Source of the DNA: Escherichia phage vB_Eco_F27
Sequence record: OP870146.1
Direction: 5' to 3' (one strand)
Length of the DNA: 64,000 nucleotides
The notes under the pieces are model-generated. The model was not told where the DNA came from. It searched no databases and worked only from the letters and a program-made list of their open reading frames with translations. How positions within the stretch are numbered: the stretch's first letter is position 1; each line of letters starts with the position of its first letter. A program made the translations under genes and the position numbers. Positions 1 to 64,000 of this stretch are shown here, piece by piece.

Positions 1-352
1 TGCCAATAAAACTACGAACAGAATCAGTAAATAAACGGAATCGAATATCATCGCTAGAATAACGAGAAAATTCTTTTTTAATGTTGCCAGCAGAAATTTT
101 AGCATAAGCTGAAGTATTAGAAAGAACAATAACTGTTCCACCATCATATAGCCAATTAACAGCAAAATTAGTTACTGCGGACGATTTACCTGATTGTCTG
201 CCGCCGTCTAAACGAAGTGTACAGTACTGCTTGAGTACGTCTTCAAATGGTGGGGCATAACCGTTCTTACAAATTTCTTCTACTCTAGCATCAGAATGGT
301 GTGTAAAAGCATTCATCAGGGATAGATAAGGTCCAGTTAAAAATGTTCTCAT
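1..352 (-). CDS. hypothetical protein with Walker A-like motif (GGRQSGKSS); 3' end runs off the window
   Basis: ATG at complement 350-352, frame open to position 1; translation begins MRTFLTGPYLSLMNAFTHHSDARVEEICKNGYAPPFEDVLKQYCTLRLDGGRQSGKSSAV; absent from ORF track because no stop lies inside the window. Confidence 0.4.
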   Translation of the reverse strand, partial: MRTFLTGPYLSLMNAFTHHSDARVEEICKNGYAPPFEDVLKQYCTLRLDGGRQSGKSSAVTNFAVNWLYDGGTVIVLSNTSAYAKISAGNIKKEFSRYSSDDIRFRLFTDSVRSFIG

Positions 353-462
353 TTAGTTTCTCTTTTAGGTTGGGCCATTCCGTGGCGCATGAATTGTCCA
401 TTTCTGTATTTACCCCTCCAAGTAATTATGAATATACTATCACAATTCTAGGAGATGTAAAC

Positions 463-861
463 TTATTTGTAGGTTTTCATCCAATTCTTGAACAAAGCCG
501 CGACGTCTTTCTCTTTAACGTTCAGTTTAATGTCCAACATTTTACCGCCCGCTGCTCTCGTTTGACGAATCTTAGCAGTACCGGTTTCACCATTCCACTC
601 AACATAATATTGCCCAGTGTTCATAGCGATACCGTTGCCAAAGTCTTCGTTATTAGAAGTAGTGAATGCCAACTTCATGGTCTTAGAGACACGGGCCGGC
701 ATGCCTGTCTGAAGGGCATTACGAACGCGAATAACCTGAGGAGTGGCCTGGGTCAGGTTCTCATTCAGTTCTTCGGTGAACTCTTCAGATTCAAACATCG
801 CCAAAAGTTCTTTAGATGCAGGAATTACATTCTCTGCGATAAATTCTTTATATGTTTTCAT
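463..861 (-). CDS. internal head protein-like (capsid-targeting-sequence N-terminus MKTYKEFIAE), 132 aa
   Basis: ORF track; ATG at 859-861 with AAGGAAAC SD; N-terminus matches the T4 IPIII capsid targeting sequence MKTYQEFIAE, which ends in an L/I-x-E prohead protease site. Confidence 0.5.
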   Translation of the reverse strand: MKTYKEFIAENVIPASKELLAMFESEEFTEELNENLTQATPQVIRVRNALQTGMPARVSKTMKLAFTTSNNEDFGNGIAMNTGQYYVEWNGETGTAKIRQTRAAGGKMLDIKLNVKEKDVAALFKNWMKTYK

Positions 862-925
862 TTTTTGTTTCCTTGTTTGTTTTGATAGAGTAATTATACC
901 ATATTAATACTTAAGCGTAAACCGT

Positions 926-1186
926 TTAAGCTTTACCGCCAGAAATAATTCCGAAGTTGTTAAAATCGTATCCAATATCGTCAACATCTACTTTAGGACT
1001 TACTACAACATAAGCAATTTCACTACGTTTTGCATAGGTGTTTATTTCTTTACCATCACCACCTAAGAAAGAATACCCATTACGTTTTAATGAGCCAAAG
1101 TCTTCCGCATCACCAATGAAAGCTTTAACTTTAAATTTAGGACCTTTGGCATCTGCTTCAACGATAAATTCTTGATACATTTTCAT
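926..1186 (-). CDS. internal head protein-like (N-terminus MKMYQEFIVE), 86 aa
   Basis: ORF track; ATG 1184-1186 with AAGGAAAA SD; CTS-like N-terminus. Confidence 0.5.
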   Translation of the reverse strand: MKMYQEFIVEADAKGPKFKVKAFIGDAEDFGSLKRNGYSFLGGDGKEINTYAKRSEIAYVVVSPKVDVDDIGYDFNNFGIISGGKA

Positions 1187-1192
1187 TTTTCC

Positions 1193-1390
1193 TTAGTAAA
1201 TTGATTTACCATAGTATTTGTACCAAGTCGGACGTTGAGCAATTTTTTCATCTAAGCGTGCTTGATTTATCGCAATGGACGCTTCGGACGGGTCATAATT
1301 TCCTCCAAGTAGTTGATGAATGTATAGTATCAAAACCCTTGGAGGAAGTAAACAACTATTTTTCTGAAGCGCCTGAAATATATTTTTCAA
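1193..1390 (-). pseudogene. denV: remnant of denV (endonuclease V, pyrimidine dimer glycosylase): C-terminal ~33 codons only
   Basis: Frame translates ...[33 protein letters not shown], matching the T4 DenV C-terminus ([34 protein letters not shown], from memory); no ATG in frame; stops at 1400-1405 upstream; N-terminal 100 codons absent. Confidence 0.5.
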
Positions 1391-1637
1391 GACGTTGTTT
1401 CATTAAAGAGCCGTTCTTAGCGATTTCTTCCGGTTTATCGCACATACGCAACAAGGCTTCGAGCTTAACGATATCGCTGGTACGTTCAAATTTGCGAGTA
1501 TCTATCTTACTAGCAAGTTCAGAAATACGTGCTAATAGACTTTCGGCTTCAACCAAAGCTGCACCTAGCTTAGTTGCAAATGTGTCAGTAGCTTCGTTAA
1601 GAATAGATTCTGATAAAAATTCACTATATGTTTTCAT
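1356..1637 (-). CDS. internal head protein-like (N-terminus [10 protein letters not shown]), 93 aa
   Basis: ORF track trimmed from TTG at 1652 to ATG at 1635-1637; CTS-like N-terminus; overlaps the denV remnant by 35 nt. Confidence 0.5.
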
Positions 1638-2122
1638 ATATACGCTTTCCAAGTTCCTGTTTTAAATGTTGAGATTACGCGTTTCGCGCGATTAGGTGTC
1701 TGACGATACCATTTAGATTGGGCTAGATTTACTGCCGCTTCGTCCCAACGTTTCTGTTGAAGCATACGAAGAGAATTAGTAAAACCGGCAACGCCTGCTA
1801 CGCCCATTTGGAAGACCATATTGACCAATGCACATCGACGAACAGCATCTAAAGAATCATATACCGGTTTAAGTTTAGCATTACCCAAGATTCCGCGAAC
1901 GGCTTTATCAACGTCTTCATTAAATAGCTTTTCAGCCTCATCAAGGGTAATTGTACCGTTGCATTTACGACCGATCATTCTGTCAAGTTCAGCTTTAGCT
2001 ACGGCTAAAGAAGGGTTCTTTGTTACTAAATGGCCTATGCCAATCGTCCAAAAGCCTTCAGTGTCTTTGTATAAAGTCAGTCTAAGACCTTCGTCATTAC
2101 GAAGCATTTCAAATATATTCAT
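1634..2122 (-). CDS. e: lysozyme (endolysin, T4 gene e homolog), 162 aa
   Basis: Translation [32 protein letters not shown]... is near-identical to T4 lysozyme over the full length; ATG 2120-2122 with GGGAGGTA SD. Confidence 0.93.
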
Positions 2123-2124
2123 AA

Positions 2125-2148
2125 TACCTCCCACGTTTATAGGAGGTA
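2125..2148 (-). promoter_or_regulatory. hairpin in the lysozyme 5' leader that pairs with the Shine-Dalgarno sequence
   Basis: mRNA sense UACCUCC-UAUAAACGUG-GGAGGUA followed by UU-AUG; 7-bp stem, 3' arm is the SD; loop carries a late-promoter-like TATAAAC. Confidence 0.45.
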
Positions 2149-2156
2149 TTTATTAC

Positions 2157-2615
2157 TTATAGGAGGGTAGTGAGCACCTTATATAATGATTTGCCCATTA
2201 CATATTCCCATTGAGAAGGTTTAATTAAAGCGAATGCATCAAATTCAGGAATCTGACGTCCGTCTGGGAATGTATGATAGGAATTACAAACACTGTTTCT
2301 GAATTGCTCGTGCTCTACAGGGATGGTATATAGGAACAGATGAATATTCTTATTGTCTGAGTAATGATGTTCACCTAGGTCTTTCAGGAAGGCAGGGTCA
2401 TATTGTGTAAACCCAGTTTCTTCTTCGCATTCACGAATAGCGGCTTCAATAGGAGATTCGCCAGGTTCGACACGGCCTTTAGGAATATCCCACCGATGAG
2501 CTAATGCACCTTTAGGACGAGAACCAGTTACACGGCCCATGAATAATTCTTTATCTTTTGTCATGAAGATAATACCAGCGGACAACTCTTTCACTTTATT
2601 TTTCTTACTCATCAT
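2157..2615 (-). CDS. nudE: Nudix hydrolase (T4 NudE / e.1 homolog), 152 aa
   Basis: Nudix box GRVEPGESPIEAAIRECEEETGF; position immediately downstream of e as in T4. Confidence 0.8.
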   Translation of the reverse strand: MMSKKNKVKELSAGIIFMTKDKELFMGRVTGSRPKGALAHRWDIPKGRVEPGESPIEAAIRECEEETGFTQYDPAFLKDLGEHHYSDNKNIHLFLYTIPVEHEQFRNSVCNSYHTFPDGRQIPEFDAFALIKPSQWEYVMGKSLYKVLTTLL

Positions 2616-2841
2616 CTCGGTCCCATGATTTGGCCATTAATTCGGACATAAATTCTTCAATGCGCGTTTCTTTAGATGGACTTTCACTATTAGAGACCGC
2701 AAGTTTGTAATCTGCAATAGGACAGAACATATCAAGGTCCATATTAAGGTCGTCTTTGATTTTTTCTTCTGACACATCTTTATCGTATGTGTACAGATAA
2801 CTATCACATGATTCTGATTTAATGTAAATTGCTATACTCAT
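2605..2841 (-). CDS. hypothetical protein (78 aa from ATG 2839-2841; alternative ATG at 2854-2856)
   Basis: ORF track; ATGA overlap with stop of upstream gene; AGGAA SD before the 2841 ATG. Confidence 0.4.
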   Translation of the reverse strand: MSIAIYIKSESCDSYLYTYDKDVSEEKIKDDLNMDLDMFCPIADYKLAVSNSESPSKETRIEEFMSELMAKSWDRDDE

Positions 2842-3329
2842 CTCAAATTCCTGCATTCGGTAATAAAACGTTCAACTTCATTATTCTTGGCCTTTATCTT
2901 GTCTTTACGTTCCTGTAAACTACTTTTAACAAGATTAATAATGATGCCTACAGTACCTCCACCAATAATACCACCAATAATACTTACAATAGTAGATGCT
3001 AATAAGATAGCGATAATATCTAGTACAGCAAAGGCACTTACTTTAGTACTAAAAAACCATACCGACGGTACAAATATAATCCATCCTGTTATCCATTGGC
3101 ACTTATTGAAAAACTTTTCAAGCTCAGCTTGAGTTGTTCGTATTACTTCATCGATAGGTTGATATCCATTAATGTATCTGTTCACAATAATACCTGCTGG
3201 CTGGTCGATTTTAAATTCTTGGCAAATATGTTTCACTAAGTAGGATGGACATCCTGTCCAATCTACCGAATAATACGAAATACCTTCGTTGCCATCGTCT
3301 ATATTAGACCAATATGTTTTGTTAATCAT
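2838..3329 (-). CDS. small membrane protein, C-terminal ERFITECR tail (ENFIKECR-tail family), 163 aa
   Basis: ORF track trimmed to ATG 3327-3329; hydrophobic segment AVLDIIAILLASTIVSIIGGIIGGGTVGIIINLV; conserved C-terminal tail. Confidence 0.5.
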   Translation of the reverse strand: MINKTYWSNIDDGNEGISYYSVDWTGCPSYLVKHICQEFKIDQPAGIIVNRYINGYQPIDEVIRTTQAELEKFFNKCQWITGWIIFVPSVWFFSTKVSAFAVLDIIAILLASTIVSIIGGIIGGGTVGIIINLVKSSLQERKDKIKAKNNEVERFITECRNLR

Positions 3330-4015
3330 TACCAACCTTCCATAGGGAATTCCAGATAAACTTGGGCATTGACACGAATTTCATTGGTAATCTTTTTAAC
3401 TCGGTCTGTATTACGAGATACACGTCCGAACCAACGCCATCCATTACTAATTGCACGAGAACCAGTGTGCCATGTTTGCCAATCAAACTGAAGAAGAGTA
3501 CGATCTGGAGCTTCCCATTTCTCTAGTTCACCTTTTTCAATTTTTTCGAGGACTTCTTTGTGCCACTGGCGATAGATAAGTTCGCCATCAGGAATCTGAC
3601 TGAACTCTGCAGTTCCTGTTGCAAAATGAGTAGGACACACATCAGCGTTAACAAGACCAAGAATATGTTCAGACAAATAGCGAGGATTGTCATAATCAGG
3701 TTGTCCTGCAGTAATAAAATGTTGTCCTGTTGGAATATCTGGGCGTGGTACGTCATCATGGTGATATCCAGGAATAGCAGGGTACCAACCAGGCATCAAC
3801 ATGTGGACTCGTGAATCAAATACTACATCCGAGTCTTTCCAATCGTCAGGGAGATTTTGAATAAAGCTACGAGTAATTGGGCCGCCATTATCAAAAGCAA
3901 AATTCAAATCGCAGTTAAAGAACATAGGCTCGTTTTTAATCTGGTCGTTTTTAATCGCATGAGCAAAACCACCTACTGCACGAGCTTGACTATTAAACAC
4001 TTTAGAACTATTCAT
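3329..4015 (-). CDS. hypothetical protein, 228 aa
   Basis: ORF track; ATG 4013-4015 with GAGGAAAA SD; no motif recognised. Confidence 0.5.
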   Translation of the reverse strand: MNSSKVFNSQARAVGGFAHAIKNDQIKNEPMFFNCDLNFAFDNGGPITRSFIQNLPDDWKDSDVVFDSRVHMLMPGWYPAIPGYHHDDVPRPDIPTGQHFITAGQPDYDNPRYLSEHILGLVNADVCPTHFATGTAEFSQIPDGELIYRQWHKEVLEKIEKGELEKWEAPDRTLLQFDWQTWHTGSRAISNGWRWFGRVSRNTDRVKKITNEIRVNAQVYLEFPMEGW

Positions 4016-4016
4016 A

Positions 4017-4322
4017 TTATTTTCCTCGACATTCTTTAATGAAATTTTCTAGATTGGTAGATTCAATAGCTTTTTTACGAGCTTCAACATGTTCTTCTTC
4101 AGACAATTTACATTTATAATTGACCCAGACATTATGGTCGAAACTAGTCGTGGCATATAATAACAAAGCTCCGACGAATAATAAAAACGGTGATAAGAAT
4201 ATACAACCAGGCACACCATCCATACTGTAAGCCTTTTGTAATACTGCAACAGAAAGAGTTGCGTAAAAAAGTGATGCAAATATTGTTAAAAGACCAATTC
4301 GGTTGGTTTCGCCTAATTTCAT
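4017..4322 (-). CDS. small membrane protein, C-terminal ENFIKECRGK tail, 101 aa
   Basis: ORF track; ATG 4320-4322 with GAGGAG SD; early promoter immediately upstream; hydrophobic segments. Confidence 0.55.
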   Translation of the reverse strand: MKLGETNRIGLLTIFASLFYATLSVAVLQKAYSMDGVPGCIFLSPFLLFVGALLLYATTSFDHNVWVNYKCKLSEEEHVEARKKAIESTNLENFIKECRGK

Positions 4323-4350
4323 AATATTCTCCTCATGTTTTAATAGGACT

Positions 4351-4379
4351 ACTATAACATAGTCCTATAATTGTGTAAA
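4351..4379 (-). promoter_or_regulatory. early (sigma70-type) promoter: -35 TTTACA, 17-bp spacer, -10 TATAGT
   Basis: Minus-strand sense GTTTACAcaattATAGGACTAtgTTATAGTAGTCCTAT; 9-bp inverted repeat around the -10. Confidence 0.55.
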
Positions 4380-4392
4380 CAGTTTTGCGAAA

Positions 4393-5349
4393 TTATTTGA
4401 AAGGTTTTACCATATGGAAATTTTGTTTGAAACGTTTGACGTAATCGTCATGTCCTAAGCTTTGGTACATACTTACTACTTTGCTGTAGTTTTCCCAGGC
4501 GTATTCACGGAACCAACCGGAGGTGATGCTTGTGCAGACTTTTTCTAATGCCATCATGAAACTGGCTTCAGGGTTAATTTTAAAGTCATTAGGAATCTGA
4601 GAACGTTCTAATGCTAGTACACATGATTCTTCATATACACCGGCCAATTTGACCATTTCTGGTAACGATTCGAACTTCTCGCGTGAGGTCATGACTTCAG
4701 AACCGTCTTTCATATAAAATGTATAAGCCGGACGGTCTGTTAGTGCAATGGCTTCATGAATAGTATCATGGTCATATGTATAGATGTCATCTTTAAAGAA
4801 CGCACTTTTAGAAGTGTCAAGAACCGGGTGAGCATAGTTCAAGGTTTCTTTCTGGCGTTTCAGCATAATTTCAGTAAGTTCATCGTTCAGTGTAACACCT
4901 TTACCACGAAGATACTGAATATGGTTCATAGTCTTTAAAAAGAATGGATTATTTTTCTTGAAACGATGAGACATCTTAATTGCAAGACATATCTCAGGAG
5001 TTGCCCAGTAAAACCCGTTCAAACGGTCTTTAGTCAAATTTTTCTTGGCGTATTTTAAAAGGTCATAAGAAGACGTGAAATCTTCAGGAGTGAGTTCACC
5101 GACTAATTCACGGACATTAGTGATTGCCGGAACAATATATGCTTCAAAATGAGTTTCGCGTCCATTATGGAAGCATTTGAAAACTTGGACATCAGGGTTA
5201 TCTTGGTGAACATATACACCCATCATTTGATTTTTGAATGCATTCCAAGAACCTTGGTCCGCAATAAAGTCCCAATCGCTATTTTTGATAGCGCTAGAAT
5301 CAATAAGACCATGATAGTGAAGTGCACGAGAACCAATAACTAACATCAT
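4393..5349 (-). CDS. hypothetical early protein, 318 aa; possible nucleotidyltransferase-like N-terminus
   Basis: ORF track; ATG-ATG start with GAGGAAA SD; N-terminal LVIGSRALHYHGLIDSSAIKNSDWDF resembles a GS...DxD motif (weak). Confidence 0.5.
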   Translation of the reverse strand: MMLVIGSRALHYHGLIDSSAIKNSDWDFIADQGSWNAFKNQMMGVYVHQDNPDVQVFKCFHNGRETHFEAYIVPAITNVRELVGELTPEDFTSSYDLLKYAKKNLTKDRLNGFYWATPEICLAIKMSHRFKKNNPFFLKTMNHIQYLRGKGVTLNDELTEIMLKRQKETLNYAHPVLDTSKSAFFKDDIYTYDHDTIHEAIALTDRPAYTFYMKDGSEVMTSREKFESLPEMVKLAGVYEESCVLALERSQIPNDFKINPEASFMMALEKVCTSITSGWFREYAWENYSKVVSMYQSLGHDDYVKRFKQNFHMVKPFK

Positions 5350-5377
5350 AATATTTTCCTCGGATTAATTCATTAAC

Positions 5378-5629
5378 TTAAATTTCACGACATGCGATAT
5401 TATATTCGTCCCAGAGGTCATCGTGTGAAGCCTCTACCAATGGAACGATTGTACCGTTTATGTCTTCATTATAAGGGCAAATTGTACAGTGCGCATCTTC
5501 GAATCGGATGCCTTTGTGTTCAGATTTTTTATAACGCATATCGAATATCTTTGCAAACTTTTCACGAGTAATGGTTTTAGCAACCACTTTGGTTCCGATA
5601 CTTTCGTAATAAATCATTGTGGACTCCAT
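5378..5629 (-). CDS. hypothetical protein, 83 aa
   Basis: ORF track; ATG 5627-5629; early promoter upstream. Confidence 0.45.
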   Translation of the reverse strand: MESTMIYYESIGTKVVAKTITREKFAKIFDMRYKKSEHKGIRFEDAHCTICPYNEDINGTIVPLVEASHDDLWDEYNIACREI

Positions 5630-5645
5630 TTAATTTGATAGGACT

Positions 5646-5674
5646 ACTATAACATAGCCCTATCTTGTTGTAAA
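5646..5674 (-). promoter_or_regulatory. early promoter (-35 TTTACA / -10 TATAGT)
   Basis: Same architecture and spacing as 4351-4379. Confidence 0.5.
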
Positions 5675-5679
5675 CTGTT

Positions 5680-5877
5680 TTAGCAAGAATAACTAGATGA
5701 TACCCAGCCTTGAACAGTGATACTATTATGGGATAATGAGATCGCGTCCTGGAGATTCAGACCTGCGTTATCTTCAATCCATAATGTAACTTCTTCGCGT
5801 TCTTCTGTTGCAATTTGGAACAGGTTTTCCAGAGCAGCTACTGCCGTACGTACAGCACAATCTAATTCACGAGACAT
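5680..5877 (-). CDS. small protein, tandem paralog A (C-terminal QGWVSSSYSC), 65 aa
   Basis: ATG 5875-5877 with AAGGAAAC SD overlapping the stop of the upstream paralog. Confidence 0.55.
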   Translation of the reverse strand: MSRELDCAVRTAVAALENLFQIATEEREEVTLWIEDNAGLNLQDAISLSHNSITVQGWVSSSYSC

Positions 5878-5886
5878 ATTGTTTCC

Positions 5887-6159
5887 TTAGCAAGTGTGAG
5901 AAGATGCGACCCAACCACCAGTTTCGAGGCTCAGGTTGTAGTCGTATTGGTAAACGTCAGCCCATTCAGCATAGCCGTTTTTTGTACAACGTTCAAGATC
6001 GGCTTTAAGATGTCCGGGTGAATGATAGGTTCCACCCATACCATAAGCTGGATACAAGTCGAATGTTGTGTTTTGTTTATCAGCAATTTCTTTGGCAGCC
6101 TCAATAGCTGCATAGATTTTTGCTACAGCTTCAGCCAGTTCGGTTTGTTCTTTAGACAT
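5887..6159 (-). CDS. small protein, tandem paralog B (C-terminal GGWVASSHTC), 90 aa
   Basis: ATG 6157-6159 with AAGGAA SD. Confidence 0.55.
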   Translation of the reverse strand: MSKEQTELAEAVAKIYAAIEAAKEIADKQNTTFDLYPAYGMGGTYHSPGHLKADLERCTKNGYAEWADVYQYDYNLSLETGGWVASSHTC

Positions 6160-6168
6160 AATGATTCC

Positions 6169-6474
6169 TTAGCACAACGCAGAAGACGAAACCCAAGCAC
6201 CTTCAGTAATAACGTAACCATTACCTTCACGCTTAACATCGCCACCATTATTTTCAATTTCATCTTTCATCCACTGGGATACGATTTCACCCTTAGGATA
6301 ATAAGTACGACCACTACCATAATCACCTACAGAAAATGATACGGCATATTGGTCTGCGATCTTTGTTGCTTCTTCTTCGATACGTTCAGCTTGATTCAGA
6401 AGTTTATAAATTGCATCTGAAGCGGATTTGGCATCATTAAACTCTGGTACTTTAATTTCAATAATCTTACTCAT
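6169..6474 (-). CDS. small protein, tandem paralog C (C-terminal GAWVSSSALC), 101 aa
   Basis: ATG 6472-6474 with AAGGAATG SD; ATGA overlap with upstream gene. Confidence 0.55.
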   Translation of the reverse strand: MSKIIEIKVPEFNDAKSASDAIYKLLNQAERIEEEATKIADQYAVSFSVGDYGSGRTYYPKGEIVSQWMKDEIENNGGDVKREGNGYVITEGAWVSSSALC

Positions 6475-6830
6475 TTTCTACATTCCTTAATAAAGTTTTC
6501 GATTGTTTCATTTTCACGTCTAGCTAGGAGTTCATTATAACTAATCGTTTGAGAAGCGTAAACCTTTTTATTTTTCTTGTTGTGGTTTATAAAATCGTAG
6601 TAAAAATAGACTACAGTACAAAATGATGCGATGGATGCAAAGGCTTGGGTATACCGTAAGTCCTGCCATTGGTCTGTGAATCCACCAGTGTTCCCTATAA
6701 ATCCTAACACAACGCCGTCAATAAGAAATCCAACTAATCCAAAGGCAAATCCCATGCCAATACTCATAATAAAAATTAGAATGTTCTCACCAAGAGAAGG
6801 CCATACGGTTAAGAGTTGAGGCTTTTGCAT
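6471..6830 (-). CDS. small membrane protein, C-terminal ENFIKECRK tail, 119 aa
   Basis: ATG 6828-6830 with AAGGAAAT SD; hydrophobic segments LIFIMSIGMGFAFGLVGFLIDGVVLGFIG. Confidence 0.55.
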   Translation of the reverse strand: MQKPQLLTVWPSLGENILIFIMSIGMGFAFGLVGFLIDGVVLGFIGNTGGFTDQWQDLRYTQAFASIASFCTVVYFYYDFINHNKKNKKVYASQTISYNELLARRENETIENFIKECRK

Positions 6831-7204
6831 CTTATTTCCTTAACGAATTCCATAGCTTCTTCATATTCATACTTTTTAACAGCTTCATCATACTGAGCTT
6901 GGGCTTTTGCGCACTGAACTTTCCATTCGCGTACTCGAGCTCTATAATGACGGCCTTGGTGCCAATATCCTGCCCAATTAATAGGCATTAATAAAAATGG
7001 CACAATAAACGGCCCGGCTATAATAAGTAAAAACACTGCATCAGACGATATAACTTCACTAGAATCTAAAACAGCTCCTATAATCATAAAGATTAAAAAT
7101 GCTAAAGCTAAAATAGGGCCAAATAGTACTTCATTTGGGATTAATTTACGTTTGTATTCGTATGCCCAGGGCTTAATTGGCATGTACAGGGTTGGCTTTG
7201 ACAT
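6809..7204 (-). CDS. small membrane protein (C-terminal EFVKEIRCK), about 131 aa from ATG 7202-7204
   Basis: ORF track trimmed; two hydrophobic segments; start embedded in the ECR-encoding tail of the upstream gene. Confidence 0.45.
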   Translation of the reverse strand: MSKPTLYMPIKPWAYEYKRKLIPNEVLFGPILALAFLIFMIIGAVLDSSEVISSDAVFLLIIAGPFIVPFLLMPINWAGYWHQGRHYRARVREWKVQCAKAQAQYDEAVKKYEYEEAMEFVKEIRCKSLNS

Positions 7205-7775
7205 ATTCTCTACATTCCATAATAAATTGCTCAAGGATTAAATTGTTAGTGAAATTAGGACTAACAACCATAGTTTCATAAAGCGCATCAATAGCACTTA
7301 AAGCATCAACTCTTTTAAGCAAAGGCTTGCCTTCATACATAGTTTCAGAATCGATGATTAACGTAAAGTAATATTTTTTATTATCGACTAGAACTTCCGT
7401 ATCGATATAAAACATATTAGACCTCAGAAGCTTATCTCTAAAACCATAATAATCTTCAGAGCGTTCGCTGATATATTCCCATTCAGTGTTTAAACAACAA
7501 ACAGACCATGTAGGAGCAACGAAATCGGTGAATCTAATATCATGGTCTGCAACTAGTTTAGCAATAGCTCCGATATCATGAATCATAATACCTGGGGCTA
7601 ATAAAGATTTTCTGCTATGGCTAGCCGTTTTCTCAGTAGTCTCATAAGAAGACGACCAGTACCATTTACGTCCAGTTGCAACATATCGTAATGAATCAAC
7701 TAAAGATGTAGGTGGATTTACCTTATCTCGGAACTCTTCGAACATTGAGTCAATATCATTATTTTGGTTTCGCAT
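7173..7775 (-). CDS. hypothetical protein with FIMECR motif near C-terminus, 200 aa
   Basis: ORF track trimmed to ATG 7773-7775 with AAGGAG SD. Confidence 0.5.
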   Translation of the reverse strand: MRNQNNDIDSMFEEFRDKVNPPTSLVDSLRYVATGRKWYWSSSYETTEKTASHSRKSLLAPGIMIHDIGAIAKLVADHDIRFTDFVAPTWSVCCLNTEWEYISERSEDYYGFRDKLLRSNMFYIDTEVLVDNKKYYFTLIIDSETMYEGKPLLKRVDALSAIDALYETMVVSPNFTNNLILEQFIMECREYVKANPVHAN

Positions 7776-7798
7776 GTTAACTCCTTTATTATCCAAAA

Positions 7799-7816
7799 GG
7801 AGGACCGGAGTCCTCC
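7799..7816 (-). terminator. rho-independent terminator hairpin GGAGGAC-uccg-GUCCUCC followed by U-run (minus-strand sense)
   Basis: Perfect 7-bp GC-rich stem directly after the stop of CDS 7825-8418. Confidence 0.6.
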
Positions 7817-7824
7817 GTATTATT

Positions 7825-8418
7825 TTATTTCAAAGAGTTAATATATTCTTGTACATCAGCAGAAGTGGTTTCGACGCCGGCTGGAGTGCCATTGAACGTT
7901 TCAACACGAGTCAGAGTGTCTTCGATATCAACCTTAGTCAGTGCAGCGATTTCAATTACATCATCGGCCGTAGAGATACCAAGGGCATTGGCTGCTCGAG
8001 TTTCACGAATGTATTCGAGTTTGATTGCCAGGTTCTGACGAGCATCGTCAAGTTCAACCACCTTACGAGCAATTTCAATTCGCATAGCGGCATACCCGTC
8101 AGCTTTTGTATTAAGTTGTTCGGCAGTTCGACGATACAGAAGACCAAGCTTAGCATGCATGGTAACATCTTGTCCTTCAGCCAGGAGCTTACGAATTTCA
8201 CGTTCCTTAGAAGCGGCTTGCTTGTTCTTTTCATTAACAAGTTCGCGAATACGTTTTTCTTCATTAATAGATTTAACAGAAGCCGTTTTTAGTTCTTTGA
8301 TTTGGGTAATCAACTTATCTGCAGCTGCGTTATACTGTTCTTCGACAGTCAGATTTTTAGCCATAGCAGTACCAAGTTTAGTGCGGATGAATTCAACAAG
8401 TTTCTTCAGTGTGTTCAT
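7825..8418 (-). CDS. coiled-coil protein, possibly PspA/IM30-like, 197 aa
   Basis: ORF track trimmed from TTG to ATG 8416-8418; heptad-rich, charged sequence; family call is tentative. Confidence 0.4.
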
Positions 8419-8488
8419 ATTATTACCTTTCAATTGGTGGTTTATTATCCAACGAGAGCATTATACTCTGCTCTCAAGAGATTGTAAA

Positions 8489-8716
8489 TTATTTTTTAAT
8501 CAAATTGACATAAAACTCGGCGTCTTCCGGGTGCATGCCTTCGCAGTATTCTTCAACCATGAACTTCTTAACAGCTTCATAAGGACCGCTCAGATTAAGC
8601 TCAGTTGTCCAGAACTTGGAATCTTGGACCGAATCGATACGAACTTCAGGGTGACGGTTGCGAATAACTTCTTCAGTGTATTCATAATCAACGACATCAA
8701 TACTAACTGTAGCCAT
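8489..8716 (-). CDS. hypothetical protein, 75 aa
   Basis: ORF track; ATG 8714-8716; early promoter upstream. Confidence 0.45.
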   Translation of the reverse strand: MATVSIDVVDYEYTEEVIRNRHPEVRIDSVQDSKFWTTELNLSGPYEAVKKFMVEEYCEGMHPEDAEFYVNLIKK

Positions 8717-8745
8717 TTTGTTTCTCCTCTTGATTTGATGTGATT

Positions 8746-8774
8746 ACTATAACATAAACGTACTTAGATGTAAA
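8746..8774 (-). promoter_or_regulatory. early promoter (-35 TTTACA / -10 TATAGT)
   Basis: ATTTACAtctaagtacgtttatgtTATAGT on the minus strand. Confidence 0.5.
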
Positions 8775-8928
8775 TTATTTCAACGTCACCTTTAGCGGCT
8801 TTATAACCTTCAGCCCAAGATACAACAGAGTTTTTATCCGAGGATTCAAATTCAGGCATTGGACTTTCACCAATATTCACACAGTATGTTTCTTCATTTT
8901 CATCGAACCAAATAATTAAAGTAGTCAT
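8764..8928 (-). CDS. small hypothetical protein, 54 aa (MTTLIIWFDENEETYCVNIGESPMPEFESSDKNSVVSWAEGYKAAKGDVEIIYI)
   Basis: Not in ORF track (under 60 aa); ATG 8926-8928 preceded by GAGGAG SD within a promoter-leader cassette identical to the one at 45127-45173. Confidence 0.4.
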   Translation of the reverse strand: MTTLIIWFDENEETYCVNIGESPMPEFESSDKNSVVSWAEGYKAAKGDVEIIYI

Positions 8929-8958
8929 TTTGTTTACTCCTCTGTAGTTGATAAGTCT

Positions 8959-8987
8959 ATAGTATCACCATCCTTGGTGCTTGTACA
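8959..8987 (-). promoter_or_regulatory. early promoter (-35 TGTACA / -10 TACTAT)
   Basis: 17-bp spacing; leader carries GAGGAG SD. Confidence 0.45.
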
Positions 8988-8996
8988 TCATTATTT

Positions 8997-9302
8997 TTAA
9001 TTTTTCCAACTTAACAACTTGTAGTGTCCTTCATTCATACGTGGTTTATCCCAAGAAATACTAATATATGATTCGCTGTCAATAGAAGTCGCCGGGTTTT
9101 TCTCTACCGTAAGACCTTCACTTTCCAGCCATTCAATAGTATTTGCGCATAAATCAGAAGAACACCTAATCGGAAACCGGCAAGATTTTTCACCTTTAGC
9201 TGCAGTGTTATACATCTTTTCTAAAATACGCTTTTGCACGTTTTTAAAAATAGTTTCAGCAGATTCTTCAGATTTTTTATTCAGTTCAGTGTAAAGACTC
9301 AT
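8997..9302 (-). CDS. hypothetical protein, 101 aa
   Basis: ORF track; ATG 9300-9302; leader cataatattctcctcatgtttt is identical to that of CDS 4017-4322. Confidence 0.5.
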   Translation of the reverse strand: MSLYTELNKKSEESAETIFKNVQKRILEKMYNTAAKGEKSCRFPIRCSSDLCANTIEWLESEGLTVEKNPATSIDSESYISISWDKPRMNEGHYKLLSWKN

Positions 9303-9330
9303 AATATTCTCCTCATGTTTTGATAGGTCT

Positions 9331-9358
9331 ATAGTAACACATCTAGGGAAGAAGTAAA
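9331..9358 (-). promoter_or_regulatory. early promoter (-35 TTTACT / -10 TACTAT)
   Basis: Same cassette family. Confidence 0.45.
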
Positions 9359-9411
9359 CAACTTTTTCAGTAAGTTATAAACCCCCTAATGGGGACCGAA
9401 GTCCCCATTCT

Positions 9412-10038
9412 TTACTTACGAGTTTTTGCATATTGAGCAGCGTCAGCAGCCAAACGACCTGCCTGACGAAGTTTTTCTTTAATCGCATCGTGAAGTGGTT
9501 GAGTGTACTTCAAACCTTCGATAGTCAAATAAAGACGATAAAGGTCCGGGGTATCAAGGTTGTTGATATGTTGGCCATTACGAAGAATATTGAATTCACG
9601 AACGAGTGAAGATGTATCGGATTCAATATCACGAACAAGCGAAGATAGTTGTTTATATTTTTTTTCCAGACTAGAAGTATCAAACTTAAGAGCAGGAGCT
9701 TTAGGAGTTGCTTTTACTTCAGGCTTAGGCTCAGGTTTTGCTATTGCTTTAGGGGTCGCAGGTTTAGGAATGGAAGGAGTAGGTTTTACTTTAGGCGAAC
9801 CCGATTTAGCAGAAACACCACCACTAACAATATCTTTGAATGCTTTAGAAGCTCTGTAATATTCTTTTTGGCTGGAAGTGTCGATACCGTACATGGCTTG
9901 AACGTTTTTGAAAAACTCTGTACTAGTTTTTGTACCAGAAATAGCATCGTAAGCAGCTTGCCATTTCTCTTTTGTCATACGTACACCGGCTTCGGTGATT
10001 ACTTCCGTTTCGGCTAAAAATTCATTAAAAGTATACAT
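9412..10038 (-). CDS. internal head protein-like (N-terminus MYTFNEFLAE) with Pro/Lys-rich linker, 208 aa
   Basis: ORF track; ATG 10036-10038; late promoter TATAAATA about 36 nt upstream; PKVKPTPSIPKPATPKAIAKPEPKPEVKATPKAP segment. Confidence 0.5.
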   Translation of the reverse strand: MYTFNEFLAETEVITEAGVRMTKEKWQAAYDAISGTKTSTEFFKNVQAMYGIDTSSQKEYYRASKAFKDIVSGGVSAKSGSPKVKPTPSIPKPATPKAIAKPEPKPEVKATPKAPALKFDTSSLEKKYKQLSSLVRDIESDTSSLVREFNILRNGQHINNLDTPDLYRLYLTIEGLKYTQPLHDAIKEKLRQAGRLAADAAQYAKTRK

Positions 10039-10073
10039 CGATGGTCCTTAGAAAGTAGGTTTATTGTTTACTA

Positions 10074-10081
10074 TATTTATA
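10074..10081 (-). promoter_or_regulatory. late promoter TATAAATA (minus strand)
   Basis: Plus-strand tatttata; T4 late promoter consensus. Confidence 0.55.
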
Positions 10082-10082
10082 C

Positions 10083-10111
10083 AAAAAAGCCCCAACCTTT
10101 CGGAAGGGGCT
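10083..10111 (-). terminator. rho-independent terminator after the RNA gene cluster
   Basis: Minus-strand sense AGCCCCUUCCGAAAGGUUGGGGCU followed by UUUUUU. Confidence 0.65.
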
Positions 10112-10153
10112 ATATACCTTGTCGGGGTTTCCACCTACTAAGGCAAGTGTTTG

Positions 10154-10312
10154 TACGAAACGCCGGGATTCGAACCCGGTTATTGAGTAGTTGACGCTAC
10201 TCAATATTTTTAAAAGGCCATATCTCGACCATATCCGAACGTTCCGTCAAAAACGCTACTCGGCTTACGGCAAAGATATTTCCTCGAATCGATAATTCGG
10301 TGCGCCGTTTCT
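10154..10312 (-). ncRNA. tRNA-like small stable RNA (analogous to T4 rnaC/rnaD species); boundaries approximate
   Basis: 3' end has a canonical T-arm CCGGG-TTCGAAT-CCCGG followed by CGTTTCG, which can pair with GAAACG about 150 nt upstream; internal 8-bp hairpin TTGAGTAG/CTACTCAA; no ORF; sits in the tRNA cluster. Confidence 0.35.
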
Positions 10313-10414
10313 GCTGTGATGTAAGGGGATATTAACAAATCGTAAAGATTTATTAAGACCAGTCCTTACTCAGGGAACATCAGTCCGACGACTTACCGGT
10401 AGCGACCCGGCTTC

Positions 10415-10759
10415 TTATTTTGGCATATCATCAATTTGCTCTCGACGCCGACGCCATAGATTAATCGCTTCATAAACACATTCTGCGTTTGGTATATGAC
10501 GGCAATAATATAATGATTCGCGTTTCTGGAATCGATGTTGCAATGGGATTTCGTTTAAAAGGTCTTTACGGTCAAAGTATTCAAAACTAGTTAACCCGGA
10601 ACGGTTTTTAATGAACTTCCAATGACCAAATTCATTTTGAACATAGATGTAATCTGCATGTTGGTATAACAAATTAATCAATCGGTCTGAAATAACTGTA
10701 TCATGTTCGTTAAAATAAAACGTTAAATCATGAACTACTAAGTAAACATTACCTTTCAT
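10415..10759 (-). CDS. hypothetical protein within the RNA gene cluster, 114 aa
   Basis: ORF track trimmed to ATG 10757-10759 with GAGGAAA SD, 19 nt downstream of tRNA-Arg; no GIY-YIG or HNH motif seen. Confidence 0.45.
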   Translation of the reverse strand: MKGNVYLVVHDLTFYFNEHDTVISDRLINLLYQHADYIYVQNEFGHWKFIKNRSGLTSFEYFDRKDLLNEIPLQHRFQKRESLYYCRHIPNAECVYEAINLWRRRREQIDDMPK

Positions 10760-10777
10760 ATTTTCCTCACTTAAAAT

Positions 10778-10854
<77 letters not shown>

Positions 10855-10954
10855 ATGATGCGGCTTTGGGTGTTTCAGTGTTACTCGTTTGTAGGTTCTA
10901 CTTTTAACCCTTATTCGAACAACTTACCTACCTAAGAGCGTACTCACCGCGAAT

Positions 10955-11029
10955 TGGTGGCCCTGGCTGGTTTCGATCCAGCTACCTATCAGTTATGAGC
11001 TGACAGCTCTCCCATTGAGCTACAGGGCC
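10955..11029 (-). tRNA. tRNA with CAU anticodon (elongator Met, or Ile2 if lysidine-modified), 75 nt, CCA encoded
   Basis: Manual cloverleaf: acceptor GGCCCTG/CAGGGCC, D-arm GCTC-AATGGGA-GAGC, anticodon loop CTCATAA, T-arm GCTGG-ATCGAAA-CCAGC; ends resemble E. coli tRNA-Ile2. Confidence 0.85.
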
Positions 11030-11091
11030 TAAATAAATTTCTATTATGAAAGGCCCTTGAGGGAGCACCTTTGGTAATAGAGGGTAGATTA

Positions 11092-11118
11092 ATAATAACA
11101 CATAATTCTTAAAGCAAA
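11092..11118 (-). promoter_or_regulatory. possible MotA-dependent middle promoter upstream of the tRNA genes
   Basis: Minus-strand sense TTTGCTTTA then 11 nt then TTATTAT. Confidence 0.25.
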
Positions 11119-11125
11119 TTACGTT

Positions 11126-11416
11126 TTACCGTACCATATTAATGTAGTTATATTCAATGCAACGTAATTTCAAAGGGTTCTTGAAAATATCATATTCAAG
11201 AGGGCCTTTTTCTGTTTCAATAAAGAAATCAAAGTTAACTGTGTTAAATTTAACGTCTTCACAGAGTAATTTAACTTGTGAAGATGAACGGTCGATATAA
11301 ACCTTTTCAACCTCAAAGATAGTCAGAATACCGTAGTCATTAACCAGTGCTTTAGCTGCACGTTGGTCGCTTTCATATCCGTTCTCAATGGACGATACTT
11401 TAGCATAAAGAATCAT
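11126..11416 (-). CDS. hypothetical protein, 96 aa
   Basis: ORF track; ATGA overlap with upstream gene. Confidence 0.45.
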   Translation of the reverse strand: MILYAKVSSIENGYESDQRAAKALVNDYGILTIFEVEKVYIDRSSSQVKLLCEDVKFNTVNFDFFIETEKGPLEYDIFKNPLKLRCIEYNYINMVR

Positions 11417-11775
11417 GAATGTTCCACCATTTCAAAGGTATGAGCATCAACAATATGATACCAGTCAAAATTTTCTTCCGCGTTTTTATAAATTTCGCGA
11501 AGAGCTTCAACAGTTTTTCCTGTAGCAACAAGATCGTCAATACCACCAAGAGGATAACAGTAATAACCAGCAAACAGAAGGAAATTAATAGTTTCTGTAG
11601 GTTCTGGATGCAGAACACCGTTATCGTCTACCACTTCAAAGAAAGTGTAAGAAGGAGTACAAGTTTTAATCCAAGCCCATGCTTGAGCTGCTGAATCAAA
11701 TGGTCTGCGTATCAAACGACAATCAGGGTCTTTAGAAGGATTTGCTTCAAAATCCGCATATACGTGATATTTCAT
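11413..11775 (-). CDS. hypothetical protein, 120 aa
   Basis: ORF track trimmed to ATG 11773-11775 with AAGGTGA SD. Confidence 0.5.
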   Translation of the reverse strand: MKYHVYADFEANPSKDPDCRLIRRPFDSAAQAWAWIKTCTPSYTFFEVVDDNGVLHPEPTETINFLLFAGYYCYPLGGIDDLVATGKTVEALREIYKNAEENFDWYHIVDAHTFEMVEHS

Positions 11776-11776
11776 T

Positions 11777-11983
11777 TTACTCACCTTTTGCAATTTTATC
11801 CATAACGATAGCGATTAAGCCGATTAGAAATGCTACTACCAATGAGATAGAGTTTTCAGTTGTTGTCAGTAGTCCACAAATGAATCCTACAAACATCGAA
11901 AAACTAAAAGCCATTGAAGCAATTACTACAGCAACATTACGAATCAGTTCAGCGCGTTTCATTTTATTTCTCCATTTACTCAT
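11777..11983 (-). CDS. small membrane protein, 68 aa
   Basis: ATG 11981-11983; early promoter upstream; two hydrophobic segments. Confidence 0.45.
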   Translation of the reverse strand: MSKWRNKMKRAELIRNVAVVIASMAFSFSMFVGFICGLLTTTENSISLVVAFLIGLIAIVMDKIAKGE

Positions 11984-11999
11984 TTGTTTTGATAGGACT

Positions 12000-12028
12000 A
12001 CTATAACATATCCCTATAGGCTTGTATA
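12000..12028 (-). promoter_or_regulatory. early promoter (-35 TATACA / -10 TATAGT)
   Basis: Cassette family, 17-bp spacer. Confidence 0.45.
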
Positions 12029-12031
12029 CCT

Positions 12032-12295
12032 TTATTTCAAATATATTGCGTATTTTTTATAGCCACCAGGCTCGTGTCGAAGACCTTTATCATTCGCAAA
12101 ACGTTGAATGTTATTGAACTGATTTTCATCAAGTTCGGATGTGTCAAATATGAAAAAGTTTCGTTTGTTGCCAAGCGTGATATGCGGAGTTAAGTCAATG
12201 TTATACAAATTAAGAATATCAGCAATAACCTGATTGACCGCTTTGTTAATTTTCACACCAGACGATTCTGAGATGAATTCGTTGAAAGTTTTCAT
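12032..12295 (-). CDS. internal head protein-like (N-terminus MKTFNEFISE), 87 aa
   Basis: ORF track trimmed to ATG 12293-12295; CTS-like N-terminus. Confidence 0.45.
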   Translation of the reverse strand: MKTFNEFISESSGVKINKAVNQVIADILNLYNIDLTPHITLGNKRNFFIFDTSELDENQFNNIQRFANDKGLRHEPGGYKKYAIYLK

Positions 12296-12327
12296 TTTAG
12301 GTTCCATTTGGTTGTTTTGATAGGACT

Positions 12328-12356
12328 ACTATAACATAATCCTATCGTGTTGTAAA
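12328..12356 (-). promoter_or_regulatory. early promoter (-35 TTTACA / -10 TATAGT)
   Basis: ATTTACAacacgataggattatgtTATAGT. Confidence 0.5.
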
Positions 12357-12668
12357 TTATTTTATGCCTTTAGAAGAAATGGTGTTTTGGCGTTTGGTCC
12401 CTGTTTGTGAAAAATCGTGGTTATCGATTTGGTCGACTCGCATAACACCAAATGCAGATTTAATTTTAGCCTTTGAACCTTTTTTGATACTAATTATCAT
12501 ATAAGTATCATTTTTCTTATATTCGAAATTTGTTACTTCAACGCCTTGATTAGAAATTGACTTAATAATAGCATTAGCGTATTCATCATCTAACGGACCG
12601 GTGGTGTTAATAATAAAATTTTTATCGGCTTTAGTAGCTTCAGCGATAAACTCTTGATAAGTTTTCAT
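12357..12668 (-). CDS. internal head protein (N-terminus MKTYQEFIAE, identical to the T4 capsid targeting sequence), in the ipI map position, 103 aa
   Basis: ORF track trimmed to ATG 12666-12668; adjacent to 57B as ipI is in T4. Confidence 0.6.
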   Translation of the reverse strand: MKTYQEFIAEATKADKNFIINTTGPLDDEYANAIIKSISNQGVEVTNFEYKKNDTYMIISIKKGSKAKIKSAFGVMRVDQIDNHDFSQTGTKRQNTISSKGIK

Positions 12669-12704
12669 TTGTTTTTTCCGTTTGGTTTGAGATTTGATAG
12701 GATG

Positions 12705-12733
12705 ATAGTAACACACCATCATCCTTATGTAAA
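12705..12733 (-). promoter_or_regulatory. early promoter (-35 TTTACA / -10 TACTAT)
   Basis: Arms AGGATGAT / ATCATCCT keep the inverted repeat around the -10 through different bases. Confidence 0.5.
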
Positions 12734-12747
12734 CTGTTTTGTGAAAA

Positions 12748-13433
<686 letters not shown>

Positions 13434-13437
13434 TTTA

Positions 13438-14172
13438 TTACCTTAAGATTGTTTCAATTTTAGAATAAAGCTCTTCTAAAGAGCCGTCGTTTGTAATAAC
13501 TAAATCGCCTTCTTCAATAGGCAACCCAGCTTCTGTAATATGTTTATCAGTGGATTCCGTACCAGAGCGAACCACATGAATAACTGTAGCACCCATCGCT
13601 CTAGCGGTTTCCATTTCATGGACTTGGCGTGTATCGGTTACAACATAGTAATCGAAATCACTTCCAATATAATCCATATAGTTTAATGCAAAAAGCTTAA
13701 CCCAATACATACGGTCAAATAAATTAACGACAACATCCGTACCGAGGGCTTGCATAAGACGGCGGATTGACCATGTGTCGTTGATATTATTTATAGCTTC
13801 ACGCAGGGCTTCATATGGTTTAATATCTAGATATGAATACCCACCTTCTAATGATGATAATACTTTAACATTATTAATTGGTAAATATTGACTTTGTAAA
13901 TAAATTAGCGCTTCTTCCAATAATTCAATAACATCCAACTTATTGATATTTAATGGTGTTTCACGGTCATATCCGACACCTTCAAAGTATTCGTATTTCA
14001 ACTCTGTGAATACATCAGGATCTTCAGCATGTTTACGTCCCCAGGCTATTGCTAGAGCGTCTTTAATCGGATATGCCAATTGGTATTTTACGGATTTAAA
14101 GTTTGAATTGATGTAATCAGCAGTAGTGTCTTTACCACTACGTTTGATGCCGCTTAAAAAGATTAGCTCCAT
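13438..14172 (-). CDS. 1: gp1 deoxynucleoside monophosphate kinase, 244 aa
   Basis: Translation MELIFLSGIKRSGKDTTADY... with P-loop; strong match to T4 gp1. Confidence 0.9.
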   Translation of the reverse strand: MELIFLSGIKRSGKDTTADYINSNFKSVKYQLAYPIKDALAIAWGRKHAEDPDVFTELKYEYFEGVGYDRETPLNINKLDVIELLEEALIYLQSQYLPINNVKVLSSLEGGYSYLDIKPYEALREAINNINDTWSIRRLMQALGTDVVVNLFDRMYWVKLFALNYMDYIGSDFDYYVVTDTRQVHEMETARAMGATVIHVVRSGTESTDKHITEAGLPIEEGDLVITNDGSLEELYSKIETILR

Positions 14173-14225
14173 AGGTTTTCCTCATATAATTTATGAGTGA
14201 TTATAACATACGGAGCTAGAAGCGA

Positions 14226-14810
14226 TTAACGCAAAGAAGGGTGTCTAGAAATGGATTTAGATTCGGCTGCCTGACGTGGTTGTTGAGATACAATGACTTC
14301 ACCATCTTTTTCTATCGTCATATACGCATAGTGAATAGTTGCTACGCACGTAACAGCAGGGTCAGAGTCTTCAGTGTAACTAAATTCAATTTCACTCAAA
14401 TCAGAAATCCATGGTTTATAGAAATTTGCCGTCAAAACGACTTCAGTCTTATTGTTGTTTAAAATGTGCAAAGTAACAAACTCAGGACCATCGGAGTGGG
14501 CTGTATTATGTCCGGTTATATAGTTATTAGTGCTGAGCATCCATTTATACATGTTCATCCAGGACGTCATGTCTTCATCAACTATAAATCGTACAACAAA
14601 AGGGTCATATTCAAATGTGGTGCCTGCACGCATTGCACGCCCTAACCCCATTGTGCCTGTCACAGTTTCAACAACAGGAATTCTCACACCTGGCAATGGT
14701 GCCGTTTGGGCATTGAGCACAAAACCTGAAGTTCGTGTACTATCCGGGATATCCACAACAAAGTTTGTTATATTTGTTTGGTTAAAAATCTGTCTCGTTG
14801 GACGAGTCAT
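14226..14810 (-). CDS. 3: gp3 tail tube terminator / sheath stabilizer, 194 aa
   Basis: ORF track trimmed from GTG to ATG 14808-14810 with GAGGTG SD; T4 order 1-3-2-4. Confidence 0.75.
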   Translation of the reverse strand: MTRPTRQIFNQTNITNFVVDIPDSTRTSGFVLNAQTAPLPGVRIPVVETVTGTMGLGRAMRAGTTFEYDPFVVRFIVDEDMTSWMNMYKWMLSTNNYITGHNTAHSDGPEFVTLHILNNNKTEVVLTANFYKPWISDLSEIEFSYTEDSDPAVTCVATIHYAYMTIEKDGEVIVSQQPRQAAESKSISRHPSLR

Positions 14811-14912
14811 AAGCACCTCAAAAACGCTTTAATAAAAATGCAGTATAATGGTTTTAGGTCTCTTCCATTAATCTGGTTCAACAGAATATCAGAAGAACGG
14901 AAGAGAATAGAA

Positions 14913-15734
14913 TTAAGATTTCCAAACAGTATTCGCAGAGAAACGTTTTCCTTTTGACATAAACTGCTGAGTAGGTAACATGATTATGTTAGCCCAGTCT
15001 TTAGGAGCTATTTCTGTTATTGTTCCTCTAATGTGGCCTGGCAGGTATGCTTTAATCATTTTGTCAGCACCTTGAAATCCTTTCACCTTGCTCCAGTCTA
15101 TCTTCAACTTTGTGTTATTAGTAATAGTAGTTGTGCTAGCGTATTGCTTCAGCAATTCTTCAAGAAACTGTTGACGTGCTTTAGGTGGGATATAGTGCAA
15201 GTTTAACCCGTACATCAAATTATGTTTACCTAATCCCAAATAAATAATTAAAGGATATCGGTCCCAGTATGGCAGAGTATCTTTATGTTTAGCATCATAC
15301 ATGTAAGTATAAATTTTGCCTGGCGTAGGCTTGACTACTTTATGACCCTTTACACTTTTCTTAATTGTTTCAGCAAACCACTTAGATGATTTGTTGTTTA
15401 CTGCTGCGCCTTCATTTCTAATCTTTTCTCGTATTGAACTGCGAAACGAGTTTATCATCAGAAGTTGACGTTCTTGCTTATTGAGTTTATTTTTAGGTTT
15501 AGATTCAAGCGTTTCAATTTTCTGTGCAGTCTTAATAGATGATGCATATCTAGACATTGCGGATGTAAACGACGAGTATTTTATTCCTTTTGATTCTGCA
15601 AATGCTTTTGCAGTGATTCCTTTCTCTTTAGCTTTCTTGTATTCTAATCCTATCTCAATCCATTTTCTTTCATTCATAGACTGAGCAATCTTAGGGGCTT
15701 GTACGCCTTCAGATATAATTTGGAATATGCTCAT
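14913..15734 (-). CDS. 2: gp2 DNA end protector protein, 273 aa
   Basis: Size (T4 gp2 is 274 aa) and position. Confidence 0.8.
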
Positions 15735-15736
15735 AA

Positions 15737-16189
15737 TTACCCCTTGTATCCGAGTTTTCTAAGACCATCTTCGGTTAGAACTCGAAATTTTATATTTCTC
15801 TTTTCAGCAACAGCTGAGGCAGCTTTCCATTTGTCACAGTTCACAGACCACGTGTAGATTTCATTCATATAACGTTTCTTTGCTGCAGTCGTAAGATTTG
15901 CAGGCTTAATAGGTGGTTGAGTTTCTTTCTTTGGTTTTATTTCTACAAAGAACTCTTGACCTGATGCATCTTTCATCCATATGTCCATATAGTATCGACG
16001 TTTCTTACCTTCAGCATTACAAAAATATGGAATTACTGCTGTTTCACTACCCCATGCAATAATTTCTGGATTTTTATCTAACCATTCGAAAAAGAATTTT
16101 TCCCAGTTTGAACGATACGTTATTTTGGTATGGTCTCCACGGTATTTTTTTAAATTTTTTGGGACCCATTTACCAGAGTAGGCCATGTT
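15737..16189 (-). CDS. 4: gp4 head completion protein, 150 aa
   Basis: ORF track trimmed to ATG 16187-16189 with AAGGAGG SD; late promoter upstream. Confidence 0.8.
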
Positions 16190-16197
16190 GTCCTCCT

Positions 16198-16205
16198 TAT
16201 AAATA
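16198..16205 (+). promoter_or_regulatory. late promoter TATAAATA for gene 53
   Basis: Exact consensus about 40 nt upstream of the gene 53 start. Confidence 0.55.
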
Positions 16206-16212
16206 GTATTAT

Positions 16213-16220
16213 TATTTATA
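16213..16220 (-). promoter_or_regulatory. late promoter TATAAATA for gene 4 (divergent)
   Basis: Plus-strand tatttata about 24 nt upstream of the gp4 ATG. Confidence 0.55.
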
Positions 16221-16247
16221 CCAATTTCATATTGGAAGGAGACTATC

Positions 16248-16823
16248 TTGTTATTTACATTCTTCGACCCAATAGGATATAGTGCTAAAACAGTTAATAA
16301 GAATGCACCTACTATTCCTATGACAGACATATTTCGTAATTATAAAGAGTACTTTAAGCGTGTGGCTGCCAATTATAGATTACGTTCTTATTATATTAAA
16401 GGCTCTCCACGTCCTGAAGAACTAGCGAATATCATTTATGGCAACCCGCAATTATACTGGGTTCTTTTGATGTGTAATGATAACTATGATCCGTATTATG
16501 GTTGGATTACATCTCAGGAAGCAGCGTATCAAGCTTCTATTCAGAAATATGCTAATGCCGGCGGCGACCAAATTCTTTATCATATTAACGAGAACCGTGA
16601 GAAATTTTACAATTTAGTTTCATATCCTGACGAGCCTTTAGTGTGGTACGATAAAGGTGATGAAGCTCGTAAGTATCCGCAATATAAAGGACCTTTAGCT
16701 GCAGTAGATATTTATGAAGCGGCTGTATTAGATAACGAAAAACTTCGTAAAATAAAAATTGTTGCAAAAGAAGATATAAACTCGTTTATTACTGATTTGA
16801 TTCGTGAGATGGAGATTGCATAA
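16248..16823 (+). CDS. 53: gp53 baseplate wedge subunit, 191 aa; apparent TTG start
   Basis: MLFTFFDP... N-terminus; GGAAGGAG SD 7 nt upstream of TTG; first in-frame ATG is at codon 25. Confidence 0.8.
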   Translation: MLFTFFDPIGYSAKTVNKNAPTIPMTDIFRNYKEYFKRVAANYRLRSYYIKGSPRPEELANIIYGNPQLYWVLLMCNDNYDPYYGWITSQEAAYQASIQKYANAGGDQILYHINENREKFYNLVSYPDEPLVWYDKGDEARKYPQYKGPLAAVDIYEAAVLDNEKLRKIKIVAKEDINSFITDLIREMEIA

Positions 16824-18556
16824 TGGAAATGATTAGCAGTAGCCTTAATTGGTTCGTGGGTGTTGTCGAGGACAGAATGGACCCATTAAAACAAGGGCGA
16901 GTTCGAGTTCGAGTCGTTGGTCTTCATCCAGCACAGAGAGCACAAGGTGATGTACAAGGTATTCCTACAGAAAAACTTCCATGGATGACTGTTATTCAAC
17001 CTATTACGTCTGCATCAATGTCAGGTATTGGTGGTTCTGTTACAGGTCCTGTTGAAGGAACTCGAGTATATGGTCATTTCTTAGACAAATGGAAAACAAA
17101 CGGGATTGTACTTGGTACATACGGCGGAATCGTACGTGAAAAGCCTAATAGACTTGAAGGTTTTTCAGACCCGACAGGCCAATATCCGCGACGTTTAGGT
17201 AATGATACGAACGTATTAAACCAAGGTGGTGAAGCTGGTTATTATTCGAACTCTAACGTAATTCAAGATAACAACTTGGATTATGGTATAAACCCAGACG
17301 ATACAGATTTAGCAAATATTCCAGAAGATGATGACCCTAATTTTACAATAACAGAAATGTTACGTCGTGACGAAGGTCTTCGTGATAAAGTGTATTGGGA
17401 CCATCTCGGATATCCTACCGTAGGTATTGGACACCTTATCGTAATGGAAAAGACCAGAGATATGTCTCGAATTAATAAATTGTTATCCGATCAAGTAGGG
17501 CGTGAAGTAACAGGAAATCCGGGAACTATTACATTAGAAGAAGCAACAGCGTTATTTGAGAAAGACCTTGCTAAGATGCAGAAAGACATTCGTTCTAATT
17601 CTAAAGTAGGTCCTGTTTATGCTAAAATGAACAGGTCTCGTCAAATGGCATTAGAAAACATGTGTTTCCAAATGGGCGTTGGTGGTGTAGCAAAATTCAA
17701 TACTATGCTTAAAGCAATGGCCACAGGCGATTGGAAAACTGCATACAAATCTGGACGCGATTCATTATGGTTCCAACAGACTAAAGGACGCGCTTCACGT
17801 GTAACAACAATTATTTTAACCGGTAACATGGAATCATACGGTGTTCCTGTTAAAACTCCGCCTTCACCAGGAGTTGGTGCCGATTTAGTTACTAGAAATA
17901 CCGATCCAGAAGACCCGGCCGGTCCTCCTGTTCCATTAGATTCACGTATCCTTTTTAAAGAACCAGAATCAAGTTATCGTGGTGAGTATCCATACGTTCA
18001 TGCTATGGAAACAGAAAGTGGTCATATCCAAGAATTTGACGATACTCCAGGTAATGAACGTTATCGCTTAGTTCATCCAACAGGGTCATATGAGGAAGTT
18101 TCTCCATCCGGCCGTCGTACTCGTAAAACTGTAGAAGACCTTTTTGACATCACTAATGGCGATGGGAACTTTTTGATTTCTGGCGATAAGCTTGTTAACG
18201 TTGGTGCTAATGAAATATATTATAACATGGCAGACCGCCTCCATCAAATAGACGGCAATGACACAATCTTTATTCGTGGTAACCAATCTAAAACTGTTGA
18301 AGGCGATGGAACTCTTTACGTTAAGGGTAATATCAAAATAGTTGTTGACGGAAATGCAGATATTCTTGTTAAAGGTGATGCTAAAACTCAGGTCGAAGGG
18401 AATCATGATTACACCGTCAACGGAAACGTTAAATGGACTGTTAATGGTAATGTTGATATGACTGTTGCCGGGGATTGGGCAGAAACAATGTCTACAATGA
18501 GCTCAGTAGCTTCAGGACAATACACCGTTGACGGATCTCGTATTGATATTGGGTAA
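16823..18556 (+). CDS. 5: gp5 baseplate hub subunit and tail lysozyme, 577 aa
   Basis: Lysozyme-like middle domain (EMLRRDEGLRDKVYWDHLGYPTVGIGHL) and C-terminal VxGxxxxxV beta-helix repeats; TAATG coupling to 53. Confidence 0.9.
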   Translation: MEMISSSLNWFVGVVEDRMDPLKQGRVRVRVVGLHPAQRAQGDVQGIPTEKLPWMTVIQPITSASMSGIGGSVTGPVEGTRVYGHFLDKWKTNGIVLGTYGGIVREKPNRLEGFSDPTGQYPRRLGNDTNVLNQGGEAGYYSNSNVIQDNNLDYGINPDDTDLANIPEDDDPNFTITEMLRRDEGLRDKVYWDHLGYPTVGIGHLIVMEKTRDMSRINKLLSDQVGREVTGNPGTITLEEATALFEKDLAKMQKDIRSNSKVGPVYAKMNRSRQMALENMCFQMGVGGVAKFNTMLKAMATGDWKTAYKSGRDSLWFQQTKGRASRVTTIILTGNMESYGVPVKTPPSPGVGADLVTRNTDPEDPAGPPVPLDSRILFKEPESSYRGEYPYVHAMETESGHIQEFDDTPGNERYRLVHPTGSYEEVSPSGRRTRKTVEDLFDITNGDGNFLISGDKLVNVGANEIYYNMADRLHQIDGNDTIFIRGNQSKTVEGDGTLYVKGNIKIVVDGNADILVKGDAKTQVEGNHDYTVNGNVKWTVNGNVDMTVAGDWAETMSTMSSVASGQYTVDGSRIDIG

Positions 18557-18559
18557 TAT

Positions 18560-19075
18560 ATGGCACAAATACTTCCTTTAAATACCGACTTAGGAGAAGA
18601 CATGGAAGGGGCGTCTATTGACGTCCTTTTTACTCCACAGTTAGAAACAACCGAAACTTTAGTGTCAATAAATATAACAGATTATGAACCGACACAAGGC
18701 ATTACGGTAGATGGTAATCGTTTATATGGAACATATGAAAGTGTGTTTAGCTTTTCTTCGGACGCATTGAAATACCGATTAAATGATGATTTTGAAACTG
18801 CATCTTCATGGGATGATTTACCAAAAGATGAGTCTACACAGTTATATTTGTGGAGAGCTCCTCAGAATCTTCGTAAAGTGTTTAGTTATACGGTTGAAAT
18901 GATTTATAACTACCAAGAAGAAAGTTCATCAGGCGGTTCTAGAAGTGACTCTGGTACAGAACCTCCACCGGCTCCAGTACAAAAAACTCTTACTAAGGTT
19001 TATACAAAAACTATAGTAGGAAATTGGAGCAAATGGGCTCATCAATTACGAAACTATGTTTATGTGAGGCCGTGA
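18560..19075 (+). CDS. 5.1: gp5.1-like hypothetical protein, 171 aa
   Basis: ATG start; position between 5 and 5.4. Confidence 0.6.
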
Positions 19076-19077
19076 AA

Positions 19078-19371
19078 ATGTCTGGCTTAAGTTACGACAA
19101 GTGCGTTACAACAGGTCATAAAGCATGGCCTCCTACTGTAATAAATGCTTCCCAATCTAAAGTGTTCACCGGCGGTATTCCTGTTCTTGTGGCAGGAGAC
19201 CAAATAACACCTCATACAGAAATTAAAAAACCATACGAGACTCATGGAGGTGTTACTGAACCTCGTACATCTAAAGTATACGTCACCGGTAAAAAGGCCG
19301 TTCAAATGGCTGACCCAATTTCATGCGGGGATACTGTTTCTCAGGCCTCGTCAAAAGTCTTTATAAAATAG
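19078..19371 (+). CDS. 5.4: gp5.4 PAAR-repeat spike tip protein, 97 aa
   Basis: ORF track trimmed to ATG 19078; [46 protein letters not shown]... matches T4 gp5.4. Confidence 0.85.
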
Positions 19372-19379
19372 GAATTAAA

Positions 19380-21353
19380 ATGGCAAACACTCCTGTAAAT
19401 TATCAATTAACACGAACAGCGAATGCTATTCCCGAGATTTTTATCGGGGGCACATTTGCCGAAATCAAACAGAACATTATCGAATGGCTCAATGGACAGA
19501 ATGAATTTCTTGATTATGATTTTGAAGGTTCACGCTTAAACGTATTGTGCGACCTTTTAGCATATAACACTCTTTACATCCAACAGTTCAGTAATAGTGC
19601 AGTGTATGAAAGTTTTATGCGTACTGCAAACTTGCGTAGTTCTGTTGTACAAGCGGCTCAAGATAACGGATATCTGCCTTCATCTAAATCAGCAGCACAA
19701 ACAGAAATTATGCTCACATGTACAGATGCATTAAATAGAAACTATATCACCATTCCACGTGGCACTCGTTTCTTAGCATACGCTAAAGATACTTCTGTTA
19801 ACCCGTATAACTTTGTTTCTACTGAAGATGTCATTGTAGTTAAAGACAAAAATAACCAATATTTTCCACGTCTTCGATTAGCTCAAGGACGTATTGTTCG
19901 CACTGAATTAACATTTGATAGATTAAAACCTATCATTATTCGTGATAAGAATATTGACCGTAATTTGGTTAAGTTGTATGTTGACGGAGCAGAATGGATT
20001 AACTGGACTCGTAAGTCGATGGTTCACGCTGGTTCTACGTCAACAATCTATTATATGCGTGAAACAGTTGATGGGAACACCGAATTTTATTTTGGTGAAG
20101 GCGAAATCTCTATTAACACATCAGAAGGTGCGTTAACATCTAACTATATTGGTGGCCTTAAACCTGTTCAGGGTTCTAAAATCGTAATTGAGTATATTTC
20201 TACTAATGGCGCAGATGCTAACGGTGCTGTAGGATTTTCTTATGCTGATACATTAGCTAATATCACGGTAATCGATATTAACGAGAACCCTAGCAATAAC
20301 CCAGACTTTGTCGGGGCCATCGGCGGCGGTGACCCTGAAGATATTGAACGTATCCGCGAATTAGGCACAATTAAACGCGAAACTCAACAACGTTGTGTAA
20401 CCGCTTCCGACTATGACACATTCGTCTCTGAGCGGTTTGGTTCTATTATTCAAGCGGTTCAAACATTCACAGATTCATCTAAACCAGGGTACGCATATAT
20501 TGCTGCTAAGCCTAAATCTGGATTGTATTTGACTTCTGTCCAACGCGATGATATCAAAAACTATTTGAATGATTATAACTTAGGGACTATTACACCTGTT
20601 GTTATTTCGCCTGATTATTTGTTTATCAAAATGAATATCAAAGTTACATACGCGTTGAATAAACTCCAAGAATCAGAACAATATCTTGAAGGGCAGATTA
20701 TTAATAAAATAGACCGTTATTATATTGAAGATGTAGAAATTTTTAACTCATCGTTTGCAAAATCTAAAATGCTAACTTATGTCGATGATGCAGATATTTC
20801 TATTATTGGTTCTTCAGCTACTATTCAAATGGTTCGCGAAGTACAAAACTTCTATAAAACGCCTGAGGCCGGTATTAAATACAATAATCAGATTAAAGAT
20901 AGATCGATGGAATCTAATATATTCTCGTTTGATTCGCACAGACCTAATCCAGAAAATGTAAATGAAACTATTAAATACGGTGTTCGCATAGTATCTTCTG
21001 ACCGTAATGATCGTGGCATAGGTCAAGTTATTATTGGTCCATTTGCAGACGGTGATGTTGTTGAAAACGAAAATATACAACCTTATACAGGTAATGATTT
21101 TAATAAACTTACTGTTACTGACGGACGAAACAAATACTATTCAATTGGTGAAGTGAATTATCCTGCCGATTCGATTTATTGGAACATTGCTAAAATTGAC
21201 CTCACTTCAGACCGTTTTGAAGTTCAAACAATTGAACTTTATTCCGACCCTGCAGATGATATTATTTTTACAAAGGATGGTTCTTTAATCGTATTCGAAA
21301 ATGACTTACGTCCTCAGTACTTAACTATAGATTTGGAGCCTATTTCACAATGA
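19380..21353 (+). CDS. 6: gp6 baseplate wedge subunit, 657 aa
   Basis: ORF track trimmed to ATG 19380 with AGGAA SD. Confidence 0.88.
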   Translation: MANTPVNYQLTRTANAIPEIFIGGTFAEIKQNIIEWLNGQNEFLDYDFEGSRLNVLCDLLAYNTLYIQQFSNSAVYESFMRTANLRSSVVQAAQDNGYLPSSKSAAQTEIMLTCTDALNRNYITIPRGTRFLAYAKDTSVNPYNFVSTEDVIVVKDKNNQYFPRLRLAQGRIVRTELTFDRLKPIIIRDKNIDRNLVKLYVDGAEWINWTRKSMVHAGSTSTIYYMRETVDGNTEFYFGEGEISINTSEGALTSNYIGGLKPVQGSKIVIEYISTNGADANGAVGFSYADTLANITVIDINENPSNNPDFVGAIGGGDPEDIERIRELGTIKRETQQRCVTASDYDTFVSERFGSIIQAVQTFTDSSKPGYAYIAAKPKSGLYLTSVQRDDIKNYLNDYNLGTITPVVISPDYLFIKMNIKVTYALNKLQESEQYLEGQIINKIDRYYIEDVEIFNSSFAKSKMLTYVDDADISIIGSSATIQMVREVQNFYKTPEAGIKYNNQIKDRSMESNIFSFDSHRPNPENVNETIKYGVRIVSSDRNDRGIGQVIIGPFADGDVVENENIQPYTGNDFNKLTVTDGRNKYYSIGEVNYPADSIYWNIAKIDLTSDRFEVQTIELYSDPADDIIFTKDGSLIVFENDLRPQYLTIDLEPISQ

Positions 21354-24300
21354 CAGTAAAAGCGCCAGCAGTCACAAGTCTCAGAATATCCAAGTTGTCC
21401 GCTAACCAAGTTCAAATACGCTGGGATGACGTTGGTGCTAATTTCTACTATTTTGTAGAAATCGCTGAGACTAAAACGGCAGACGGGGAAATAATTCCCA
21501 CTGCCAGCTACAGATGGATAAATTTAGGATATACTCCTAATAGCAACTGGTTCGAAAGTAGCTTAGACCCATTAACTTCTTATATTATTCGTGTATCAAC
21601 TGCCGCCGAAGGCTTCGAGAGATCTGATTGGGTATATACCGAAATATTTGAATCATTTCAGACTAACGCGTATACATTTCAACATATGATTGAAATGCAA
21701 TTGGCTAACACTTTTATTAGAGAAAAATTTACAAATAACAACATGGCTTATGTCGATTTTAATACCGACACTATAATGGCAGCTCTAATGAATGAATCGT
21801 TCCAATTTAGCCCTGCTTATGCGGATATTTCATCTATTAAAAATTTCATTATTGGCGAAAATGAGTATCATGAAATTCAAGGTTCGATTCAACAGGTGTG
21901 TCATGATATAAACCGTGTTTATTTGATGGAATCCGAAGGAATTCTTTATTTGTTTGAACGGTATCAGCCTGTGGTTAAAGTCTCTAATGATAAGGGACAA
22001 ACCTGGAAATCGGTTAAATTGTTTAATGACCGTGTAGGGTACCCTGTATCAAGAACAGTGTATTACCAGACAGATTATACCACGTATGTTCTTGGGTACG
22101 ATAAATTATTTTACGGTCGTAAATCAACTGACGTTCGTTGGTCTGCTGATGATGTGAGATTTAGTTCTCAAGATATAACATTTGCTAAAATTGGTGACCA
22201 GTTAAATTTAGGATTTGATGTAGAAATATTTGGTAACTATGCATCATTACCTGCTAACGTATCACGTATTGCAGAAGCTATCGTTTGCAATGACGATTAT
22301 GTATACGTTGCTGCTCGAGATAAAGTTCGTTTTATTAAAACTAGTAATGCCCCTATTGATTCAGACCCGTTATCTCCGACATATTCCGAACGTTTGTTTG
22401 AACAAGAAACATTTAACATCACAGGTAACCCTAAGGCAGTTTGCTATAAAATGGATTCTGTCGGTGGTAAGATATTTGCACTGATTATCGGTGAAGTTGT
22501 TAATCTTAACGATGACCCGAGGACTACTCCTATTGTTGATTCTTCTGATAAGGGTATTTACGTTCTAGACCATGACGCTGGCACATTTAAACGTGTGTTT
22601 GGTAATACTGAAGAAGAACGTCGCCGTATTGAACCAGGGTACACCAGTATGTCTACTGATGGTGTTGAGTTATCTATTTCATCTAGTAATTTTAAATTTC
22701 TAGAATCAGATATTGTTGATGACCCAAAAACACAAGTCAAGTACGGTTTAATCGGTGCTGTTAAATATGAGTATCCTCGTGAATGGCTGGCTGATAAACA
22801 TTACCATATGATGGCATTTATTTCAACTGAAGACTCTCAATGGGAATCGTTCACTCCCCAACCGATGGAATACTATGCCGAGCCGTTCTTTAGTTATTCT
22901 AGAAAGTCTGGTACTCGTTGTTGGATTAATAACTCAGACAAGGCCGTTGTAATTTATTCTGATTTACTTTACACTAAGGTTATTGAGAATCATCCACTTA
23001 GTTCTTCAGACCGTGAAGTTCATGAATATTGGAAGGACGGTGACTGTACAATAGTGATGCCTAACGTAGATTTCACCGGATTTAAAAAATATGCATCCGG
23101 CATGATTTTCTATAAATCATCAGGTGAGATTATTTCTTATTATGATTTTAGTTATCGTGTTAGAGATAATGTTTCTATAATTTGGAAGCCTACTAATATA
23201 TTCTTAACAGCATCATTACAAAACCAAGAAAAAGATACCACATGGACTCCTGTGGAAGAGAATGGTATTGCGGACCCAGATTTACGACCATTGCTCACTA
23301 CAATGATGCCGGAGTCTTATCTTTTAGATAATACAAACTTCGAAGCATTCTGCGAGGCTTATATTCAGTATCTTTCTGACGGTTATGGGACCCATTATAA
23401 CAACCTTTTGAATCTTATTAAAAATCAATATCCGCGCGAAGAACATGCGTGGGAATACTTATGGTCTGAGATTTATAAACGAAACATTTACTTAAACGCC
23501 GAAAAACGCGATTTAGTGTCTCGTTTCTTTGAATCAAGAAGTTATGACTTCTATTCAACTAAAGGAACTGAAGCATCGTATAAATTCTTGTTTAAAGTGC
23601 TTTATAACGAAGATGTTGAAATTGAAATTGAATCTAGTTCCGGGACCGAATATGATATCATCATTGAATCTGATTCGCTGACAGAAGATTTGGTCGGACA
23701 AACCATATACACCGCGACAGGACGTTGTAATGTGACGTATATCGAGAGAAGTTACTCTAAAGGTAAATTACAATGGACTGTAACAATTCACAACCTCTTA
23801 GGTCGTTTAATCCAAGGACAGGAAGTTAAAGCTGAAAGACTCCCTGGTTTTGAAGGTGAAATTGTTCGTGGTATTAAAGGTAAAGAGCTTTCTCAGAACA
23901 ACATCGATTACATAAATCGTGGTAGAGCATACTACGTAATGAAGATTAAATCTAAACTTCCATCATCTCGTTGGAAATCAGACGTATTACGTTTTGTTCA
24001 TCCGGTTGGATTTGGATTTATCGCAATTACACTTCTCACAATGTTTATTAACACCGGTTTAACACTTAAACATGTTGAAACCATTATTAATAAATACAAA
24101 AACTATAAGTGGGATTCTGGATTACCGACTAAATATGCAGACCGAGTGGCTAAATTAGACCCACAAGGAAATGTTGAGTTTGACCCTATTACAGGTAAAG
24201 CGATATATGAAATAGGCCCTATGGCTGGTCAAGATTATCCATTACCTGAAGATTATAACGCTGAAAACAATAACTCCATATTTCAAGGTCAACTTCCATC

Positions 24301-24448
24301 GGAACGACGTAAACTGATGAGCCCATTATTTGATGCGTCCGGAACAACATTCTCTAGATTTAGAGATTTGGTTGAACAACGGTTAATCGATAATGTAGGA
24401 AATCCAAGAGACCCCGTGAATCCACCACAGGTTAAATTAGATGAATGA
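21350..24448 (+). CDS. 7: gp7 baseplate wedge initiator, 1032 aa
   Basis: Same length as T4 gp7; ATGA overlap with gene 6. Confidence 0.9.
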   Translation: MTVKAPAVTSLRISKLSANQVQIRWDDVGANFYYFVEIAETKTADGEIIPTASYRWINLGYTPNSNWFESSLDPLTSYIIRVSTAAEGFERSDWVYTEIFESFQTNAYTFQHMIEMQLANTFIREKFTNNNMAYVDFNTDTIMAALMNESFQFSPAYADISSIKNFIIGENEYHEIQGSIQQVCHDINRVYLMESEGILYLFERYQPVVKVSNDKGQTWKSVKLFNDRVGYPVSRTVYYQTDYTTYVLGYDKLFYGRKSTDVRWSADDVRFSSQDITFAKIGDQLNLGFDVEIFGNYASLPANVSRIAEAIVCNDDYVYVAARDKVRFIKTSNAPIDSDPLSPTYSERLFEQETFNITGNPKAVCYKMDSVGGKIFALIIGEVVNLNDDPRTTPIVDSSDKGIYVLDHDAGTFKRVFGNTEEERRRIEPGYTSMSTDGVELSISSSNFKFLESDIVDDPKTQVKYGLIGAVKYEYPREWLADKHYHMMAFISTEDSQWESFTPQPMEYYAEPFFSYSRKSGTRCWINNSDKAVVIYSDLLYTKVIENHPLSSSDREVHEYWKDGDCTIVMPNVDFTGFKKYASGMIFYKSSGEIISYYDFSYRVRDNVSIIWKPTNIFLTASLQNQEKDTTWTPVEENGIADPDLRPLLTTMMPESYLLDNTNFEAFCEAYIQYLSDGYGTHYNNLLNLIKNQYPREEHAWEYLWSEIYKRNIYLNAEKRDLVSRFFESRSYDFYSTKGTEASYKFLFKVLYNEDVEIEIESSSGTEYDIIIESDSLTEDLVGQTIYTATGRCNVTYIERSYSKGKLQWTVTIHNLLGRLIQGQEVKAERLPGFEGEIVRGIKGKELSQNNIDYINRGRAYYVMKIKSKLPSSRWKSDVLRFVHPVGFGFIAITLLTMFINTGLTLKHVETIINKYKNYKWDSGLPTKYADRVAKLDPQGNVEFDPITGKAIYEIGPMAGQDYPLPEDYNAENNNSIFQGQLPSERRKLMSPLFDASGTTFSRFRDLVEQRLIDNVGNPRDPVNPPQVKLDE

Positions 24449-25445
24449 TTCAAGTGTTATCTATCGTGCAATAGTTACATCAAAATTTAGAACAGAAAAA
24501 ATGCTGAATTTTTATAATTCAGTTGGGGATGGAGATGATAAGAACTCCATTTATATTACGTTTGGACGTTCAGAGCCTTGGGCGTCAAATGAAAATGAGG
24601 TGGGCTTCGCCCCACCTTATCCTACAGATTCTGTTCTTGGTGTTACTGATATGTGGACCCATATGATGGGTACCGTTAAAGTTTTACCTTCAATGTTAGA
24701 TTCTGTTATTCCTAGACGTGATTGGGGAGATGTGCGATATCCAGACCCTTACACGTTTAGAATTAATGATATAGTCGCATGTAATACTGCTCCGTACAAC
24801 GCGACAGAAGTTGGAGCCGGTTGGTTAATTTACCGTTGTTTAGATGTCCCTGACGTAGGGCTCTGTTCAATAGAATCTTTAGATAATAAAGATGAATGTC
24901 TTAAATTGGGTGGTAAATGGACTCCGTCTGTTCGTTCTATGTCTCCTCCTGAAGGCAGAGGCGATGCTAATGGGGTTATCGAAACCGGTGATGGATATAT
25001 TTGGGAATATCTTTACGAGATTCCTGCCGATGTGTCAATTAACCGTTGCACTAATGAATATCTTGTAGTTCCGTGGCCGGAAGAAATTAAAGAAGACCCC
25101 ACCCGTTGGGGATATGAAAATAACTTAACTTGGCAACAAGACGACTACGGCTTGATTTACCGTGTTAAAGCTAATACGATGCGGTTTAAAGCATATTTTG
25201 ATTCTGTTTATTTCCCTGAGGCAGCTTTGCCTGGTAACAAGGGTTTTAGACAGATATCAATTATCGCAAACCCGTTAGAAGCTAAGAAAAATCCAAATGA
25301 CCCTAATGTTAAAGCAGAAAAGGATTATTATGACCCTAGAGACCTGCAACGTCATTCTGGTGAAATGATTTATATGGAAAACCGACCACCTGTTATTATG
25401 GCAATGGACCAAACAGAAGAAATTAACATTTTGTTTATGTTTTAA
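24441..25445 (+). CDS. 8: gp8 baseplate wedge subunit, 334 aa
   Basis: Length and order as T4. Confidence 0.9.
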   Translation: MNDSSVIYRAIVTSKFRTEKMLNFYNSVGDGDDKNSIYITFGRSEPWASNENEVGFAPPYPTDSVLGVTDMWTHMMGTVKVLPSMLDSVIPRRDWGDVRYPDPYTFRINDIVACNTAPYNATEVGAGWLIYRCLDVPDVGLCSIESLDNKDECLKLGGKWTPSVRSMSPPEGRGDANGVIETGDGYIWEYLYEIPADVSINRCTNEYLVVPWPEEIKEDPTRWGYENNLTWQQDDYGLIYRVKANTMRFKAYFDSVYFPEAALPGNKGFRQISIIANPLEAKKNPNDPNVKAEKDYYDPRDLQRHSGEMIYMENRPPVIMAMDQTEEINILFMF

Positions 25446-25448
25446 TTA

Positions 25449-25472
25449 GGGAGCCTTCGGGCTCCCATTTTT
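25449..25472 (+). terminator. rho-independent terminator GGGAGCC-UUCG-GGCUCCC then UUUUU
   Basis: Directly after the gene 8 stop. Confidence 0.7.
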
Positions 25473-25477
25473 GTATC

Positions 25478-25485
25478 TATAAATA
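25478..25485 (+). promoter_or_regulatory. late promoter TATAAATA for gene 9
   Basis: Exact consensus. Confidence 0.6.
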
Positions 25486-25517
25486 GAATATAATATCGGA
25501 CAACAAAAGGCAGAATT

Positions 25518-26390
25518 ATGGCATTTTTTAAGCAAACTCCTAAACAATTAATCGATACCGGCGAAATTGGTAATGCCTCAACAGGTGATATCTTATTCGA
25601 CGGTGGTAATAAAATAAATGACGATATCAACGCTATTTACAATGCATTTGGCGATCAACGTAAAATGGCCGTGGCAGATGGAACCGGACCTACAGGTCAA
25701 ACTATTCATGCCACAGGTTATTATCAAAAAGGAAAGGCGGTCGATTATCAAACTCCTATTAAACCAGGCACTATGCATGATATTGATGCTTCTGATGGTG
25801 GTGTGATTGTTATTATTGACCGTCCTGAATTAGGTGACTCTGTAGAATTCATAAACTCTAATGGGTCTATTTCTGTTAACAATCCTTTAAGTATCCAAGT
25901 AACCGATGGTTCGATTAAAGGTGTTCTTAATAATCTTGTTATTTCCACCCCTTATACCCATGTTGTTCTTCGTTGTGTTGAAATTAATGGGCCAACTTCA
26001 GTATGGAATTATTCTACTGATAGCATGTTTGGGCAGAAAGAATCTCCTGTTGATGGGACTTGGAGTCTTACAGGAAACTCAGTTTCTATTCCTCTGTTTT
26101 ATCGCACAGATTATAACATGGCTAAATTGCTTGTTACATGCCAATCCGCCGACGGTAGAAAAATAAAAACATGTGAAATAAATATTCTAATAGATACAAT
26201 TAACTCAGAAGTTCTTTCTACCGAATTTGCAGTAATGCGAGTTGGTAATGTAGATGAAACCGACGAGATTGCTAATATTAGCTTTAGTATTATTAACAAC
26301 TTTGCTACTATGACGATTACATCCGATATTATTGGATTACGTTCAGCAGTTAAAATTATCTCAACTCAGAAAATTGGGGTCGCTCAATAA
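25518..26390 (+). CDS. 9: gp9 baseplate wedge / long tail fiber socket, 290 aa
   Basis: Length and order. Confidence 0.88.
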   Translation: MAFFKQTPKQLIDTGEIGNASTGDILFDGGNKINDDINAIYNAFGDQRKMAVADGTGPTGQTIHATGYYQKGKAVDYQTPIKPGTMHDIDASDGGVIVIIDRPELGDSVEFINSNGSISVNNPLSIQVTDGSIKGVLNNLVISTPYTHVVLRCVEINGPTSVWNYSTDSMFGQKESPVDGTWSLTGNSVSIPLFYRTDYNMAKLLVTCQSADGRKIKTCEINILIDTINSEVLSTEFAVMRVGNVDETDEIANISFSIINNFATMTITSDIIGLRSAVKIISTQKIGVAQ

Positions 26391-28195
26391 TGAAACAAAA
26401 TATTAAAATTGGTAACGTCGTTGATGACGGACAAGGCGATTACCTTCGTCGAGGTGGTGAAAAAATAAATGAGAACTTTGACGAAATCTATTATGAATTA
26501 GGTGATGGTGAAGTTCCTTATGCCGCTGGTGCATGGAAGACTTATGATGCGGCTGATGGTCTTAATCTTAAGGCTGCTTGGGGTAAATCTTATGCAATTA
26601 ATACTACTTCTGGGCGAGTTTCGGTAAATCTTCCTAAAGGGACAATTGCAGACTATAATAAAGTTATTCGTGCTCGTGACGTATTTGCAACTTGGAACAT
26701 TAACCCTGTTACTTTAATTCCGGCAAACGGAGACACGATTAAAGGTTCTTCATCTCCGGTAGAAATTAACGTTCAGTTCTCTGATTTAGAATTAGTTTAT
26801 TGTGCTCCTGGACGTTGGGAATACATCAAGAACAAACAAATTGACAAAATAGTTAGCTCTGACATTAGTAACGTTGCTCGTAGAGAATATCTGGTTGAAA
26901 CCCAAGGTCAGACCGATTTCATGGATGTTTTTAACGGGACCTCTTATAACGTTAACAACATTCGCGTAAAACATCGTGGCAACGAATTGTACTATGGTGA
27001 TGTATTCAGTGATAACAGTGATTTTGGTTCTCCAGGCGCTAATCCTGGTGAACTGGTTGCACTTGATGGATTTAATATTAGATTACGCCAACCATGTAAT
27101 GTTGGAGACACTGTACAAATTGAGACATTCCTAGATGGTGTTTCTCAGTGGCGTAGTTCATATACTCGTCGCCAAGTTCGCATTTTAGATAGTAAATTGA
27201 CTGCTAAAAAGTCTATTGACGGAAGTATTTACGTCACCGATTTGAGTACTTTCCGGTCTATTCCATTTACAGCATTTGGTATTAATCCTACGGAACCACC
27301 TAACCCAAATTCATTAGAAGTTCGCTTCAATGGTATTCTCCAAGAATTAGCTGGTACTGTTGGAACTCCTATTTTCCGTTGTGAAGGTGTGGATGCTGAT
27401 TCTGAAGAGTCATGCGCTAATCTCGGTGGGACATGGACCCAATCATATACAGATTATGCGATTGAATATACTGATAATATCCCTAGCGCAATTCTGTTTG
27501 ACCGTCAATTTGAAGACCAAGACATTATTACCATCACATGGTTTAATAACGATTTAGGAACTCTTCTTGAAATGGAAGAAATCCTTGATGTCGCTGATGA
27601 GAAATATGTTTCTCAAGGGTCTAACATTGAAATTACTGGTGACGTTGCATTAACCGATTTCGATAAAATTGGATGGCCTAATGTAGAACCTGTTCCTAAG
27701 TATGAACGTGAATTCTCGACTATCTCAGCAATATTTGACACAATTTATCCTGTCGGGACTATTTACGAAAATGCGGTTAACCCTAATAATCCGGCCACTT
27801 ATTTAGGTTTTGGTTCGTGGAAAATTTGGGGACAAGGCAAAGTATTAGCAGGTTGGAATGACGACGCGGCGGATCCTAATTTTGCATTAAATAATAATGA
27901 CCTTGACGTCAATGGTAACCCTACTCATACCGCAGGTGGTACTGTTGGTGTAACAACTATCACATTAGAAAATGCTGATTTACCAGCTACACAAACCGAT
28001 GAAAAGGTTCTTATTTCTGATGATAATGGTACGGTAATTATAGGCGGTTGCCAATATGACCCGGATGCAGAAGGTCCTATTTACACTAAATATCGTGAAG
28101 ACCATGCAAAGACTAATGGATCTCATGTTCCAGCGCGTTCTATAACTAATATTCAGCCATCTATAACTGTATACCGTTGGGTAAGGATTGCATAA
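26390..28195 (+). CDS. 10: gp10 baseplate wedge subunit and tail pin, 601 aa
   Basis: Length and order. Confidence 0.88.
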
Positions 28196-28854
28196 TGACT
28201 GTACTTAATACAAAGGCTGGAGTTATTTCCCGTCATGCTGATTTTTTGAATTACAGAAAAAATCCAGCTCAAATTGATGTTTTAAACAACCAAGCTGTAG
28301 GTTCCGTGACTATTTCTCAGTTAGCTCGCGGTTTTTATGATGCTAACGTAGAATCTGCAATAAATGATGTCCATAATATGGCACGAGCTGATATTGGTAC
28401 TGTTGTCACAAACACTTCAGGCATATCGCCTGAAGGTACAGCACAAGTTGATTATTGGACTTTTTCTGGTGATGTTCTCGACGATACTTTGGCCCCTGGA
28501 ACGCCGGTCGTTATTAACGTATTTGGACTTGCTGTTAAAGCAACAATCGGTATGACTGATAACGAATTAACGGCACAAGTTCGTATAGCTTTACAAGAAG
28601 CCATTGCTAATCAAATCGCTATTTCTTCTTATAAAGACCATCCGTCTGAAGGTAATAAACTTCAGGTGACATATTTAGATAACCAACGTCATGTGTTGCC
28701 AACATATGCTTCGTTTGGTGTAACAATTTCGCAAGAAATTTTGTCTGAAGCAAAATCCGGATACGGAACATGGAATTTATTGGGTGCCCAAACGGTTACT
28801 CTTGATAACCATGATACTCCTACCGTTTTCTACCACTTTGTGAGAGCCTCATGA
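28195..28854 (+). CDS. 11: gp11 baseplate wedge subunit and tail pin, 219 aa
   Basis: ORF track trimmed from TTG to ATG 28195 (TAATG coupling to gene 10). Confidence 0.88.
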
Positions 28855-30434
28855 GTAATAACAATACATACCAACACGTTTCAAACGAATCCATTTACGT
28901 TGAATTCGACCCTACGGGGTCGAATTTTCCAGATACAGTCACTAATGTCCAAGCCGCATTAGCTGCTATTTCTCCTTCAGGTGTTAATGGCGTACCAGAA
29001 GCAACAACTACCACACCTGGAATTATTCAAATAGCTACTCCACAAGAAGTTATTGATGGATTAGATAATAGTAAAGCTGTTACTCCGGCAACACTGAATG
29101 CTCGTCTACAATATCCTAATGCAACCGAAACTCAATATGGCTTAACTCGTTATGCTACTGAAGATGAAGCAGTAACAGGAACTATTGACGATGCATCAAT
29201 TACTCCGCTTAAATTGAATCAAAAAATAGACGATGTATTTCAGACAAAAGTGTCAACAGAAGCAACAAATGGTGTAATTAAAATTTCAACTTCTGCTGCG
29301 GCATTAGCTGGTTCTGATGATACAACGGCAATGACCCCGTTAAAAACACAACAATTAGCAATTAAACTTATTTCACAAATTGCTCCAAATAATAGTGACG
29401 CCACCGAATCTATTACCGGTGTTGTTCGTTTAGCTACAGTTGCACAAGCACAACAAGGCACCCTGCGTGAAGGCTATGCAATTTCACCTTATACCTTTAT
29501 GAATTCAGTAGCATCAGAAACTAATAAAGGTGTCGTTAAACTAGGGACCCAGACTGAAGTAAATAGTAACAACTCTTCAGTTGTAGTGACCGGCGCAACA
29601 TTAAACGGGCGTGGGGCTACAACTTCTTTACGTGGAGTTGTTCGTTTAACTACACAAGCGGGTAACCAATCAGGTGGTGATGGTTCTTCTGCCCTTGCTT
29701 GGAATGCTGATGTTATCCACCAACGAGGCGGACAAACTATTAATGGCACGCTTCGCGTTAATAATACGTTGACGGTTGGTTCTGGCGGTGCTAATATAAC
29801 GGGTAATGTCAATATGACTGGTGGTTATATTCAAGGCAATCGTATTGTGACTCAAAACGAATTAGACCGAATTCTTCCAGTTGGCGCTATTACAATGTGG
29901 GCTGCAGATAGTTTACCAAGTTCTGATTGGCGCTTCTGCCACGGTGGGACCGTTTCTGCTTCAGAATGTCCGGTATATGCTTCCAGAATTGGGACACGAT
30001 ATGGTGGTAGTTCTTCTAACCCAGGCTTGCCTGATATGCGTGGATTATTTGTTCGCGGCTCAGGTCGTGGTAACCATTTAACTAACCCTAATGTTAATGG
30101 TAATGACCAATTCGGTAAGCCTCGACTGGCAGTAGGTTGTACTGGTGGATATGTCGGTGAAGTGCAAAAACAACAGATGTCGTATCATAAGCATGCTGGT
30201 GGTTTTGGCGAACATGACGATTCCGGTGCATTTGGTAATACTCGTCGTTCAAACTTTGTTGGTACTCGTAAAGGACTTGACTGGGATAACCGTTCATATT
30301 TTACTAACGAAGGATATGAAATTGATCCAGCGTCTCAGCGTAACTCTAAATATACCATGAATCGTCCAGAATTAATTGGAAATGAAACTCGTCCATGGAA
30401 TATTTCTTTAAACTATATCATTAAGGTAAAATAA
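28851..30434 (+). CDS. 12: gp12 short tail fiber, 527 aa
   Basis: Same length as T4 gp12. Confidence 0.9.
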
Positions 30435-31882
30435 TGGCTGATATAACTCTGGTAGATTTACCATATGTTGACGGCCCGCCAGACGCGGGTCAGAGTCGTA
30501 TTGAATGGATTAAAAACGATGAAGAAATAACAGGTGCTGACACAAAATACGGTTCTGAAGGTGTAATGAACCGTCCTATTGTTGAAGTTCAACGTAACGT
30601 AGAAGCGTTAGATGTTAATATTAAAACTATAGCATCTTCTTTGAATACGGCCAATGAAGATATCAAAGTTATTCAAGGTATTTTAGATGTTTCTGGGGAT
30701 GTTGATGCTCTTGCACAGATAGGCCAGAACACCCAAGATATCGATGTCATTAAAGTCACAGTTCAAACCCATGCCAGTGAATTGAATGATTTGAATGAAC
30801 ATATTGATGCGAATACTGATGATATTGGTGTTTATAATCAGGAAACAGATTCAGTTTATAGAACGGTTCGTAACGACCTGCTTTGGATTAAAAATGAATT
30901 AGGACAATATACTGGTCAAGATATTAATGGGGTTCCTACTCCAGGAAATGATAGCACTGGTATGAAACGCCGTATTATGTCTAATAGCTCCGTAATTGTT
31001 GACCATGGTGTTCGATTAACTGATTTAGAAACTAAATTTGCTGATTCTGATGTTGGCTCTTTAACTACTGAAGTCGAACACTTGCGTGAAGAAATGGGAC
31101 CTCGCACTTCTTTCACTACTCCAGTGTTTAGTCGTCTTTCTAGTATTGATTTAACTTTGTCGCGTCAAAATGCTGACTTGGATGGCATTAAACAGTCTAT
31201 TGGGTATCCTAATATGACTTCTATTATTACTACCACTAATGCAAATAGTTCAGCAATAAATGACATTAATCTTGAGCTCAATCAATCCGGTGGTATTAAA
31301 CCTCGTTTGACTACAGTAGAAACTGCCATTGGCGCCGATGATTTGCCTACTACAATCCAAGGACGTATTAAACTAAATACTGATGCTATCGGAGCATTGA
31401 ACACTGTTGTCGGCTCTGATTCTTCTTCAGGATTGCGTTTTAATGTGTCATGGTTAAATAACGTAGTTGGTGTTGACGCTTCAGGTGGGAAACCGGAACC
31501 AGACGGCTCTTTGCTTTATCGTACTCGAGAGCTTGAAGGAACTATCAGTGGGATGAGTAATGACATCCAGAACATTCAAACTGATGTTGGGACTAATTCC
31601 ACAGGAATTAAGGGTTCTGTAAACACATTAAATACTCTTATAAACGGCACCCACCCAAATGGTTCGACTGTTGAAGAACGCGGTATATTGCCTACAGTTA
31701 AAAGTCATGATACGACAATTAATGGTTTAACTTCTAGAATTGCTACTCTTGAAACTGATTTGGCCGCTGCAGAAGCTGAAATCCAAACTCTTAAGGACGC
31801 TGGATATATTGAAGATGCTCCTTCAGACGGTAAATTCTATGTTCGCAAAGATGGTGCATGGGTTGAACTTCCTACAGCTTAA
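30434..31882 (+). CDS. wac: fibritin (whisker, wac), 482 aa
   Basis: Coiled-coil-rich; position after gene 12. Confidence 0.88.
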   Translation: MADITLVDLPYVDGPPDAGQSRIEWIKNDEEITGADTKYGSEGVMNRPIVEVQRNVEALDVNIKTIASSLNTANEDIKVIQGILDVSGDVDALAQIGQNTQDIDVIKVTVQTHASELNDLNEHIDANTDDIGVYNQETDSVYRTVRNDLLWIKNELGQYTGQDINGVPTPGNDSTGMKRRIMSNSSVIVDHGVRLTDLETKFADSDVGSLTTEVEHLREEMGPRTSFTTPVFSRLSSIDLTLSRQNADLDGIKQSIGYPNMTSIITTTNANSSAINDINLELNQSGGIKPRLTTVETAIGADDLPTTIQGRIKLNTDAIGALNTVVGSDSSSGLRFNVSWLNNVVGVDASGGKPEPDGSLLYRTRELEGTISGMSNDIQNIQTDVGTNSTGIKGSVNTLNTLINGTHPNGSTVEERGILPTVKSHDTTINGLTSRIATLETDLAAAEAEIQTLKDAGYIEDAPSDGKFYVRKDGAWVELPTA

Positions 31883-31914
31883 TGAAAAGGGCCTTCGGGC
31901 CCTAAAGGATTTAT

Positions 31915-32841
31915 ATGTCAGGTTATAACGCACAAAACCCTAAAGAATTAAAGGATGTAATATTACGTCGTTTAGGCGCTCCTATTGTAAATGTTGAATT
32001 AACTACAGATCAAATTTATGATTGTATTTCACGAGCGTTAGAACTTTATGGTGAATACCATTTTGACGGGTTGAATAAAGGTTTCCATGTATTTTTTGTT
32101 GATGACGAAGAAAAATACCGTCACGGCGTATTTGATATGCGTGGTTCTAACGTATTTGCTGTAACAAGAATTATAAGAACAAACGTTGGCTCTATTACTT
32201 CAATGGATGGTAATGCAACTTATCCATGGTTCACTGATTTCCTTTTAGGAATGGCTGGTGTTTCAGGTGGTATGGGTAGTAATTGTGGTAAATTCTACGG
32301 CCCGAACGCTTTTGGCGCTGACCTTGGGTATTATTCTCAATTAGTATCTTATATGGGTATGCTTCAAGATATGATTGCTCCTCTTCCAGATTTTTGGTTT
32401 AACTCTGCAAACGAGCAATTAAAAGTAATGGGTAACTTTAGACAGAAAGATGTCATTATCGTTGAATCGTATGTTCGCTCTTATATCGAGACCCATAAGA
32501 TGGTAGGAAATACAGTAGGGTACGGTCAGGTAGGTCCTCGTGATTCATGGTCTATTTCTGAACGTTATGATAATCCAGACCATAATTTGGTCGGACGCCG
32601 AGTTGGTGAAGATCCTGCAACCAAACAAGGCGCATATAACAACCGCTGGGTTAAAGATTATGCAACTGCATTAGCTAAAGAGCTTAATGGACAAATTCTT
32701 GCTAAACATCAAGGTATGATGTTACCCGGTGGCGTTACTGTTGATGGTGTTCGATTAATTGAAGAAGCTCGTTTAGAGAAAGAAGCTTTACGAGAAGAGT
32801 TATATTTACTGGACCCTCCTGCAGGTATTTTGGTAGGTTAA
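31915..32841 (+). CDS. 13: gp13 neck protein, 308 aa
   Basis: Length and order. Confidence 0.88.
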
Positions 32842-32842
32842 T

Positions 32843-33607
32843 ATGGCAACTTATGATAAAAATCTTTTCGCCAAGCTAGAAAATCGTGGTGGGTATTCTA
32901 AAACCAATGAAACCGAGATTTTAAACAAATACGTGAACTTCAACAAATACGAAAATAGTCAAACCCTAGCTGATGTTCTAGTGGCAGAAAGCATACAAAT
33001 GCGCGGTATTGAATGTTTTTATGTTCCACGTGAATATGTTGCCGTGGACCTTATCTTTGGTGAGGACCTTAAAAATAAATTTACTAAAGCATGGAAATTT
33101 GCTGCATATCTGAACTCTTTTGAAGGTTATGAAGGAGCGAAATCGTTCTTCAGCAACTTCGGAATGCAAGTTCAAGACGAAGTTACATTATCTATTAACC
33201 CAGGTCTTTTCAAACACCAGGTCAACAATCAGGAGCCCAAGGAAGGTGATTTAATATACTTCCCAATGGACAACAGTTTGTTTGAGATTAACTGGGTTGA
33301 ACCATATGACCCATTCTATCAAGTAGGTAAAAATGCGATTCGTAAAATTACTGCAGGCAAGTTTATTTACTCTGGCGAAGAAATCAATCCGGTGCTTCAG
33401 AAAAATGAAGGTATCAATATACCTGAATTTAGTGACTTGGAACTTAACCCTGTTAGAAATCTTGACGGTATCCATGACATTAATATCGATGAATATTCTG
33501 AAGTTGAGCAAATCAATTCAGAGGCAAGTGAATACGTTGAACCGTATGTAGTAGTTAACAACCGTGGTAGACAAAATTCACCATTTGACGATGGGTTTAT
33601 GAATTAA
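32843..33607 (+). CDS. 14: gp14 neck protein, 254 aa
   Basis: Length and order. Confidence 0.88.
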
Positions 33608-33656
33608 TAAATAGATAAGATAAAGCAAACACCGGTCGAAAGGCCGGTTAGGAGAA

Positions 33657-34481
33657 ATGATGTTTGGTTATTTTTACAACTCGTCGTTCAGGCGATATAT
33701 CACAATGATGGGCGATTTGTTTTCAAATATCCAAGTTAACCGTCAATTGTCTACAGGCAATAAATTAATTAGAGTTCCTATTACGTATGCATCTAAAGAG
33801 CACTTTATGATGAAACTTAATAAATGGACCTCTATAAACTCACAAGAAGATGTGGCTAAAGTCGAAACTATTCTACCACGTATAAATCTCCAAATGGTAG
33901 ATTTCGTTTATAACCCAACGTTTAAAACGAATATATTGAATAACTCTCTTTTGAGTAAATCGACTAAGGATATTGTAGACCAATACAACCCATCACCAAT
34001 TAAAATGATTTTTGAACTGAGCATCTTTACTCGTTATGAAGATGATATGTTCCAAATCGTTGAGCAAATTATTCCATATTTTCAGCCGCATTTTAATACG
34101 ACTATGATTGAGCAATATGGGCAGGATATTCCATTTGAAAGGGATATTAAAGTCGTATGGATGGCAGCAGCAATGGATGAACAAATAGACGGTGATAATT
34201 TATCTCGTCGACGTTTAGAGTGGTCATTAACATTTGAAGTAAATGGATGGATGTATCCTCCGGTAGGCGCAGCTGAAGGCCTTATTAAAACGACTTATCT
34301 TGATTTTCATGCTAACGAACGAGACCTTCAAACAGCCGCCAGTGTTTTTGAATCAGTTGATACAGAAATTAAACCGAGAGACGTTGAAGCACAAGATTGG
34401 AATGGCGAAGTTGAACAAACTTATACTCATGATATTCCAATCCCGACTCCACCAACCCCTCCTGGTCCTAGAAAACAATAA
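33657..34481 (+). CDS. 15: gp15 tail sheath stabilizer and completion protein, 274 aa
   Basis: Length and order. Confidence 0.88.
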   Translation: MMFGYFYNSSFRRYITMMGDLFSNIQVNRQLSTGNKLIRVPITYASKEHFMMKLNKWTSINSQEDVAKVETILPRINLQMVDFVYNPTFKTNILNNSLLSKSTKDIVDQYNPSPIKMIFELSIFTRYEDDMFQIVEQIIPYFQPHFNTTMIEQYGQDIPFERDIKVVWMAAAMDEQIDGDNLSRRRLEWSLTFEVNGWMYPPVGAAEGLIKTTYLDFHANERDLQTAASVFESVDTEIKPRDVEAQDWNGEVEQTYTHDIPIPTPPTPPGPRKQ

Positions 34482-34490
34482 GAGGTAAAT

Positions 34491-36807
<2,317 letters not shown>

Positions 36808-36834
36808 AAATAAAGCAAATTAAGAGGAATTAAA

Positions 36835-38817
36835 ATGGCACTTCTCTCTCCGGGCGTTGAGCTCAAAGAAACTACCGTACAGAGTACTGTAGTTAATAAC
36901 TCCACTGGTACTGCTGCCCTGGCTGGAAAATTCCAATGGGGACCTGCATTCCAGATTAAACAAATCACTGATGAAGTTGCATTGGTTGATATGTTTGGTA
37001 CTCCTAATACAGATACAGCAGATTATTTCATGTCTGCTATGAACTTCCTTCAATATGGTAATGACCTTCGTGTTGTACGCGCAGTTGATCGTGATACTGC
37101 TAAGAACTCATCTCCTGTAGCAGGCAATATTGAATTCACAATCTCTGCTGCTGGTAGTAACTATGCAGTTGGTGATAAAATTATCGTTAAGTATTTGACC
37201 GAAACTGTTGAAGCAGATGGTTATGTCACTTCAGTTGATGTCGATGGTAAAATTCTTAACATTTATATCCCAACCGGTAAAATTATTGCTCGTGCAAAAG
37301 AAATTAATGAATATCCGGCATTGGGTTCTAACTGGACCGCCGAAGTTGCCAGTTCTTCTTCTGGACTCTCTGGCGTTATTACAATTGGTTCTATCGTAAC
37401 CGATTCAGGTATTCTGTTAACTGAAGTTGAAACTTCTGAAGAAGCTATTACTTCTCTAACTTTCCAAGAATCTATTAAAAAATATGGTGTCCCGGGCGTA
37501 GTTGCTCTTTATCCTGGTGAACTTGGCGACCAGCTCGAAATTGAAATCGTATCTAAAGCAGACTATGACAAAGGTGCTTCAGCCCAGTTAAAAATTTATC
37601 CTGATGGTGGTACTCGTGCATCTACGGCTAAAGCAATCTTTGGGTATGGCCCACAAACTGATGACCAATATGCAATTATCGTTCGTCGTAACGATGCTGT
37701 AGTTCAGAGCGTAATTCTTTCTACTAAACGCGGTGAACGCGATATTTATGGTAGTAATATCTTTATTGATGATTTCTTTGCTAAAGGCGCAAGCAATTAT
37801 ATTTTCGCTACTGCACAAGGTTGGCCAAAAGGTTTCTCTGGCGTAATCAAACTGGGTGGTGGCTTATCATCTAATGAAACGGTTGACGCTGGTGATTTAA
37901 TGGAAGCTTGGGATTTGTTTGCTGACCGCGAATCTGTTAATGCGCAGTTGTTTATTGCCGGTTCTTGTGCAGGTGAATCTTTAGAAGTTGCTTCTACAGT
38001 TCAGAAACATGTTGTAGCAATTGGTGATTCTCGCCAAGATTGCTTGGTTCTTTGCTCACCACCACGTGCAACTATAGTCGGTATTCCTGTTAATCGTGCA
38101 GTTGATAATCTGGTTGATTGGCGTACTGCGTCAGGAACTTACACTGATAATAACTTTAATGTAAGTTCTACTTACGCGGCTATTGATGGTAACTATAAAT
38201 ATCAATATGACAAATATAATGATGTGAATCGTTGGGTTCCATTAGCTGCTGATATTGCTGGTCTTTGTGCTCGCACAGACAATATTTCTCAGCCTTGGAT
38301 GTCTCCTGCCGGTTATAACCGTGGACAAATTCTTAACGTTATTAAGCTTGCAATTGAAACTCGCCAAGCGCAGCGTGATCGTTTGTACCAGGAAGCTATT
38401 AACCCTGTTACTGGTACAGGTGGTGATGGGTATGTTCTGTACGGTGATAAAACTGCCACTTCTGTTCCTTCACCATTTGACCGTATTAACGTTCGTCGTT
38501 TGTTCAATATGGTTAAAACGAACATTGGTTCAGCATCTAAATATCGTCTGTTTGAATTGAACAACGCATTTACCCGTTCTTCTTTCCGTACAGAGACTTC
38601 TCAATATCTACAGGGTATTAAAGCTCTCGGTGGTGTATATAACTTTAAAGTTGTTTGTGATACTACCAATAACACCCCAGCAGTTATCGACCGTAATGAA
38701 TTTGTAGCTACTTTCTACTTACAACCTGCCCGCTCGATAAATTATATTACGTTGAACTTTGTAGCAACAGCAACTGGTGCCGATTTCGACGAACTGATTG
38801 GTGCTGTAGGTAGTTAA
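36835..38817 (+). CDS. 18: gp18 tail sheath protein, 660 aa
   Basis: Length and order. Confidence 0.92.
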   Translation: MALLSPGVELKETTVQSTVVNNSTGTAALAGKFQWGPAFQIKQITDEVALVDMFGTPNTDTADYFMSAMNFLQYGNDLRVVRAVDRDTAKNSSPVAGNIEFTISAAGSNYAVGDKIIVKYLTETVEADGYVTSVDVDGKILNIYIPTGKIIARAKEINEYPALGSNWTAEVASSSSGLSGVITIGSIVTDSGILLTEVETSEEAITSLTFQESIKKYGVPGVVALYPGELGDQLEIEIVSKADYDKGASAQLKIYPDGGTRASTAKAIFGYGPQTDDQYAIIVRRNDAVVQSVILSTKRGERDIYGSNIFIDDFFAKGASNYIFATAQGWPKGFSGVIKLGGGLSSNETVDAGDLMEAWDLFADRESVNAQLFIAGSCAGESLEVASTVQKHVVAIGDSRQDCLVLCSPPRATIVGIPVNRAVDNLVDWRTASGTYTDNNFNVSSTYAAIDGNYKYQYDKYNDVNRWVPLAADIAGLCARTDNISQPWMSPAGYNRGQILNVIKLAIETRQAQRDRLYQEAINPVTGTGGDGYVLYGDKTATSVPSPFDRINVRRLFNMVKTNIGSASKYRLFELNNAFTRSSFRTETSQYLQGIKALGGVYNFKVVCDTTNNTPAVIDRNEFVATFYLQPARSINYITLNFVATATGADFDELIGAVGS

Positions 38818-38849
38818 TAAGACGCCTGATGGGCTATTTCGGTAGCCCA

Positions 38850-38857
38850 TATAAATA
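38850..38857 (+). promoter_or_regulatory. late promoter TATAAATA for gene 19, preceded by hairpin 38829-38850
   Basis: Exact consensus; 8-bp stem ATGGGCTA/TAGCCCAT just upstream. Confidence 0.55.
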
Positions 38858-38929
38858 TACTATATCGTTTAAAAATTAATTCTATGGGCATCCGGTTAAT
38901 CCTAAGCCCATATTACTACAGAGGCTAAT

Positions 38930-39421
38930 ATGTTTGTAGATGACGTAACTCGCGCCTTCGAATCTGGTGATTTCGCTCGCCCTAACCTGTTCGAAGTAGA
39001 AATCTCTTATCTTGGGCAAAACTTTAGCTTCCAGTGTCGTGCTACGGCTCTTCCTGCTGCGATCGTTGAAAAGGTTCCTGTTTCTTATATGAACCGTAAA
39101 ATTAACGTGGCCGGTGATCGTACATTCGATGATTGGACTATTACAGTAATGAACGATGATGCTCATAGCATTCGTCAGAAATTTGTTGATTGGCAAGGTA
39201 TTGCAGCAGGACAAGGTAATGAAATTACCGGTGGTAAACCTGCTGAATATAAAAAGTCTGCTATCGTTCGTCAATTTGCTCGTGATGCTAAAACGGTCAC
39301 TAAAGAAGTTGAAATTGTCGGCTTGTGGCCTACTAACGTTGGCGAAGTATCTCTTGATTGGGATTCGAATAACGAGATTGAAACGTTCGAAGTAACTCTT
39401 GCTCTTGATTGGTGGGAATAA
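38930..39421 (+). CDS. 19: gp19 tail tube protein, 163 aa
   Basis: Same length as T4 gp19. Confidence 0.92.
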   Translation: MFVDDVTRAFESGDFARPNLFEVEISYLGQNFSFQCRATALPAAIVEKVPVSYMNRKINVAGDRTFDDWTITVMNDDAHSIRQKFVDWQGIAAGQGNEITGGKPAEYKKSAIVRQFARDAKTVTKEVEIVGLWPTNVGEVSLDWDSNNEIETFEVTLALDWWE

Positions 39422-39469
39422 TCTGGTTGGGGAGAAATCCCCAGCTTCCCGTGATGACGGAGAAGTCCA

Positions 39470-39477
39470 TATAAATA
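39470..39477 (+). promoter_or_regulatory. late promoter TATAAATA for gene 20
   Basis: Exact consensus 29 nt upstream of ATG. Confidence 0.6.
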
Positions 39478-39505
39478 TAACTATAATTCCCATTCGGAGA
39501 ATACA

Positions 39506-41077
39506 ATGAAATTTAATATCTTAAGTTTGTTTGCTCCATGGGCAAAAATGGACGAACGTGATTACAAAGACCAAGAAAAAGAAAATTTAGAATCTATCAC
39601 CGCACCAAAATTAGATGACGGCGCTAAAGAATACGAAGTATCTGAAAATGAAGCACAGCAAACATATAATGCTATGTTTCAGAGAATGTTCGGTAGTCAA
39701 GAACCAGGGCTCAAATCAACCCGTGAATTAATCGATACGTATCGAAATTTGATGACGAACTATGAAGTGGATAATGCAGTCTCCGAAATAGTTTCCGATG
39801 CTATCGTATATGAAGATGATACAGAAGTCGTTTCTATAAATTTAGACAACACAAAATTTAGTCCAAATATCAAATCAATGATGTTGGATGAATTTAACGA
39901 AGTGTTAAATCATTTATCTTTCCAACGTAAAGGTTCAGATCATTTTAGACGTTGGTATGTGGATTCTCGAATTTTCTTCCATAAAATTATTGACCCTAAA
40001 CGCCCCAAAGAAGGTATTAAAGAGCTTCGTCGTTTAGACCCACGTCAAGTTCAATATGTCCGTGAAGTTATTACAACCACTGAAGCCGGTGTTAAAATAG
40101 TCAAGGGTTATAAAGAATATTTCATTTATGACACATCACACGAATCTTATGCTTGTGATGGTCGCATATATGAAGCTGGCACAAAAATAAAAATCCCTAA
40201 AGCCGCGATTGTTTATGCCCATTCTGGTTTAGTTGATTGTTGTGGTAAAAATATCATCGGTTATTTGCATCGGGCTATTAAGCCAGCGAACCAATTAAAA
40301 CTTCTTGAAGATGCTGTCGTAATTTATCGTATTACTCGTGCTCCCGATCGTCGTGTATGGTACGTTGATACAGGTAATATGCCTTCAAGAAAAGCAGCCG
40401 AACATATGCAACATGTTATGAATACGATGAAAAACCGTATTGCATATGATGCTACTACAGGCAAGATTAAAAACCAGCAGCATATTATGTCGATGACCGA
40501 AGATTATTGGTTACAACGACGTGATGGTAAAGCAGTAACAGAAGTTGACACATTACCAGGTGCAGATAATACTGGAAATATGGAAGATGTACGTTGGTTC
40601 CGTAATGCGCTTTATATGGCTTTACGTATTCCTATTACCCGTATTCCAAGTGACCAAGGTGGTATACAGTTTGATGCTGGTACTTCTATTACACGAGATG
40701 AATTGACATTTGGTAAATTTATTCGTGAGCTGCAACATAAATTTGAAGAGATATTCCTAGACCCGCTTAAAACTAATTTAATTCTTAAAGGAATTATTAC
40801 AGAAGATGAGTGGAATGATGAAATAAATAATATTAAGATAAAATTTCATCGGGATAGTTATTTCTCGGAATTAAAGGATGCTGAGATTCTGGAGCGTCGC
40901 ATTAATATGCTTCAGATGGCCGAACCATTTATTGGTAAATATATTTCTCACAGAACAGCTATGAAAGATATTCTTCAGATGTCTGACGAGGAAATTGAAC
41001 AAGAGGCTAAGCAAATTGAAGAAGAGTCGAAAGAGGCTCGTTTCCAAGACCCCGACCAAGAACAAGAGGATTTTTAA
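39506..41077 (+). CDS. 20: gp20 portal vertex protein, 523 aa
   Basis: Length and order. Confidence 0.92.
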
Positions 41078-41313
41078 TGGACGATTTAATTCAAGCTATT
41101 AAATCAAACGACCTCGTTGCTACTCGAAAGTTTTTTGAAAGTGCAATGGCAGAAAAAACGGTTCGTTTGATTGAAGCACGCAAAGCAGAAATCGCTTCTC
41201 AATTTTTGATTGAAGGCGAAGAACCTGAAGAAGAAAAGAAAGCTAAAGCTTCGGAAGACGACGCTGATGAAGGCGATGACGACGAAGACGAAGATGATGA
41301 GGACGATGAATAA
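41077..41313 (+). CDS. 67: gp67 prohead core protein, 78 aa, acidic C-terminus
   Basis: Poly-Asp/Glu tail; position after 20. Confidence 0.8.
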
Positions 41314-41738
41314 TGTATCTTATCCCTGAATCTTATGAATTGGTACTCGAAAATGTCGAAGCACTTATTCCTGAAGCACAGGGCCGAATCGATGCATTGT
41401 CTTCTGCTCTCGATATTGACGATATAAATACTATTATCGAGAACATGCTTGAAACTGAAACGGATTTAGCTGTTGCAATGGCTTCCATTATTAATGAAGA
41501 ACAGTTAAATGAGTTTATCGTTAAACATGTTTCTTCTCGTGGTGAAGTCACCCGCACTAAAGACCGTAAAACTCGTGAACGTAACGCGTTCCAAACCACT
41601 GGTCTTTCTAAAGCAAAACGTAGACAAATCGCTCGTAAGGTCGTTAAAGCTAAAAAAGCTAACCCTTCAGGCCAAGTTAAAGGCTTGCGTAAGCGTAAAA
41701 AGGCTCTTAAACGTCGTAAAGCATTAGGATTAAGCTAA
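41313..41738 (+). CDS. 68: gp68 prohead core protein, 141 aa
   Basis: Position; basic C-terminus. Confidence 0.8.
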
Positions 41739-42379
41739 TGAATAAACCCGAGTTACTTATTGAAACTTGGGGTCAACCCGGTGAGATTATTGATGGCGTT
41801 CCAATGTTGGAATCTCATGATGGAAAAGATTCTGGCTTAAAACCAGGGCTTTATATAGAAGGTATTTTTCTTCAGGCAGAGGTTGTTAACCGAAATAAAC
41901 GTTTATATCCTAAACGCGTTTTGGAAAAAGCAGTAAGTGACTATATTAAAGAACAAGTCGCAACCAAACAAGCCCTTGGAGAATTAAACCATCCACCTCG
42001 TGCAAATGTTGACCCTATGCAAGCCGCTATCATTATTGAAGATATGTGGTGGAAAGGAAACGATGTATATGGACGTGCTAGAATTATTGAAGGCGACCAT
42101 GGTCCCGGTGATAAATTAGCTGCTAATATACGAGCTGGTTGGATTCCAGGTGTTTCCTCTCGTGGTCTTGGTTCTTTAACCGACACCAATAAAGGGTACC
42201 GTATCGTGAACGAAGGATTTAAATTAACCGTCGGCGTAGATGCCGTATGGGGACCTTCTGCTCCAGATGCTTGGGTTACTCCTAAACAAATATCAGAATC
42301 AGAAAATTCGGTGGAAATCACCAAAAACAGTGCTGACGAAGCATTTAAAGCTCTCGCAGAGAGTTTAAAAGCATTATAA
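41738..42379 (+). CDS. 21: gp21 prohead core protein and protease, 213 aa
   Basis: Length and order. Confidence 0.9.
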   Translation: MNKPELLIETWGQPGEIIDGVPMLESHDGKDSGLKPGLYIEGIFLQAEVVNRNKRLYPKRVLEKAVSDYIKEQVATKQALGELNHPPRANVDPMQAAIIIEDMWWKGNDVYGRARIIEGDHGPGDKLAANIRAGWIPGVSSRGLGSLTDTNKGYRIVNEGFKLTVGVDAVWGPSAPDAWVTPKQISESENSVEITKNSADEAFKALAESLKAL

Positions 42380-42382
42380 ATA
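42375..42382 (+). promoter_or_regulatory. late promoter TATAAATA for gene 22
   Basis: Exact consensus overlapping the gene 21 stop. Confidence 0.6.
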
Positions 42383-42412
42383 ATAATGTAATCTAAACCA
42401 CAGGACACTAAA

Positions 42413-43225
42413 ATGATCAAAGAACAACTTTTGAAAGAAGCTCAGAATATCGAGACTTCAGTTGCTCTTAATAGTGTTTTCGAATCAGTAGAACTGTCTC
42501 CGGACGTTAAAGCTAATTTCAGCACTGTATTCGAAGCCACCGTTAAGCAGGAAGCAGTCAAACTGGCTGAATCTCATATCAAAGCCATCGCCGAAAAGGC
42601 CGAAGAAGAAGTTGAAAAGGCTAAAGAAGATGCTGAAGAGAAAGCTGATAAAAAATTGGCTGAACAAGCTTCTAAATTCCTAGACCATCTTGCAAAAGAA
42701 TGGCTCGCAGAAAACCAAATCGCAGTTGATAAAGGCATTAAAGCTGATTTGTTCGAATCCATGCTTGGTGGTCTGAAAGAACTGTTTGTTGAACATAACG
42801 TTGTTGTTCCAGAAGAATCTGTAGATGTTGTAGCAGAAATGGAAGAAGAGCTGGCCGAACATAAAGAAGAAACCGCTCGTTTGTTCGAAGAAGTTACCAA
42901 ACGTGATGCATATATCAATTACGTTCAGCGTGAAACCGCTATTAATGAAAGCGTAAAAGACCTGACTGAATCTCAGAAAGAAAAAGTTATTGGCCTGGTT
43001 GAAGGTATGGATTATTCTGACGCATTTGGTACTAAGTTAACTGCTATTGTAGAAATGGTTAAAGGTTCTACTAAAGAAGAAGCCGCTATTACCGAAAGTA
43101 TAAATACAGTTGACAATGACGCTGCCGGTCTTAATTTTGTTGCCGAAGCAGTTGACACTACCACAACTCAGGTAGAACAGAATTCTAATGTAAGTTTATA
43201 TGCGAAAGTCGCATCTCGTTTCTAA
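42413..43225 (+). CDS. 22: gp22 prohead core scaffold protein, 270 aa
   Basis: Acidic coiled-coil; length as T4 gp22. Confidence 0.9.
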   Translation: MIKEQLLKEAQNIETSVALNSVFESVELSPDVKANFSTVFEATVKQEAVKLAESHIKAIAEKAEEEVEKAKEDAEEKADKKLAEQASKFLDHLAKEWLAENQIAVDKGIKADLFESMLGGLKELFVEHNVVVPEESVDVVAEMEEELAEHKEETARLFEEVTKRDAYINYVQRETAINESVKDLTESQKEKVIGLVEGMDYSDAFGTKLTAIVEMVKGSTKEEAAITESINTVDNDAAGLNFVAEAVDTTTTQVEQNSNVSLYAKVASRF

Positions 43226-43242
43226 TTTAAAGGTTAACACAA

Positions 43243-44811
43243 ATGACTACTATCAAAACTAAAGCTCAGCTCGTAGACAAATGGAAAGAACTGCTGGAAG
43301 GTGAAGGCCTGCCGGAAATCGCTAATAGCAAGCAGGCTATTATCGCTAAAATCTTCGAAAACCAGGAAAAAGATTTCGAAGTATCCCCTGAATATAAAGA
43401 CGAGAAAATCGCTCAGGCATTTGGTTCTTTCTTGACCGAAGCTGAAATTGGTGGTGACCATGGTTATAATGCTCAGAACATCGCAGCAGGTCAAACCTCT
43501 GGTGCAGTAACCCAAATTGGGCCGGCAGTTATGGGTATGGTTCGTCGTGCTATTCCTAATCTGATCGCTTTTGATATTTGTGGTGTTCAGCCTATGAACA
43601 GCCCGACCGGTCAGGTATTTGCTCTCCGTGCAGTATATGGTAAAGACCCTATCGCTGCTGGCGCTAAAGAAGCTTTCCATCCGATGTATGCTCCAGATGC
43701 GATGTTCTCTGGTCAGGGTGCTGCTAAGAAATTCCCAGCTCTGGCTGCTGACACTACTACTGTTGTAGGTGATATCTATACTCACTTCTTCCAAGAAACT
43801 GGTACTGTATATCTGCAAGCTTCTGCTGTCGTAACACTTGATTCTGGTGCAACTGACGCATCTAAATTAGATGCCGAAGTTAAGAAACAAATGGAAGCTG
43901 GTGCACTGGTAGAAATCGCTGAAGGTATGGCTACTTCTATCGCTGAACTCCAGGAAGGTTTCAACGGTTCTACCGATAACCCATGGAATGAAATGGGCTT
44001 CCGTATCGATAAACAAGTTATCGAAGCTAAATCTCGCCAGCTGAAAGCTGCTTACTCTATCGAATTAGCACAAGACCTCCGTGCAGTACACGGTATGGAT
44101 GCTGATGCTGAACTGAGCGGTATTCTGGCTACAGAAATTATGCTAGAAATCAACCGTGAAGTTGTTGATTGGATTAACTACTCTGCACAGGTTGGTAAAT
44201 CTGGTATGACCCTGACTCCGGGTTCTAAAGCTGGTGTATTTGACTTCCAGGACCCGATTGATATCCGTGGTGCTCGTTGGGCCGGTGAAAGCTTTAAATC
44301 TCTGTTGTTCCAGATTGATAAAGAAGCAGTTGAAATTGCTCGTCAAACCGGTCGTGGTGAAGGTAACTTCATTATCGCTTCCCGTAACGTAGTTAACGTA
44401 CTGGCTTCAGTTGATACTGGTATTTCTTACGCTGCACAGGGCCTGGCTTCTGGTTTTAATACCGACACTACTAAGTCTGTATTTGCCGGTGTACTTGGTG
44501 GTAAATACCGCGTATACATCGACCAGTATGCTAAACAGGATTACTTCACCGTTGGTTACAAAGGCGCTAACGAAATGGATGCAGGTATTTACTATGCTCC
44601 TTACGTTGCACTTACCCCACTGCGTGGTTCCGATCCTAAGAACTTCCAGCCGGTAATGGGCTTTAAAACTCGTTACGGTATCGGTGTTAACCCGTTTGCT
44701 GAAAGTTCCCTGCAGGCTCCAGGTGCTCGCATCCAGTCCGGTATGCCGTCTATCCTGAACAGCCTTGGTAAGAACGCTTACTTCCGCCGTGTATATGTAA
44801 AAGGCATCTAA
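43243..44811 (+). CDS. 23: gp23 major capsid protein, 522 aa
   Basis: Length and order; high-expression codon usage. Confidence 0.93.
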   Translation: MTTIKTKAQLVDKWKELLEGEGLPEIANSKQAIIAKIFENQEKDFEVSPEYKDEKIAQAFGSFLTEAEIGGDHGYNAQNIAAGQTSGAVTQIGPAVMGMVRRAIPNLIAFDICGVQPMNSPTGQVFALRAVYGKDPIAAGAKEAFHPMYAPDAMFSGQGAAKKFPALAADTTTVVGDIYTHFFQETGTVYLQASAVVTLDSGATDASKLDAEVKKQMEAGALVEIAEGMATSIAELQEGFNGSTDNPWNEMGFRIDKQVIEAKSRQLKAAYSIELAQDLRAVHGMDADAELSGILATEIMLEINREVVDWINYSAQVGKSGMTLTPGSKAGVFDFQDPIDIRGARWAGESFKSLLFQIDKEAVEIARQTGRGEGNFIIASRNVVNVLASVDTGISYAAQGLASGFNTDTTKSVFAGVLGGKYRVYIDQYAKQDYFTVGYKGANEMDAGIYYAPYVALTPLRGSDPKNFQPVMGFKTRYGIGVNPFAESSLQAPGARIQSGMPSILNSLGKNAYFRRVYVKGI

Positions 44812-44835
44812 TCTTAATTGATTAAATCTTATTTT

Positions 44836-44859
44836 GGGAGACTTCGGTCTCCCATTTTT
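44836..44859 (+). terminator. rho-independent terminator GGGAGAC-UUCG-GUCUCCC then AUUUUU, after gene 23
   Basis: Perfect 7-bp stem with UUCG tetraloop. Confidence 0.7.
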
Positions 44860-44863
44860 GGTT

Positions 44864-45133
44864 TTATTTCTGTGCAATTTCGATGTAAGTTTTCAAAATA
44901 TTTTGCCAATTAGGCATACCTTCTTGGACATATGCCGGAGAACCATCTTTGTTTTTGAATGATGCAAGTTTATCAGTGGCCCAATAACCTTTAGCTCGAG
45001 CTTCAGAATCAACTTTCATCCATACTTTGTTGAAGGCATTACCATTAACTTTTGCACCATATTTTTCTACTAACTTAACCGCTTCAGCTTCCAGAACTTT
45101 TAAAGTATCTCGTAAGAAACGTGCTTTAGTCAT
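44864..45133 (-). CDS. hypothetical protein, 89 aa, antisense insert between genes 23 and 24 (T4 segD position)
   Basis: ATG 45131-45133; driven by an early promoter-leader cassette identical over 47 nt to the one at 8922-8968. Confidence 0.5.
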   Translation of the reverse strand: MTKARFLRDTLKVLEAEAVKLVEKYGAKVNGNAFNKVWMKVDSEARAKGYWATDKLASFKNKDGSPAYVQEGMPNWQNILKTYIEIAQK

Positions 45134-45163
45134 TTTGTTTACTCCTCTGTAGTTGATAAGTCT

Positions 45164-45192
45164 ATAGTATCACATACCAAATACGTTGTAAA
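45164..45192 (-). promoter_or_regulatory. early promoter (-35 TTTACA / -10 TACTAT)
   Basis: 17-bp spacer; GAGGAG SD in leader. Confidence 0.5.
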
Positions 45193-45199
45193 CAATCTT

Positions 45200-45207
45200 T
45201 ATAAATA
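45200..45207 (+). promoter_or_regulatory. late promoter TATAAATA for gene 24
   Basis: Exact consensus 27 nt upstream of ATG. Confidence 0.6.
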
Positions 45208-45234
45208 ATCTATATCACATAAGGAAAAAATGCA

Positions 45235-46518
45235 ATGAGTAAAATCCAAAAATTATTGCGTGAATCTACAACGTCTACTAGCAACTCAATCGGTCGCCCA
45301 AATCTCGTTGCTTTGACTCGCGCTACGACTAAATTAATATATTCTGACATTGTAGCAACACAAAGAACTAATCAACCTGTTGCTGCTTTTTATGGTATCA
45401 AATATCTTAACCCAGACAACGAATTAACATTTAAAACTGGTGCTACTTATGCAGGCGAAGCTGGATATGTAGACCGAGAAAAAATTACCGAACTCACAGA
45501 AGAATCAAAAGTCACATTAAATAAAGGCGATTTTTTCAAATATAATAATATCGTCTATAAAGTGTTAGAAGATGCACCATTTGCAGATATTCAAGAAAGT
45601 GATCTAGAATTAGCTCTTCAGATTGCGGTCGTTCATTTAAAGGTACGGTTATTTTCGGATGCAGCGGTAACAAGCAAATTTGAAAGCTCTGGTAGCGAAA
45701 TTTCTGATGCAAGATTCCAGATTAATAAATGGCAAACTTCAGTCAAATCTCGTAAACTTAAAACCGGCCTCACGGTTGAATTAGCGCAAGATTTGGAAGC
45801 AAATGGATTTGATGCCCCTAACTTCTTAGAAGATTTGCTTGCTACTGAAATGGCTGATGAAATTAATAAAGATATTCTTCAGTCTTTAATTACTGTATCG
45901 AAACGTTATAAAGTTACTGGAATTACTGACACTGGATTTATTGACTTGAGCTATGCGTCTGCTCCAGAAGCAGGCCGTTCGTTATACCGAATGGTATGTG
46001 AAATGGTTTCGCATATCCAAAAAGAGTCAACTTATACTGCAACGTTTTGCGTAGCTTCAGCTCGTGCAGCTGCTATTCTTGCTGCTTCTGGTTGGTTAAA
46101 ACATAAGCCAGAAGATGACAAGTATCTTTCACAAAATGCTTATGGATTCTTGGCAAATGGATTACCTCTTTACTGCGATACCAACAGTCCGTTAGATTAT
46201 GTTATTGTGGGTGTTGTAGAAAATATCGGTGAAAAAGAAATTGTAGGGTCCATCTTTTATGCTCCATACACTGAAGGAGTAGATTTAGATGACCCGGAAC
46301 ATGTTGGTGCTTTTAAAGTTGTAGTTGATCCAGAAAGCTTGCAACCGTCTATCGGATTATTGGTTAGATATGCTTTATCAGCAAATCCTTACACAGTAGC
46401 AAAAGACGAAAAAGAAGCGAGAATAATTGATGGCGGGGACATGGATAAAATGGCAGGACGTTCAGACTTGTCTGTTTTACTCGGTGTTAAATTGCCTAAA
46501 ATTATTATAGATGAATAA
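45235..46518 (+). CDS. 24: gp24 head vertex protein, 427 aa
   Basis: Same length as T4 gp24; gp23-like fold expected. Confidence 0.9.
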   Translation: MSKIQKLLRESTTSTSNSIGRPNLVALTRATTKLIYSDIVATQRTNQPVAAFYGIKYLNPDNELTFKTGATYAGEAGYVDREKITELTEESKVTLNKGDFFKYNNIVYKVLEDAPFADIQESDLELALQIAVVHLKVRLFSDAAVTSKFESSGSEISDARFQINKWQTSVKSRKLKTGLTVELAQDLEANGFDAPNFLEDLLATEMADEINKDILQSLITVSKRYKVTGITDTGFIDLSYASAPEAGRSLYRMVCEMVSHIQKESTYTATFCVASARAAAILAASGWLKHKPEDDKYLSQNAYGFLANGLPLYCDTNSPLDYVIVGVVENIGEKEIVGSIFYAPYTEGVDLDDPEHVGAFKVVVDPESLQPSIGLLVRYALSANPYTVAKDEKEARIIDGGDMDKMAGRSDLSVLLGVKLPKIIIDE

Positions 46519-46526
46519 ACGAAAAA

Positions 46527-46551
46527 GGGACCGTAAGGTCCCTTTTTTTTT
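46527..46551 (+). terminator. bidirectional rho-independent terminator GGGACC-GUAA-GGUCCC flanked by A-run and U-run
   Basis: Between convergent genes 24 and rnlB. Confidence 0.7.
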
Positions 46552-46552
46552 G

Positions 46553-47551
46553 TTATGATACTAATTCAATCCATGCAGGACGCAGAACATCTTGCACCAT
46601 TCGGACTAATTCTTTCTTAACAAGATTCGGATTATCGGATGATGTTAATACAATACCTTCACGAGAAGTTTCTTCCAGAATATCTTGAACAGTCAATCCC
46701 ATCACTTTGCCAAAATCTTTTGGCGTTACAGTCCCAATCTTAGAAATCACATTATTAACACGATTTAATGTAACATAACAAGCTAGAACATCAAGCAAGT
46801 TTTTGTCAATTTCGGTTAATGGAAGCTGAGTTTTAATAGGCTTATCAGACTTTTTCTTTTCACTGAATTTAGAGTTCTTGCACTTAATAGCTACACGAGT
46901 ACCGTTTGGCAGCCATTTAGGGAAACAAGGCTTCAGAACATAACCTTCTGCTGTATTATCGCCAATAACATTAGCATCAAATACACAATTATTTGCTTCT
47001 ACAAGGTCTTCTGACGCAGTAGCATTATAAGCGGCTAAAACGGAATCAAGGTCATTTGGAATCGCGATAAGAGCATCGAATGTTCCACGTCCGAGCATTG
47101 GTGCCATTTTAAAACCGAATTCATTACAGAAATCTTGCATTTCGTAATCGGTCAAATACGTATTATCACCACTTTCTGTATTGATAAGGATATCGAACAC
47201 ATAAAAATCTTTTTCACCATAGTCAACACCTTTCTGTATTCCACCACCAGCGAATTCACCGAATACTTGATATGATACGGCTCGAGCTGTGTACATGAAT
47301 TCCTGAACGGCTTTAATAGCTTTATCATACTTCTTAAGTACGATTTCATAACCATAAAAATCTTCTGCTGGAAGAATAGGGCCTGTGCGCTTGGCGCATG
47401 TGACGTTGTCACGTTCAATTATTAACGAGAAGTTGGTCCCGTGGATTTTCTCACGTGCTACCCAAACACCAGTAGTCAAACCATTAGTGTAGAGTTTTTC
47501 AATAAACTTGTTGTTGTAGTGGTTTTCAAGACTGCTGTATTTCTTAAACAT
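46553..47551 (-). CDS. rnlB: RNA ligase 2 (RnlB), 332 aa
   Basis: Nucleotidyltransferase motif I KIHGTN; length and position as T4 rnlB (24.1). Confidence 0.85.
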
Positions 47552-47670
47552 AAATCACCATTATAAATAATAATATCAAAATAATTAGCAGAGACTCTGT
47601 CTCCGACCGGATGTTTAATTTGAATGGATAGAACCTAGATTCATTATACCATCAAAAAATGTAAAGCATA

Positions 47671-47922
47671 TTAGAACTTGATTTCTATCCAATGTCCGTC
47701 ACGTTGGTCATGATTAATTTTATACTGAAAGCCGTTATCACGAAGCCATTGACCGACTTGTTCAGTTATAGTTAAATCGTTCTTTGACGGGTAGTATGTA
47801 AATTGTGTCTGGCCTTTGTCAGCGGCTTTCTCTGCCATCGCAGAGAAGTTAGTAATAAAATCACTCAACAAATTGGCTTTAGTGGCCAGAGCCCTTTCTC
47901 TTAATTCCTGTGCAAAACTCAT
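47671..47922 (-). CDS. hypothetical protein, 83 aa
   Basis: ORF track; ATG start. Confidence 0.45.
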   Translation of the reverse strand: MSFAQELRERALATKANLLSDFITNFSAMAEKAADKGQTQFTYYPSKNDLTITEQVGQWLRDNGFQYKINHDQRDGHWIEIKF

Positions 47923-48113
47923 TTCTTCACCTTTTTATTAATCAGACGTTTACGGTATACAACTTTTTCTTTTGCTTTAAACTTTGACCGAGCTGTCTCG
48001 GCTTTAGTCCATAGTAATCCAACTTCTTTAGGTTGTAAACCGATTTTTTGAGCAATTTCTACGAATGAAAATCCCGCCTCATGTAATGTATAAACTTCAA
48101 CTTCAGCTCTCAT
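47919..48113 (-). CDS. hypothetical protein, 64 aa, possible helix-turn-helix
   Basis: ORF track trimmed from TTG to ATG 48111-48113. Confidence 0.4.
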   Translation of the reverse strand: MRAEVEVYTLHEAGFSFVEIAQKIGLQPKEVGLLWTKAETARSKFKAKEKVVYRKRLINKKVKK

Positions 48114-48181
48114 AATCAATCCCGTATTATTTGGTTTGTGCCATTATACACATCAATCTCAAGTTGTGTTTTGTATGCTTT

Positions 48182-48209
48182 AAAAACGAAGAAAGGGGCC
48201 GAAGCCCCT
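48182..48209 (-). terminator. terminator hairpin AGGGGC-uucg-GCCCCU then U-rich tract (minus-strand sense), after hoc
   Basis: Plus-strand aaaggggccgaagcccct. Confidence 0.6.
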
Positions 48210-48214
48210 TACGA

Positions 48215-49345
48215 TTACGGATATGTATAGATGATACCAGTTTCCAAAGCAGTTTTATGGATGATGTATCCATTACGTGATTCTTGAACATCAACTTCCG
48301 GATAGTCTTTCATCATCTTCTGAAGAGTGTAACGATGCAGGTAGTATTTACTATCTGGATCTTCAGTTTTCCAATCTTTACCTTCTTCAGTCATTTTTTG
48401 GATTTCATCCATAACCCACCAACCGCACCAGATGTAAGCTGAAGTACGATGTGGAAGAGGATGAACATAAGGTAGTTCACCTTCTGGTTCTGGAGCAACT
48501 TTATCAGTCACTTGAACTTGGCCTTCTGCTGTAATAGTTTTGCTATCATAGTCATCTGCAGTAACGACGGCAGTCACTTCAATAGTTTGACTTCCAACAG
48601 ATGAAGTATCAACAGTATATACATTAGTTGACCCTTCTACAGGAGAAGAATCTTTCTTCCATGAATAAGTAATTTGTGCCGGTTCTGGTGCACCAGTGAC
48701 ATTAGCGGTAAATGTAGCTGAAGCATCTTGCTGAACGTTAATAGAAGGAGGAGTCAATGTAACCTGTGGATTCATTGTCTTTTTATTAACAGTCAGTGAC
48801 ACTTCATTAGAAGTAACGCTTAGTGCGTCATAATCTGTTGCGGTTACTTGGGCTACACATTTAATTCTTTTTACCCCGCTTTCAGCAGGAGTGTAATTGA
48901 ATGTAGCGTTAGTTGCTTCGCCAACAGGAGAATCATCTACATACCATTGATAAGTAGCAGACGCTCCAACCGGTTGAGAAGCTAAGGCCGCAGTAAATTG
49001 AACTGGGGTTCCAATTACTCCAGCTGAAGGGCTATTAGGAGTTACAGCTAAGGTAGTCGTTTGTGTCTTATTTTTAACCGTGATAGTCGTAGTAATTTCT
49101 GCTGTTTCAGCATCAGTATCAGGAATAGTATTTGTTGCAACAACTTTAATTGTTTTTGTTCCAGCGGGTCCTTTTAACACATAATCAAAAGTTTCTGCCG
49201 ATCCTACTTGAGGAGCATCGTCTACACTCCATGCATAGGTAATAGTTCCACCTCCAGTTTCACCACTGGGAGTAGCAGTAAACTGCTTAGTCTCATCTAT
49301 AACCCCAGTAGGTGTTTTAGGAGTTATATCAACTGTAAAAGCCAT
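48215..49345 (-). CDS. hoc: Hoc, highly immunogenic outer capsid protein with tandem Ig-like domains, 376 aa
   Basis: Same length as T4 Hoc; three repeated modules of the type ITYAWSVDD / ATYQWYVDD / ITYSWKKD. Confidence 0.85.
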   Translation of the reverse strand: MAFTVDITPKTPTGVIDETKQFTATPSGETGGGTITYAWSVDDAPQVGSAETFDYVLKGPAGTKTIKVVATNTIPDTDAETAEITTTITVKNKTQTTTLAVTPNSPSAGVIGTPVQFTAALASQPVGASATYQWYVDDSPVGEATNATFNYTPAESGVKRIKCVAQVTATDYDALSVTSNEVSLTVNKKTMNPQVTLTPPSINVQQDASATFTANVTGAPEPAQITYSWKKDSSPVEGSTNVYTVDTSSVGSQTIEVTAVVTADDYDSKTITAEGQVQVTDKVAPEPEGELPYVHPLPHRTSAYIWCGWWVMDEIQKMTEEGKDWKTEDPDSKYYLHRYTLQKMMKDYPEVDVQESRNGYIIHKTALETGIIYTYP

Positions 49346-49354
49346 AAGTTATCC

Positions 49355-50023
49355 TTATTTTAATGTTACGAAAGAAGAATTACGAGTTTCACGAATTAGA
49401 ACTGATCCATCGCGATTAATATAATAAATTAAGCTAAATAATGTTTGGTGAGCAGAAGCGTGCACAAAACTGGTTGGACGAGATTTCCAATCTGGAGTTT
49501 CGGCTATCCATTGATAAATCCACCAAGGAACAGTAACATACCCTGGGCCTTTGCCTAATTTAATGAGTGTAGGACTAAAATTTTCAGGCAGAACAAATTT
49601 TACTTCTTTATTTACCTCTGACTCGGGCTCTTTTTCGGATTCAACAACCTGAGTAATTGCTTCTTCGAATTTATCGTGGTCGAATTCTTTTTCTTGTTCG
49701 ACAACTTCTAATACTTCAACTTGTTCTGTTGGAGAATCAAACAACAGAATAGCTTCTTCTTTAACTTCTTCGTTGGTGAAATTAACACCGTCTACATCAT
49801 CTGCGGCAGTAATTAAATCGGTGATAGATAATCCATCAGTTTCAGGTAATGGTTCATCAGCCAGTGCGTTAAGAGCTTCTTCGATATCAATAACAATATT
49901 ATCGAATGATTTTGTTTTCTTAACACTAATACCAAATTGTGCCGCGTATTCAAACAGTTTAGCTTTGGCTTCCTTTTTATCAGAAAGAGCACGTAACTCT
50001 TCAATATAGTCTTTATCGATCAT
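49355..50023 (-). CDS. inh: Inh, inhibitor of prohead protease gp21, 222 aa
   Basis: Position next to hoc; acidic middle region; size close to T4 Inh. Confidence 0.7.
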   Translation of the reverse strand: MIDKDYIEELRALSDKKEAKAKLFEYAAQFGISVKKTKSFDNIVIDIEEALNALADEPLPETDGLSITDLITAADDVDGVNFTNEEVKEEAILLFDSPTEQVEVLEVVEQEKEFDHDKFEEAITQVVESEKEPESEVNKEVKFVLPENFSPTLIKLGKGPGYVTVPWWIYQWIAETPDWKSRPTSFVHASAHQTLFSLIYYINRDGSVLIRETRNSSFVTLK

Positions 50024-50036
50024 GTTATTTCCTCAT

Positions 50037-50044
50037 TATAAATA
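50037..50044 (+). promoter_or_regulatory. late promoter TATAAATA for uvsW
   Basis: Exact consensus 30 nt upstream of ATG. Confidence 0.55.
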
Positions 50045-50073
50045 TAACTATATTTATTACATGGTAATTTGAC

Positions 50074-51588
50074 ATGACTGACATTAAAGTACATTTTCAT
50101 GATTTTAGTCACGTGCGCATTGAATGCGACGAAAGTACGTTTTACGAACTTCGTGACTTTTTTAGCTTTGAAGCCGATGGGTACAAATTCAACCCGCGTT
50201 ACAAATATGGGAACTGGGATGGTAGAATTCGACTTTTAGATTACAATCGTTTGTTACCATATGGACTTGTAGGACAAATAAAAAAGTTCTGTAACAATAT
50301 GAGTTATTCTGTATGGATTGACCCTAAAATCTTTGAGACCGAAGACCTTACCAGGGAAGATTTTGACGCATGGCTTTCTAAACAAGAAATTTATTCCGGC
50401 AATGCCAAAATCGAACCACATTGGTATCAAAAAGATGCAGTATATGAAGGACTAGTTAATCGTCGTAGAATTTTAAACCTTCCGACATCAGCAGGTAAAT
50501 CACTAATCCAAGCACTTTTAGCTCGATATTATCTAGAGAACTATGAAGGTAAAATTCTCATTATTGTCCCTACAACAGCATTGACAACCCAGATGGCTAA
50601 TGATTTTGTTGATTATCGCTTGTTTAGTCATTCGATGATTAAGAAAATTGGCGGTGGCGCTGATAAAGCGGACAAATCTAAAAACGACGCTCCAATTATT
50701 GTTGGCACATGGCAAACGGTAGTTAAGCAGCCTAAAGAATGGTTCTCGCAGTTCGGTATGATGATGAATGATGAATGCCACTTAGCAACAGGCAAAAGTA
50801 TTTCTTCAATCATCTCAGGATTAAATAATTGCATGTTTAAATTCGGTTTATCCGGCTCATTAAGAGACGGAAAAGCCAATGTAATGCAGTACGTAGGTAT
50901 GTTCGGCGAAATCTTCCGTCCTGTTAGCACGTCTAAATTAATGGAAGACGGTCAGGTAACTGAGCTTAAGATTAATAGTATTTTCCTTCGTTATCCAGAC
51001 GAATTCACTGTTAAATTAAAAGGTAAAACATACCAAGAAGAAGTTAAAATTATTACCGGACTAAAACGACGTACAAAGTGGATTGCTCAACTTTCAGTCA
51101 AATTGGCTAAGAAAGACGAGAACGCCTTTGTAATGTTTAAACACGTTACACACGGTAAAGAAATATTTGAAGCTATTAAAGAGCTTGGATACGAAAAAGT
51201 TTATTACGTATCAGGTGAAGTTGATACTGAAACACGTAACGCGCTTAAAGTCATGGCAGAAAATGGTAAAGGCGTTATTATTGTCGCATCATATGGAGTA
51301 TTCTCTACTGGTATTTCAGTAAAGAATCTTCATCATGTTATTTTTGCCCATGGTGTTAAATCAAAAATTATCGTACTTCAAACCGTAGGTCGCGTGCTTC
51401 GTAAGCATGGTTCTAAAGCTGTTGCTACAGTTTGGGATCTCATCGATGACGCAGGTGTAAAACCTAAATCATTAAATACTAAAAAGAAGTATACTCATCT
51501 TAATTACTTGTTAAAACACGGTATTGATCGTATCCAACGTTACGCTGATGAGAAATTTAACTATGTAATGAAAACAATTAATTTATAA
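50074..51588 (+). CDS. uvsW: UvsW DNA/RNA helicase (SF2), 504 aa
   Basis: Walker A PTSAGKS, DECH box (MMMNDECHLA); length as T4 UvsW. Confidence 0.9.
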   Translation: MTDIKVHFHDFSHVRIECDESTFYELRDFFSFEADGYKFNPRYKYGNWDGRIRLLDYNRLLPYGLVGQIKKFCNNMSYSVWIDPKIFETEDLTREDFDAWLSKQEIYSGNAKIEPHWYQKDAVYEGLVNRRRILNLPTSAGKSLIQALLARYYLENYEGKILIIVPTTALTTQMANDFVDYRLFSHSMIKKIGGGADKADKSKNDAPIIVGTWQTVVKQPKEWFSQFGMMMNDECHLATGKSISSIISGLNNCMFKFGLSGSLRDGKANVMQYVGMFGEIFRPVSTSKLMEDGQVTELKINSIFLRYPDEFTVKLKGKTYQEEVKIITGLKRRTKWIAQLSVKLAKKDENAFVMFKHVTHGKEIFEAIKELGYEKVYYVSGEVDTETRNALKVMAENGKGVIIVASYGVFSTGISVKNLHHVIFAHGVKSKIIVLQTVGRVLRKHGSKAVATVWDLIDDAGVKPKSLNTKKKYTHLNYLLKHGIDRIQRYADEKFNYVMKTINL

Positions 51589-51613
51589 GGGCTTCGGCCC
51601 TTAGGAGATAAAA

Positions 51614-51844
51614 ATGGTACTTGAATTTAAACAATTTTTATACGAAGCATCTATTGACGAATTCATGGGTAAAATTGCTAGTTGCCATACCCTAGAAGGG
51701 CTTGAAGAATTGGAAGCTTATTATAAGAAACGTATAAAAGAAACGGAATTAAAAGATACAGATGATATTTCTGTCAGGGATGCCTTAGCAGGTAAGCGTG
51801 CCGAACTTGAAGGCGATGATGAGGATGCGGAAGAAGACTTCTAA
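51614..51844 (+). CDS. uvsW.1: UvsW.1 accessory protein, 76 aa
   Basis: Size and position; SD AGGAG. Confidence 0.7.
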   Translation: MVLEFKQFLYEASIDEFMGKIASCHTLEGLEELEAYYKKRIKETELKDTDDISVRDALAGKRAELEGDDEDAEEDF

Positions 51845-51846
51845 TT

Positions 51847-51876
51847 AAAAAAAGGCCCGACCTTTTTGGAAGGGCC
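51847..51876 (-). terminator. bidirectional terminator hairpin GGCCC...GGGCC flanked by A-runs on both sides
   Basis: Between convergent uvsW.1 and the small minus-strand gene. Confidence 0.55.
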
Positions 51877-51902
51877 AAAAACCATAGGCAAAAAAGGTAA
51901 CA

Positions 51903-52070
51903 CTATAGTAAAAGTTGGGTTTCGTTCAATTGCTCTTCTGAACTTTCTGAAACCGGCAATTGTTGGACATAGTTATAACAAGGACCAGGATGTGCTGGGC
52001 CTTTGTCTGTTTCAACAACCAATGCAGAATCGATTGGAGTTTTACAGACAACACAAATCTTATCTGACAT
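51903..52070 (-). CDS. small Cys-containing protein, 55 aa (MSDKICVVCKTPIDSALVVETDKGPAHPGPCYNYVQQLPVSESSEEQLNETQLLL); uvsY.-2 position
   Basis: Not in ORF track; ATG 52068-52070 preceded by strong GGAGG SD; hand translation. Confidence 0.5.
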   Translation of the reverse strand: MSDKICVVCKTPIDSALVVETDKGPAHPGPCYNYVQQLPVSESSEEQLNETQLLL

Positions 52071-52102
52071 GATTGCCTCCTAAGTTGAAATTACATATCT
52101 AT

Positions 52103-52327
52103 TTATACAACTCTCATATGCATATCAATGCCCATATCTTTAGAATAAAAATATTCATCAAGATATCCGGCAAATTTTCCTTTAATATAAAGGACGTCTT
52201 CACCACACGGGTGGTCTGCCAGGATACGAATATCCTGACGACGTAGACGATACTTTTCCATTAAGAATTTAATTTCAGTTTCAAATTCTTCGTCATTATT
52301 AAAGGCATCTTCAATTGAATAACGCAT
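52103..52327 (-). CDS. UvsY.-1-like small protein, 74 aa
   Basis: Position immediately downstream of uvsY with overlapping stop/start. Confidence 0.55.
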   Translation of the reverse strand: MRYSIEDAFNNDEEFETEIKFLMEKYRLRRQDIRILADHPCGEDVLYIKGKFAGYLDEYFYSKDMGIDMHMRVV

Positions 52328-52740
52328 TATTGCCCCGCTTCAAATTCTCGCATATCCTGGATATGTTTAAGTGCAAAACTACGAGACTTAACTGCGTCAA
52401 GTGCACCACTACAGAACTCAAGTAAAATTCCCCAGTATTGTAAAGTAGTCTCTATTTTAAGCACATCTTTATCTGCAGCCAGGACAGTTTTCATTTCAGA
52501 TTTCTCGTATCGGTCCATACTGAATTCATCACCGTCACCTCGTCCCGAGTAGTAGTCTAATCTTGCTTTTAGAGCAGTTTTCTTCTGAGTCTCTATACGC
52601 AACATTTCTTTACGAATAAATGAGTGCTTACGTAGCCATTTGCTGTATAACTTAACATTATTCGCTGTCTCATATTGCAACTTTGTTGTATCAATAGCTA
52701 AGTCTGCGTCTAACTCTTCCTGTAAATCTTCCAGCTTCAT
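52327..52740 (-). CDS. uvsY: UvsY recombination mediator protein, 137 aa
   Basis: ORF track trimmed to ATG 52738-52740; MKLEDLQEEL... closely matches T4 UvsY. Confidence 0.88.
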   Translation of the reverse strand: MKLEDLQEELDADLAIDTTKLQYETANNVKLYSKWLRKHSFIRKEMLRIETQKKTALKARLDYYSGRGDGDEFSMDRYEKSEMKTVLAADKDVLKIETTLQYWGILLEFCSGALDAVKSRSFALKHIQDMREFEAGQ

Positions 52741-52820
52741 AATATTCTCTCTTTTAACTAATAATCTCCCGGCTGTATCGGAAGGACCTAAAACCATTAT
52801 ACATAGGTTGCCTTGAAGCA

Positions 52821-53219
52821 TTACACTCTATTGCTTGACGCTAACTGAAGTTTAATTTGTTCAATATCGTCAGGGTTGTCTACGACCGAAAATCTAATCT
52901 CTACTATAACCGTATAGTCATCATATACTGGCGTTACACTTACAGAAAGTTTGTCGATGCGTGGCTCATAGTTACGGACAGCTGCCTGGATATTACGCTC
53001 AATCGTATCGGCTGTAAGTGGTGTCATGTTCTCGAAAAGTTCGTCGACCAAATCACATCCAAATTCAGGGTCGAAGGGGCGTGAGCCTTTTCTAGTTGTC
53101 ACTATGCCAAGAAGACTATTTTTAATAGAACGAAGTCCTACAGAACGAGCAACGTCCTTGTTCCAATCCATACGCATTTCTGGGTCGATATCTGAATAAA
53201 GTTTATTGATATTAGACAT
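52821..53219 (-). CDS. 25: gp25 baseplate wedge subunit, 132 aa
   Basis: Same length as T4 gp25. Confidence 0.9.
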   Translation of the reverse strand: MSNINKLYSDIDPEMRMDWNKDVARSVGLRSIKNSLLGIVTTRKGSRPFDPEFGCDLVDELFENMTPLTADTIERNIQAAVRNYEPRIDKLSVSVTPVYDDYTVIVEIRFSVVDNPDDIEQIKLQLASSNRV

Positions 53220-53845
53220 TATAGTAACTCAAAGAATTCTTTGAGGCCTCGTATTGTGTGAACGTGTGACGCCCCACATTTGGGACATTTAATAGGGGTT
53301 GCCAGATAAATCGATGGCGATACCAAAAGATTTTTAATATTGATCATGTCATCTTCTGTTATAAGGCCGTAAAGGTCGTTTATTTCTGCTTCAGTTAAAT
53401 CTTCAACAGGGATGGACTCTCCATTGACAAAAACGGCCTCAATACATGAAGCAATCATTAATGCGATATTTTTATCGTCAAATAATTTAGGTTGACGGAA
53501 CTTAATTTTAATACCACTAAACGAATACCAGGGATCGGCCTGTTCATCTAATTGAGTGTGCAATAAATTCATATAGACTTGAAATGAATGCCCACAGGAA
53601 CAATTCCAGGTGTGTTCTTGATTCACTTCACCTAATGAGTGTGCCCAAAGATTTACCAACAATAACTCGGCTTCTTGTTTAGTCAAGTTTTTAGCGTTAG
53701 AACAATTAGTGATAATATTGTTCACTGCGGATTCAATAGTACCGGTAGCCCGCGCACCTATGAGTCCTAAATATTCTTTTAAAGTAAAGGCTCTACAATT
53801 CACTTCTTTATCGCCTAAACGTACTGTAAACGTATATTTGTACAT
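53219..53845 (-). CDS. 26: gp26 baseplate hub subunit, 208 aa
   Basis: Same length as T4 gp26; AAGGAG SD. Confidence 0.85.
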   Translation of the reverse strand: MYKYTFTVRLGDKEVNCRAFTLKEYLGLIGARATGTIESAVNNIITNCSNAKNLTKQEAELLLVNLWAHSLGEVNQEHTWNCSCGHSFQVYMNLLHTQLDEQADPWYSFSGIKIKFRQPKLFDDKNIALMIASCIEAVFVNGESIPVEDLTEAEINDLYGLITEDDMINIKNLLVSPSIYLATPIKCPKCGASHVHTIRGLKEFFELL

Positions 53846-53863
53846 GTTAACTCCTTTATTGTG

Positions 53864-53875
53864 TATTTATAAATA
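53864..53875. promoter_or_regulatory. overlapping divergent late promoters TATTTATAAATA for gene 26 (minus) and gene 51 (plus)
   Basis: Both orientations of TATAAATA share the central TATA. Confidence 0.5.
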
Positions 53876-53892
53876 ATAGAAAAGGAGTAATT

Positions 53893-54645
53893 ATGGCTAA
53901 TATAATTCGTTGTAAATTACCGGATGGTGTTCATCGTTTTAAGCCGTTCACTGTGGCGGATTATAGAGACTTTTTACTAGTTAGAAATGATATCGAACAT
54001 CGTTCGCCGCAAGAACAAAAAGAAATAATTGCCGATCTGATTGATGATTATTTTGGCGAGTACCCTAAAACATGGCAACCATTTATATTCCTGCAAGTTT
54101 TTGCAGGCTCTATAGGCAAAACAAAAGTTCCCGTTATTTTCACTTGCCCTAAATGCTCTAAAGAAAAAACTGCACCATTTGAGATATATCAAAAAGAACT
54201 AGTCGAACCTGAACTTGATGTTGCTGGTATAAAAATACGTTTTTCTTTCCCTGAAAAATTTTATGACAACAAGGCATTAATGATAAGTGAAAACATAAAA
54301 GAAATATATTATAATAACGAATGGTACCCATGGAATGATTTGACTGAAGAGAACCAAATCCAAGTAATAGAAGCAATAGACATTGACTCGCTCGAGAAGG
54401 TTATTGCTTCTATGAACCCTATTAATTTGACCCTTAGATTAGGTTGTTGTGAACGTCATGTTAAAACATATACTGATATCTTAGAGGTTTTTAAATTGTT
54501 AGTTAACCCTGATGAGATTTTTACATTCTATCAGATAAACCATTCACTAGTAAAGAGTCAATACACATTGGATTCTATTATGCAAATGATTCCTGTTGAA
54601 CGTGGTATTGCTTTAACATTAGTAGAAAAGGACCATAAAAAATGA
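53893..54645 (+). CDS. 51: gp51 baseplate hub assembly catalyst, 250 aa
   Basis: Length and order. Confidence 0.85.
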
Positions 54646-55814
54646 CAGTATTCCAACGTCCAGGATATCCTAACTTAAGCGTTAAATTATACCAAGATTA
54701 TTCGGCTTGGCACGAAAATAGATACGTTGAACTCGCAGCAACAATAACAACTTTAACCATGCGAGATTCACTATATGGAAGAAATGAAGGGATTCTTCAA
54801 TTTTATGACACTAAAAACATCCACACTAAAATGGATGGTAGACAGATAGTCCAAATCTCTGTTTCAAATTCAAACACACCTCTCCAAGTTAGAACTCGAA
54901 TTTACGGATGTAGACATTATTCTGTGTCTGTGGACTCAAAAGGTGACAATATTATTGCAATTGAGCTTGGAACAATACATTCTATAGAGAACCTTAAATT
55001 TGGGCGACCATTCTTCCCAGACGCAGGAGAATCTATACGTGAAATGTTAGGTGTCATATATAAAGACCGTACGTTAATTACTCCGCCAATAAACACTATT
55101 AATGCTTATGTTCCTGATATTCCTTGGACAAGCACATTTGATGATTATTTGGCATATGTCAGAGAATTAGGACTTGCTACAGCGAGTGATAAGTTCGTAT
55201 TCGTATGGCAAGATATTTTAGGCGTAAACATGATTGACTACGATACTCTTATTGGTCAGGAAGGCATTAAGATGGTTGTAGGCGAGCCAAATACCGTAGG
55301 TCAGTATATTCAAGAGCTTGAGTATCCATTAGTATGGGATTTCACCTGGATGACTAAAGCTAACCAATTTACAAGAGACCCTATTAAAAACGCCACGATA
55401 TTCGCCCATTCATTTTTAGATACATCTATTCCGGTTATTGTTACAGGCGATGGTGATAATGCTATTGTTGTGTCAAGATCCGGTGGATATTCCGAAATGA
55501 CCTATCGTAATGGATTTGAAGAAGCAAGTCGTCTTCAGACAATGGCTCAATATGACGGATATGCTAAATGCACTACTACCGGTAATTTTAACATAACGCC
55601 TGCTACTAAAATTATATTTGTTGACCAAAAGAACCAATTCAAATCCGAATTTTACGTCGATGAAGTTATTCATGAGTTATCAAATAACAACTCACAAACT
55701 CATCTGTACATGTTTACCAACTCAATGGTGTTAGAACCTGTTAACCCAGTTAAGGTTAAAAATGAACTTAAATCTGATTCTACCTCTAAAGAAAATAATT
55801 CTACCACAGTCTAA
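54642..55814 (+). CDS. 27: gp27 baseplate hub subunit, 390 aa
   Basis: Length and order. Confidence 0.88.
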
Positions 55815-56295
55815 TAAAAAGGTAATGATTCCCAAATTAGGGCTCAAACATTATAATCTTTTAAAGGACGTTAAAGGCCCTGATGAAAACATGAAAATCT
55901 TAGCTGATTCTATTTGTAAAAATATGAGTCCCGCAGATTTTGATTTTGCATGTCTACACATATTGGAATTTAATAACAAACTTAAGTCTGAAGTTGAAAA
56001 AGACGGATTCACTTATAAACTAGACGACGTCTATGTATGCCAACGAACAGAATTCCAATTCCAAGGCAATACTTTTTATTTTAGACCCCCAGGCAAATTT
56101 GAACAATTCGCTACAATCAGTGAAATGCTATCAAATTGCTTAATAAAAGTTAATGACGAAGAGAAAGAAATTTCTTTCCTTGAGATGCCTGCTTTTGTAA
56201 TCAAATGGGCAGAAGACCTTTCGACAACTATTGCTATTACAGGCCCTAATGGTCCTATTAAGGGTATAGCAGAAATTATTGGATTGCTTGAATGA
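55762..56295 (+). CDS. 28: gp28 baseplate hub distal subunit, 177 aa (overlaps 3' end of gene 27)
   Basis: Same length as T4 gp28; [12 protein letters not shown]-terminus. Confidence 0.8.
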
Positions 56296-58064
56296 AACCT
56301 GAAGAAATGAAATCCATGCGTAGAAATAAGGTCATTGCCGATAATAAACCACAAAAAGTAGCTGCTGTTGCAGCTACCGATTCATTAGAAGCATTGAATA
56401 ACATTTCATCAAAACTAGACGATGTCCAAGCCGCGTCTGAACTCACATCACAAAGTGTAGAAGATAAAGGCAATGGAATCATTGAATCAATTGGAGACTT
56501 AAAGAATTCGACAGATAATACTGCTGAAGGCACAGAGCTTATCGCAGAAGTTATTGAAAAACAAACTGAAGTCACTAAAAGTATAAACGAAGTTTCTAGT
56601 GCAATAAGCTCTAAGTTAGACCGATTAGCTACATTATTAGAGCAAAAATTACAAACATCTACCGCTATTCAAAATACAGGAGGCACCTCTCTTGAAGTAA
56701 TTGAGAACGCAATACCTGTTAAAGTGGTTGAGAATGAAACTTCTGATGAGTTGTTTAAAGCATTCCCTACACCTGAAAAGATTGATAATAAGCCAGACGA
56801 AGATTTCTTCCCAGCGCCGGTTCAAGAAAGTGCTAATTCTACTTCCGATTCTAAAGGCGGAATTAGCTTTAAATTGAGCGATAAAATTGCAATGCTCACC
56901 AAAACAGTTCAAACCGGGTTTAATAAATCAATATCAATTTCAGACAGAATTGCTGGAATGCTTTTCAAATACACTATAACGGCTGCTATTGAAGCAGCAA
57001 AAATGGCCGCACTTATTCTTGGTATTGTTATCGGTATTGATTTATTGATAGTCCATTTCAAATATTGGACAGACAAGTTCACTTCTGCCTGGGATTTATT
57101 TGATGAAAACTTTACTAAATTCTCCGATGAAGCTAAAGAGTGGGGTAAATTCTTAAGTGATATATTCACTTCTATTGACTCGATAAAACAAATGTGGGAA
57201 GCTGGAGACTGGGGTGGTTTAACCGTTGCTATTGTCAAAGGTGTAGGAACAGCATTAATGAACTTAGGTGAACTAATTCAATTAGGAATGGCTAAACTCT
57301 CTGCGTCTATATTGCGTGCTATAGGTTTTGGCGATACCGCAGACGAAATAGAAGGACGTGCTTTAGAAGGATTCCAAGAAACTACTGGGAACAAATTAAA
57401 GAAAGAAGACCAAGAGAAAGTCGCTAAATATCAAATGAAGCGTGACGATGGGGAATTAGGAACCGTTTCTAAAGGTCTTGATATGTTACAACGTGGCAAA
57501 ACATTCGTTACTAACTGGGTTCGTGGTAATGACAATAAAGAAGAGTTTAGTACAAGCGATGAGCGTGCTGCGGAATCGGCAAAATTAAAAGAGTTACCTG
57601 AAGAGGAGCGTAAAGAGGCGTATATAAAAGCTAATGAAACTCGTGCGGCACTGGTTAGATTTGAGGATTATATCGATAAAATCGATATGACTAATCCGGA
57701 AAATGCTAAAAACGTCGAGAAGTCTTATGCTGATTTAAGTAAACTTATTAAAGACCCTGAACTTAATAAAACTCCTGTTGTTAAAAAGGAATTAGATGCT
57801 AGATTTGAAAAGCTAAATAATAAAATGGCTGAAGCCAAAAAGGCTCAGACAACAGTTAAGCCTGAATCTTCGTCTAAATCTCCGGAAGCAAAACAAGTTC
57901 AGTCAATAGAGAAAGGACGTGCTTCTGAATCTAAACAACAGCAACCGGTAGCGGCGATTAGTAACACAAATAATGTCGTCAAAAAGAATACCGTAGTCCA
58001 GAATATGACCCCTGTAACAAGTACAACGGCTCCTGGAATTTTCCATGCCACCGGTGTTAATTAA
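56292..58064 (+). CDS. 29: gp29 baseplate hub subunit / tail length determinator, 590 aa
   Basis: Same length as T4 gp29. Confidence 0.88.
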   Translation: MKPEEMKSMRRNKVIADNKPQKVAAVAATDSLEALNNISSKLDDVQAASELTSQSVEDKGNGIIESIGDLKNSTDNTAEGTELIAEVIEKQTEVTKSINEVSSAISSKLDRLATLLEQKLQTSTAIQNTGGTSLEVIENAIPVKVVENETSDELFKAFPTPEKIDNKPDEDFFPAPVQESANSTSDSKGGISFKLSDKIAMLTKTVQTGFNKSISISDRIAGMLFKYTITAAIEAAKMAALILGIVIGIDLLIVHFKYWTDKFTSAWDLFDENFTKFSDEAKEWGKFLSDIFTSIDSIKQMWEAGDWGGLTVAIVKGVGTALMNLGELIQLGMAKLSASILRAIGFGDTADEIEGRALEGFQETTGNKLKKEDQEKVAKYQMKRDDGELGTVSKGLDMLQRGKTFVTNWVRGNDNKEEFSTSDERAAESAKLKELPEEERKEAYIKANETRAALVRFEDYIDKIDMTNPENAKNVEKSYADLSKLIKDPELNKTPVVKKELDARFEKLNNKMAEAKKAQTTVKPESSSKSPEAKQVQSIEKGRASESKQQQPVAAISNTNNVVKKNTVVQNMTPVTSTTAPGIFHATGVN

Positions 58065-58072
58065 GGATTATT

Positions 58073-59182
58073 ATGATTAGTGTAAAAGAAATAGTAGTAG
58101 ATGCAAAGGATTTAAATAAAGCAATCCCAGTCTCAGAAAGTGCCGGGCAAAGCACTAAAACCGAAACAACTACTAAAACTTATGTTGCTCAATTTCCTAC
58201 AGGAAGAGCAGCCGGAAATGACTCCACAGGAGACTTCCAGGTAACAGACCTTTATAAGAATGGATTATTATTTACCGCGTACAATATGTCTGCACGCGAT
58301 TCAGGATCCCTCAGGAATTTACGTCCGGCGTATGCCGGTACTTCATCTAATGGTATCATATCAGATTTAACTGATAATGTGAAAGATGCAGTGACTAAAT
58401 TCTCAAACGGATTGCTTCCTGCCGGAGCTAATAAGTCTACTATAAATAAAACTCCTGTTGCCAATATCCTTTTGCCACGTTCCAAATCTGACGTTGATAC
58501 AACTTCACATCGTTTTAATGATGTCGGTGATAGCCTTATTACTAAAGGTGGAGGTACTGCTACAGGTGTTTTAAGTAACATTGCTTCTACTGCAGTTTTT
58601 GGTGCATTAGATTCTATTACTCAAGGGCTTATGGCCGATAATAACGAACAGATTTATACGACTTCTCGTAGTATGTATGGCGGTGCTGAGAACCGTACTA
58701 AAGTCTTTACATGGGATTTAACTCCGCGTTCAACTGAAGACCTTATGGCTATTATAAACATTTACCAGTATTTTAACTATTTCTCTTATGGTGAAACTGG
58801 TAAATCACAGTATGCCCAAGAGATTAAAAGTTATTTAGACGAATGGTACCGTTCAACGTTTATTGAGCCTATGACACCAGACGATGCAGTAAAAAATAAG
58901 ACATTGTTTGAAAAGATTACTGCGTCATTAACAAACGTATTAGTTGTAAGCAACCCTACAATTTGGATGGTTAAAAACTTTGGTTATACATCTAAATTTG
59001 ATGGATTAACTGACGTATTTGGCCCGTGTCAAATTCAAAGCGTACGTTTTGATAAAACTCCAAATGGACAATTTAATGGTCTCGCTGTTGCTCCTAACTT
59101 ACCATCAACATTTACGTTAGAGATAACAATGCGAGAAATTATTACATTAAACCGTTCTTCACTTTATGCGGGGACTTTCTAA
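58073..59182 (+). CDS. 48: gp48 baseplate tail tube cap, 369 aa
   Basis: Length and order. Confidence 0.88.
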   Translation: MISVKEIVVDAKDLNKAIPVSESAGQSTKTETTTKTYVAQFPTGRAAGNDSTGDFQVTDLYKNGLLFTAYNMSARDSGSLRNLRPAYAGTSSNGIISDLTDNVKDAVTKFSNGLLPAGANKSTINKTPVANILLPRSKSDVDTTSHRFNDVGDSLITKGGGTATGVLSNIASTAVFGALDSITQGLMADNNEQIYTTSRSMYGGAENRTKVFTWDLTPRSTEDLMAIINIYQYFNYFSYGETGKSQYAQEIKSYLDEWYRSTFIEPMTPDDAVKNKTLFEKITASLTNVLVVSNPTIWMVKNFGYTSKFDGLTDVFGPCQIQSVRFDKTPNGQFNGLAVAPNLPSTFTLEITMREIITLNRSSLYAGTF

Positions 59183-60144
59183 TGTACTCTTTAGAAGAAT
59201 TTAATAACCAAGCTATAAATGCAGATTTCCAACGAAACAATATGTTTAGTTGTGTATTTGCTACTACCCCATCGACCAAATCATCTTCACTAATTTCGTC
59301 AATTGGTAGTTTTGCTTATAATAACTTAGGGTTGGATTCTGATTGGCTAGGATTGTCTCAAGGTGATATCAATCAGGGCGTAACAACCCTGATTACAGCA
59401 GGAACACAGAAATTAATTCGAAAATCGGGTATAAGTAAATATCTGATTGGAGCAATGAGCCAACGTACGGTACAAAGCTTGTTAGGTGAGTTCACAGTAG
59501 GAGCTTATCTGATAGACTTCTTCAATATGGCATATAATAATACAGGTTTAATGATTTATTCTGTAAAAATGCCTGAGAACCGATTATCTTATGAAACGGA
59601 TTTCAACTATAACTCACCGAACATCCGAATTACCGGTCGTGAAATGGACCCGTTAGTAATAAGCTTTAGAATGGATTCTGAAGCATCTAACTTTAGAGCA
59701 ATGCAAGACTGGGTAAACTCAGTCCAAGACCCTGTAACAGGTCTTCGTGCTTTACCACAAGACGTCGAAGCAGATATTCAGGTTAATTTACATGCACGAA
59801 ATGGTTTACCACATACCGCTGTCATGTTCACTGGATGTATTCCTGTTAGTGTCTCTTCTCCTGAGTTAACGTATGATGGTGATAATCAGATAACAGTTTT
59901 TGATGTAACATTTGCTTATCGCGTTATGCAATCAGGTGCTGTAAATAGACAGGCTGCTTTAGAATGGCTGGAATCAGGACTTATTAGTAGTGTTTCAGGA
60001 ATGTTTGGAAATAATCAGAATGATTCTGGACTAGGAAGTGCAGTATCAAGACTTTCTAGATTAGGTGGGACTGCTGGTGGTGTGTCTAATATAAACACAT
60101 TGACAGGTGTGGTGAATTCTGCGTCAAGAGTTTTAGGACTATAA
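59182..60144 (+). CDS. 54: gp54 baseplate tail tube initiator, 320 aa
   Basis: Same length as T4 gp54. Confidence 0.88.
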   Translation: MYSLEEFNNQAINADFQRNNMFSCVFATTPSTKSSSLISSIGSFAYNNLGLDSDWLGLSQGDINQGVTTLITAGTQKLIRKSGISKYLIGAMSQRTVQSLLGEFTVGAYLIDFFNMAYNNTGLMIYSVKMPENRLSYETDFNYNSPNIRITGREMDPLVISFRMDSEASNFRAMQDWVNSVQDPVTGLRALPQDVEADIQVNLHARNGLPHTAVMFTGCIPVSVSSPELTYDGDNQITVFDVTFAYRVMQSGAVNRQAALEWLESGLISSVSGMFGNNQNDSGLGSAVSRLSRLGGTAGGVSNINTLTGVVNSASRVLGL

Positions 60145-60150
60145 GAAAAA

Positions 60151-60170
60151 GGGAGACAACGTCTCCCTTT
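60151..60170 (+). terminator. rho-independent terminator GGGAGAC-aac-GUCUCCC then UUU
   Basis: After the gene 54 stop; A-run on the other side makes it bidirectional. Confidence 0.65.
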
Positions 60171-60176
60171 AGGGGT

Positions 60177-60470
60177 TTATTTACGGAATGAAAGGAATGC
60201 TGGTGCTCGGAATGGAGTATCATCTTTAGAGTATTTAACTAATACGACCATTGGTACCTCTGTTTCTAAATGACCTGTCACCACACCGATAAAAATTTGA
60301 TCAGTGTGCTCAGGGTCACGAAAGTTTTTAAGAGGTTCCATAGCAATATGGAATGCACCTGGGAATACTCGATTCAATTCGTCAATCACAGCTTCGTTAA
60401 AAGCATCATCCGCCGGGATAGCATCTTCAACTACTAGTTCTTGACCGTTAAAGCGAAGCATAGATTTCAT
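60177..60470 (-). CDS. hypothetical protein, 97 aa (alt-adjacent)
   Basis: ORF track trimmed to ATG 60468-60470 with GAGGAAA SD; early promoter upstream. Confidence 0.5.
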   Translation of the reverse strand: MKSMLRFNGQELVVEDAIPADDAFNEAVIDELNRVFPGAFHIAMEPLKNFRDPEHTDQIFIGVVTGHLETEVPMVVLVKYSKDDTPFRAPAFLSFRK

Positions 60471-60499
60471 AACGTTTTCCTCATGTTGTTGATGGGATG

Positions 60500-60528
60500 A
60501 TAGTATCACACATCCATGTGTTTGTAAA
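60500..60528 (-). promoter_or_regulatory. early promoter (-35 TTTACA / -10 TACTAT)
   Basis: AGTTTACAaacacatggatgtgtgaTACTAT on the minus strand. Confidence 0.5.
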
Positions 60529-62616
60529 CTATCCTTGGACAAATTTAAACGGAACTGATTCTAAATCCATTAAAGATGCTAACAATTTCAAACCTTTAGG
60601 TGCACTAGTTTTTTCTACAAATGAGGAGAACGATACCGGCTCAACTGATTCGATTTCACCCGTCATAGCAACCACCTCGCCTGTTTCCATGAGAACATCA
60701 CCATCGTAAATGACAGCTTCATCTAACTGGTCTGAGGACATGACTTCAGCTTGAATAAATTTAAGGTTGGATTCTAAACCTGCACCAGTGTCAGATGACG
60801 CATCTGTAATTTTATTTATCTGCAAGAGAATGCCTCTAGGCAAAATAATTTCTTGCTCATTAGGGTGATTACTCAACTGTCCCGGATAAATCACGTTAAC
60901 TTTATGGGCGCCATCAATAGCCCATCCAACGTTAACACGGATTTGTTCTGGTGCATGCATAGCTGTTCTTACTTGACTAGGAGAAATAGTAACACCTTCG
61001 TCATTATTGTCAATGTTAAGCTCTTTGCGAACTTCTTCAGGAGCAAGTCCAAGGGCAACGTTCTCTTTAAACCCACCGAAAATAATAGGAGCTAGTGAAG
61101 TGGAAACATAGTTTCTGAAATAGAATACCTTATTTTTAACCATTGCTTCGTAAATAGGCATTCTGATAGACTGAGCTCTATATAACGTTAGTCCTTCAGG
61201 TAAACGGTCTCCATTTAAAAACGCCGAATCAAGACCATCAATAGCGCGTTTAACTTCATCTTCATCTGCAACATCGTAAAAATCTGGTTTATAACGACCT
61301 AACAACATATTATTGATATCGGTATACGCAGAAGAGGCATATTCACGAATAGCTCGTTTTTCAGCAACAGAGTATTGTTTAGGGTCCCGATTCATTGTTA
61401 TATTAAAGGTGCCTCTAGCCGATTCTCGTGCATAAGTATACATCACATTAGACAAGAACGCTGATTTACGTTGTTTCCAAGTTTTTTCAGATACTTCAGC
61501 TAAAACATCGTCGGCCAGTTGGAAATTATCACGTCTAAAATCTTCAAACCATTCGTCTTTAATAGAGTCTGCAATTTCATTTGCAGCTTCAACAAAAGCA
61601 GCTAATGCTTTAACAGATGTTGTTTTTTCAGTTTTAATTTTCTTAGCAAACTTTTCTAAAGTTGGCTTAATAACACTACCATAAGAAACTTCATCAGCAA
61701 ATCTAAAGGATTCATCAATACGATTATAAATCTTATTTTCGATATCAGCAACTAAAGTGCCTTTTGCTGTGGATGATGCTTGGGCCAGTACGATTTCATA
61801 TGCTTCAGGAAGTAATTCGGCTGTAGCTGGGCCGCTAACTTCTTTAGCAGAATTTTCGTATTTCTGGAATAACTCACCTTCTTGGCGGTCAGCTTCTAAA
61901 GATTGACTTGCTGCAATAGCACGACGAGAAATTTTAGTACGAGCAATAACAGGCTTATCTTTACGTTTTTCTTCTACAGCAGCAATAGAACCAGCGATAG
62001 CCGTTTCTTTGGTGACCTTTTCGCCGGTCTTTTTACTCACATAAACTTCGCCAACATCAGAATCTACTTTCGCGTACAACTCTGTGTTAATGTTAGGGAT
62101 GCCTTTAATATCTTCAATGTTGGCATTTTTACGAACCATCATCACATAGGTGTGTTTACCTGTGAATTGATACATTGCCGACAATACTTTAAAACGACCA
62201 CTGGTTTTAGTAGAAACTAAACGAGCAAGAAGAGTTTGAAGCTGCTGTCCGCGTCCTTTCAATTTCTTGGTAGGGAATCGGAACAGAACCGCATCCATAC
62301 GAAGAGCTTTAACCTGTTCATACACTGTATTGAAAATGGTGTTGATTGCATCAATAGGAGCAGGACCAAGGCCATTTTTCAATTCAGCTAGATTACCCTT
62401 TTCAGACAGACTCATAATAACAACATGAGCGTATTTGTCGCCAAGTTTAACTTGTTTTACAGCGTCGCCTTCGGAAAGGTAAGAGAATAAACGAACTACA
62501 ATATTTGTATCGATATCACCAATTTTCCAGACTTGTGGAACTTTAGCTTTAGGGTTCAAATTGACGACAGGAAGACTGCCTTCAGATTCAAACACTTCAT
62601 TTAATTGTTCAGACAT
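60529..62616 (-). CDS. alt: Alt ADP-ribosyltransferase (head-packaged, injected), 695 aa
   Basis: Size and position between 54 and 30 as in T4; AAGGAAA SD; family call from synteny. Confidence 0.75.
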   Translation of the reverse strand: MSEQLNEVFESEGSLPVVNLNPKAKVPQVWKIGDIDTNIVVRLFSYLSEGDAVKQVKLGDKYAHVVIMSLSEKGNLAELKNGLGPAPIDAINTIFNTVYEQVKALRMDAVLFRFPTKKLKGRGQQLQTLLARLVSTKTSGRFKVLSAMYQFTGKHTYVMMVRKNANIEDIKGIPNINTELYAKVDSDVGEVYVSKKTGEKVTKETAIAGSIAAVEEKRKDKPVIARTKISRRAIAASQSLEADRQEGELFQKYENSAKEVSGPATAELLPEAYEIVLAQASSTAKGTLVADIENKIYNRIDESFRFADEVSYGSVIKPTLEKFAKKIKTEKTTSVKALAAFVEAANEIADSIKDEWFEDFRRDNFQLADDVLAEVSEKTWKQRKSAFLSNVMYTYARESARGTFNITMNRDPKQYSVAEKRAIREYASSAYTDINNMLLGRYKPDFYDVADEDEVKRAIDGLDSAFLNGDRLPEGLTLYRAQSIRMPIYEAMVKNKVFYFRNYVSTSLAPIIFGGFKENVALGLAPEEVRKELNIDNNDEGVTISPSQVRTAMHAPEQIRVNVGWAIDGAHKVNVIYPGQLSNHPNEQEIILPRGILLQINKITDASSDTGAGLESNLKFIQAEVMSSDQLDEAVIYDGDVLMETGEVVAMTGEIESVEPVSFSSFVEKTSAPKGLKLLASLMDLESVPFKFVQG

Positions 62617-62650
62617 AGTGTTTTCCTTTTAGTAATAATTTATATTTATG

Positions 62651-62672
62651 CCAAAAAGAGCCCGAAGGCTCT
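62651..62672 (-). terminator. terminator hairpin AGAGCC-uucg-GGCUCU then UUUUUGG (minus-strand sense)
   Basis: Plus-strand agagcccgaaggctct preceded by an A-run. Confidence 0.6.
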
Positions 62673-62860
62673 TAATCCACAATCGGAAGCAAAGTACGAT
62701 AAACTTCAAAATTAGAGCCTTTTTCGTACTTATCGAAATTGTCCATAAAAATATGATAGGAATCGTTATTAGGAAAATCTAATATAATCTGAGAGCAAGA
62801 GGTGGAAACATCTCCACCATCCTTCTTAGCTACAATAACTGTTTCTAAATAAGCTTTCAT
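62672..62860 (-). CDS. hypothetical small protein, 62 aa
   Basis: ORF track trimmed to ATG 62858-62860 (TAATG coupling with gene 30 stop). Confidence 0.45.
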   Translation of the reverse strand: MKAYLETVIVAKKDGGDVSTSCSQIILDFPNNDSYHIFMDNFDKYEKGSNFEVYRTLLPIVD

Positions 62861-64000
62861 TATAAACCTGTCTGGGACCACGGTCCAAATACGTCTTCAA
62901 ACGAATCCGCTTCTGTTTTATCAAAACGGAACCCTTTAATAATTGGGAGGAAAATACCTACAGTGCCTTCACGTCCTTTAGAATGAACCCAACCATTGCA
63001 TTCACAATCAGCAATACGTCCAATCAATTTACCTTCACGAGCTTCGGTCATTAATCGTTCACGGTCCAAATCATGTCGCTCATCTAAAGGAATAAGAACC
63101 TTTACACCATCAACTGTTTTATGAGTTGTATCTTTAAACCCTGAACCACAATCGGTTGTAATACGACGACAACGTGATACGAGTTCGACACCACCTAATT
63201 TGTTAGGGTCTTTAGAGTGTTCATAGTATCCTACAACTTCTAAAGCGATATCAATAACTTCTTTAAATTTAATTAGGTTCTTAGAACGTTTGTTTTCCCA
63301 ATATGAATCACGGTTTTTAAGGATAATACCTTCAAGACCTTGGTCAACATATTTTTTATAAACCACTTTAGCTTCGTCAAGATTACGAACTAACTGATTT
63401 TCAATTGGCTCAATTCGTTTAAAGCCTTCAGCCATATTTTCAAGAGCAGCAAAACGAACATCGTATTTCTGACCTTTAATTTTGCCATCAGAATAGACTT
63501 CATCTAAAGGAACATAGTCCCAGGCTTGAAGAACCATACCTTCAGCTTCTTTAGGAGAAATAGTCCCTTGAAGAGATTTATTTGCTAAACCGTTTGAAGT
63601 GCTACGGTCTGCAACTTGTACTTCTTCGGATTCTTCATTATCACCAAATAAGAACGACAGGTCATTTCCTGAGCTCACAGCCTTTTTAATATCGAATGAA
63701 TGATAAACTAATTCACCGTCGATTAAAACCCCATTAGGGTGTCTTTCACGAGCTTCTTTAGTCATTTCCATTAGTTCATCCGCTAATAGGGTAAGACCAT
63801 GGTATTCATTACCAGCACGAGAAAAGAATTGAACACCATCATCGCGAACTTCAGCGAAACAACGAGCACCATCTGCTTTTAATTGAGCAAATGCAGGCCA
63901 TTTAATATTTTTAGTAATCAATTTCTCATCATATGCAGATGCTAACATCTGTGGTTGCAATTGAATAAGTCCAGGCCACACCTTATTCGCGATAGACACT
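62860..64000 (-). CDS. 30: gp30 DNA ligase, C-terminal ~380 codons; 5' end lies beyond the window
   Basis: Contains adenylation motif KADGAR and ...IANKVWPGLI... CECNGW...; matches T4 DNA ligase from about residue 110 onward. Confidence 0.9.
   Translation of the reverse strand, partial: VSIANKVWPGLIQLQPQMLASAYDEKLITKNIKWPAFAQLKADGARCFAEVRDDGVQFFSRAGNEYHGLTLLADELMEMTKEARERHPNGVLIDGELVYHSFDIKKAVSSGNDLSFLFGDNEESEEVQVADRSTSNGLANKSLQGTISPKEAEGMVLQAWDYVPLDEVYSDGKIKGQKYDVRFAALENMAEGFKRIEPIENQLVRNLDEAKVVYKKYVDQGLEGIILKNRDSYWENKRSKNLIKFKEVIDIALEVVGYYEHSKDPNKLGGVELVSRCRRITTDCGSGFKDTTHKTVDGVKVLIPLDERHDLDRERLMTEAREGKLIGRIADCECNGWVHSKGREGTVGIFLPIIKGFRFDKTEADSFEDVFGPWSQTGL

What the first reader, a model, noticed from the sequence alone, without database searches (positions are those of the whole stretch)
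463..1637. Cluster of three internal-protein-like genes with capsid-targeting N-termini flanking a denV remnant
Three adjacent minus-strand genes (463-861, 926-1186, 1356-1637) start MKTYKEFIAE, MKMYQEFIVE and [10 protein letters not shown]. This is essentially the T4 IPIII capsid targeting sequence (MKTYQEFIAE), which ends in the L/I-x-E site cut by the gp21 prohead protease. Downstream of the shared leader the three proteins are unrelated. In T4 such proteins are packaged in the head and injected with the DNA (IPI* blocks the GmrSD restriction system). A shared targeting peptide on divergent cargo is the expected signature of a diversifying set of injected anti-defence effectors.
Basis: partly seen in the sequence, partly recalled or inferred. 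Interest (0 to 1): 0.8.

Follow-up and report, generated by a model that had tools for sequence, protein, structure and literature searches.

The report
T4-type injected internal protein genes

Summary
Minus-strand ORFs 1637..1356 (93 aa), 1186..926 (86 aa) and 861..463 (132 aa) start [20 protein letters not shown] and MKTYKEFIAE. A 310-bp-deleted denV lies between the first two. The motif cannot be chance (5 in the window, 0 in 300 shuffles).

The window is an RB69-like Mosigvirus. The genes sit in the e–vs.8 interval, which holds ipIII and ipII in T4. The window also encodes the gp21 prohead protease and the gp22 scaffold.

The cargo parts are unrelated to each other and to T4 Ip1–3. Each belongs to a very narrow, phage-only family.

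Two of the three genes are already annotated "internal head protein".

Refinements:
- Diversity arises by cassette swapping, with breakpoints at the end of the tag-coding 30 nt and at the stop codon/early promoter.
- In the 93-aa family the conserved cleavage site is LNE15|A, not E10.
- A natural fusion of the 86-aa and 132-aa cargo types exists.

Packaging, cleavage and targets remain untested. Structure prediction failed.

The parts
1356..1637 (-). IP-A: 93-aa internal-protein gene ([10 protein letters not shown]...), same family as RB69ORF127c. Its start ATG overlaps the stop of e (ATGA). Probable propeptide cleavage at LNE15|A16.
   Evidence: phrog_3499 'internal head protein', 1.2e-46; identical sequence on 541 contigs; RefSeq name 'internal head protein'
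1193..1296 (-). denV (endonuclease V) remnant: start codon plus the last 39 codons. A 310-bp internal deletion at about 1292/1291, between AATTATG[A/T]C microhomologies, shifts the frame.
   Evidence: (phrog_1183, profile positions 100-138 of 139); the same junction occurs in other phages
926..1186 (-). IP-B: 86-aa internal-protein gene (MKMYQEFIVE...), same family as RB69ORF125c. A second in-frame ATG at codon 3 makes the start slightly ambiguous.
   Evidence: (phrog_2667 'internal head protein', 4e-21)
463..861 (-). IP-C: 132-aa tag-bearing gene (MKTYKEFIAE...). Annotated only as 'hypothetical' in public records. Has an acidic helical N-terminal part (residues 21-40, net charge -6), a predicted beta-meander and a C-terminal helix.
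   Evidence: (phrog_15461, unknown function)
832..861 (-). 30 nt coding the capsid targeting sequence of IP-C. This is the 5' breakpoint of the cassette swap relative to Mosigvirus relatives. Paralogous copies lie at 1157-1186 and 1608-1637.
   Evidence: (D1)
893..921 (-). T4 early-type sigma-70 promoter (TTTACG-17-TATAAT with TG) in front of IP-C. Conserved upstream of whichever Ip cassette occupies this slot in relatives.
   Evidence: PeSL consensus TTTACW-N17-TAYWAT from PMC4122927
1300..1353 (-). Promoter-plus-stem-loop (PeSL-type) element after IP-A: GTTTAC, a perfect 10-nt inverted repeat (1338-1347 / 1300-1309) around a TACTAT -10, with the right arm holding the denV ribosome-binding site.
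   Evidence: I16; T4 counterparts
415..461 (-). Early-type promoter (TTTACA-16-TAGTAT with TG) and PeSL-like sequence after the IP-C stop. This is the 3' breakpoint of cassette swaps; it drives vs.8, which starts near 349 and runs off the window.
   Evidence: (D14)
1634..2122 (-). e lysozyme gene, the upstream border of the Ip locus
   Evidence: (Phage_lysozyme 8.2e-14)
41738..42379 (+). gp21 prohead core serine protease, the enzyme expected to remove the leader
   Evidence: Peptidase_S77, 2.9e-107
42413..43225 (+). gp22 scaffolding core protein, the core into which tagged proteins are expected to be incorporated
   Evidence: T4_CASP, 1.5e-89
12032..12668 (-). Second Ip cluster (IP-D 12357-12668, 103 aa; IP-E 12032-12295, 87 aa) next to 57B, at the position of T4 ipI

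Best explanation
These are three internal-protein (Ip) genes of an RB69-like T4-type phage. Each protein carries the ~10-residue N-terminal capsid targeting sequence. During head assembly the tag directs the protein into the gp22-based scaffolding core. The gp21 prohead protease then cuts after an L/I-x-E motif: E10 in IP-B and IP-C, most likely E15 in IP-A. The mature proteins (about 78, 76 and 122 residues) stay in the head with the DNA and are injected with it. There they most probably act as first-response inhibitors of host nucleases that attack the phage's modified cytosine DNA, as T4 Ip1, Ip2 and Ip3 each do for a different GmrSD type IV restriction enzyme. The locus is modular: [early promoter / stem-loop]-[RBS]-[30-nt tag]-[cargo]-[stop]. 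Recombination between the repeated promoter and tag sequences swaps, adds or deletes cargo cassettes.

Shown here: the motif, the synteny, the presence of protease and scaffold, the unrelated cargo, and the cassette breakpoints.

Inferred: packaging, cleavage and injection (about 0.85), and anti-restriction function (about 0.5).
For: - Leader motif present three times in tandem and five times in the window, with none expected by chance.
- Y/F4, F7, I/L8 and E10 are kept, the residues that matter in T4 IPIII (PMC9026906).
- The position between e and vs.8 is syntenic with T4 ipIII/ipII, with RB69-type and JS98-type loci, and with more than 30 other T4-like loci whose Ip content differs almost genome by genome.
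- gp21 protease and gp22 scaffold are encoded in the window.
- IP-A and IP-B hit PHROG families named internal head protein.
- Cargo parts are unrelated.
- Homology to Mosigvirus relatives (97-98%) ends at window ~839/832, the end of the tag-coding part, and resumes at 468, the stop codon. Only the cargo-coding 831..469 is exchanged, and it is 88.6% identical to JS98 orf114.
- Early promoters of the T4 PeSL type follow each stop codon, as in T4.
- Published function of the class: PMC3012670, PMC12373910, Srikant et al..
Against: - No virion proteomics or N-terminal data were found for any of the three families.
- None is related to Ip1-3, so no target can be transferred.
- Seven further ip genes (ip4-10) tested by Silas et al. 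gave no reproducible GmrSD inhibition, so 'every Ip is a GmrSD inhibitor' is unproven.
- Mature IP-A and IP-B are near neutral (pI ~6.3-6.4), unlike the basic T4 IpII/IpIII.
- No perfect T4 late promoter (TATAAATA) lies in 1-2800, although T4 ipIII/ipII have the same early-promoter layout.
- AlphaFold models were too poor to use (pLDDT 42.5 and 40.5).
Confidence: 0.7

Rival explanations
1. The proteins are packaged but serve the virion itself, in head assembly, core organisation or DNA charge neutralisation and packing, rather than counter-defence.
For: T4 IPIII mutants assemble heads more slowly and give a smaller burst, and the T4 IPs bind DNA at low salt (PMC9026906). IP-C is mildly basic (pI 8.9).
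Against: - Mature IP-A and IP-B are near neutral.
- The genes are dispensable cassettes that differ between near-identical genomes, unlike assembly components.
- All three T4 Ips now have anti-restriction targets.
Confidence: 0.15
2. The shared N-terminus is only a by-product of a mobile expression module (promoter, ribosome-binding site and first codons) that recombination spreads between genes. The proteins act in the cytoplasm of the producing cell and are not packaged.
For: Cassette breakpoints coincide with the tag-coding DNA and the promoter. Each gene is preceded by an early-type promoter. IPIII without its tag still works when supplied in the host.
Against: - The 10-residue tag alone is sufficient to load foreign proteins into T4 heads (PMC3012670, PMC9026906).
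- Substitutions among the five tags in the window fall mainly at positions 3, 5 and 9 (also Y/F at 4, I/L at 8), while F7 and E10 are kept.
- In RB69ORF127c, Y4 and F7 survive although the rest of the tag has drifted, and a downstream LNE|A site is invariant. That pattern points to selection on the peptide, not only on the DNA.
Confidence: 0.08
3. One or more of the three ORFs is a decaying, non-functional cassette, like the neighbouring denV.
For: denV in the same array is inactivated. Truncated or internally deleted IP-B variants exist in databases.
Against: All three ORFs are intact. They are conserved at 77-99% amino-acid identity across many phages and have ribosome-binding sites and promoters.
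Confidence: 0.04

Closest known systems
T4 IpIII and IpII (genes ipIII, ipII, between e and denV)
   Same: Same locus, same gene orientation, near-identical leader (MKTYQEFIAE) and the same early-promoter layout in front of each gene. Expected to follow the same route: scaffold core, gp21 cleavage, injection.
   Different: No detectable similarity in the mature parts. T4 IpII/IpIII are basic, whereas IP-A and IP-B are near neutral. T4 Ip2 and Ip3 have identified GmrSD targets; the window proteins have none.
T4 IPI / IPI* (GmrSD inhibitor, ipI next to 57B)
   Same: Small tag-bearing packaged protein. Its propeptide is longer (19 residues, cut at ITE|A; sequence), as proposed here for IP-A (LNE15|A16).
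   Different: Different locus (in the window that locus holds IP-D and IP-E instead) and no sequence similarity.
RB69ORF127c and RB69ORF125c ('internal head protein' in RefSeq)
   Same: Direct family members of IP-A and IP-B, in the same positions flanking denV.
   Different: RB69 and most relatives have an intact denV. The RB69 IP-A homologue has a degenerate leader (MKTYMNFYQN). Neither protein has been characterised, as far as my searches show.
JS98 orf114 and homologues in Dhakavirus and Klebsiella, Erwinia and Serratia T4-like phages
   Same: Same family as IP-C (41-96% identity), always inside the e-denV-vs.8 array.
   Different: Annotated only as hypothetical. In those phages the gene lies before denV, in the window after it. 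Shorter forms lack the acidic N-terminal helices.
PeSL mobile regulatory cassettes of T4-type phages (Arbiol 2010, Comeau 2014)
   Same: Early promoter plus stem-loop motifs flank variable genes and mark indel and replacement breakpoints.
   Different: Here the 5' breakpoint lies inside the coding sequence, at the end of the tag, so the tag acts as a second portable homology.
Phage P1 Dar proteins (DarA, DarB, Hdf)
   Same: Capsid-packaged, injected anti-restriction proteins (PMC12810830, listed).
   Different: Unrelated phage family, much larger proteins and a different loading hierarchy. This is an analogy only.

Membership tests
T4-type internal proteins (capsid-targeted, gp21-processed, injected) | N-terminal capsid targeting sequence resembling MKTYQEFIAE, with an aromatic residue at 4 and Phe at 7 | tested here: met
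   [20 protein letters not shown] and MKTYKEFIAE at the ORF starts. T4 reference sequences. Residue roles from PMC9026906.
T4-type internal proteins (capsid-targeted, gp21-processed, injected) | gp21 cleavage motif L/I-x-E at the end of the propeptide | tested here: met
   LSE10, IVE10 and IAE10 are present. In the IP-A family only LNE15|A16 is invariant.
T4-type internal proteins (capsid-targeted, gp21-processed, injected) | Gene located in one of the two Ip loci (e-vs.8 interval, or next to 57B) | tested here: met
   Order nudE-e-IP-A-denV remnant-IP-B-IP-C-vs.8. Syntenic loci in T4, RB69-type and JS98.
T4-type internal proteins (capsid-targeted, gp21-processed, injected) | Same genome encodes the prohead protease gp21 and the scaffold gp22 | tested here: met
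   Peptidase_S77 at 2.9e-107 and T4_CASP at 1.5e-89.
T4-type internal proteins (capsid-targeted, gp21-processed, injected) | Protein physically present in the mature head with the propeptide removed | not testable with these tools
   Needs virion mass spectrometry. No published proteome for these families was found.
T4-type internal proteins (capsid-targeted, gp21-processed, injected) | Ejected into the host with the DNA | not testable with these tools
   Experimental only.
Ip-type inhibitors of GmrSD type IV restriction enzymes (Ip1*, Ip2, Ip3) | Sequence or fold homology to Ip1, Ip2 or Ip3 | tested here: not met
   No BLASTP similarity after the leader and no PDB sequence relatives. Fold comparison was impossible because the models had pLDDT ~40. 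Ip1-3 are also unrelated to one another, so homology is not really defining for this group.
Ip-type inhibitors of GmrSD type IV restriction enzymes (Ip1*, Ip2, Ip3) | Specific inhibition of a modification-dependent nuclease | not testable with these tools
   Experimental only. ip4-10 gave no reproducible hits in Silas et al..
PeSL-flanked mobile cassettes | Early promoter (TTTACW-N17-TAYWAT) with an associated stem-loop at the cassette borders, coinciding with indel breakpoints between close relatives | tested here: met
   Promoters at 921-893 and 461-434. GTTTAC plus a perfect 10-nt inverted repeat at 1353-1300. Breakpoints at 468 and 419/415. The promoter at 921-893 has no clear stem-loop.

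The most novel reading that the evidence does not exclude
None of the three cargo proteins resembles Ip1-3, and the host phage belongs to the RB69 group, whose cytosines carry arabinose rather than glucose. They could therefore be three new inhibitor families aimed at defence nucleases (or other first-response systems) that recognise arabinosylated DNA. IP-B and IP-C might act together, as hinted by a natural single-chain IP-B::IP-C fusion in another T4-like phage (P0034). More broadly, the tag may be a general delivery address.
Probability: 0.3. Interest if true: 0.55.

Novelty: already known. Interest (0 to 1): 0.2.

Why it matters
The class matters because injected internal proteins are the phage's first line against restriction, and they set the host range of therapeutic T4-like phages. 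All three T4 Ips were recently shown to block different GmrSD enzymes. This window adds no new principle. It does supply three uncharacterised cargo families in an arabinosyl-cytosine phage, one of them never annotated as an Ip, and each is a concrete candidate for a new anti-defence protein. The precise cassette borders (tag end, stop codon/promoter) and the large number of cargo families seen in a quick scan suggest that a systematic catalogue of tag-bearing genes would be a cheap way to mine injected effectors.

Tried and rejected
- Pfam found nothing for the three proteins. PHROGs gave only family names.
- PDB sequence searches gave only noise, E > 0.1.
- AlphaFold2 on the shallow family alignments gave pLDDT 42.5 (IP-C) and 40.5 (IP-B), so no fold search was run; it would have been meaningless.
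- Homologue searches returned very narrow families of 15, 12 and 5 clusters. A full HMMER scan with the IP-C profile added only 6 hits. Two of them are weak repeat-motif matches to large beta-propeller-like proteins, which I regard as similarity of a beta-hairpin motif, not homology.
- I looked for a perfect T4 late promoter near the genes and found none in 1-2800.
- I considered that the C-terminal MKTYK of IP-C (DNA 460-480, 81% identical to the tag start, D2) is the scar of a downstream tag. The W-M-K-x-[YH]-K end is conserved across the family, so this stays undecided.
- I considered the IP-B::IP-C fusion as proof of joint function. However, B and C occur without each other in many genomes, so the fusion may simply be a tolerated deletion between adjacent cassettes.
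- Literature searches for virion proteomics of Mosigvirus or JS98-type internal proteins found nothing usable. Repoila 1994 is not held in the library.

Full report

| Name | Coordinates | Length | N-terminus | Note |
|---|---|---|---|---|
| IP-A | 1637..1356 | 93 aa | [10 protein letters not shown] | ATG overlaps the TGA of the e lysozyme gene |
| IP-B | 1186..926 | 86 aa | MKMYQEFIVE | |
| IP-C | 861..463 | 132 aa | MKTYKEFIAE | |

T4 ipII and ipIII, fetched for comparison, both begin MKTYQEFIAE. The pattern MK[TM][YF].EF[IL].E occurs five times in the six-frame translation of the window, each time at an ORF start. It did not occur in 300 shuffles, and about 9e-6 matches are expected. At DNA level the tag-coding stretch is a three-copy 29-nt direct repeat.

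The two additional tag-bearing genes lie at 12357-12668 (103 aa, exact MKTYQEFIAE) and 12032-12295 (87 aa, MKTFNEFISE). They sit beside 57B, 57A and gene 1, the position of ipI in T4.

**The denV remnant.** Alignment with three relatives that have an intact denV shows a clean 310-bp deletion between two imperfect copies of AATTATG[A/T]C. It leaves the start codon, a frameshifted 9-codon stub and the last 39 codons of endonuclease V. A single-piece megablast match across the junction shows the same deletion in at least nine deposited phages (vB_Eco-B1.1, G4498, BF15, JM17, FL18, G8, Shinka, Phaginator and others). It is therefore an inherited polymorphism, not an assembly artefact.

**What the window is.** The region is 97-98% identical to Mosigvirus (RB69-like) phages. 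The gene order is nudE, e, IP-A, denV remnant, IP-B, IP-C, vs.8.

- IP-A is the family of RB69ORF127c. The exact 93-aa sequence occurs on 541 contigs and is named 'internal head protein' in RefSeq and UniRef.
- IP-B is the family of RB69ORF125c (phrog_2667 'internal head protein').
- IP-C is identical to a 'hypothetical protein' of Escherichia phage vB_Eco_F27 and belongs to phrog_15461, 'unknown function'. Its family is found in 49 phage records. Most are JS98-type Dhakavirus (orf114) and Klebsiella T4-likes, with 41-55% identical versions in Erwinia and Serratia phages. It always lies inside the e-denV-vs.8 array.

All three families are very narrow: 5, 12 and 15 clusters among 5.8 billion proteins. 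An exhaustive profile search for IP-C added only six sequences.

**Machinery.** The window also encodes the portal, gp67, gp68, the gp21 prohead protease (Peptidase_S77, 2.9e-107), the gp22 scaffold (T4_CASP, 1.5e-89), gp23 and gp24. Everything the T4 targeting and processing route needs is present.

According to the mutational work summarised in PMC9026906, residues 4 and 7 of the tag carry the targeting and residues 8 and 10 the processing. All three proteins keep Tyr4, Phe7, Ile/Leu8 and Glu10.

The IP-A family alignment adds a refinement. RB69ORF127c (MKTYMNFYQNLSLNE|ATDTF) and another member (MKTYNEFLTVTTLNE|ATDTF) have lost Glu10, yet keep Tyr4 and Phe7. Leu13-Asn14-Glu15-Ala16 is invariant. 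The conserved cleavage site of this family is therefore most likely after Glu15, giving a longer propeptide, as in T4 IPI (19 residues).

**Cargo.**
- After the leader the three proteins show no similarity to one another or to T4 Ip1-3 (BLASTP).
- Profile-profile alignments of the families cover only the first 14-23 columns.
- Pfam and PDB sequence searches are empty.
- AlphaFold2 on the shallow alignments failed (pLDDT 42.5 and 40.5), so I ran no fold searches.
- Mature IP-A and IP-B are near neutral (pI about 6.3-6.4) and IP-C is mildly basic (8.9). IP-C has a strongly acidic stretch at residues 21-40 (net charge -6) ahead of a predicted four-stranded meander and a C-terminal helix.

**How the locus varies.** The e-vs.8 interval is a shuffled array of Ip cassettes with denV at varying positions, and almost every genome is different.

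| Phage / locus | Order between e and vs.8 |
|---|---|
| T4 | Ip3, Ip2, denV |
| JS98 | Ip3, IP-C, denV, IP-D |
| RB69-type | IP-A, denV, IP-B, Ip2 and/or Ip3 |
| HMD-9 | IP-A, denV, IP-B, IP-C, Ip3 |
| This window | IP-A, denV remnant, IP-B, IP-C |

The IP-D family sits in this array in JS98 but at the 57B locus in the window, so cassettes also move between the two loci.

The breakpoints are informative.
- Against the Mosigvirus relatives Shf125875 and mogra, 97-98% identity runs through IP-B and the intergenic promoter into the next gene, as far as window 839/832. That is the end of the 30-nt tag-coding part.
- Identity resumes at 468, just before the stop codon at 465-463.
- Only the cargo-coding segment 831..469 has been exchanged. 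That segment is 88.6% identical to JS98 orf114.
- Against HMD-9, the window lacks an Ip3 cassette, with the break at 419/415 inside the promoter/stem-loop sequence.

Each stop codon is followed by a T4 early-type promoter. These are TTTACG-17-TATAAT with TG at 921-893, TTTACA-16-TAGTAT at 461-434, and GTTTAC with a perfect 10-nt inverted repeat at 1353-1300. T4 ipIII, ipII and denV have the same layout. It matches the PeSL elements described as mediators of modular shuffling (PMC4122927; PMC2839356).

So the diversity of this set is combinatorial. Conserved cassettes are swapped through the promoter and tag homologies. It is not fast sequence divergence within families.

**Comparison with what is known.**
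[quoted passage not shown] 1994.
- Kuhn and Thomas (PMC9026906) review the tag.
- Srikant et al. showed that IPIII is needed on ECOR17 and works without its tag when supplied in the host.
- Silas et al. 2025 (PMC12373910) showed that Ip1, Ip2 and Ip3 each inhibit a distinct GmrSD type IV restriction enzyme. They refer to 'the two Ip loci' as an anti-defence hotspot. They also tested ip4-10 without finding reproducible new targets.
- RB69-group DNA carries arabinosylated rather than glucosylated cytosines and is still attacked by GmrSD enzymes (PMC6024577; PMC13326640). A role of these cargo proteins against modification-dependent nucleases is therefore plausible, but it remains inference.

**Extras.**
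- The IP-C profile search recovered P0034, a 194-aa protein from a T4-like metagenomic contig. It is encoded directly after e and before denV. It is a single-chain fusion of an IP-B-like half (32% identity, E = 8e-13) and an IP-C-like half (49% identity, E = 3e-30), with one degenerate tag. IP-B and IP-C are adjacent in the same order in the window and in HMD-9. This may hint at joint function. However, each also occurs alone in many genomes, so a tolerated deletion between neighbouring cassettes explains it equally well.
One is a cytidylyltransferase-like enzyme above Pfam's threshold. The repertoire is thus much larger than the 'at least 10' quoted in the literature.

**Verdict.** The modest new points are:
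- IP-C as an unannotated member of the class;
- the exact cassette borders;
- the probable E15 cleavage site in IP-A;
- the B::C fusion.

Packaging, processing, injection and targets remain to be shown experimentally.

Noticed in passing
window 12032-12668 (-): A second pair of tag-bearing genes: 103 aa with exact MKTYQEFIAE, and 87 aa with MKTFNEFISE. They lie next to 57B/57A/gene 1, the ipI locus of T4. They replace the IPI homologue that RB69 is reported to have. The 103-aa family occupies the e-vs.8 array in JS98. The two cargo parts are weakly similar (31% over 42 aa).
   Followed up: partly
window 1193-1296 (-): denV is inactivated by a 310-bp deletion between 7-9-bp direct repeats (AATTATG[A/T]C). 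The identical junction occurs in at least nine deposited Mosigvirus genomes, so a sub-lineage has lost UV endonuclease V.
   Followed up: yes
L129 4001-4585 (+) (Logan SRR14654591 contig; protein P0034): A natural single-chain fusion of an IP-B-like and an IP-C-like cargo behind one degenerate tag (MKSFDQYIME), encoded directly after e. The linker contains an L-T-E|S motif that could be an internal gp21 site.
   Followed up: partly
Several come from environmental contigs. This is far more than the roughly ten Ips cited in papers.
   Followed up: partly
L043 4706-5263 (-): A tag-bearing 185-aa protein with a cytidylyltransferase-like domain (PF01467, 26.1 bits against a cut-off of 21; motif GRMQPVHKAH). 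This is a possible packaged and injected nucleotidyltransferase. Two other cargo proteins looked ADP-ribosyltransferase-like by eye (L125 669-1079, L045 12651-13046) but gave no Pfam hit.
   Followed up: partly
window 460-480 (-) versus 841-861 (-): IP-C ends ...NWMKTYK*. Its last 21 nt are 81% identical to the start of the tag-coding sequence. The W-M-K-x-[YH]-K end is conserved in the family. It could be the scar of a former downstream tag, or chance.
   Followed up: partly
window 1634-1637: The IP-A start codon overlaps the stop codon of the e lysozyme gene (ATGA), which suggests translational coupling. The fusion gene in L129 and the IP-C-like gene of Serratia phage 4S overlap e in the same way.
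   Followed up: no
window 291-401 (-) and about 349 downwards: A 36-aa ORF overlaps the start of vs.8 in another frame. vs.8 here starts near 349 (MRTFLTG...), as in RB69-type phages, and runs off the window edge. T4 vs.8 is longer (219 aa).
   Followed up: no
P0036, P0038: The IP-C core (GNGIAMNTGQYYVEWNGETGTA) weakly matches repeated units of large beta-propeller-like bacterial proteins (E about 1e-5 to 1e-6, summed over repeats). This is probably similarity of a beta-hairpin motif rather than common descent.
   Followed up: no

Follow-up and report, generated by a model that had tools for sequence, protein, structure and literature searches.

Gene order around denV and extent of the remnant

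The window (the whole stretch of DNA that was analysed, 64,000 nucleotides) belongs, as judged from its sequence, to a Mosigvirus, an RB69-like T-even phage; the closest genomes by megablast were G2469, JK42, FL18 and mogra (~98% identity over 24.8 kb), and there was no identical genome among them. Every gene in the first 3 kb lies on the minus strand (Table 1). Two of these genes, placed on either side of a remnant of denV, encode proteins of the T4 internal head protein type: both matched internal head protein families and showed the N-terminal leader MK(T/M)YxEFxxE, which resembles the capsid-targeting sequence and would have a capsid-targeting role. The exact 93-aa protein encoded upstream of the remnant was indexed in 1153 blocks of a public collection, and its gene was found directly upstream of an intact denV in HMD-9, Shf125875, AlbertHofmann, G2133, G2469 and Lutter. 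The gene for the 86-aa protein is the normal downstream neighbour of denV and occupies an equal position in the intact relatives, in which the order is e, internal protein, 58-bp spacer, denV (414 bp) and internal protein.

Of the native denV, the promoter-like element, the ribosome-binding site and the ATG persist, out of frame with the remnant, a point missed in an earlier note on this DNA. The first of these is described here as promoter-like on two grounds: the depositors of the Lutter record annotated a “promoter” on a sequence identical to the GTTTAC-18 nt-TACTAT element, and we take the element to resemble the T4 early promoters. It was not called in a scan for the sigma-70 consensus. 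One T is inserted at window position 1355, just upstream of this element, with respect to many relatives.

Two further differences in gene content were observed in the window. The cassette with the 132-aa ORF was present in the Tequatrovirus HMD-9 but not in most Mosigviruses, which have ipII-/ipIII-type genes there; this difference left ~20% of a 1.8-kb query uncovered in other Mosigviruses. The cassette of the window is of the HMD-9 type, unlike that of the Mosigvirus carriers of the deletion described below, and the exact 132-aa protein was not on record in a large public collection. At 10778-11029 (minus strand) the window has genes for tRNA-Arg(tct) and tRNA-Met(cat), the only two tRNA genes in it, like G2469; the corresponding region of T2 has nine tRNA genes.

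Table 1. Features in the first 3 kb of the window, listed from the highest coordinate down.
Feature	Position	Strand	Basis or remarks
nudE	2615..2157	-	
Lysozyme gene e	2122..1634	-	Pfam Phage_lysozyme
Internal head protein gene, RB69ORF127c-like, 93 aa	1637..1356	-	PHROG 3499 “internal head protein”, E 1e-46
Promoter-like element of denV, kept	1353..1324	-	GTTTAC 1353..1348, 18-nt spacer, TACTAT 1329..1324
denV ribosome-binding site GGAGG, kept	1306..1302	-	Invariant in the window, the other carriers and the intact relatives
Hybrid direct-repeat copy AATTATGACCCGT, the deletion junction	1300..1288	-	
Native denV ATG (1296..1294) heading a frameshifted 9-codon ORF, MTRPKRPLR-stop	1296..1267	-	Translation and alignment
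denV C-terminal remnant	1292..1193	-	Codons 106-137 at 1292..1196, stop at 1195..1193
Internal head protein gene, RB69ORF125c-like, 86 aa, N-terminus MKMYQEFIVE	1186..926	-	PHROG 2667 “internal head protein”
132-aa ORF with internal-protein-like leader MKTYKEFIAE	861..463	-	PHROG 15461, function unknown
vs.8-like gene	Runs off the window start	-	

According to the earlier note, the frame at 1193-1390 encoded the C-terminus of DenV with its aromatic segment WYKYY, the first ~100 codons were gone, the frame had no ATG and stops lay at 1400-1405. All of this was borne out. When the whole 64-kb window was searched with DenV by tblastn, one significant match was obtained, at 1321..1196 (E 2e-17 to 4e-18). 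The translated remnant aligned with residues 96/97-136/137 of T4 endonuclease V (1VAS/2END, E 2e-16 in a phmmer search of PDB) and matched positions 102-138 of the 139 in the profile of PHROG 1183 (“endonuclease V N-glycosylase UV repair enzyme”); the segment WYKYY was present in the alignments with 1VAS, 2END and this profile. Codons 4-105 were absent in alignments with intact relatives. The frame of the remnant is closed upstream by stops at 1405..1403 and 1402..1400, and between 1390 and 1193 it has no ATG or GTG: TTG codons at 1390 and 1333 are the only candidate starts, neither of them with a properly spaced Shine-Dalgarno sequence. The residues GGNYD ahead of the remnant are the denV ribosome-binding site and start-codon region read in another frame, and their likeness to RNNYV of DenV is due to the repeat where the deletion occurred and to nothing else. 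Judging from these alignments, the true DenV-derived coding sequence in the window is codons 106-137. A frameshift able to restore a full-length frame was considered and rejected: 310 bp are physically missing, and the other frames are without N-terminal DenV sequence.

The tblastn search, which the earlier note had proposed as a check, revealed no intact copy and no second denV of any kind in the window, that is, in 64 kb of a genome of roughly 168 kb. FL18, another Mosigvirus, has the denV allele of the window and is 97.9% identical to the window over 24.8 kb; its complete genome, assembled for tblastn, contained the C-terminal remnant and no other denV. In a set of 50,697 phage records DenV matched 1123 places in 1119 records (1093 records with at least 80% protein coverage), so that in essence denV is present once per genome. 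The loss might be compensated elsewhere in the genome by an intact denV or an analogous dimer glycosylase, since more than the window is there to hold it and some relatives have extra denV relics downstream of ipII. We consider this extremely unlikely: the extra copies seen were fragments of an essentially single-copy gene, and neither the window nor the complete genome of FL18 gave a second match. For the part of the genome beyond the window, it is the analogy with FL18 that argues against a second denV.

A 310-bp gap between copies of a short direct repeat

Alignment of the window with three intact relatives showed a single gap of 310 columns, with flanks otherwise 97-99% identical, and the same was seen in an alignment of nine sequences. 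The end-points of the gap correspond in the intact genes to a 13-bp imperfect direct repeat, AATTATG[A/T]CCCGT, whose copies are exactly 310 bp apart: the 5' copy, AATTATGAC[C/T]CGT, at gene positions -4..9, overlapping the start codon, and the 3' copy, AATTATGTCCCGT, at 307..319, in codons 103-107. The A of the ATG in the heptamer AATTATG lies at gene position 1 and again at 311. In the denV region of AlbertHofmann, no direct repeat was longer than this one of 13 nt (12/13 matching, spacing 310). The window keeps one hybrid copy, in which the A at 1293 derives from the 5' copy, placing the crossover within CCCGT (1292..1288). Deletions in T4 rII are reportedly found between short direct repeats. 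The denV deletion is like them in having the repeats at both end-points in the progenitor, a single hybrid copy at the junction, with no filler DNA, and a deleted length equal to the spacing of the repeats (310 columns vs. 310), but unlike these laboratory mutants it is a natural polymorphism across two genera.

The deletion takes codons 4-105, including the entire Pfam Pyr_excise domain. Its length is not a multiple of three; the native ATG frame stops after 9 codons, and the remnant lies in another frame.

The earlier note had attributed the loss of the glycosylase to insertion or replacement by accessory genes, and had described the upstream space as filled by an internal-protein-like gene at 1356-1637. 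That gene is present and the glycosylase is lost, its catalytic part being absent; the part of the explanation that did not stand was the cause, since synteny and alignment point to an internal deletion of 310 bp, and the supposed intruder lies in the same place beside intact denV in relatives. The locus is a mosaic, in a variable internal-protein region, the remnant has an internal-protein-like gene on each side, and the one upstream extends to 1356, within the ORF at 1193-1390, all of which could suggest that such genes had been inserted into denV or had replaced its 5' part. Both flanking genes, however, hold identical positions around intact denV in many relatives, and the 310-bp gap is the sole difference from intact relatives, with no extra sequence at the junction; we give insertion or replacement practically no credence.

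The ancestral arrangement was the standard one, with a denV of 414 bp between the two internal-protein genes that follow e, and 310 bp were lost from it between the two imperfect 13-bp repeat copies, leaving one hybrid. Replication slippage or short-homology recombination may have been responsible. Ribosomes starting from the preserved ribosome-binding site and ATG would terminate at the end of 9 codons, and no usable start would be left for the final 32.

Distribution and history of the deleted allele

A 161-nt query spanning the junction gave an unbroken match in 13 phages from GenBank (JM17, FL18, JM10, FL12, FL23, FL44, G8, G4498, BF15, 235Ecol030PP, vB_Eco-B1.1, Phaginator and Shinka) and two pieces 310 bp apart in intact genomes; JM17 and FL18 were 100% identical to the window over the 161 nt. 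A 37-nt junction probe, in which each side of the junction is too short for seeding on the intact gene, matched 14 records, corresponding to 12 distinct phages. Shinka has a variant T junction (ATGTCCCGT) with the same deletion end-points, and all other carriers were identical at the junction. The deletion was also present in an ENA metagenome contig (ERZ27272398 k119_42428; L027). A junction scan of JGI metagenome contigs gave no matches, and in IMG/VR the A-type junction was found only in phage G8 and the T-type in none. The 13 carriers, among roughly 235 records holding the allele family, fall in Mosigvirus and Tequatrovirus, and came from Danish pig faeces, German manure, wastewater and a pig farm in Poland, and US sewage.

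A deletion flanked by repeats is the classic setting for assembly collapse, in which an assembler would have merged the repeat copies of an intact denV. The chance that the allele is such a sequencing or assembly artefact is nevertheless negligible: the 13-bp repeat is below the usual assembly k-mers, the remnant of some carriers has secondary mutations, and the junction recurs in one ENA contig and in 13 GenBank phages that were sequenced independently and come from four countries. The same junction across these phages argues that it was not produced by an assembler.

The treatment of the remnant in GenBank is uneven: it is unannotated, or labelled “endonuclease” or “hypothetical protein”. 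RAST/PHANOTATE called a 46-aa ORF with a TTG start “endonuclease” in JM17, FL18 and vB_Eco-B1.1 (1543-1683 in L005, L011 and L015), and the RefSeq versions of G8 and G4498 have the remnant unannotated. Literature searches found no paper describing this denV allele, and nothing relevant on truncated denV in T-even phages or on T2 without denV.

Identity at the locus differed strongly between neighbouring genes. Across Mosigvirus and Tequatrovirus carriers the lysozyme gene e was 81-83% identical, and the adjoining module 97.5-99.6%; the module of the window, consisting of internal protein, deleted denV and internal protein, was 97.5-98% identical to that of the Tequatrovirus carriers. The sharp change in relatedness falls where e adjoins the first internal-protein gene, about 1637-1700, and marks a cassette exchanged between genera. 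JM10 (Mosigvirus; L009) and FL23 (Tequatrovirus; L016), from the same Danish series of pig-faeces samples, were 81.9% identical in e and 99.6% identical in the module, and have in common an extra 1-nt deletion within the remnant, at a position corresponding to window 1249. These identities, together with the common 1-nt deletion, indicate that the deleted allele was exchanged between genera, a movement that would have taken place by homologous recombination within the near-identical internal protein-denV-internal protein module. In both phages, 2 nt are also inserted near window 1043, within the internal-protein gene downstream.

Substitutions and small insertions in and around the remnant bear on whether the allele of the window descends from the same deletion. 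A G-to-A change at 1266 (Ser to Asn) was found in the window, JM17, FL18, G8, G4498, BF15, 235Ecol030PP, B1.1 and Phaginator; a 55-nt probe with 1266A in the context of the intact gene matched 155 records, none of them perfectly or at 99% identity or more. Since 1266A is common to these carriers and has no perfect match in an intact context, it appears to have arisen after the deletion, and the window allele most likely comes from the same event as those of the carriers. The T insertion at 1355 was present in the window and most carriers, and also in G2133 and Lutter, whose alleles are intact. Position 1212 showed a different pattern: the window has TAT (Tyr) and all other carriers TTT, so that common descent would require either a reversion or recombination over a short tract. 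This TAT and the Shinka junction are compatible with such short tracts or with a deletion that recurs at the repeat. TTT at 1212 (WYKYF) was rejected as a decay mutation, as intact G2133 has TTT. The nearest relative genome-wide, G2469, has an intact denV in which a synonymous change, TAT to TAC, disrupts the 3' repeat.

An independent deletion in the window phage, at a 13-bp repeat acting as a recurrent hotspot, would explain why the window alone among the carriers has the ancestral TAT at 1212. No other direct repeat in the gene is as long, two junction types (A and T) exist, and the nearest module sequence to that of the window is the intact AlbertHofmann allele, with 10 differences. This origin deserves to be weighed but is unlikely: 1266A is common to most carriers and its probe found no perfect match in an intact context, the T insertion at 1355 is common to the window and the carriers, and JM10 and FL23 show the deleted allele moving between genera. 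The window phage is very probably a Mosigvirus with a null denV allele, formed by a 310-bp deletion between direct repeats and inherited from a lineage of the deleted allele that moved between genera.

Functional status of denV and other denV losses

DenV of an intact relative matched PF03013 (Pyr_excise) at residues 1-87, with 52.5 bits vs. a cut-off of 23, and the whole of this segment is deleted in the window. The remnant ORF matched no Pfam family, staying below the gathering score for Pyr_excise. Catalysis by T4 endonuclease V depends on the alpha-amino group of Thr2, as nucleophile, and on Glu23. In the window ATG-ACC-CGT (Met-Thr-Arg) is kept, followed by the frameshift and a stop; codon 23 is absent, and the remnant is not a complete ORF of ~137 aa with its own start. 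With the domain, the catalytic residues and the start codon lost, denV is here a pseudogene, and the remnant cannot encode an active glycosylase. It occupies the denV position of related Mosigvirus and Tequatrovirus genomes and is like T4 endonuclease V (2END, 1VAS; PF03013) in aligning at the C-terminus, including WYKYYGK, but differs from it in that codons 4-105, the Pfam domain and Glu23 are gone and the Thr2 codon stands near the head of the 9-codon ORF.

The remnant might still be expressed with a residual or new function, either as a peptide of 46 or 65 aa initiated at a TTG and containing the WYKYY DNA-binding segment or as a 9-codon minigene, and the conserved promoter-like element, ribosome-binding site and ATG, as well as the 46-aa “endonuclease” called by RAST/PHANOTATE in JM17, FL18 and B1.1, are compatible with this. 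Such a function is very unlikely: the frame is without ATG or GTG, TTG 1333 lies in the promoter spacer with AAGGG just ~2 nt upstream, TTG 1390 falls within the internal-protein gene, and the catalytic residues are absent. JM10 and FL23, moreover, have a frameshift within the remnant, and other carriers have Ser-to-Asn and Ala-to-Asp changes where three aligned intact alleles agree, which is consistent with relaxed constraint.

The phage is therefore predicted to make no pyrimidine-dimer glycosylase, and by analogy its UV sensitivity should be higher, at about the level of a T4 v mutant. It would depend on host photoreactivation and on its own uvsW/uvsY recombination repair; the window has intact copies of uvsW (50074..51588), uvsW.1 and uvsY (52821..52327).

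denV is dispensable, and T-even phages naturally without its function were already known in the 1950s. T4 v (denV) mutants have reportedly been described, and T2 is said to be naturally without the function; like both of these, the window phage would be a T-even phage viable without dimer excision. No DenV homologue was found in T2 (AP018813) in the 20 kb spanning tk-e-tRNAs (55-75 kb). These 20 kb of T2 are without any remnant; in the window, by contrast, the 3' end of the gene survives together with its start codon and promoter-like element. In T2 (L010, 6941-7114 and 7430-7903) denV is absent between e and the vs genes, and the vs.8 homologue is cut to a 57-aa ORF. The product annotations of AP018813 are largely unreliable; an internal-protein-like gene, for example, is labelled “valyl tRNA synthetase modifier”.

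Relics and other defective copies of denV were also seen in further sequences. Phage TU01 (MZ560701; L030, 4642-4770) has a second, divergent denV relic downstream of an ipII-like gene, in addition to an intact denV. Like the denV of the window, this relic is internally deleted and frameshifted and keeps the ribosome-binding site and ATG; it differs in being another, divergent allele in another position, after ipII (presumably the location of denV in T4), and in its junction, a short GGCAAA repeat at which the first 36 codons meet the last few in another frame. Weak 20-aa DenV matches (residues 118-137, E about 1e-4) were obtained downstream of an ipII-type gene in L029 (4449-4508) and L032 (4790-4849), and are possibly relics of denV at the position that we take to be that of T4. 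A different denV allele, in a Logan contig (SRR27755816; L026, about 3380-3395), has a 1-nt deletion near codon 13 (GAACTGACC-ACCAAC), downstream of which the gene caller begins a 121-aa product; either the allele was inactivated independently or the unpolished assembly is in error here.

Given its persistence and its movement between genera, the deletion may have been favoured as a null allele instead of decaying neutrally, in dark enteric niches, through DenV being sensed by or interfering with host defence, or through altered expression of the adjacent genes for injected internal proteins, or the repeat may be a recurrent on/off hotspot for denV; these ideas are speculative and we hold them to be improbable. 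The allele is an ordinary denV pseudogene, already in public genomes, and opens no new biological question. It provides a clean natural case of short-repeat deletion, and also an annotation trap, the 46-aa remnant being labelled as an endonuclease by some pipelines and left unannotated by others. It predicts that phage-encoded excision of UV dimers would be absent in the window phage and in at least 13 sequenced relatives, with a bearing on the UV stability of phage preparations and on environmental survival that is of modest practical value. What makes it mildly notable is the spread of a null allele over two phage genera, inside a near-identical internal protein-denV-internal protein cassette.

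Follow-up and report, generated by a model that had tools for sequence, protein, structure and literature searches.

A ribosome-site hairpin fused to a late-promoter element upstream of the lysozyme gene of a Mosigvirus: a probable T4-type translational switch

The DNA analysed here is a 64,000-nucleotide stretch of Escherichia phage vB_Eco_F27 (record OP870146.1), referred to below as the window. Its minus strand carries a gene for a T4-type lysozyme downstream of a co-oriented Nudix hydrolase gene, and the leader between them holds a hairpin and two elements that resemble late promoters of T4-type phages. The features considered are the following.

1634-2122, minus strand: gene e, T4-type lysozyme (endolysin), 162 aa, start codon ATG at 2122-2120 (open reading frame, phmmer, Pfam Phage_lysozyme match)
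2157-2615, minus strand: nudE (e.1, Nudix hydrolase), upstream of and co-oriented with e (open reading frame; Pfam NUDIX, 5.7e-16)
2139-2150, minus strand: 5′ arm of the hairpin, AAUACCUCCUAU, holding the anti-Shine-Dalgarno sequence (anti-SD) CCUCC at 2146-2142 (minimum-energy and centroid structures)
2135-2138, minus strand: loop of the hairpin, AAAC (fold)
2123-2134, minus strand: 3′ arm of the hairpin, GUGGGAGGUAUU, holding the Shine-Dalgarno sequence (SD) GGAGGU at 2131-2126 and abutting the AUG (fold)
2147-2154, minus strand: AATAAATA, the late (gp55-type) promoter proposed to operate here (P1); an A(-13) form of TATAAATA that aligns with the upstream TATAAATA of T4
2134-2141, minus strand: TATAAACG, counterpart of the second (loop) late promoter of T4, with two mismatches (-7, -6) and probably not functional here
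4351-4379, minus strand: nearest strong match upstream to a sigma-70 or T4-early-type promoter, TTTACA-17-TATAGT with TG, which may give rise to early read-through (consensus scan)

Gene e runs from 2122 to 1634, and the hairpin, lying directly 5′ of this T4-lysozyme ortholog (ATG 2122), therefore acts on the minus strand. An earlier note on this DNA had named the downstream gene as lysozyme gene e; indeed, residues 1-161 of its product aligned with residues 1-161 of T4 lysozyme (phmmer, E = 2.5e-89), which also makes the start codon secure. The early gene nudE ends in a UAA stop codon at 2159-2157, 6 nt ahead of the stem, and the order nudE-then-e is common to T4 and RB69. In the RefSeq entry of RB69 (NC_004928; positions 10201-10674 of our locus L057), the annotated gene e begins at an internal ATG and so omits the first five codons of the T4-equivalent frame; ahead of that annotated start, the sequence is identical to that of the window, whose open reading frame aligns from T4 lysozyme residue 1.

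Read as RNA, the minus-strand leader is 5′-AAUAAAUACCUCCUAUAAACGUGGGAGGUAUUAUG, also written 5′-CCUAUAAGUAAUAAAUACCUCCUAUAAACGUGGGAGGUAUUAUG. The 7-bp hairpin that the earlier note had proposed at 2125-2148, UACCUCC (2148-2142) paired with GGAGGUA (2131-2125), is present at exactly those positions and extends to a 12-bp stem (2150-2139 with 2134-2123) with two G-U pairs and the loop AAAC. Its 3′ arm contains the SD, as had been claimed. Folding of the leader, the check suggested at the time, gave -16.3 kcal/mol for the 12-bp hairpin, compared with a mean of -4.2 (sd 2.1) for shuffled sequences (z -5.7), and none of 200 shuffles equalled it. The 12-bp stem was the minimum-energy structure in 71-nt and 201-nt contexts as well, its 5′ arm appeared in the centroid and the minimum-energy structures alike, and the computed pairing probability of the gene e SD was 1.0 in read-through contexts. 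The TATAAAC element that had been placed in the loop is present at 2141-2135; it spans the distal stem and the loop rather than lying wholly in the loop, because the extended hairpin takes part of it into the distal stem.

Within the window, the inverted repeat TACCTCC-N10-GGAGGTA was found once, at 2125-2148, with 0.00 matches expected (100 shuffles). Among 63 SD-bearing candidate starts, the start region of e was the most stable (mean -4.8, sd 3.3, next best -12.9). When about 128,000 33-nt windows on both strands were ranked by stability, the hairpin was among the five best loci; those of similar stability mostly looked like terminators. Rfam returned no family matching the leader, and in the whole window only two tRNAs, encoded on the minus strand at 10781-10854 and 10958-11029 (71 and 62 bits); RB69 also has two tRNA genes, for tRNA-Arg and tRNA-Met.

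Two further hairpins were recorded elsewhere in the window. At 34532-34555 on the plus strand, the strong hairpin CCUCCCUGGAAUAUCUGGGGAGG (-15.9 kcal/mol) has the look of an anti-SD/SD pair but is internal to a coding sequence, a 164-aa open reading frame (34491-34985) directly before one of 611 aa, and the next ATG is out of frame; these two frames resemble terminase subunit genes 16 and 17. On the minus strand, in the region of about 14200-14175, a small hairpin CUCAUA-AAUU-UAUGAG covers the SD GAGG of a 244-aa open reading frame starting at 14172 (SD pairing probability 0.95, local fold -7.6 kcal/mol). This frame resembles T4 gene 1, dNMP kinase.

The late-promoter consensus of T4-like phages is TATAAATA at -13 to -6, in which T(-13) is poorly conserved and A or T is common (PMC1524935). 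Of 50 listed T4 late sites, 32 are perfect, nine carry A(-13), which is the commonest published variant, and just two differ from the consensus at two or more positions (PMC2988020). The box at the base of the stem, AATAAATA, is this A(-13) variant. Taking its last A as -6, transcription is predicted to begin (+1) near 2141, immediately after the CCUCC of the 5′ arm, and the anti-SD (2146-2142) fills -5 to -1 and would be left off the late RNA. Late promoters usually prefer AT-rich sequence just downstream of the box (PMC2988020); the corresponding segment of P1 is CCUCCU, and that of the mapped P1 of T4 is similar, CCTTCT. Across the window, TATAAATA was enriched (19 observed, 8 expected), with ten copies 10-45 nt upstream of an SD-start. 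Its variant AATAAATA showed no such enrichment (8 copies observed, 10.2 expected); three of these eight copies, including the one at e, lie 10-45 nt upstream of an SD-start, the most of any one-mismatch variant. Perfect TATAAATA boxes were also found paired on opposite strands, at 16198(+)/16220(-) and 53868(+)/53871(-). An SD-start follows 17-26 nt downstream at 53868/53871 and of 16220(-), and none was found downstream of 16198(+); such pairs are likely divergent late promoters.

By its closest matches, the window is assigned to Mosigvirus (RB69 group). Its first 20 kb share 98.2% identity over 97% with phage G2469, the best matches also include Mosigvirus mar005p1, and KAW3E185, which is classified as a Mosigvirus, gave a 99.2% leader match. 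Over the 121 nt that surround the leader, identity reaches 99% or more in 114 phage records and is complete in RB69; matching phage records number 766. For a wider comparison, 54 lysozyme loci were collected from IMG/VR, and adding T4 and the window to those that reached 60% protein identity gave 16 distinct leaders. These span at least six Tevenvirinae genera, namely Tequatrovirus, Mosigvirus, Gaprivervirus, Tegunavirus, Gelderlandvirus and a near relative of a Kanagawavirus, with the following loci among them.

L022: VR20, Gaprivervirus
L023: fHe-Yen9-01, Tegunavirus
L019: CGG4-1, 88.7% DNA match to STML-198
L021: taken as STML-198, Gelderlandvirus
L011: 93% identical to Enterobacter phage IME523, Kanagawavirus

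Each of the 16 leaders forms a hairpin whose 3′ arm holds the SD, with energies from -7.5 to -16.6 kcal/mol (z -2.3 to -6.6). Their arms keep the anti-SD and SD identity, in contrast to the variable loop and distal stem. Directly 5′ of the anti-SD, ATAAATAC is invariant in 16/16 leaders and thus conserved as strongly as the SD core, whereas the base preceding it varies (T, A or G); the geometry from P1 to the anti-SD is the same throughout. Since ATAAATAC is invariant also in the L011 (Enterobacter-phage) group, in which the stem base is unpaired, its conservation does not come from pairing but is explicable by promoter function. Distant lysozyme homologs (L025-L040, at most 62% identity) showed no comparable hairpin or promoter box, in agreement with a review that lists phages that have e but lack such a structure (PMC3014915).

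Covariation support for the stem is thin. In a hand-registered, N-padded alignment, which leans towards the structure because it was fitted to it, 79.7% of cells pair; sliding the partners lowers this to 39-52%. Changes on both sides were seen at only two pairs, one being a compensatory replacement of U-A by C-G inside the SD of VR20 (CCCC/GGGG). RNAalifold on an unsupervised MAFFT alignment recovered five pairs (-1.67 kcal/mol) with zero compensatory changes, few because stem registers and loop lengths differ among the genera. Weak covariation is in any case expected, as other functions (promoter, SD) also constrain both arms.

In T4, long early transcripts of gene e form an inhibitory structure that lowers lysozyme synthesis about 100-fold, and transcripts from either of two late promoters lack the 5′ strand and are well translated (McPheeters et al. 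1986, NAR 14:5813, as cited in PMC3014915). According to the same review, the e leaders of close T4-type relatives resemble that of T4, and in each a T4-type late promoter lies where the 5′ strand is encoded (Uzan and Miller 2010, PMC3014915). The T4 leader reads TTTATAAATACCTTCTATAAATACTTAGGAGGTATTATG, with the layout TATAAATA-CCTTC-TATAAATA-CTTAGGAGGTATTATG, in which the first of two perfect boxes (P1) overlaps the stem base and the second (P2) lies in the loop. Aligned nucleotide by nucleotide, the layout in the window is homologous to this, which agrees with the T4-type arrangement recognised in the earlier note. Common to both are the orthologous e with nudE upstream, the stem base AAUACC/GGUAUU, the anti-SD/SD stem core, a hairpin that abuts the AUG, and a late-promoter box joined to the stem at its 5′ base. 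They differ in that the window has AATAAATA upstream and the degenerate TATAAACG as its loop box, 2 nt nearer the AUG than the T4 counterpart, and in the stem, which is 12 bp with CCUCC and -16.3 kcal/mol in the window but 11 bp with CCUUC and -13.3 kcal/mol in T4. The T4 starts were mapped experimentally, and those in the window are predicted. We presume that RB69, whose leader is identical to that of the window, is included among the leaders in Figure 5A of Uzan and Miller 2010; RB69 is on neither of the review's lists, of phages without the structure or without gene e, and the review text consulted does not tell the conserved upstream promoter apart from the Tequatrovirus-specific loop promoter (PMC3014915). 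The same logic is described there for T4 I-TevI (the td intron endonuclease), soc and gene 49 and for Aeh1 mobE: in early and middle RNA that reads through, a helix holds the SD and/or AUG, and translatable RNA comes from a late promoter situated in, or adjacent to, the 5′ strand (PMC3014915). These are unrelated genes and sequences, and hence analogues rather than homologues of the e switch.

How far the RNA 5′ end governs access to the ribosome site was expressed as the computed cost of opening 2133-2118.

Read-through RNA: 15.7-16.0 kcal/mol, full hairpin
RNA from 2148 (weak TATAAGTA box): 14.2 kcal/mol, hairpin still forms
RNA from 2141 (P1): 4.1 kcal/mol, without the anti-SD
RNA from 2128 (loop box): 0.5-0.7 kcal/mol, SD truncated

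The same drop was seen in all 16 leaders, with early costs of 10.0-18.8 and P1-late costs of 0.7-8.3 kcal/mol. In the RNA from 2141, some predicted pairing of the SD with the coding sequence remains (about 4 kcal/mol). The TATAAGTA box (2161-2154) was considered as a third late promoter but discarded. Its position -8 is G, it runs into the nudE stop codon within a segment that is variable among Mosigviruses, it is missing from other genera, and RNA from its nominal +1 at 2148 is still predicted to fold into the hairpin. An upstream direct-repeat copy, CCCTCCTATAA (2167-2157), was likewise rejected as a second, selected anti-SD, as it is coding sequence and varies in close relatives (CCCTCC, CCATCC, CACTCC).

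Early transcripts of T4 do extend into e, as the review states (PMC3014915). In the window, the consensus scan placed early-type promoter matches on the minus strand at 4379-4351, at 5674-5646 and farther upstream, and between the first of these and gene e the strand holds a single weak terminator-like site (3132-3118). The minus strand also contains a repeated 19-mer, TATGTTATAGTAGTCCTAT, with exact copies at 4361-4343, 5656-5638, 12010-11992 and 12338-12320 and one with three mismatches at 8756-8738 (five matches, 0.06 expected). Three of these copies (4361-4343, 5656-5638, 8756-8738) coincide in part with T4-early-type promoter matches (TTTACA-17-TATAGT with TG), and strong hairpins enclose the 19-mer at 5664-5632 (-16.2 kcal/mol) and 12346-12314 (-14.5 kcal/mol). 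These repeats resemble the mobile 'promoter-early stem-loop' cassettes of T4-type phages.

Together, these features make it quite probable that the leader switches translation of the endolysin gene according to which transcript carries it, and that this system is homologous to that of gene e in T4. Early and middle RNAs initiated at sigma-70-type promoters upstream would read through nudE into e and carry the full leader, in which the anti-SD CCUCC would pair with the SD GGAGG. As the resulting hairpin reaches up to the AUG, it would block 30S binding, and for this reason lysozyme would not be made early. Once replication begins, gp55-RNA polymerase would initiate at AATAAATA (2154-2147); with P1 fused to the stem base and the anti-SD in the -5 to -1 segment of the promoter, the late RNA would start at about 2141 (5′-UAUAAACGUGGGAGGUAUUAUG), lack the anti-SD for that reason and be translated. 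For early read-through, the late 5′ end and the effect on translation, we argue from the T4 experiments and the published late-promoter consensus; the searchable literature returned no transcript 5′ ends or translation data for RB69 or other Mosigvirus phages. Late RNA had been proposed in the earlier note to start inside the hairpin, from the loop element. The predicted P1 start at about 2141 does lie within the hairpin, but the operative late promoter is probably the element at the stem base rather than the one in the loop.

That the SD is instead freed from the loop element, TATAAAC(G) at 2141-2134, as by the second late promoter of T4, appears unlikely. Although TATAAACG aligns with the T4 loop TATAAATA, one of two active late promoters of T4 in the literature, and fits the consensus at 6/8 positions, it deviates at -7 (C) and -6 (G), and deviation at more than one position is the rarity noted above for the listed T4 sites (two of 50, PMC2988020). 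RNA from the loop box would have a fully open start region, but with the box 2 nt nearer the AUG than P2 of T4, its nominal +1 (2128) gives 5′-GGUAUUAUG, leaving only GGU and thus almost none of the SD; a consensus TATAAATA in the loop with a +1 that leaves a usable SD (GAGG) is not found here. The window contains seven copies of TATAAACG, compared with 3.5 expected, yet only that of e is upstream of a start. Moreover, the leaders of Gaprivervirus, Tegunavirus, Gelderlandvirus and the Enterobacter-phage group, as well as L008-L010, lack TATAAACG and all retain the hairpin together with the upstream ATAAATA. The loop promoter of T4 accordingly looks specific to T4's own lineage. A published HMM scan of RB69 gave 31 late promoters and none near gene e (about 65.7 kb), and as the RB69 leader is identical to that of the window, neither P1 nor P2 passed that model; P1 would therefore be a sub-threshold site there, and its late start is one that we infer. 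Since the scan lists none at e and neither T4-mapped promoter is intact in Mosigvirus, late lysozyme in this genus might not rely on promoter switching, the hairpin being opened, for example, by an endonuclease cutting in the 5′ arm or loop, or by ribosomes that reach the nudE stop codon and terminate there; we regard this as very unlikely.

In several public records the hairpin is read differently. For KAW3E185 (MK373782; positions 468-491 of our locus L056, equal to window 2148-2125), ARNOLD reports a 'putative transcriptional terminator, -12.0', and other Mosigvirus records have a 'terminator' feature under the leader match. With a G+C-rich stem core 6 nt past the nudE stop codon, the hairpin could in principle act mainly as an intrinsic terminator or 3′-end stabiliser of the early nudE transcript, without translational control. 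Yet the stem is followed by AUGAAUAU, without a T-run, so that the G+C-rich hairpin lacks the direct U-tract of a rho-independent terminator, and the terminator scan gave no call. The 3′ arm is the SD itself, 0 nt from the AUG in most relatives, an alignment that a terminator does not need, and it is the anti-SD/SD identity of the arms that persists among relatives rather than the loop or the distal stem. The missing U-tract, this arm identity and the T4 read-through into e (PMC3014915) leave termination as the main role with very little likelihood; partial termination may occur as a secondary effect, and the ARNOLD label is probably a mis-annotation of an SD-sequestering hairpin. Short palindromes are common and covariation is weak, but nothing specific speaks for a functionless chance inverted repeat in AT-rich intergenic DNA. 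Such a repeat is effectively refuted by a chance expectation of zero, the z of -5.7, the first rank among SD-bearing start regions and the pairing potential kept in 16 distinct leaders from several genera, down to 60% lysozyme identity.

A translational switch of the T4 type at this locus would not be a new arrangement, being known from the T4 experiments of 1986 and from T4 relatives since 2010; the leader is identical to that of RB69, and confirmation of the switch in an RB69-type phage adds little in itself. For annotation, the comparison bears on the public records that label the hairpin as a terminator and on the internal ATG given for e in RefSeq RB69. Two modest refinements concern the conserved core and the lineage-specific loop promoter: across the Tevenvirinae genera compared, the leader alignment points to an upstream late box fused to an anti-SD in the -5 to -1 segment of the promoter as the part that is kept, apart from the loop promoter of the T4 lineage. 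For the phage, the switch would hold back the endolysin until progeny are assembled, by the choice of transcription start alone, and would be a compact example of a promoter and an RNA structure designed together.

Follow-up and report, generated by a model that had tools for sequence, protein, structure and literature searches.

Five minus-strand genes, the homologues of e.2, RB69ORF133c, e.3, e.4 and e.5, are encoded in the 64,000-nt stretch of DNA analyzed here (hereafter, the window), which comes from an RB69-like Mosigvirus, and the question raised by this locus is why their products carry nearly the same short peptide at or close to the C-terminus. The initial annotation had taken them for one family of small membrane proteins ending in E-N-F-I-K-E-C-R, and the coordinates and terminal residues that it gave were found to be correct (Table 1). 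The start that it used for e.4, at 7204 (MSKP...), matches T4 e.4; the RB69 record places this start 21 nt further in. The motif is present in all five products, in a degenerate form in e.4, but since 4 (e.4) and 11 (e.5) further residues follow it, it is near-terminal rather than terminal in these two. Transmembrane (TM) segments were predicted in e.2, ORF133c, e.3 and e.4, in agreement with the claim that at least four of the genes encode hydrophobic helices, and none in e.5.

Table 1. Positions of the tail-bearing genes, their motifs and the adjoining translation start signals (SD, Shine-Dalgarno) in the window.
Feature	Position	Strand	Description
e.2 homologue	2838..3329	-	163 aa; soluble N-terminal domain, 2 predicted TM segments, K/R/E-rich linker, tail; phrog_2203; C-terminus ERFITECRNLR, stop
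e.2 motif E-R-F-I-T-E-C-R	2850..2873	-	followed by N-L-R-stop
ORF130c ATG	2841-2839	-	SD AGGA from e.2 tail R-N codons AGG AAT
RB69ORF133c homologue	4017..4322	-	101 aa; 2 predicted TM segments, charged linker, tail; phrog_9798; C-terminus ENFIKECRGK, stop
ORF133c motif E-N-F-I-K-E-C-R	4026..4049	-	followed by G-K-stop
ORF132c ATG	4015-4013	-	SD GAGGA from ORF133c CGA GGA (R-G)
e.3 homologue	6471..6830	-	119 aa; membrane protein, tail at extreme C-terminus; phrog_2330; C-terminus ENFIKECRK, stop
e.3 motif E-N-F-I-K-E-C-R	6477..6500	-	followed by K-stop
SD of gene after e.3	6483-6488	-	variable codons K-E, AAG GAA
ATG of gene after e.3	6474-6472	-	overlaps e.3 stop as ATGA
e.4 homologue	6809..7204	-	131 aa from MSKP; 2 predicted TM segments, long charged helix, degenerate tail; phrog_2604; C-terminus EFVKEIRCKSLNS, stop
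e.4 variant tail F-V-K-E-I-R-C	6827..6847	-	AAG GAA is e.3 SD; AGA-TGC holds e.3 ATG (6830-6828)
e.5 homologue	7173..7775	-	200 aa; soluble; 3' end overlaps e.4 start; phrog_2607; C-terminus EQFIMECREYVKANPVHAN, stop
e.5 motif E-Q-F-I-M-E-C-R	7209..7232	-	runs on E-Y-V-K; 11 residues before stop
e.4 ATG	7204-7202	-	start downstream of e.5 motif

The peptide is specific in its position. A search of all six reading frames of the 64 kb gave four matches to the pattern E.FI.ECR, each in one of the tail genes and 1–11 residues from the stop, and 30 shuffles gave none. When a hidden Markov model (HMM) of the tail was run against the window and the rest of the RB69 genome, only the same four genes gave matches of at least 15 bits, the next best match being a non-genic ORF at 7.5 bits; by this search, the motif was not found outside the gene cluster in the RB69-type genome. 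The motif co-occurs with e.6/ORF134c/GWVSSSxxC synteny. In 80 related loci, the core F-[IVLM]-x-x-C-R appeared 70 times in gene-strand ORFs, and 65 of these lay within 15 residues of the C-terminus, as compared with one of six on the other strand (binomial P about 4e-49, with orthologues that are non-independent). All 97 tail HMM matches of at least 7 bits were C-terminal. What is conserved is the core φ-[NED]-x-F-[IV]-x-x-C-R (φ, hydrophobic), numbered φ(-3)-[N/D/E]-x-F(0)-[I/V]-x-x-C(+4)-R(+5) and followed by 1–15 residues. The octapeptide originally proposed needs amending in this respect: its two Glu are specific to the RB69 lineage, and the Glu at +3 is unconserved outside the RB69 and T4 lineages. 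The e.4 protein, listed among the motif bearers, does have a degenerate tail, but its Cys (R-C) is not the motif Cys: AGA-TGC carries the e.3 ATG, so that the residue results from the overlap with that start, and the e.4 orthologues of SP18 (...FIKEVRNGTA) and CIP9 (...FIKNVRRK) have none.

The carriers of the tail are not one family. In the 80 loci they include four membrane-protein families as well as soluble proteins, the latter being the e.5 superfamily and some small proteins, so that the description as small membrane proteins fits neither e.5 nor the small soluble proteins of relatives. When the tails were removed, no homology was detected between the bodies of e.2, ORF133c, e.3 and e.4 (pairwise hhalign probabilities <12%), and hhalign connected the e.5-type families alone (88% and 67% probability). 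Each carrier is already catalogued as a PHROG with no assigned function (Table 1), and precomputed Pfam entries exist for e.2 (PF26896) and e.5 (PF26876). These catalogues keep the carriers as separate families and none of them notes a tail shared across families, the Pfam entries being known to us by accession only. In line with the initial annotation, which was aware of no described T4 family with this tail, we found no description of one in databases or the literature.

Within families, the motif outlasts the remainder of the protein. Only M1, N96, F184, C188 and R189 are invariant in the e.5 superfamily (10 proteins, 17–46% identity), and a search of 1.84 billion proteins gave ten e.5-type clusters (50% identity), all of them with F-[IV]-x-x-C-[RK]. 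F..CR is invariant in e.2 (minimum identity 24%) and F.KE.R in e.4 (31%); in e.3 (19%), F and C are invariant and R is not, the SP18-type e.3 ending in ...FIKECKS. T4 e.2 is without the tail and e.3 is naturally deleted in some Mosigviruses, so that individual carriers are dispensable.

It is possible to suppose that conservation lies in the nucleic acid, with each gene's 3' end serving as a translation-initiation or coupling region and the peptide arising as a by-product. In compact phage operons, overlapping stop and start codons (ATGA) and SDs inside the upstream coding sequence bring about translational coupling. The tails resemble such signals in that the e.3 tail ends in ATGA and all five tails in the window contain or adjoin an SD or ATG belonging to the gene that follows, with the downstream SDs lying in or just after the motif codons; where the next ATG is close, the SD falls in the two variable codons of the motif, which read AAG GAA, GAG GAA or AAA GGA when the ATG is at +19 to +22. 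Creation of the e.4 Cys by the e.3 ATG, and survival of the last 90 nt of e.3 after its deletion in LF82-1 and phiC120, could also be read in this way. Coupling signals, however, are constrained in nucleotides and stand at a fixed distance from the start, whereas the tails differ freely at synonymous positions and have the next ATG anywhere from +17 to more than +100 nt away. The differences cited at the outset (Cys TGC/TGT; Arg AGG/CGA/AGA) are correct, and among 53 unique 18-nt motif sequences Cys was encoded by TGT in 26 and TGC in 27, Phe by TTT in 36 and TTC in 17, and Arg by all six codons, from both the AGR and CGN families (AGA 15, AGG 8, CGT 15, CGA 7, CGC 7, CGG 1). The distance from the Phe codon to the next ATG was +19 to +121 nt in 74 unique contexts (39 at up to +28, 18 at +29 to +45, 16 beyond +45), a tally that leaves out the degenerate e.4 tail with the e.3 ATG at +17; the SP18gp135-type proteins (…KLFLEYCRSDVQL, stop) have a spacer of ~46 nt after the stop. 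The peptide is retained in ORF133c with AAA GAA, which is no SD, and in e.2 with ACC GAA, and neighboring junctions of the same array that lack the motif have equal or better SDs. Nor is the motif confined to one gene order, as it is kept where e.3 lies upstream of e.2 (T4) and where e.2 lies upstream of nudE (CIP9); the refuting test set by the initial annotation, absence of the motif from orthologues in another gene order, therefore does not go against the peptide reading. No stable RNA structure was detected at the tails (z from -1.3 to +2.0), and no Rfam match for the tail was found.

Taken together, these comparisons show that selection acts on the peptide and not on the underlying ribosome-binding DNA, as the initial annotation had argued; a nucleic-acid signal as the sole cause is largely refuted, and we regard it as very improbable. 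The double duty ascribed to the tail DNA is real in that the signals overlap at all five junctions, but it is secondary and incidental. Because genes in the array abut or overlap, the next SD often falls in the two unconstrained codons, or in the Arg codon and the one following; the overlap is a secondary accommodation.

Since the peptide rather than the DNA is selected, the tail has the appearance of a docking or address tag common to its carriers and not previously described. We consider that its residues probably make up the final turns of an α-helix in the cytoplasm, one conserved face of which would provide a common docking surface. In the membrane carriers (e.2, ORF133c, e.3 and the degenerate e.4), the tail closes a linker rich in lysine, arginine and glutamate, located after the last predicted TM segment, and in the e.5-type and small soluble proteins it ends the polypeptide. 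Through it, unrelated early accessory proteins of the nudE–e.6 cluster may be brought to the same partner, candidates being the carriers themselves, which would then form a complex tethered to the membrane, or a single protein of the phage or the host. On a helical projection, positions -3, 0, +1, +4 and +5 fall inside one arc of ~140°, with the varying -1, +2 and +3 opposite. AlphaFold2 (AF2) models place the e.5 tail in a helix at 176–194 and the e.2 tail in one at 125–162, both at low confidence (pLDDT 52 and 36), so that the main support for the helix and its one-faced geometry is the residue pattern; for the tail, a hydrophobic moment of 0.37 was obtained, not significantly higher than that of shuffles (0.31±0.15).

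One alternative is that the carriers are diverged tandem paralogues and fusions of one tail-bearing ancestor, with the tail as the slowest-evolving remnant and no shared partner; an example of its role would be a helix that each protein needs for its own stability. The carrier genes do form a tandem cluster, the membrane carriers share an architecture of TM hairpin, charged helix and tail, and the e.5-type families are interrelated. Moreover, ORF133c matches the C-terminal half of the e.2 PHROG, tail included (E=2e-5), and one related locus, L021, holds adjacent e.2-like paralogues (hhalign 92%). TM-rich small proteins diverge fast, which leaves room for a common ancestry of the membrane families. 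However, the tail-less bodies of e.2, e.3, e.4 and ORF133c show no detectable relationship, the tail is also found on soluble proteins of 92–116 aa and 180–240 aa whose predicted secondary structures differ, and a purely intramolecular role leaves unexplained why the same four residues are invariant on very different bodies. We therefore regard this alternative as unlikely, though it is the least so of the alternatives. Rather more doubtful is the idea that modular shuffling left the tail behind, inserted ORFs having captured the resident 3' end with the next start region, or the ends serving as recombination linkers. The region is hyperplastic, its gene content differing among T4, RB69, SP18 and CIP9, and the e.3 deletion variants keep the 3' tail. 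PeSLs, conserved boundary-associated cassettes, are documented mediators of shuffling in T4-type phages (PMC2839356, PMC4122927) and are likewise repeated gene-boundary elements of hyperplastic regions. PeSLs, however, are intergenic DNA consisting of an early promoter and a stem-loop, whereas the tail is coding, conserved in amino acids and without a stem-loop. The tails are identical in DNA only as far as the peptide imposes: ORF133c and e.3 agree at 20/24 nt, with all differences synonymous, which is not enough to sustain homologous recombination. Nor does capture by itself explain the retention of F/I/C/R across genera at 20–30% body identity. Shuffling could account for the origin of the tail but not for its maintenance.

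About equally doubtful is a chemically active Cys-Arg pair, acting as an inter-subunit metal or cluster ligand, a persulfide or thiol carrier, or a modification site; an example of the last is ADP-ribosylation by phage Alt or Mod. Among the polar residues of the core, strict invariance is limited to Cys and Arg, neighboring families of the cluster also end in conserved cysteines (GWVSSSxxC-stop and YNxxC[RY]EI-stop), and some GenBank records label e.3, e.4 or e.5 as "sulfurtransferase". Against this, no rhodanese, TusA or other catalytic domain was detected with Pfam and NCBIfam, members of the e.4 family have no Cys where the motif would place it, Lys replaces Arg in some members (…FIKECKS, …FCKEK), and a single Cys within a short helix corresponds to no known catalytic architecture. 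That the tail corresponds, at the C-terminus, to the T4 capsid targeting sequence (CTS; MKTYQEFIAE, confirmed in PMC8442874), or is a site of the gp21 protease (I-x-E↓), is hardly credible. There is a local resemblance (xEF[IL]xE versus ExF[IV]xE), and six CTS-type N-termini occur nearby in the same window; the CTS, too, is a short conserved terminal peptide carried by small, hypervariable proteins that are otherwise unrelated and are encoded in this part of T-even phage genomes, and it functions as an address tag. However, the CTS sits at the N-terminus, lacks Cys-Arg and is removed by the prohead protease, whereas the tail is C-terminal and mostly on membrane proteins, four of the five carriers in the window being predicted integral membrane proteins. 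The tail HMM gave the CTS motif a score of only ~4 bits, and the lineage restriction of Glu +3 also argues against this relationship. The tail is not a CTS member, and the analogy is conceptual only.

We prefer the docking tag, for which a parallel may be found in T4 gp43, gp55 and gp33, whose C-terminal sliding-clamp-binding peptides act as docking tails. These are likewise short C-terminal hydrophobic/aromatic peptides with which unrelated proteins reach one partner, but their sequence is different, and the carriers described here are mostly membrane-anchored with a putative partner; the comparison suggests how the tail might work and is not a family assignment. Also in favor of the docking tag, the variable residues of tails from one genome were slightly more alike than the permutation null when scored by identity (p=0.026), but this within-genome covariation was weak (p=0.11 with BLOSUM scoring).

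The reading frames and C-termini described in the initial annotation were confirmed at all five genes, which are named e.2, RB69ORF133c, e.3, e.4 and e.5 in the RB69 record and lie in the accessory cluster from lysozyme/nudE to e.6. The phage is an RB69-like Mosigvirus; over bases 2600-8000, the window shares 98.4% identity with Escherichia phage mogra and 97.1% with RB69. When the 64 kb were translated in all six frames, the pattern E.FI.ECR matched four times, always in carrier genes and 1-11 residues from the stop, as compared with none in 30 shuffles of the window; e.4 carries F-V-K-E-I-R-C in place of the strict motif. When a profile HMM of the tail was run over the window and the rest of the RB69 genome (three segments), the RB69-type genome being the one scanned end to end, only four matches reached 15 bits, namely the strict ones, and the best remaining score was 7.5 bits, in a non-genic ORF. 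Taken together, these results indicate a genuine motif that lies near the C-terminus and is restricted to this cluster. The observation holds, and the motif reaches well beyond the window.

In T4, the tail is found on three genes (table). By tblastn, e.3 and e.5 can be recognised only in Mosigvirus and Tequatrovirus, the two genera sharing 35-49% identity in these proteins. The T4 e.2 protein (3653-3961 of the T4 locus) is a truncated form of 102 aa that ends in FYFFIKIQWTE, without the tail. It lacks the second half present in e.2 of RB69, SP18 and CIP9 (compared with window 2838-3329), and between T4 e.2 and nudE lies an unannotated gap of ~160 nt, the place occupied by ORF130c in RB69-type phages. 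The table also lists the ends of the syntenic genes of Shigella phage SP18 (Gaprivervirus), compared by position, and of genes of Enterobacter phage CIP9 (Kanagawavirus).

Coordinates and termini of the tail carriers and of other features of the cluster (stop codons omitted)
Feature	Genome	Position	Strand	Terminus or remark
e.2	window	2838-3329	minus	tail
RB69ORF133c homologue	window	4017-4322	minus	tail
e.3	window	6471-6830	minus	tail
e.4	window	6809-7204	minus	degenerate tail
e.5	window	7173-7775	minus	tail
e.3	T4			KEFVIDCRKIK
e.4	T4			KFVKESRCKSQS
e.5	T4			EKFVKECREYVKAITIPSK
e.5 position	SP18			NRFIAECREYAK, further residues follow
e.4 position	SP18			EEFIKEVRNGTA
e.3 position	SP18			ETFIKECKS
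small-soluble position	SP18			KLFLEYCRSSIQV
e.2 position	SP18			NSFIEECRK
four gene ends	CIP9			LDFVDQCRANIK (further residues follow), ELFIKNVRRK, DKFIKQCRRNQNVS, DKFVKGCRNGRN
W-[VI]-[SA]-S-S-x-x-Cys-stop genes	window	5680-5877, 5887-6159, 6169-6474	minus	tandem, small, soluble
W-[VI]-[SA]-S-S-x-x-Cys-stop genes	relative L005	1658-2926
W-[VI]-[SA]-S-S-x-x-Cys-stop genes	CIP9 (L006)	2966-4045, 4392-4589
ORF132c homologue	window	3329-4015		PGYHHDD motif
ORF134c homologue	window	4393-5349		DUF7277 + DUF7275
CTS-type N-termini	window	832-852, 1157-1177, 1608-1628, 10009-10029, 12266-12286, 12639-12659	minus	pattern match

With the conserved neighbour ORF132c as anchor, 80 IMG/VR loci were retrieved. 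F-[IVLM]-x-x-C-R occurred 70 times in gene-strand ORFs of these loci and lay within 15 residues of the stop in 65 of them, as compared with six occurrences on the opposite strand, one of which was near a stop. Near-C-terminal positions make up 14% of all positions, which gives a binomial P of ~4e-49 for the enrichment over orthologues that are not independent of one another. All 97 tail-HMM matches of at least 7 bits in these loci were C-terminal. Tails were present only where the Tevenvirinae synteny is kept (e.6, nudE, e, ORF134c) and were absent from loci with ORF132c in other phage backgrounds. Two phage contigs of ~230 kb (L014 11644-12917 and L015 11405-12686) encode two adjacent proteins of 206-217 aa with the variant tails SSFINYCIVNVRGEI and KSFVEYCIEMNKLTQEK, in which F-[IV]-x-Y-C is kept and Arg is replaced; these may mark the outer limit of the motif.

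The tail is kept where the rest of the carrier has diverged. Ten aligned e.5-type proteins, 17-46% identical to the window protein, share five invariant columns: the initiator Met, Asn96, F184, C188 and R189. Searches with single e.5 and e.2 sequences found close relatives only, and a profile of the ten e.5-type proteins reached further; when 1.84 billion cluster representatives were searched exhaustively with HMMER, it retrieved only ten clusters, all ten of which end in [D/E/N/Q]-x-F-[I/V]-x-x-C-[R/K]-[D/E/K/R] and further residues. The 11 invariant columns of e.2 (minimum identity 24%) include F..CR, and the 22 of e.4 (31%) include F.KE.R. In e.3 (19%), F and C are among 11 invariant columns and R is not, since the SP18-type e.3 ends in FIKECKS. 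With Phe numbered 0, the non-redundant consensus is a K/E-rich stretch followed by φ at -3 (L27, F9, I7 and V6 of 55), N18, E11 or D10, x, F, I43, V8 or L4, x, x, C and R, and then 1-15 residues. The tail had been read as E-N-F-I-K-E-C-R in the initial annotation; the F-I-C-R core of that reading is retained in the consensus, whereas both Glu residues are specific to the RB69 lineage. The tail is short and position-specific, sits on unrelated bodies and is constrained at few residues, in the manner of short linear C-terminal interaction motifs, a functional class and not a sequence family. It is common to unrelated accessory proteins of enterobacterial T-even-type phages.

A less likely alternative is that the carriers are plain paralogues. 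When carriers were clustered by BLAST after removal of the tail, they formed about two dozen groups of three architectural types: small inner-membrane proteins with one or two predicted TM helices, a K/R/E-rich stretch and the tail last (e.2, ORF133c, e.3, e.4 and others); e.5-position proteins, which are soluble, 174-243 aa long and carry 5-15 residues after the tail that overlap the next gene's start; and soluble proteins of 92-116 aa, of the SP18gp135 and CIP9_242 types. Comparison of the tail-less bodies by hhalign joined the e.5-type groups to each other, with probabilities of 88% and 67%, and paired a few evident orthologues. Among the bodies of e.2, e.3, e.4 and ORF133c, which as TM proteins evolve very fast, probabilities stayed below 12%. 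The similarity outside the tail that a single paralogous family should show was seen only inside the e.5-type group. The five carriers belong to five separate PHROG families of unknown function; the sole cross-match, at E=2e-5 and with the tail as part of the query, links ORF133c with the C-terminal half of the e.2 family. The description of the carriers as one family of small membrane proteins can therefore not be upheld, as the membrane bodies are not detectably related at this level and the tail also occurs on soluble proteins.

As the same DNA holds the tail and the next gene's start region, the constraint could lie in the nucleic acid. Cys was encoded by TGT in 26 and TGC in 27 of 53 unique 18-nt versions of the motif, Phe by TTT in 36 and TTC in 17, Ile by ATT, ATC or ATA, and Arg by all six codons of both codon families; third codon positions carried 0.1-1.1 bits. 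Since the amino-acid pattern was the selection criterion, first and second positions are invariant by construction, and the informative result is that no additional nucleotide constraint acts on the motif. The fixed or narrow spacing expected of a translation-initiation element was not seen either. Measured from the Phe codon in 74 unique contexts, the distance to the next ATG ranged from +19 to +121 nt: it was no more than +28 in 39 contexts, +29 to +45 in 18 and larger than +45 in 16; in e.4 of the window, whose degenerate tail is outside this tally, the e.3 ATG is at +17. In the SP18gp135-type family, the stop is at +33 and the next start at ~+79, so that no start region overlaps the motif. 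The variable spacing and the free synonymous sites also speak against a plain coupling signal. Moreover, e.3 precedes a GWVSSS-family gene in the window and e.2 in T4, and e.2 precedes ORF130c in the window and nudE in CIP9, with the motif kept in every case; the selection on the peptide proposed in the initial annotation thus withstood the comparison of orthologues with other downstream genes. Shine-Dalgarno (SD) duplex energies were -3.9 to -9.4 kcal/mol at six motif-less control junctions, as compared with -3.3 to -6.1 kcal/mol at five motif junctions, indicating that the motif is not needed for an SD in this array. Motif junctions showed no unusual RNA structure (folding z -1.3 to +2.0), and the motif region had no match in Rfam. 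The invariance of F, I/V, C and R is not due to the start-region overlap.

The overlap itself leaves its traces. With a next ATG at +19 to +22, the SD is housed in the two unconstrained codons (AAG GAA, GAG GAA, GAG GAT or AAA GGA), and with one at +26 to +28, the Arg codon and its 3' neighbour (AGG AAT, CGA GGA) make up the SD. The 'Cys' of T4 and RB69 e.4 is part of AGA-TGC, which contains the e.3 initiation codon, and Cys is missing from e.4 orthologues elsewhere. Codon choice, and in e.4 even the residues, are therefore shaped by the overlap. The double duty ascribed to this element stands insofar as the SD is written into free or Arg codons, but it is secondary and does not hold F, I/V, C and R fixed. 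The arrangement is a natural case of how dual coding is solved in compact phage operons: residues critical to the peptide are fixed, and the ribosome-binding site of the next gene is placed in the two codons that the peptide leaves free or in the choice of Arg codon.

In some Mosigviruses, e.3 is internally deleted (4990-5090 of the Escherichia phage LF82-1 locus L003, the phiC120 locus L004 and matches H87-H90). In LF82-1, phiC120 and others, the frame reads MQKP and then stop, and what is left of the gene is its last 90 nt (~30 codons), with ENFIKECRK, immediately before the next gene. The retention of this 3' end may be relevant to downstream translation. That single carriers can be dispensed with is shown by the natural loss of e.3 and by T4 e.2, which has no tail.

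At least eight families, unrelated in other respects and all confined to one gene cluster, have the tail as their most conserved feature, which points to a shared partner or chemistry. In an ideal α-helix, the conserved positions -3, 0, +1, +4 and +5 fall at 60°, 0°, 100°, 40° and 140°, and the free positions -1, +2 and +3 at 260°, 200° and 300°; the hydrophobic residue conserved next in e.5-type proteins (+8) lies at 80°. AF2 placed the e.5 tail within helix 176-194 (18-sequence alignment, pLDDT 52) and the e.2 tail within helix 125-162 (7 sequences, pLDDT 36), both in low-confidence models, and the hydrophobic moment of the tail was not above that of shuffles. Judged from these residue patterns, the single face, recurring on unrelated bodies in one cluster, would fit best with a shared interaction surface. 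Within a genome, tails were alike at variable positions slightly beyond a permutation null (p=0.026 by identity, 0.11 by BLOSUM), which is weakly compatible with co-evolution with a lineage-specific partner. The segment after the last TM helix of the membrane carriers is rich in Lys and Arg, and by the positive-inside rule we infer that the tail is cytoplasmic.

The one-face pattern on unrelated bodies led us to propose that the tail is probably a common docking or address tag, whose putative partner could be other cluster members or one phage or host protein. In its full form, which we consider rather unlikely, the tail would be a C-terminal equivalent of the T4 capsid targeting sequence that addresses the whole cluster to a single conserved receptor on the cytoplasmic side of the inner membrane and recruits a changing cast of unrelated early accessory proteins (the anchors e.2, e.3, e.4 and ORF133c, the soluble e.5 and the small soluble proteins), Cys-Arg would be the key contact or a covalent or metal link, and new genes would join by acquiring the tail. 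Capture of 3' ends is an unlikely alternative, as an account of how the tails originated. Active chemistry at Cys-Arg is a further unlikely alternative to docking, in line with the invariance of these residues in e.2 and e.5; a rhodanese/TusA-type sulfurtransferase was considered, and no recognisable catalytic domain surrounds the Cys in any of the five proteins (Pfam, NCBIfam). T4 is the best-studied large phage, and e.2-e.5 and their neighbours are still without an assigned function. The address tag, if true, would offer a first clue to the function of around six T4 ORFans together.

The nearest known concept is the T4 capsid targeting sequence (CTS) of internal proteins, MKTYQEFIAE (PMC8442874), which, like the tail, is a short conserved terminal peptide on hypervariable proteins. 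The tail is not a CTS, however: it is C-terminal and the CTS N-terminal, the invariant residues differ, and the tail HMM gives CTS-type sequences ~4 bits. The Glu that would be P1 for the gp21 prohead protease is not conserved across genera. The PeSL cassette (PMC2839356, PMC4122927) is an intergenic early promoter with a stem-loop, whereas the tail motif lies inside coding sequence, and neither the junction folding nor the Rfam search spoke for such an element; the tail is not a shuffling cassette of this kind. MKT[YF]xEF[IL]xE begins six small minus-strand genes of the window, as compared with 0.13 matches predicted from shuffles. The window therefore encodes at least six CTS-bearing proteins, which are probably packaged in the head; some of their genes occupy the positions of T4 ipII and ipIII.

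The five carriers had no significant match in the Pfam copy searched, in NCBIfam, in PADLOC or among PDB sequences, nor had the neighbours e.6, ORF132c and ORF134c; a PspA-like identity considered for e.6 found no support. Precomputed Pfam accessions in a large protein collection (PF26896 for e.2, PF26876 for e.5) indicate that at least these two are already catalogued, each singly. Full-text literature queries by gene names and motif strings found no description, and the tail is, as far as searched, a C-terminal peptide not described before. Several GenBank records (e.g., OP870144, OM386662, OK272484) label e.3, e.4 or e.5 'sulfurtransferase', and OR125554 labels e.5 'site-specific RNA endonuclease'; neither label is backed by domains in Pfam or NCBIfam, and both are probably annotation carry-over. 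For e.4, the RB69 record uses an internal Met (window 7183), and T4 supports the MSKP start (7204).

The cluster holds further families with conserved ends. The tandem Cys-stop proteins end in GAWVSSSALC, GGWVASSHTC and GWVSSSYSC, and relatives have three to five copies per genome, co-occurring with F-I-x-x-C-R tails. The TAA stop after the Cys fuses with the next gene's SD (TAAGGA), and the S-x-x-C-terminus pattern is reminiscent of peptide-modification substrates. The genes at 5887-6159 and 6169-6474 match PHROG 899 and the 65-aa product of 5680-5877 matches PHROG 4882, both families of unknown function. The RB69 record splits the 101-aa ORF at 6169-6474 into ORF138c and ORF139c, through either a frameshift or an RB69 sequence error. 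ORF132c, which had no match in Pfam or PDB, was found in 92 IMG/VR stretches at 49-98% identity, many in phages without any of the neighbouring genes, and is an unusually well-conserved phage protein. The RB69ORF135c homologue (window 5378-5629, minus strand) ends in WDEYNIACREI and its CIP9 counterpart (L006 4600-4830) in YNTYCYEI, which makes three families of the cluster in which a Cys close to the C-terminus is conserved.
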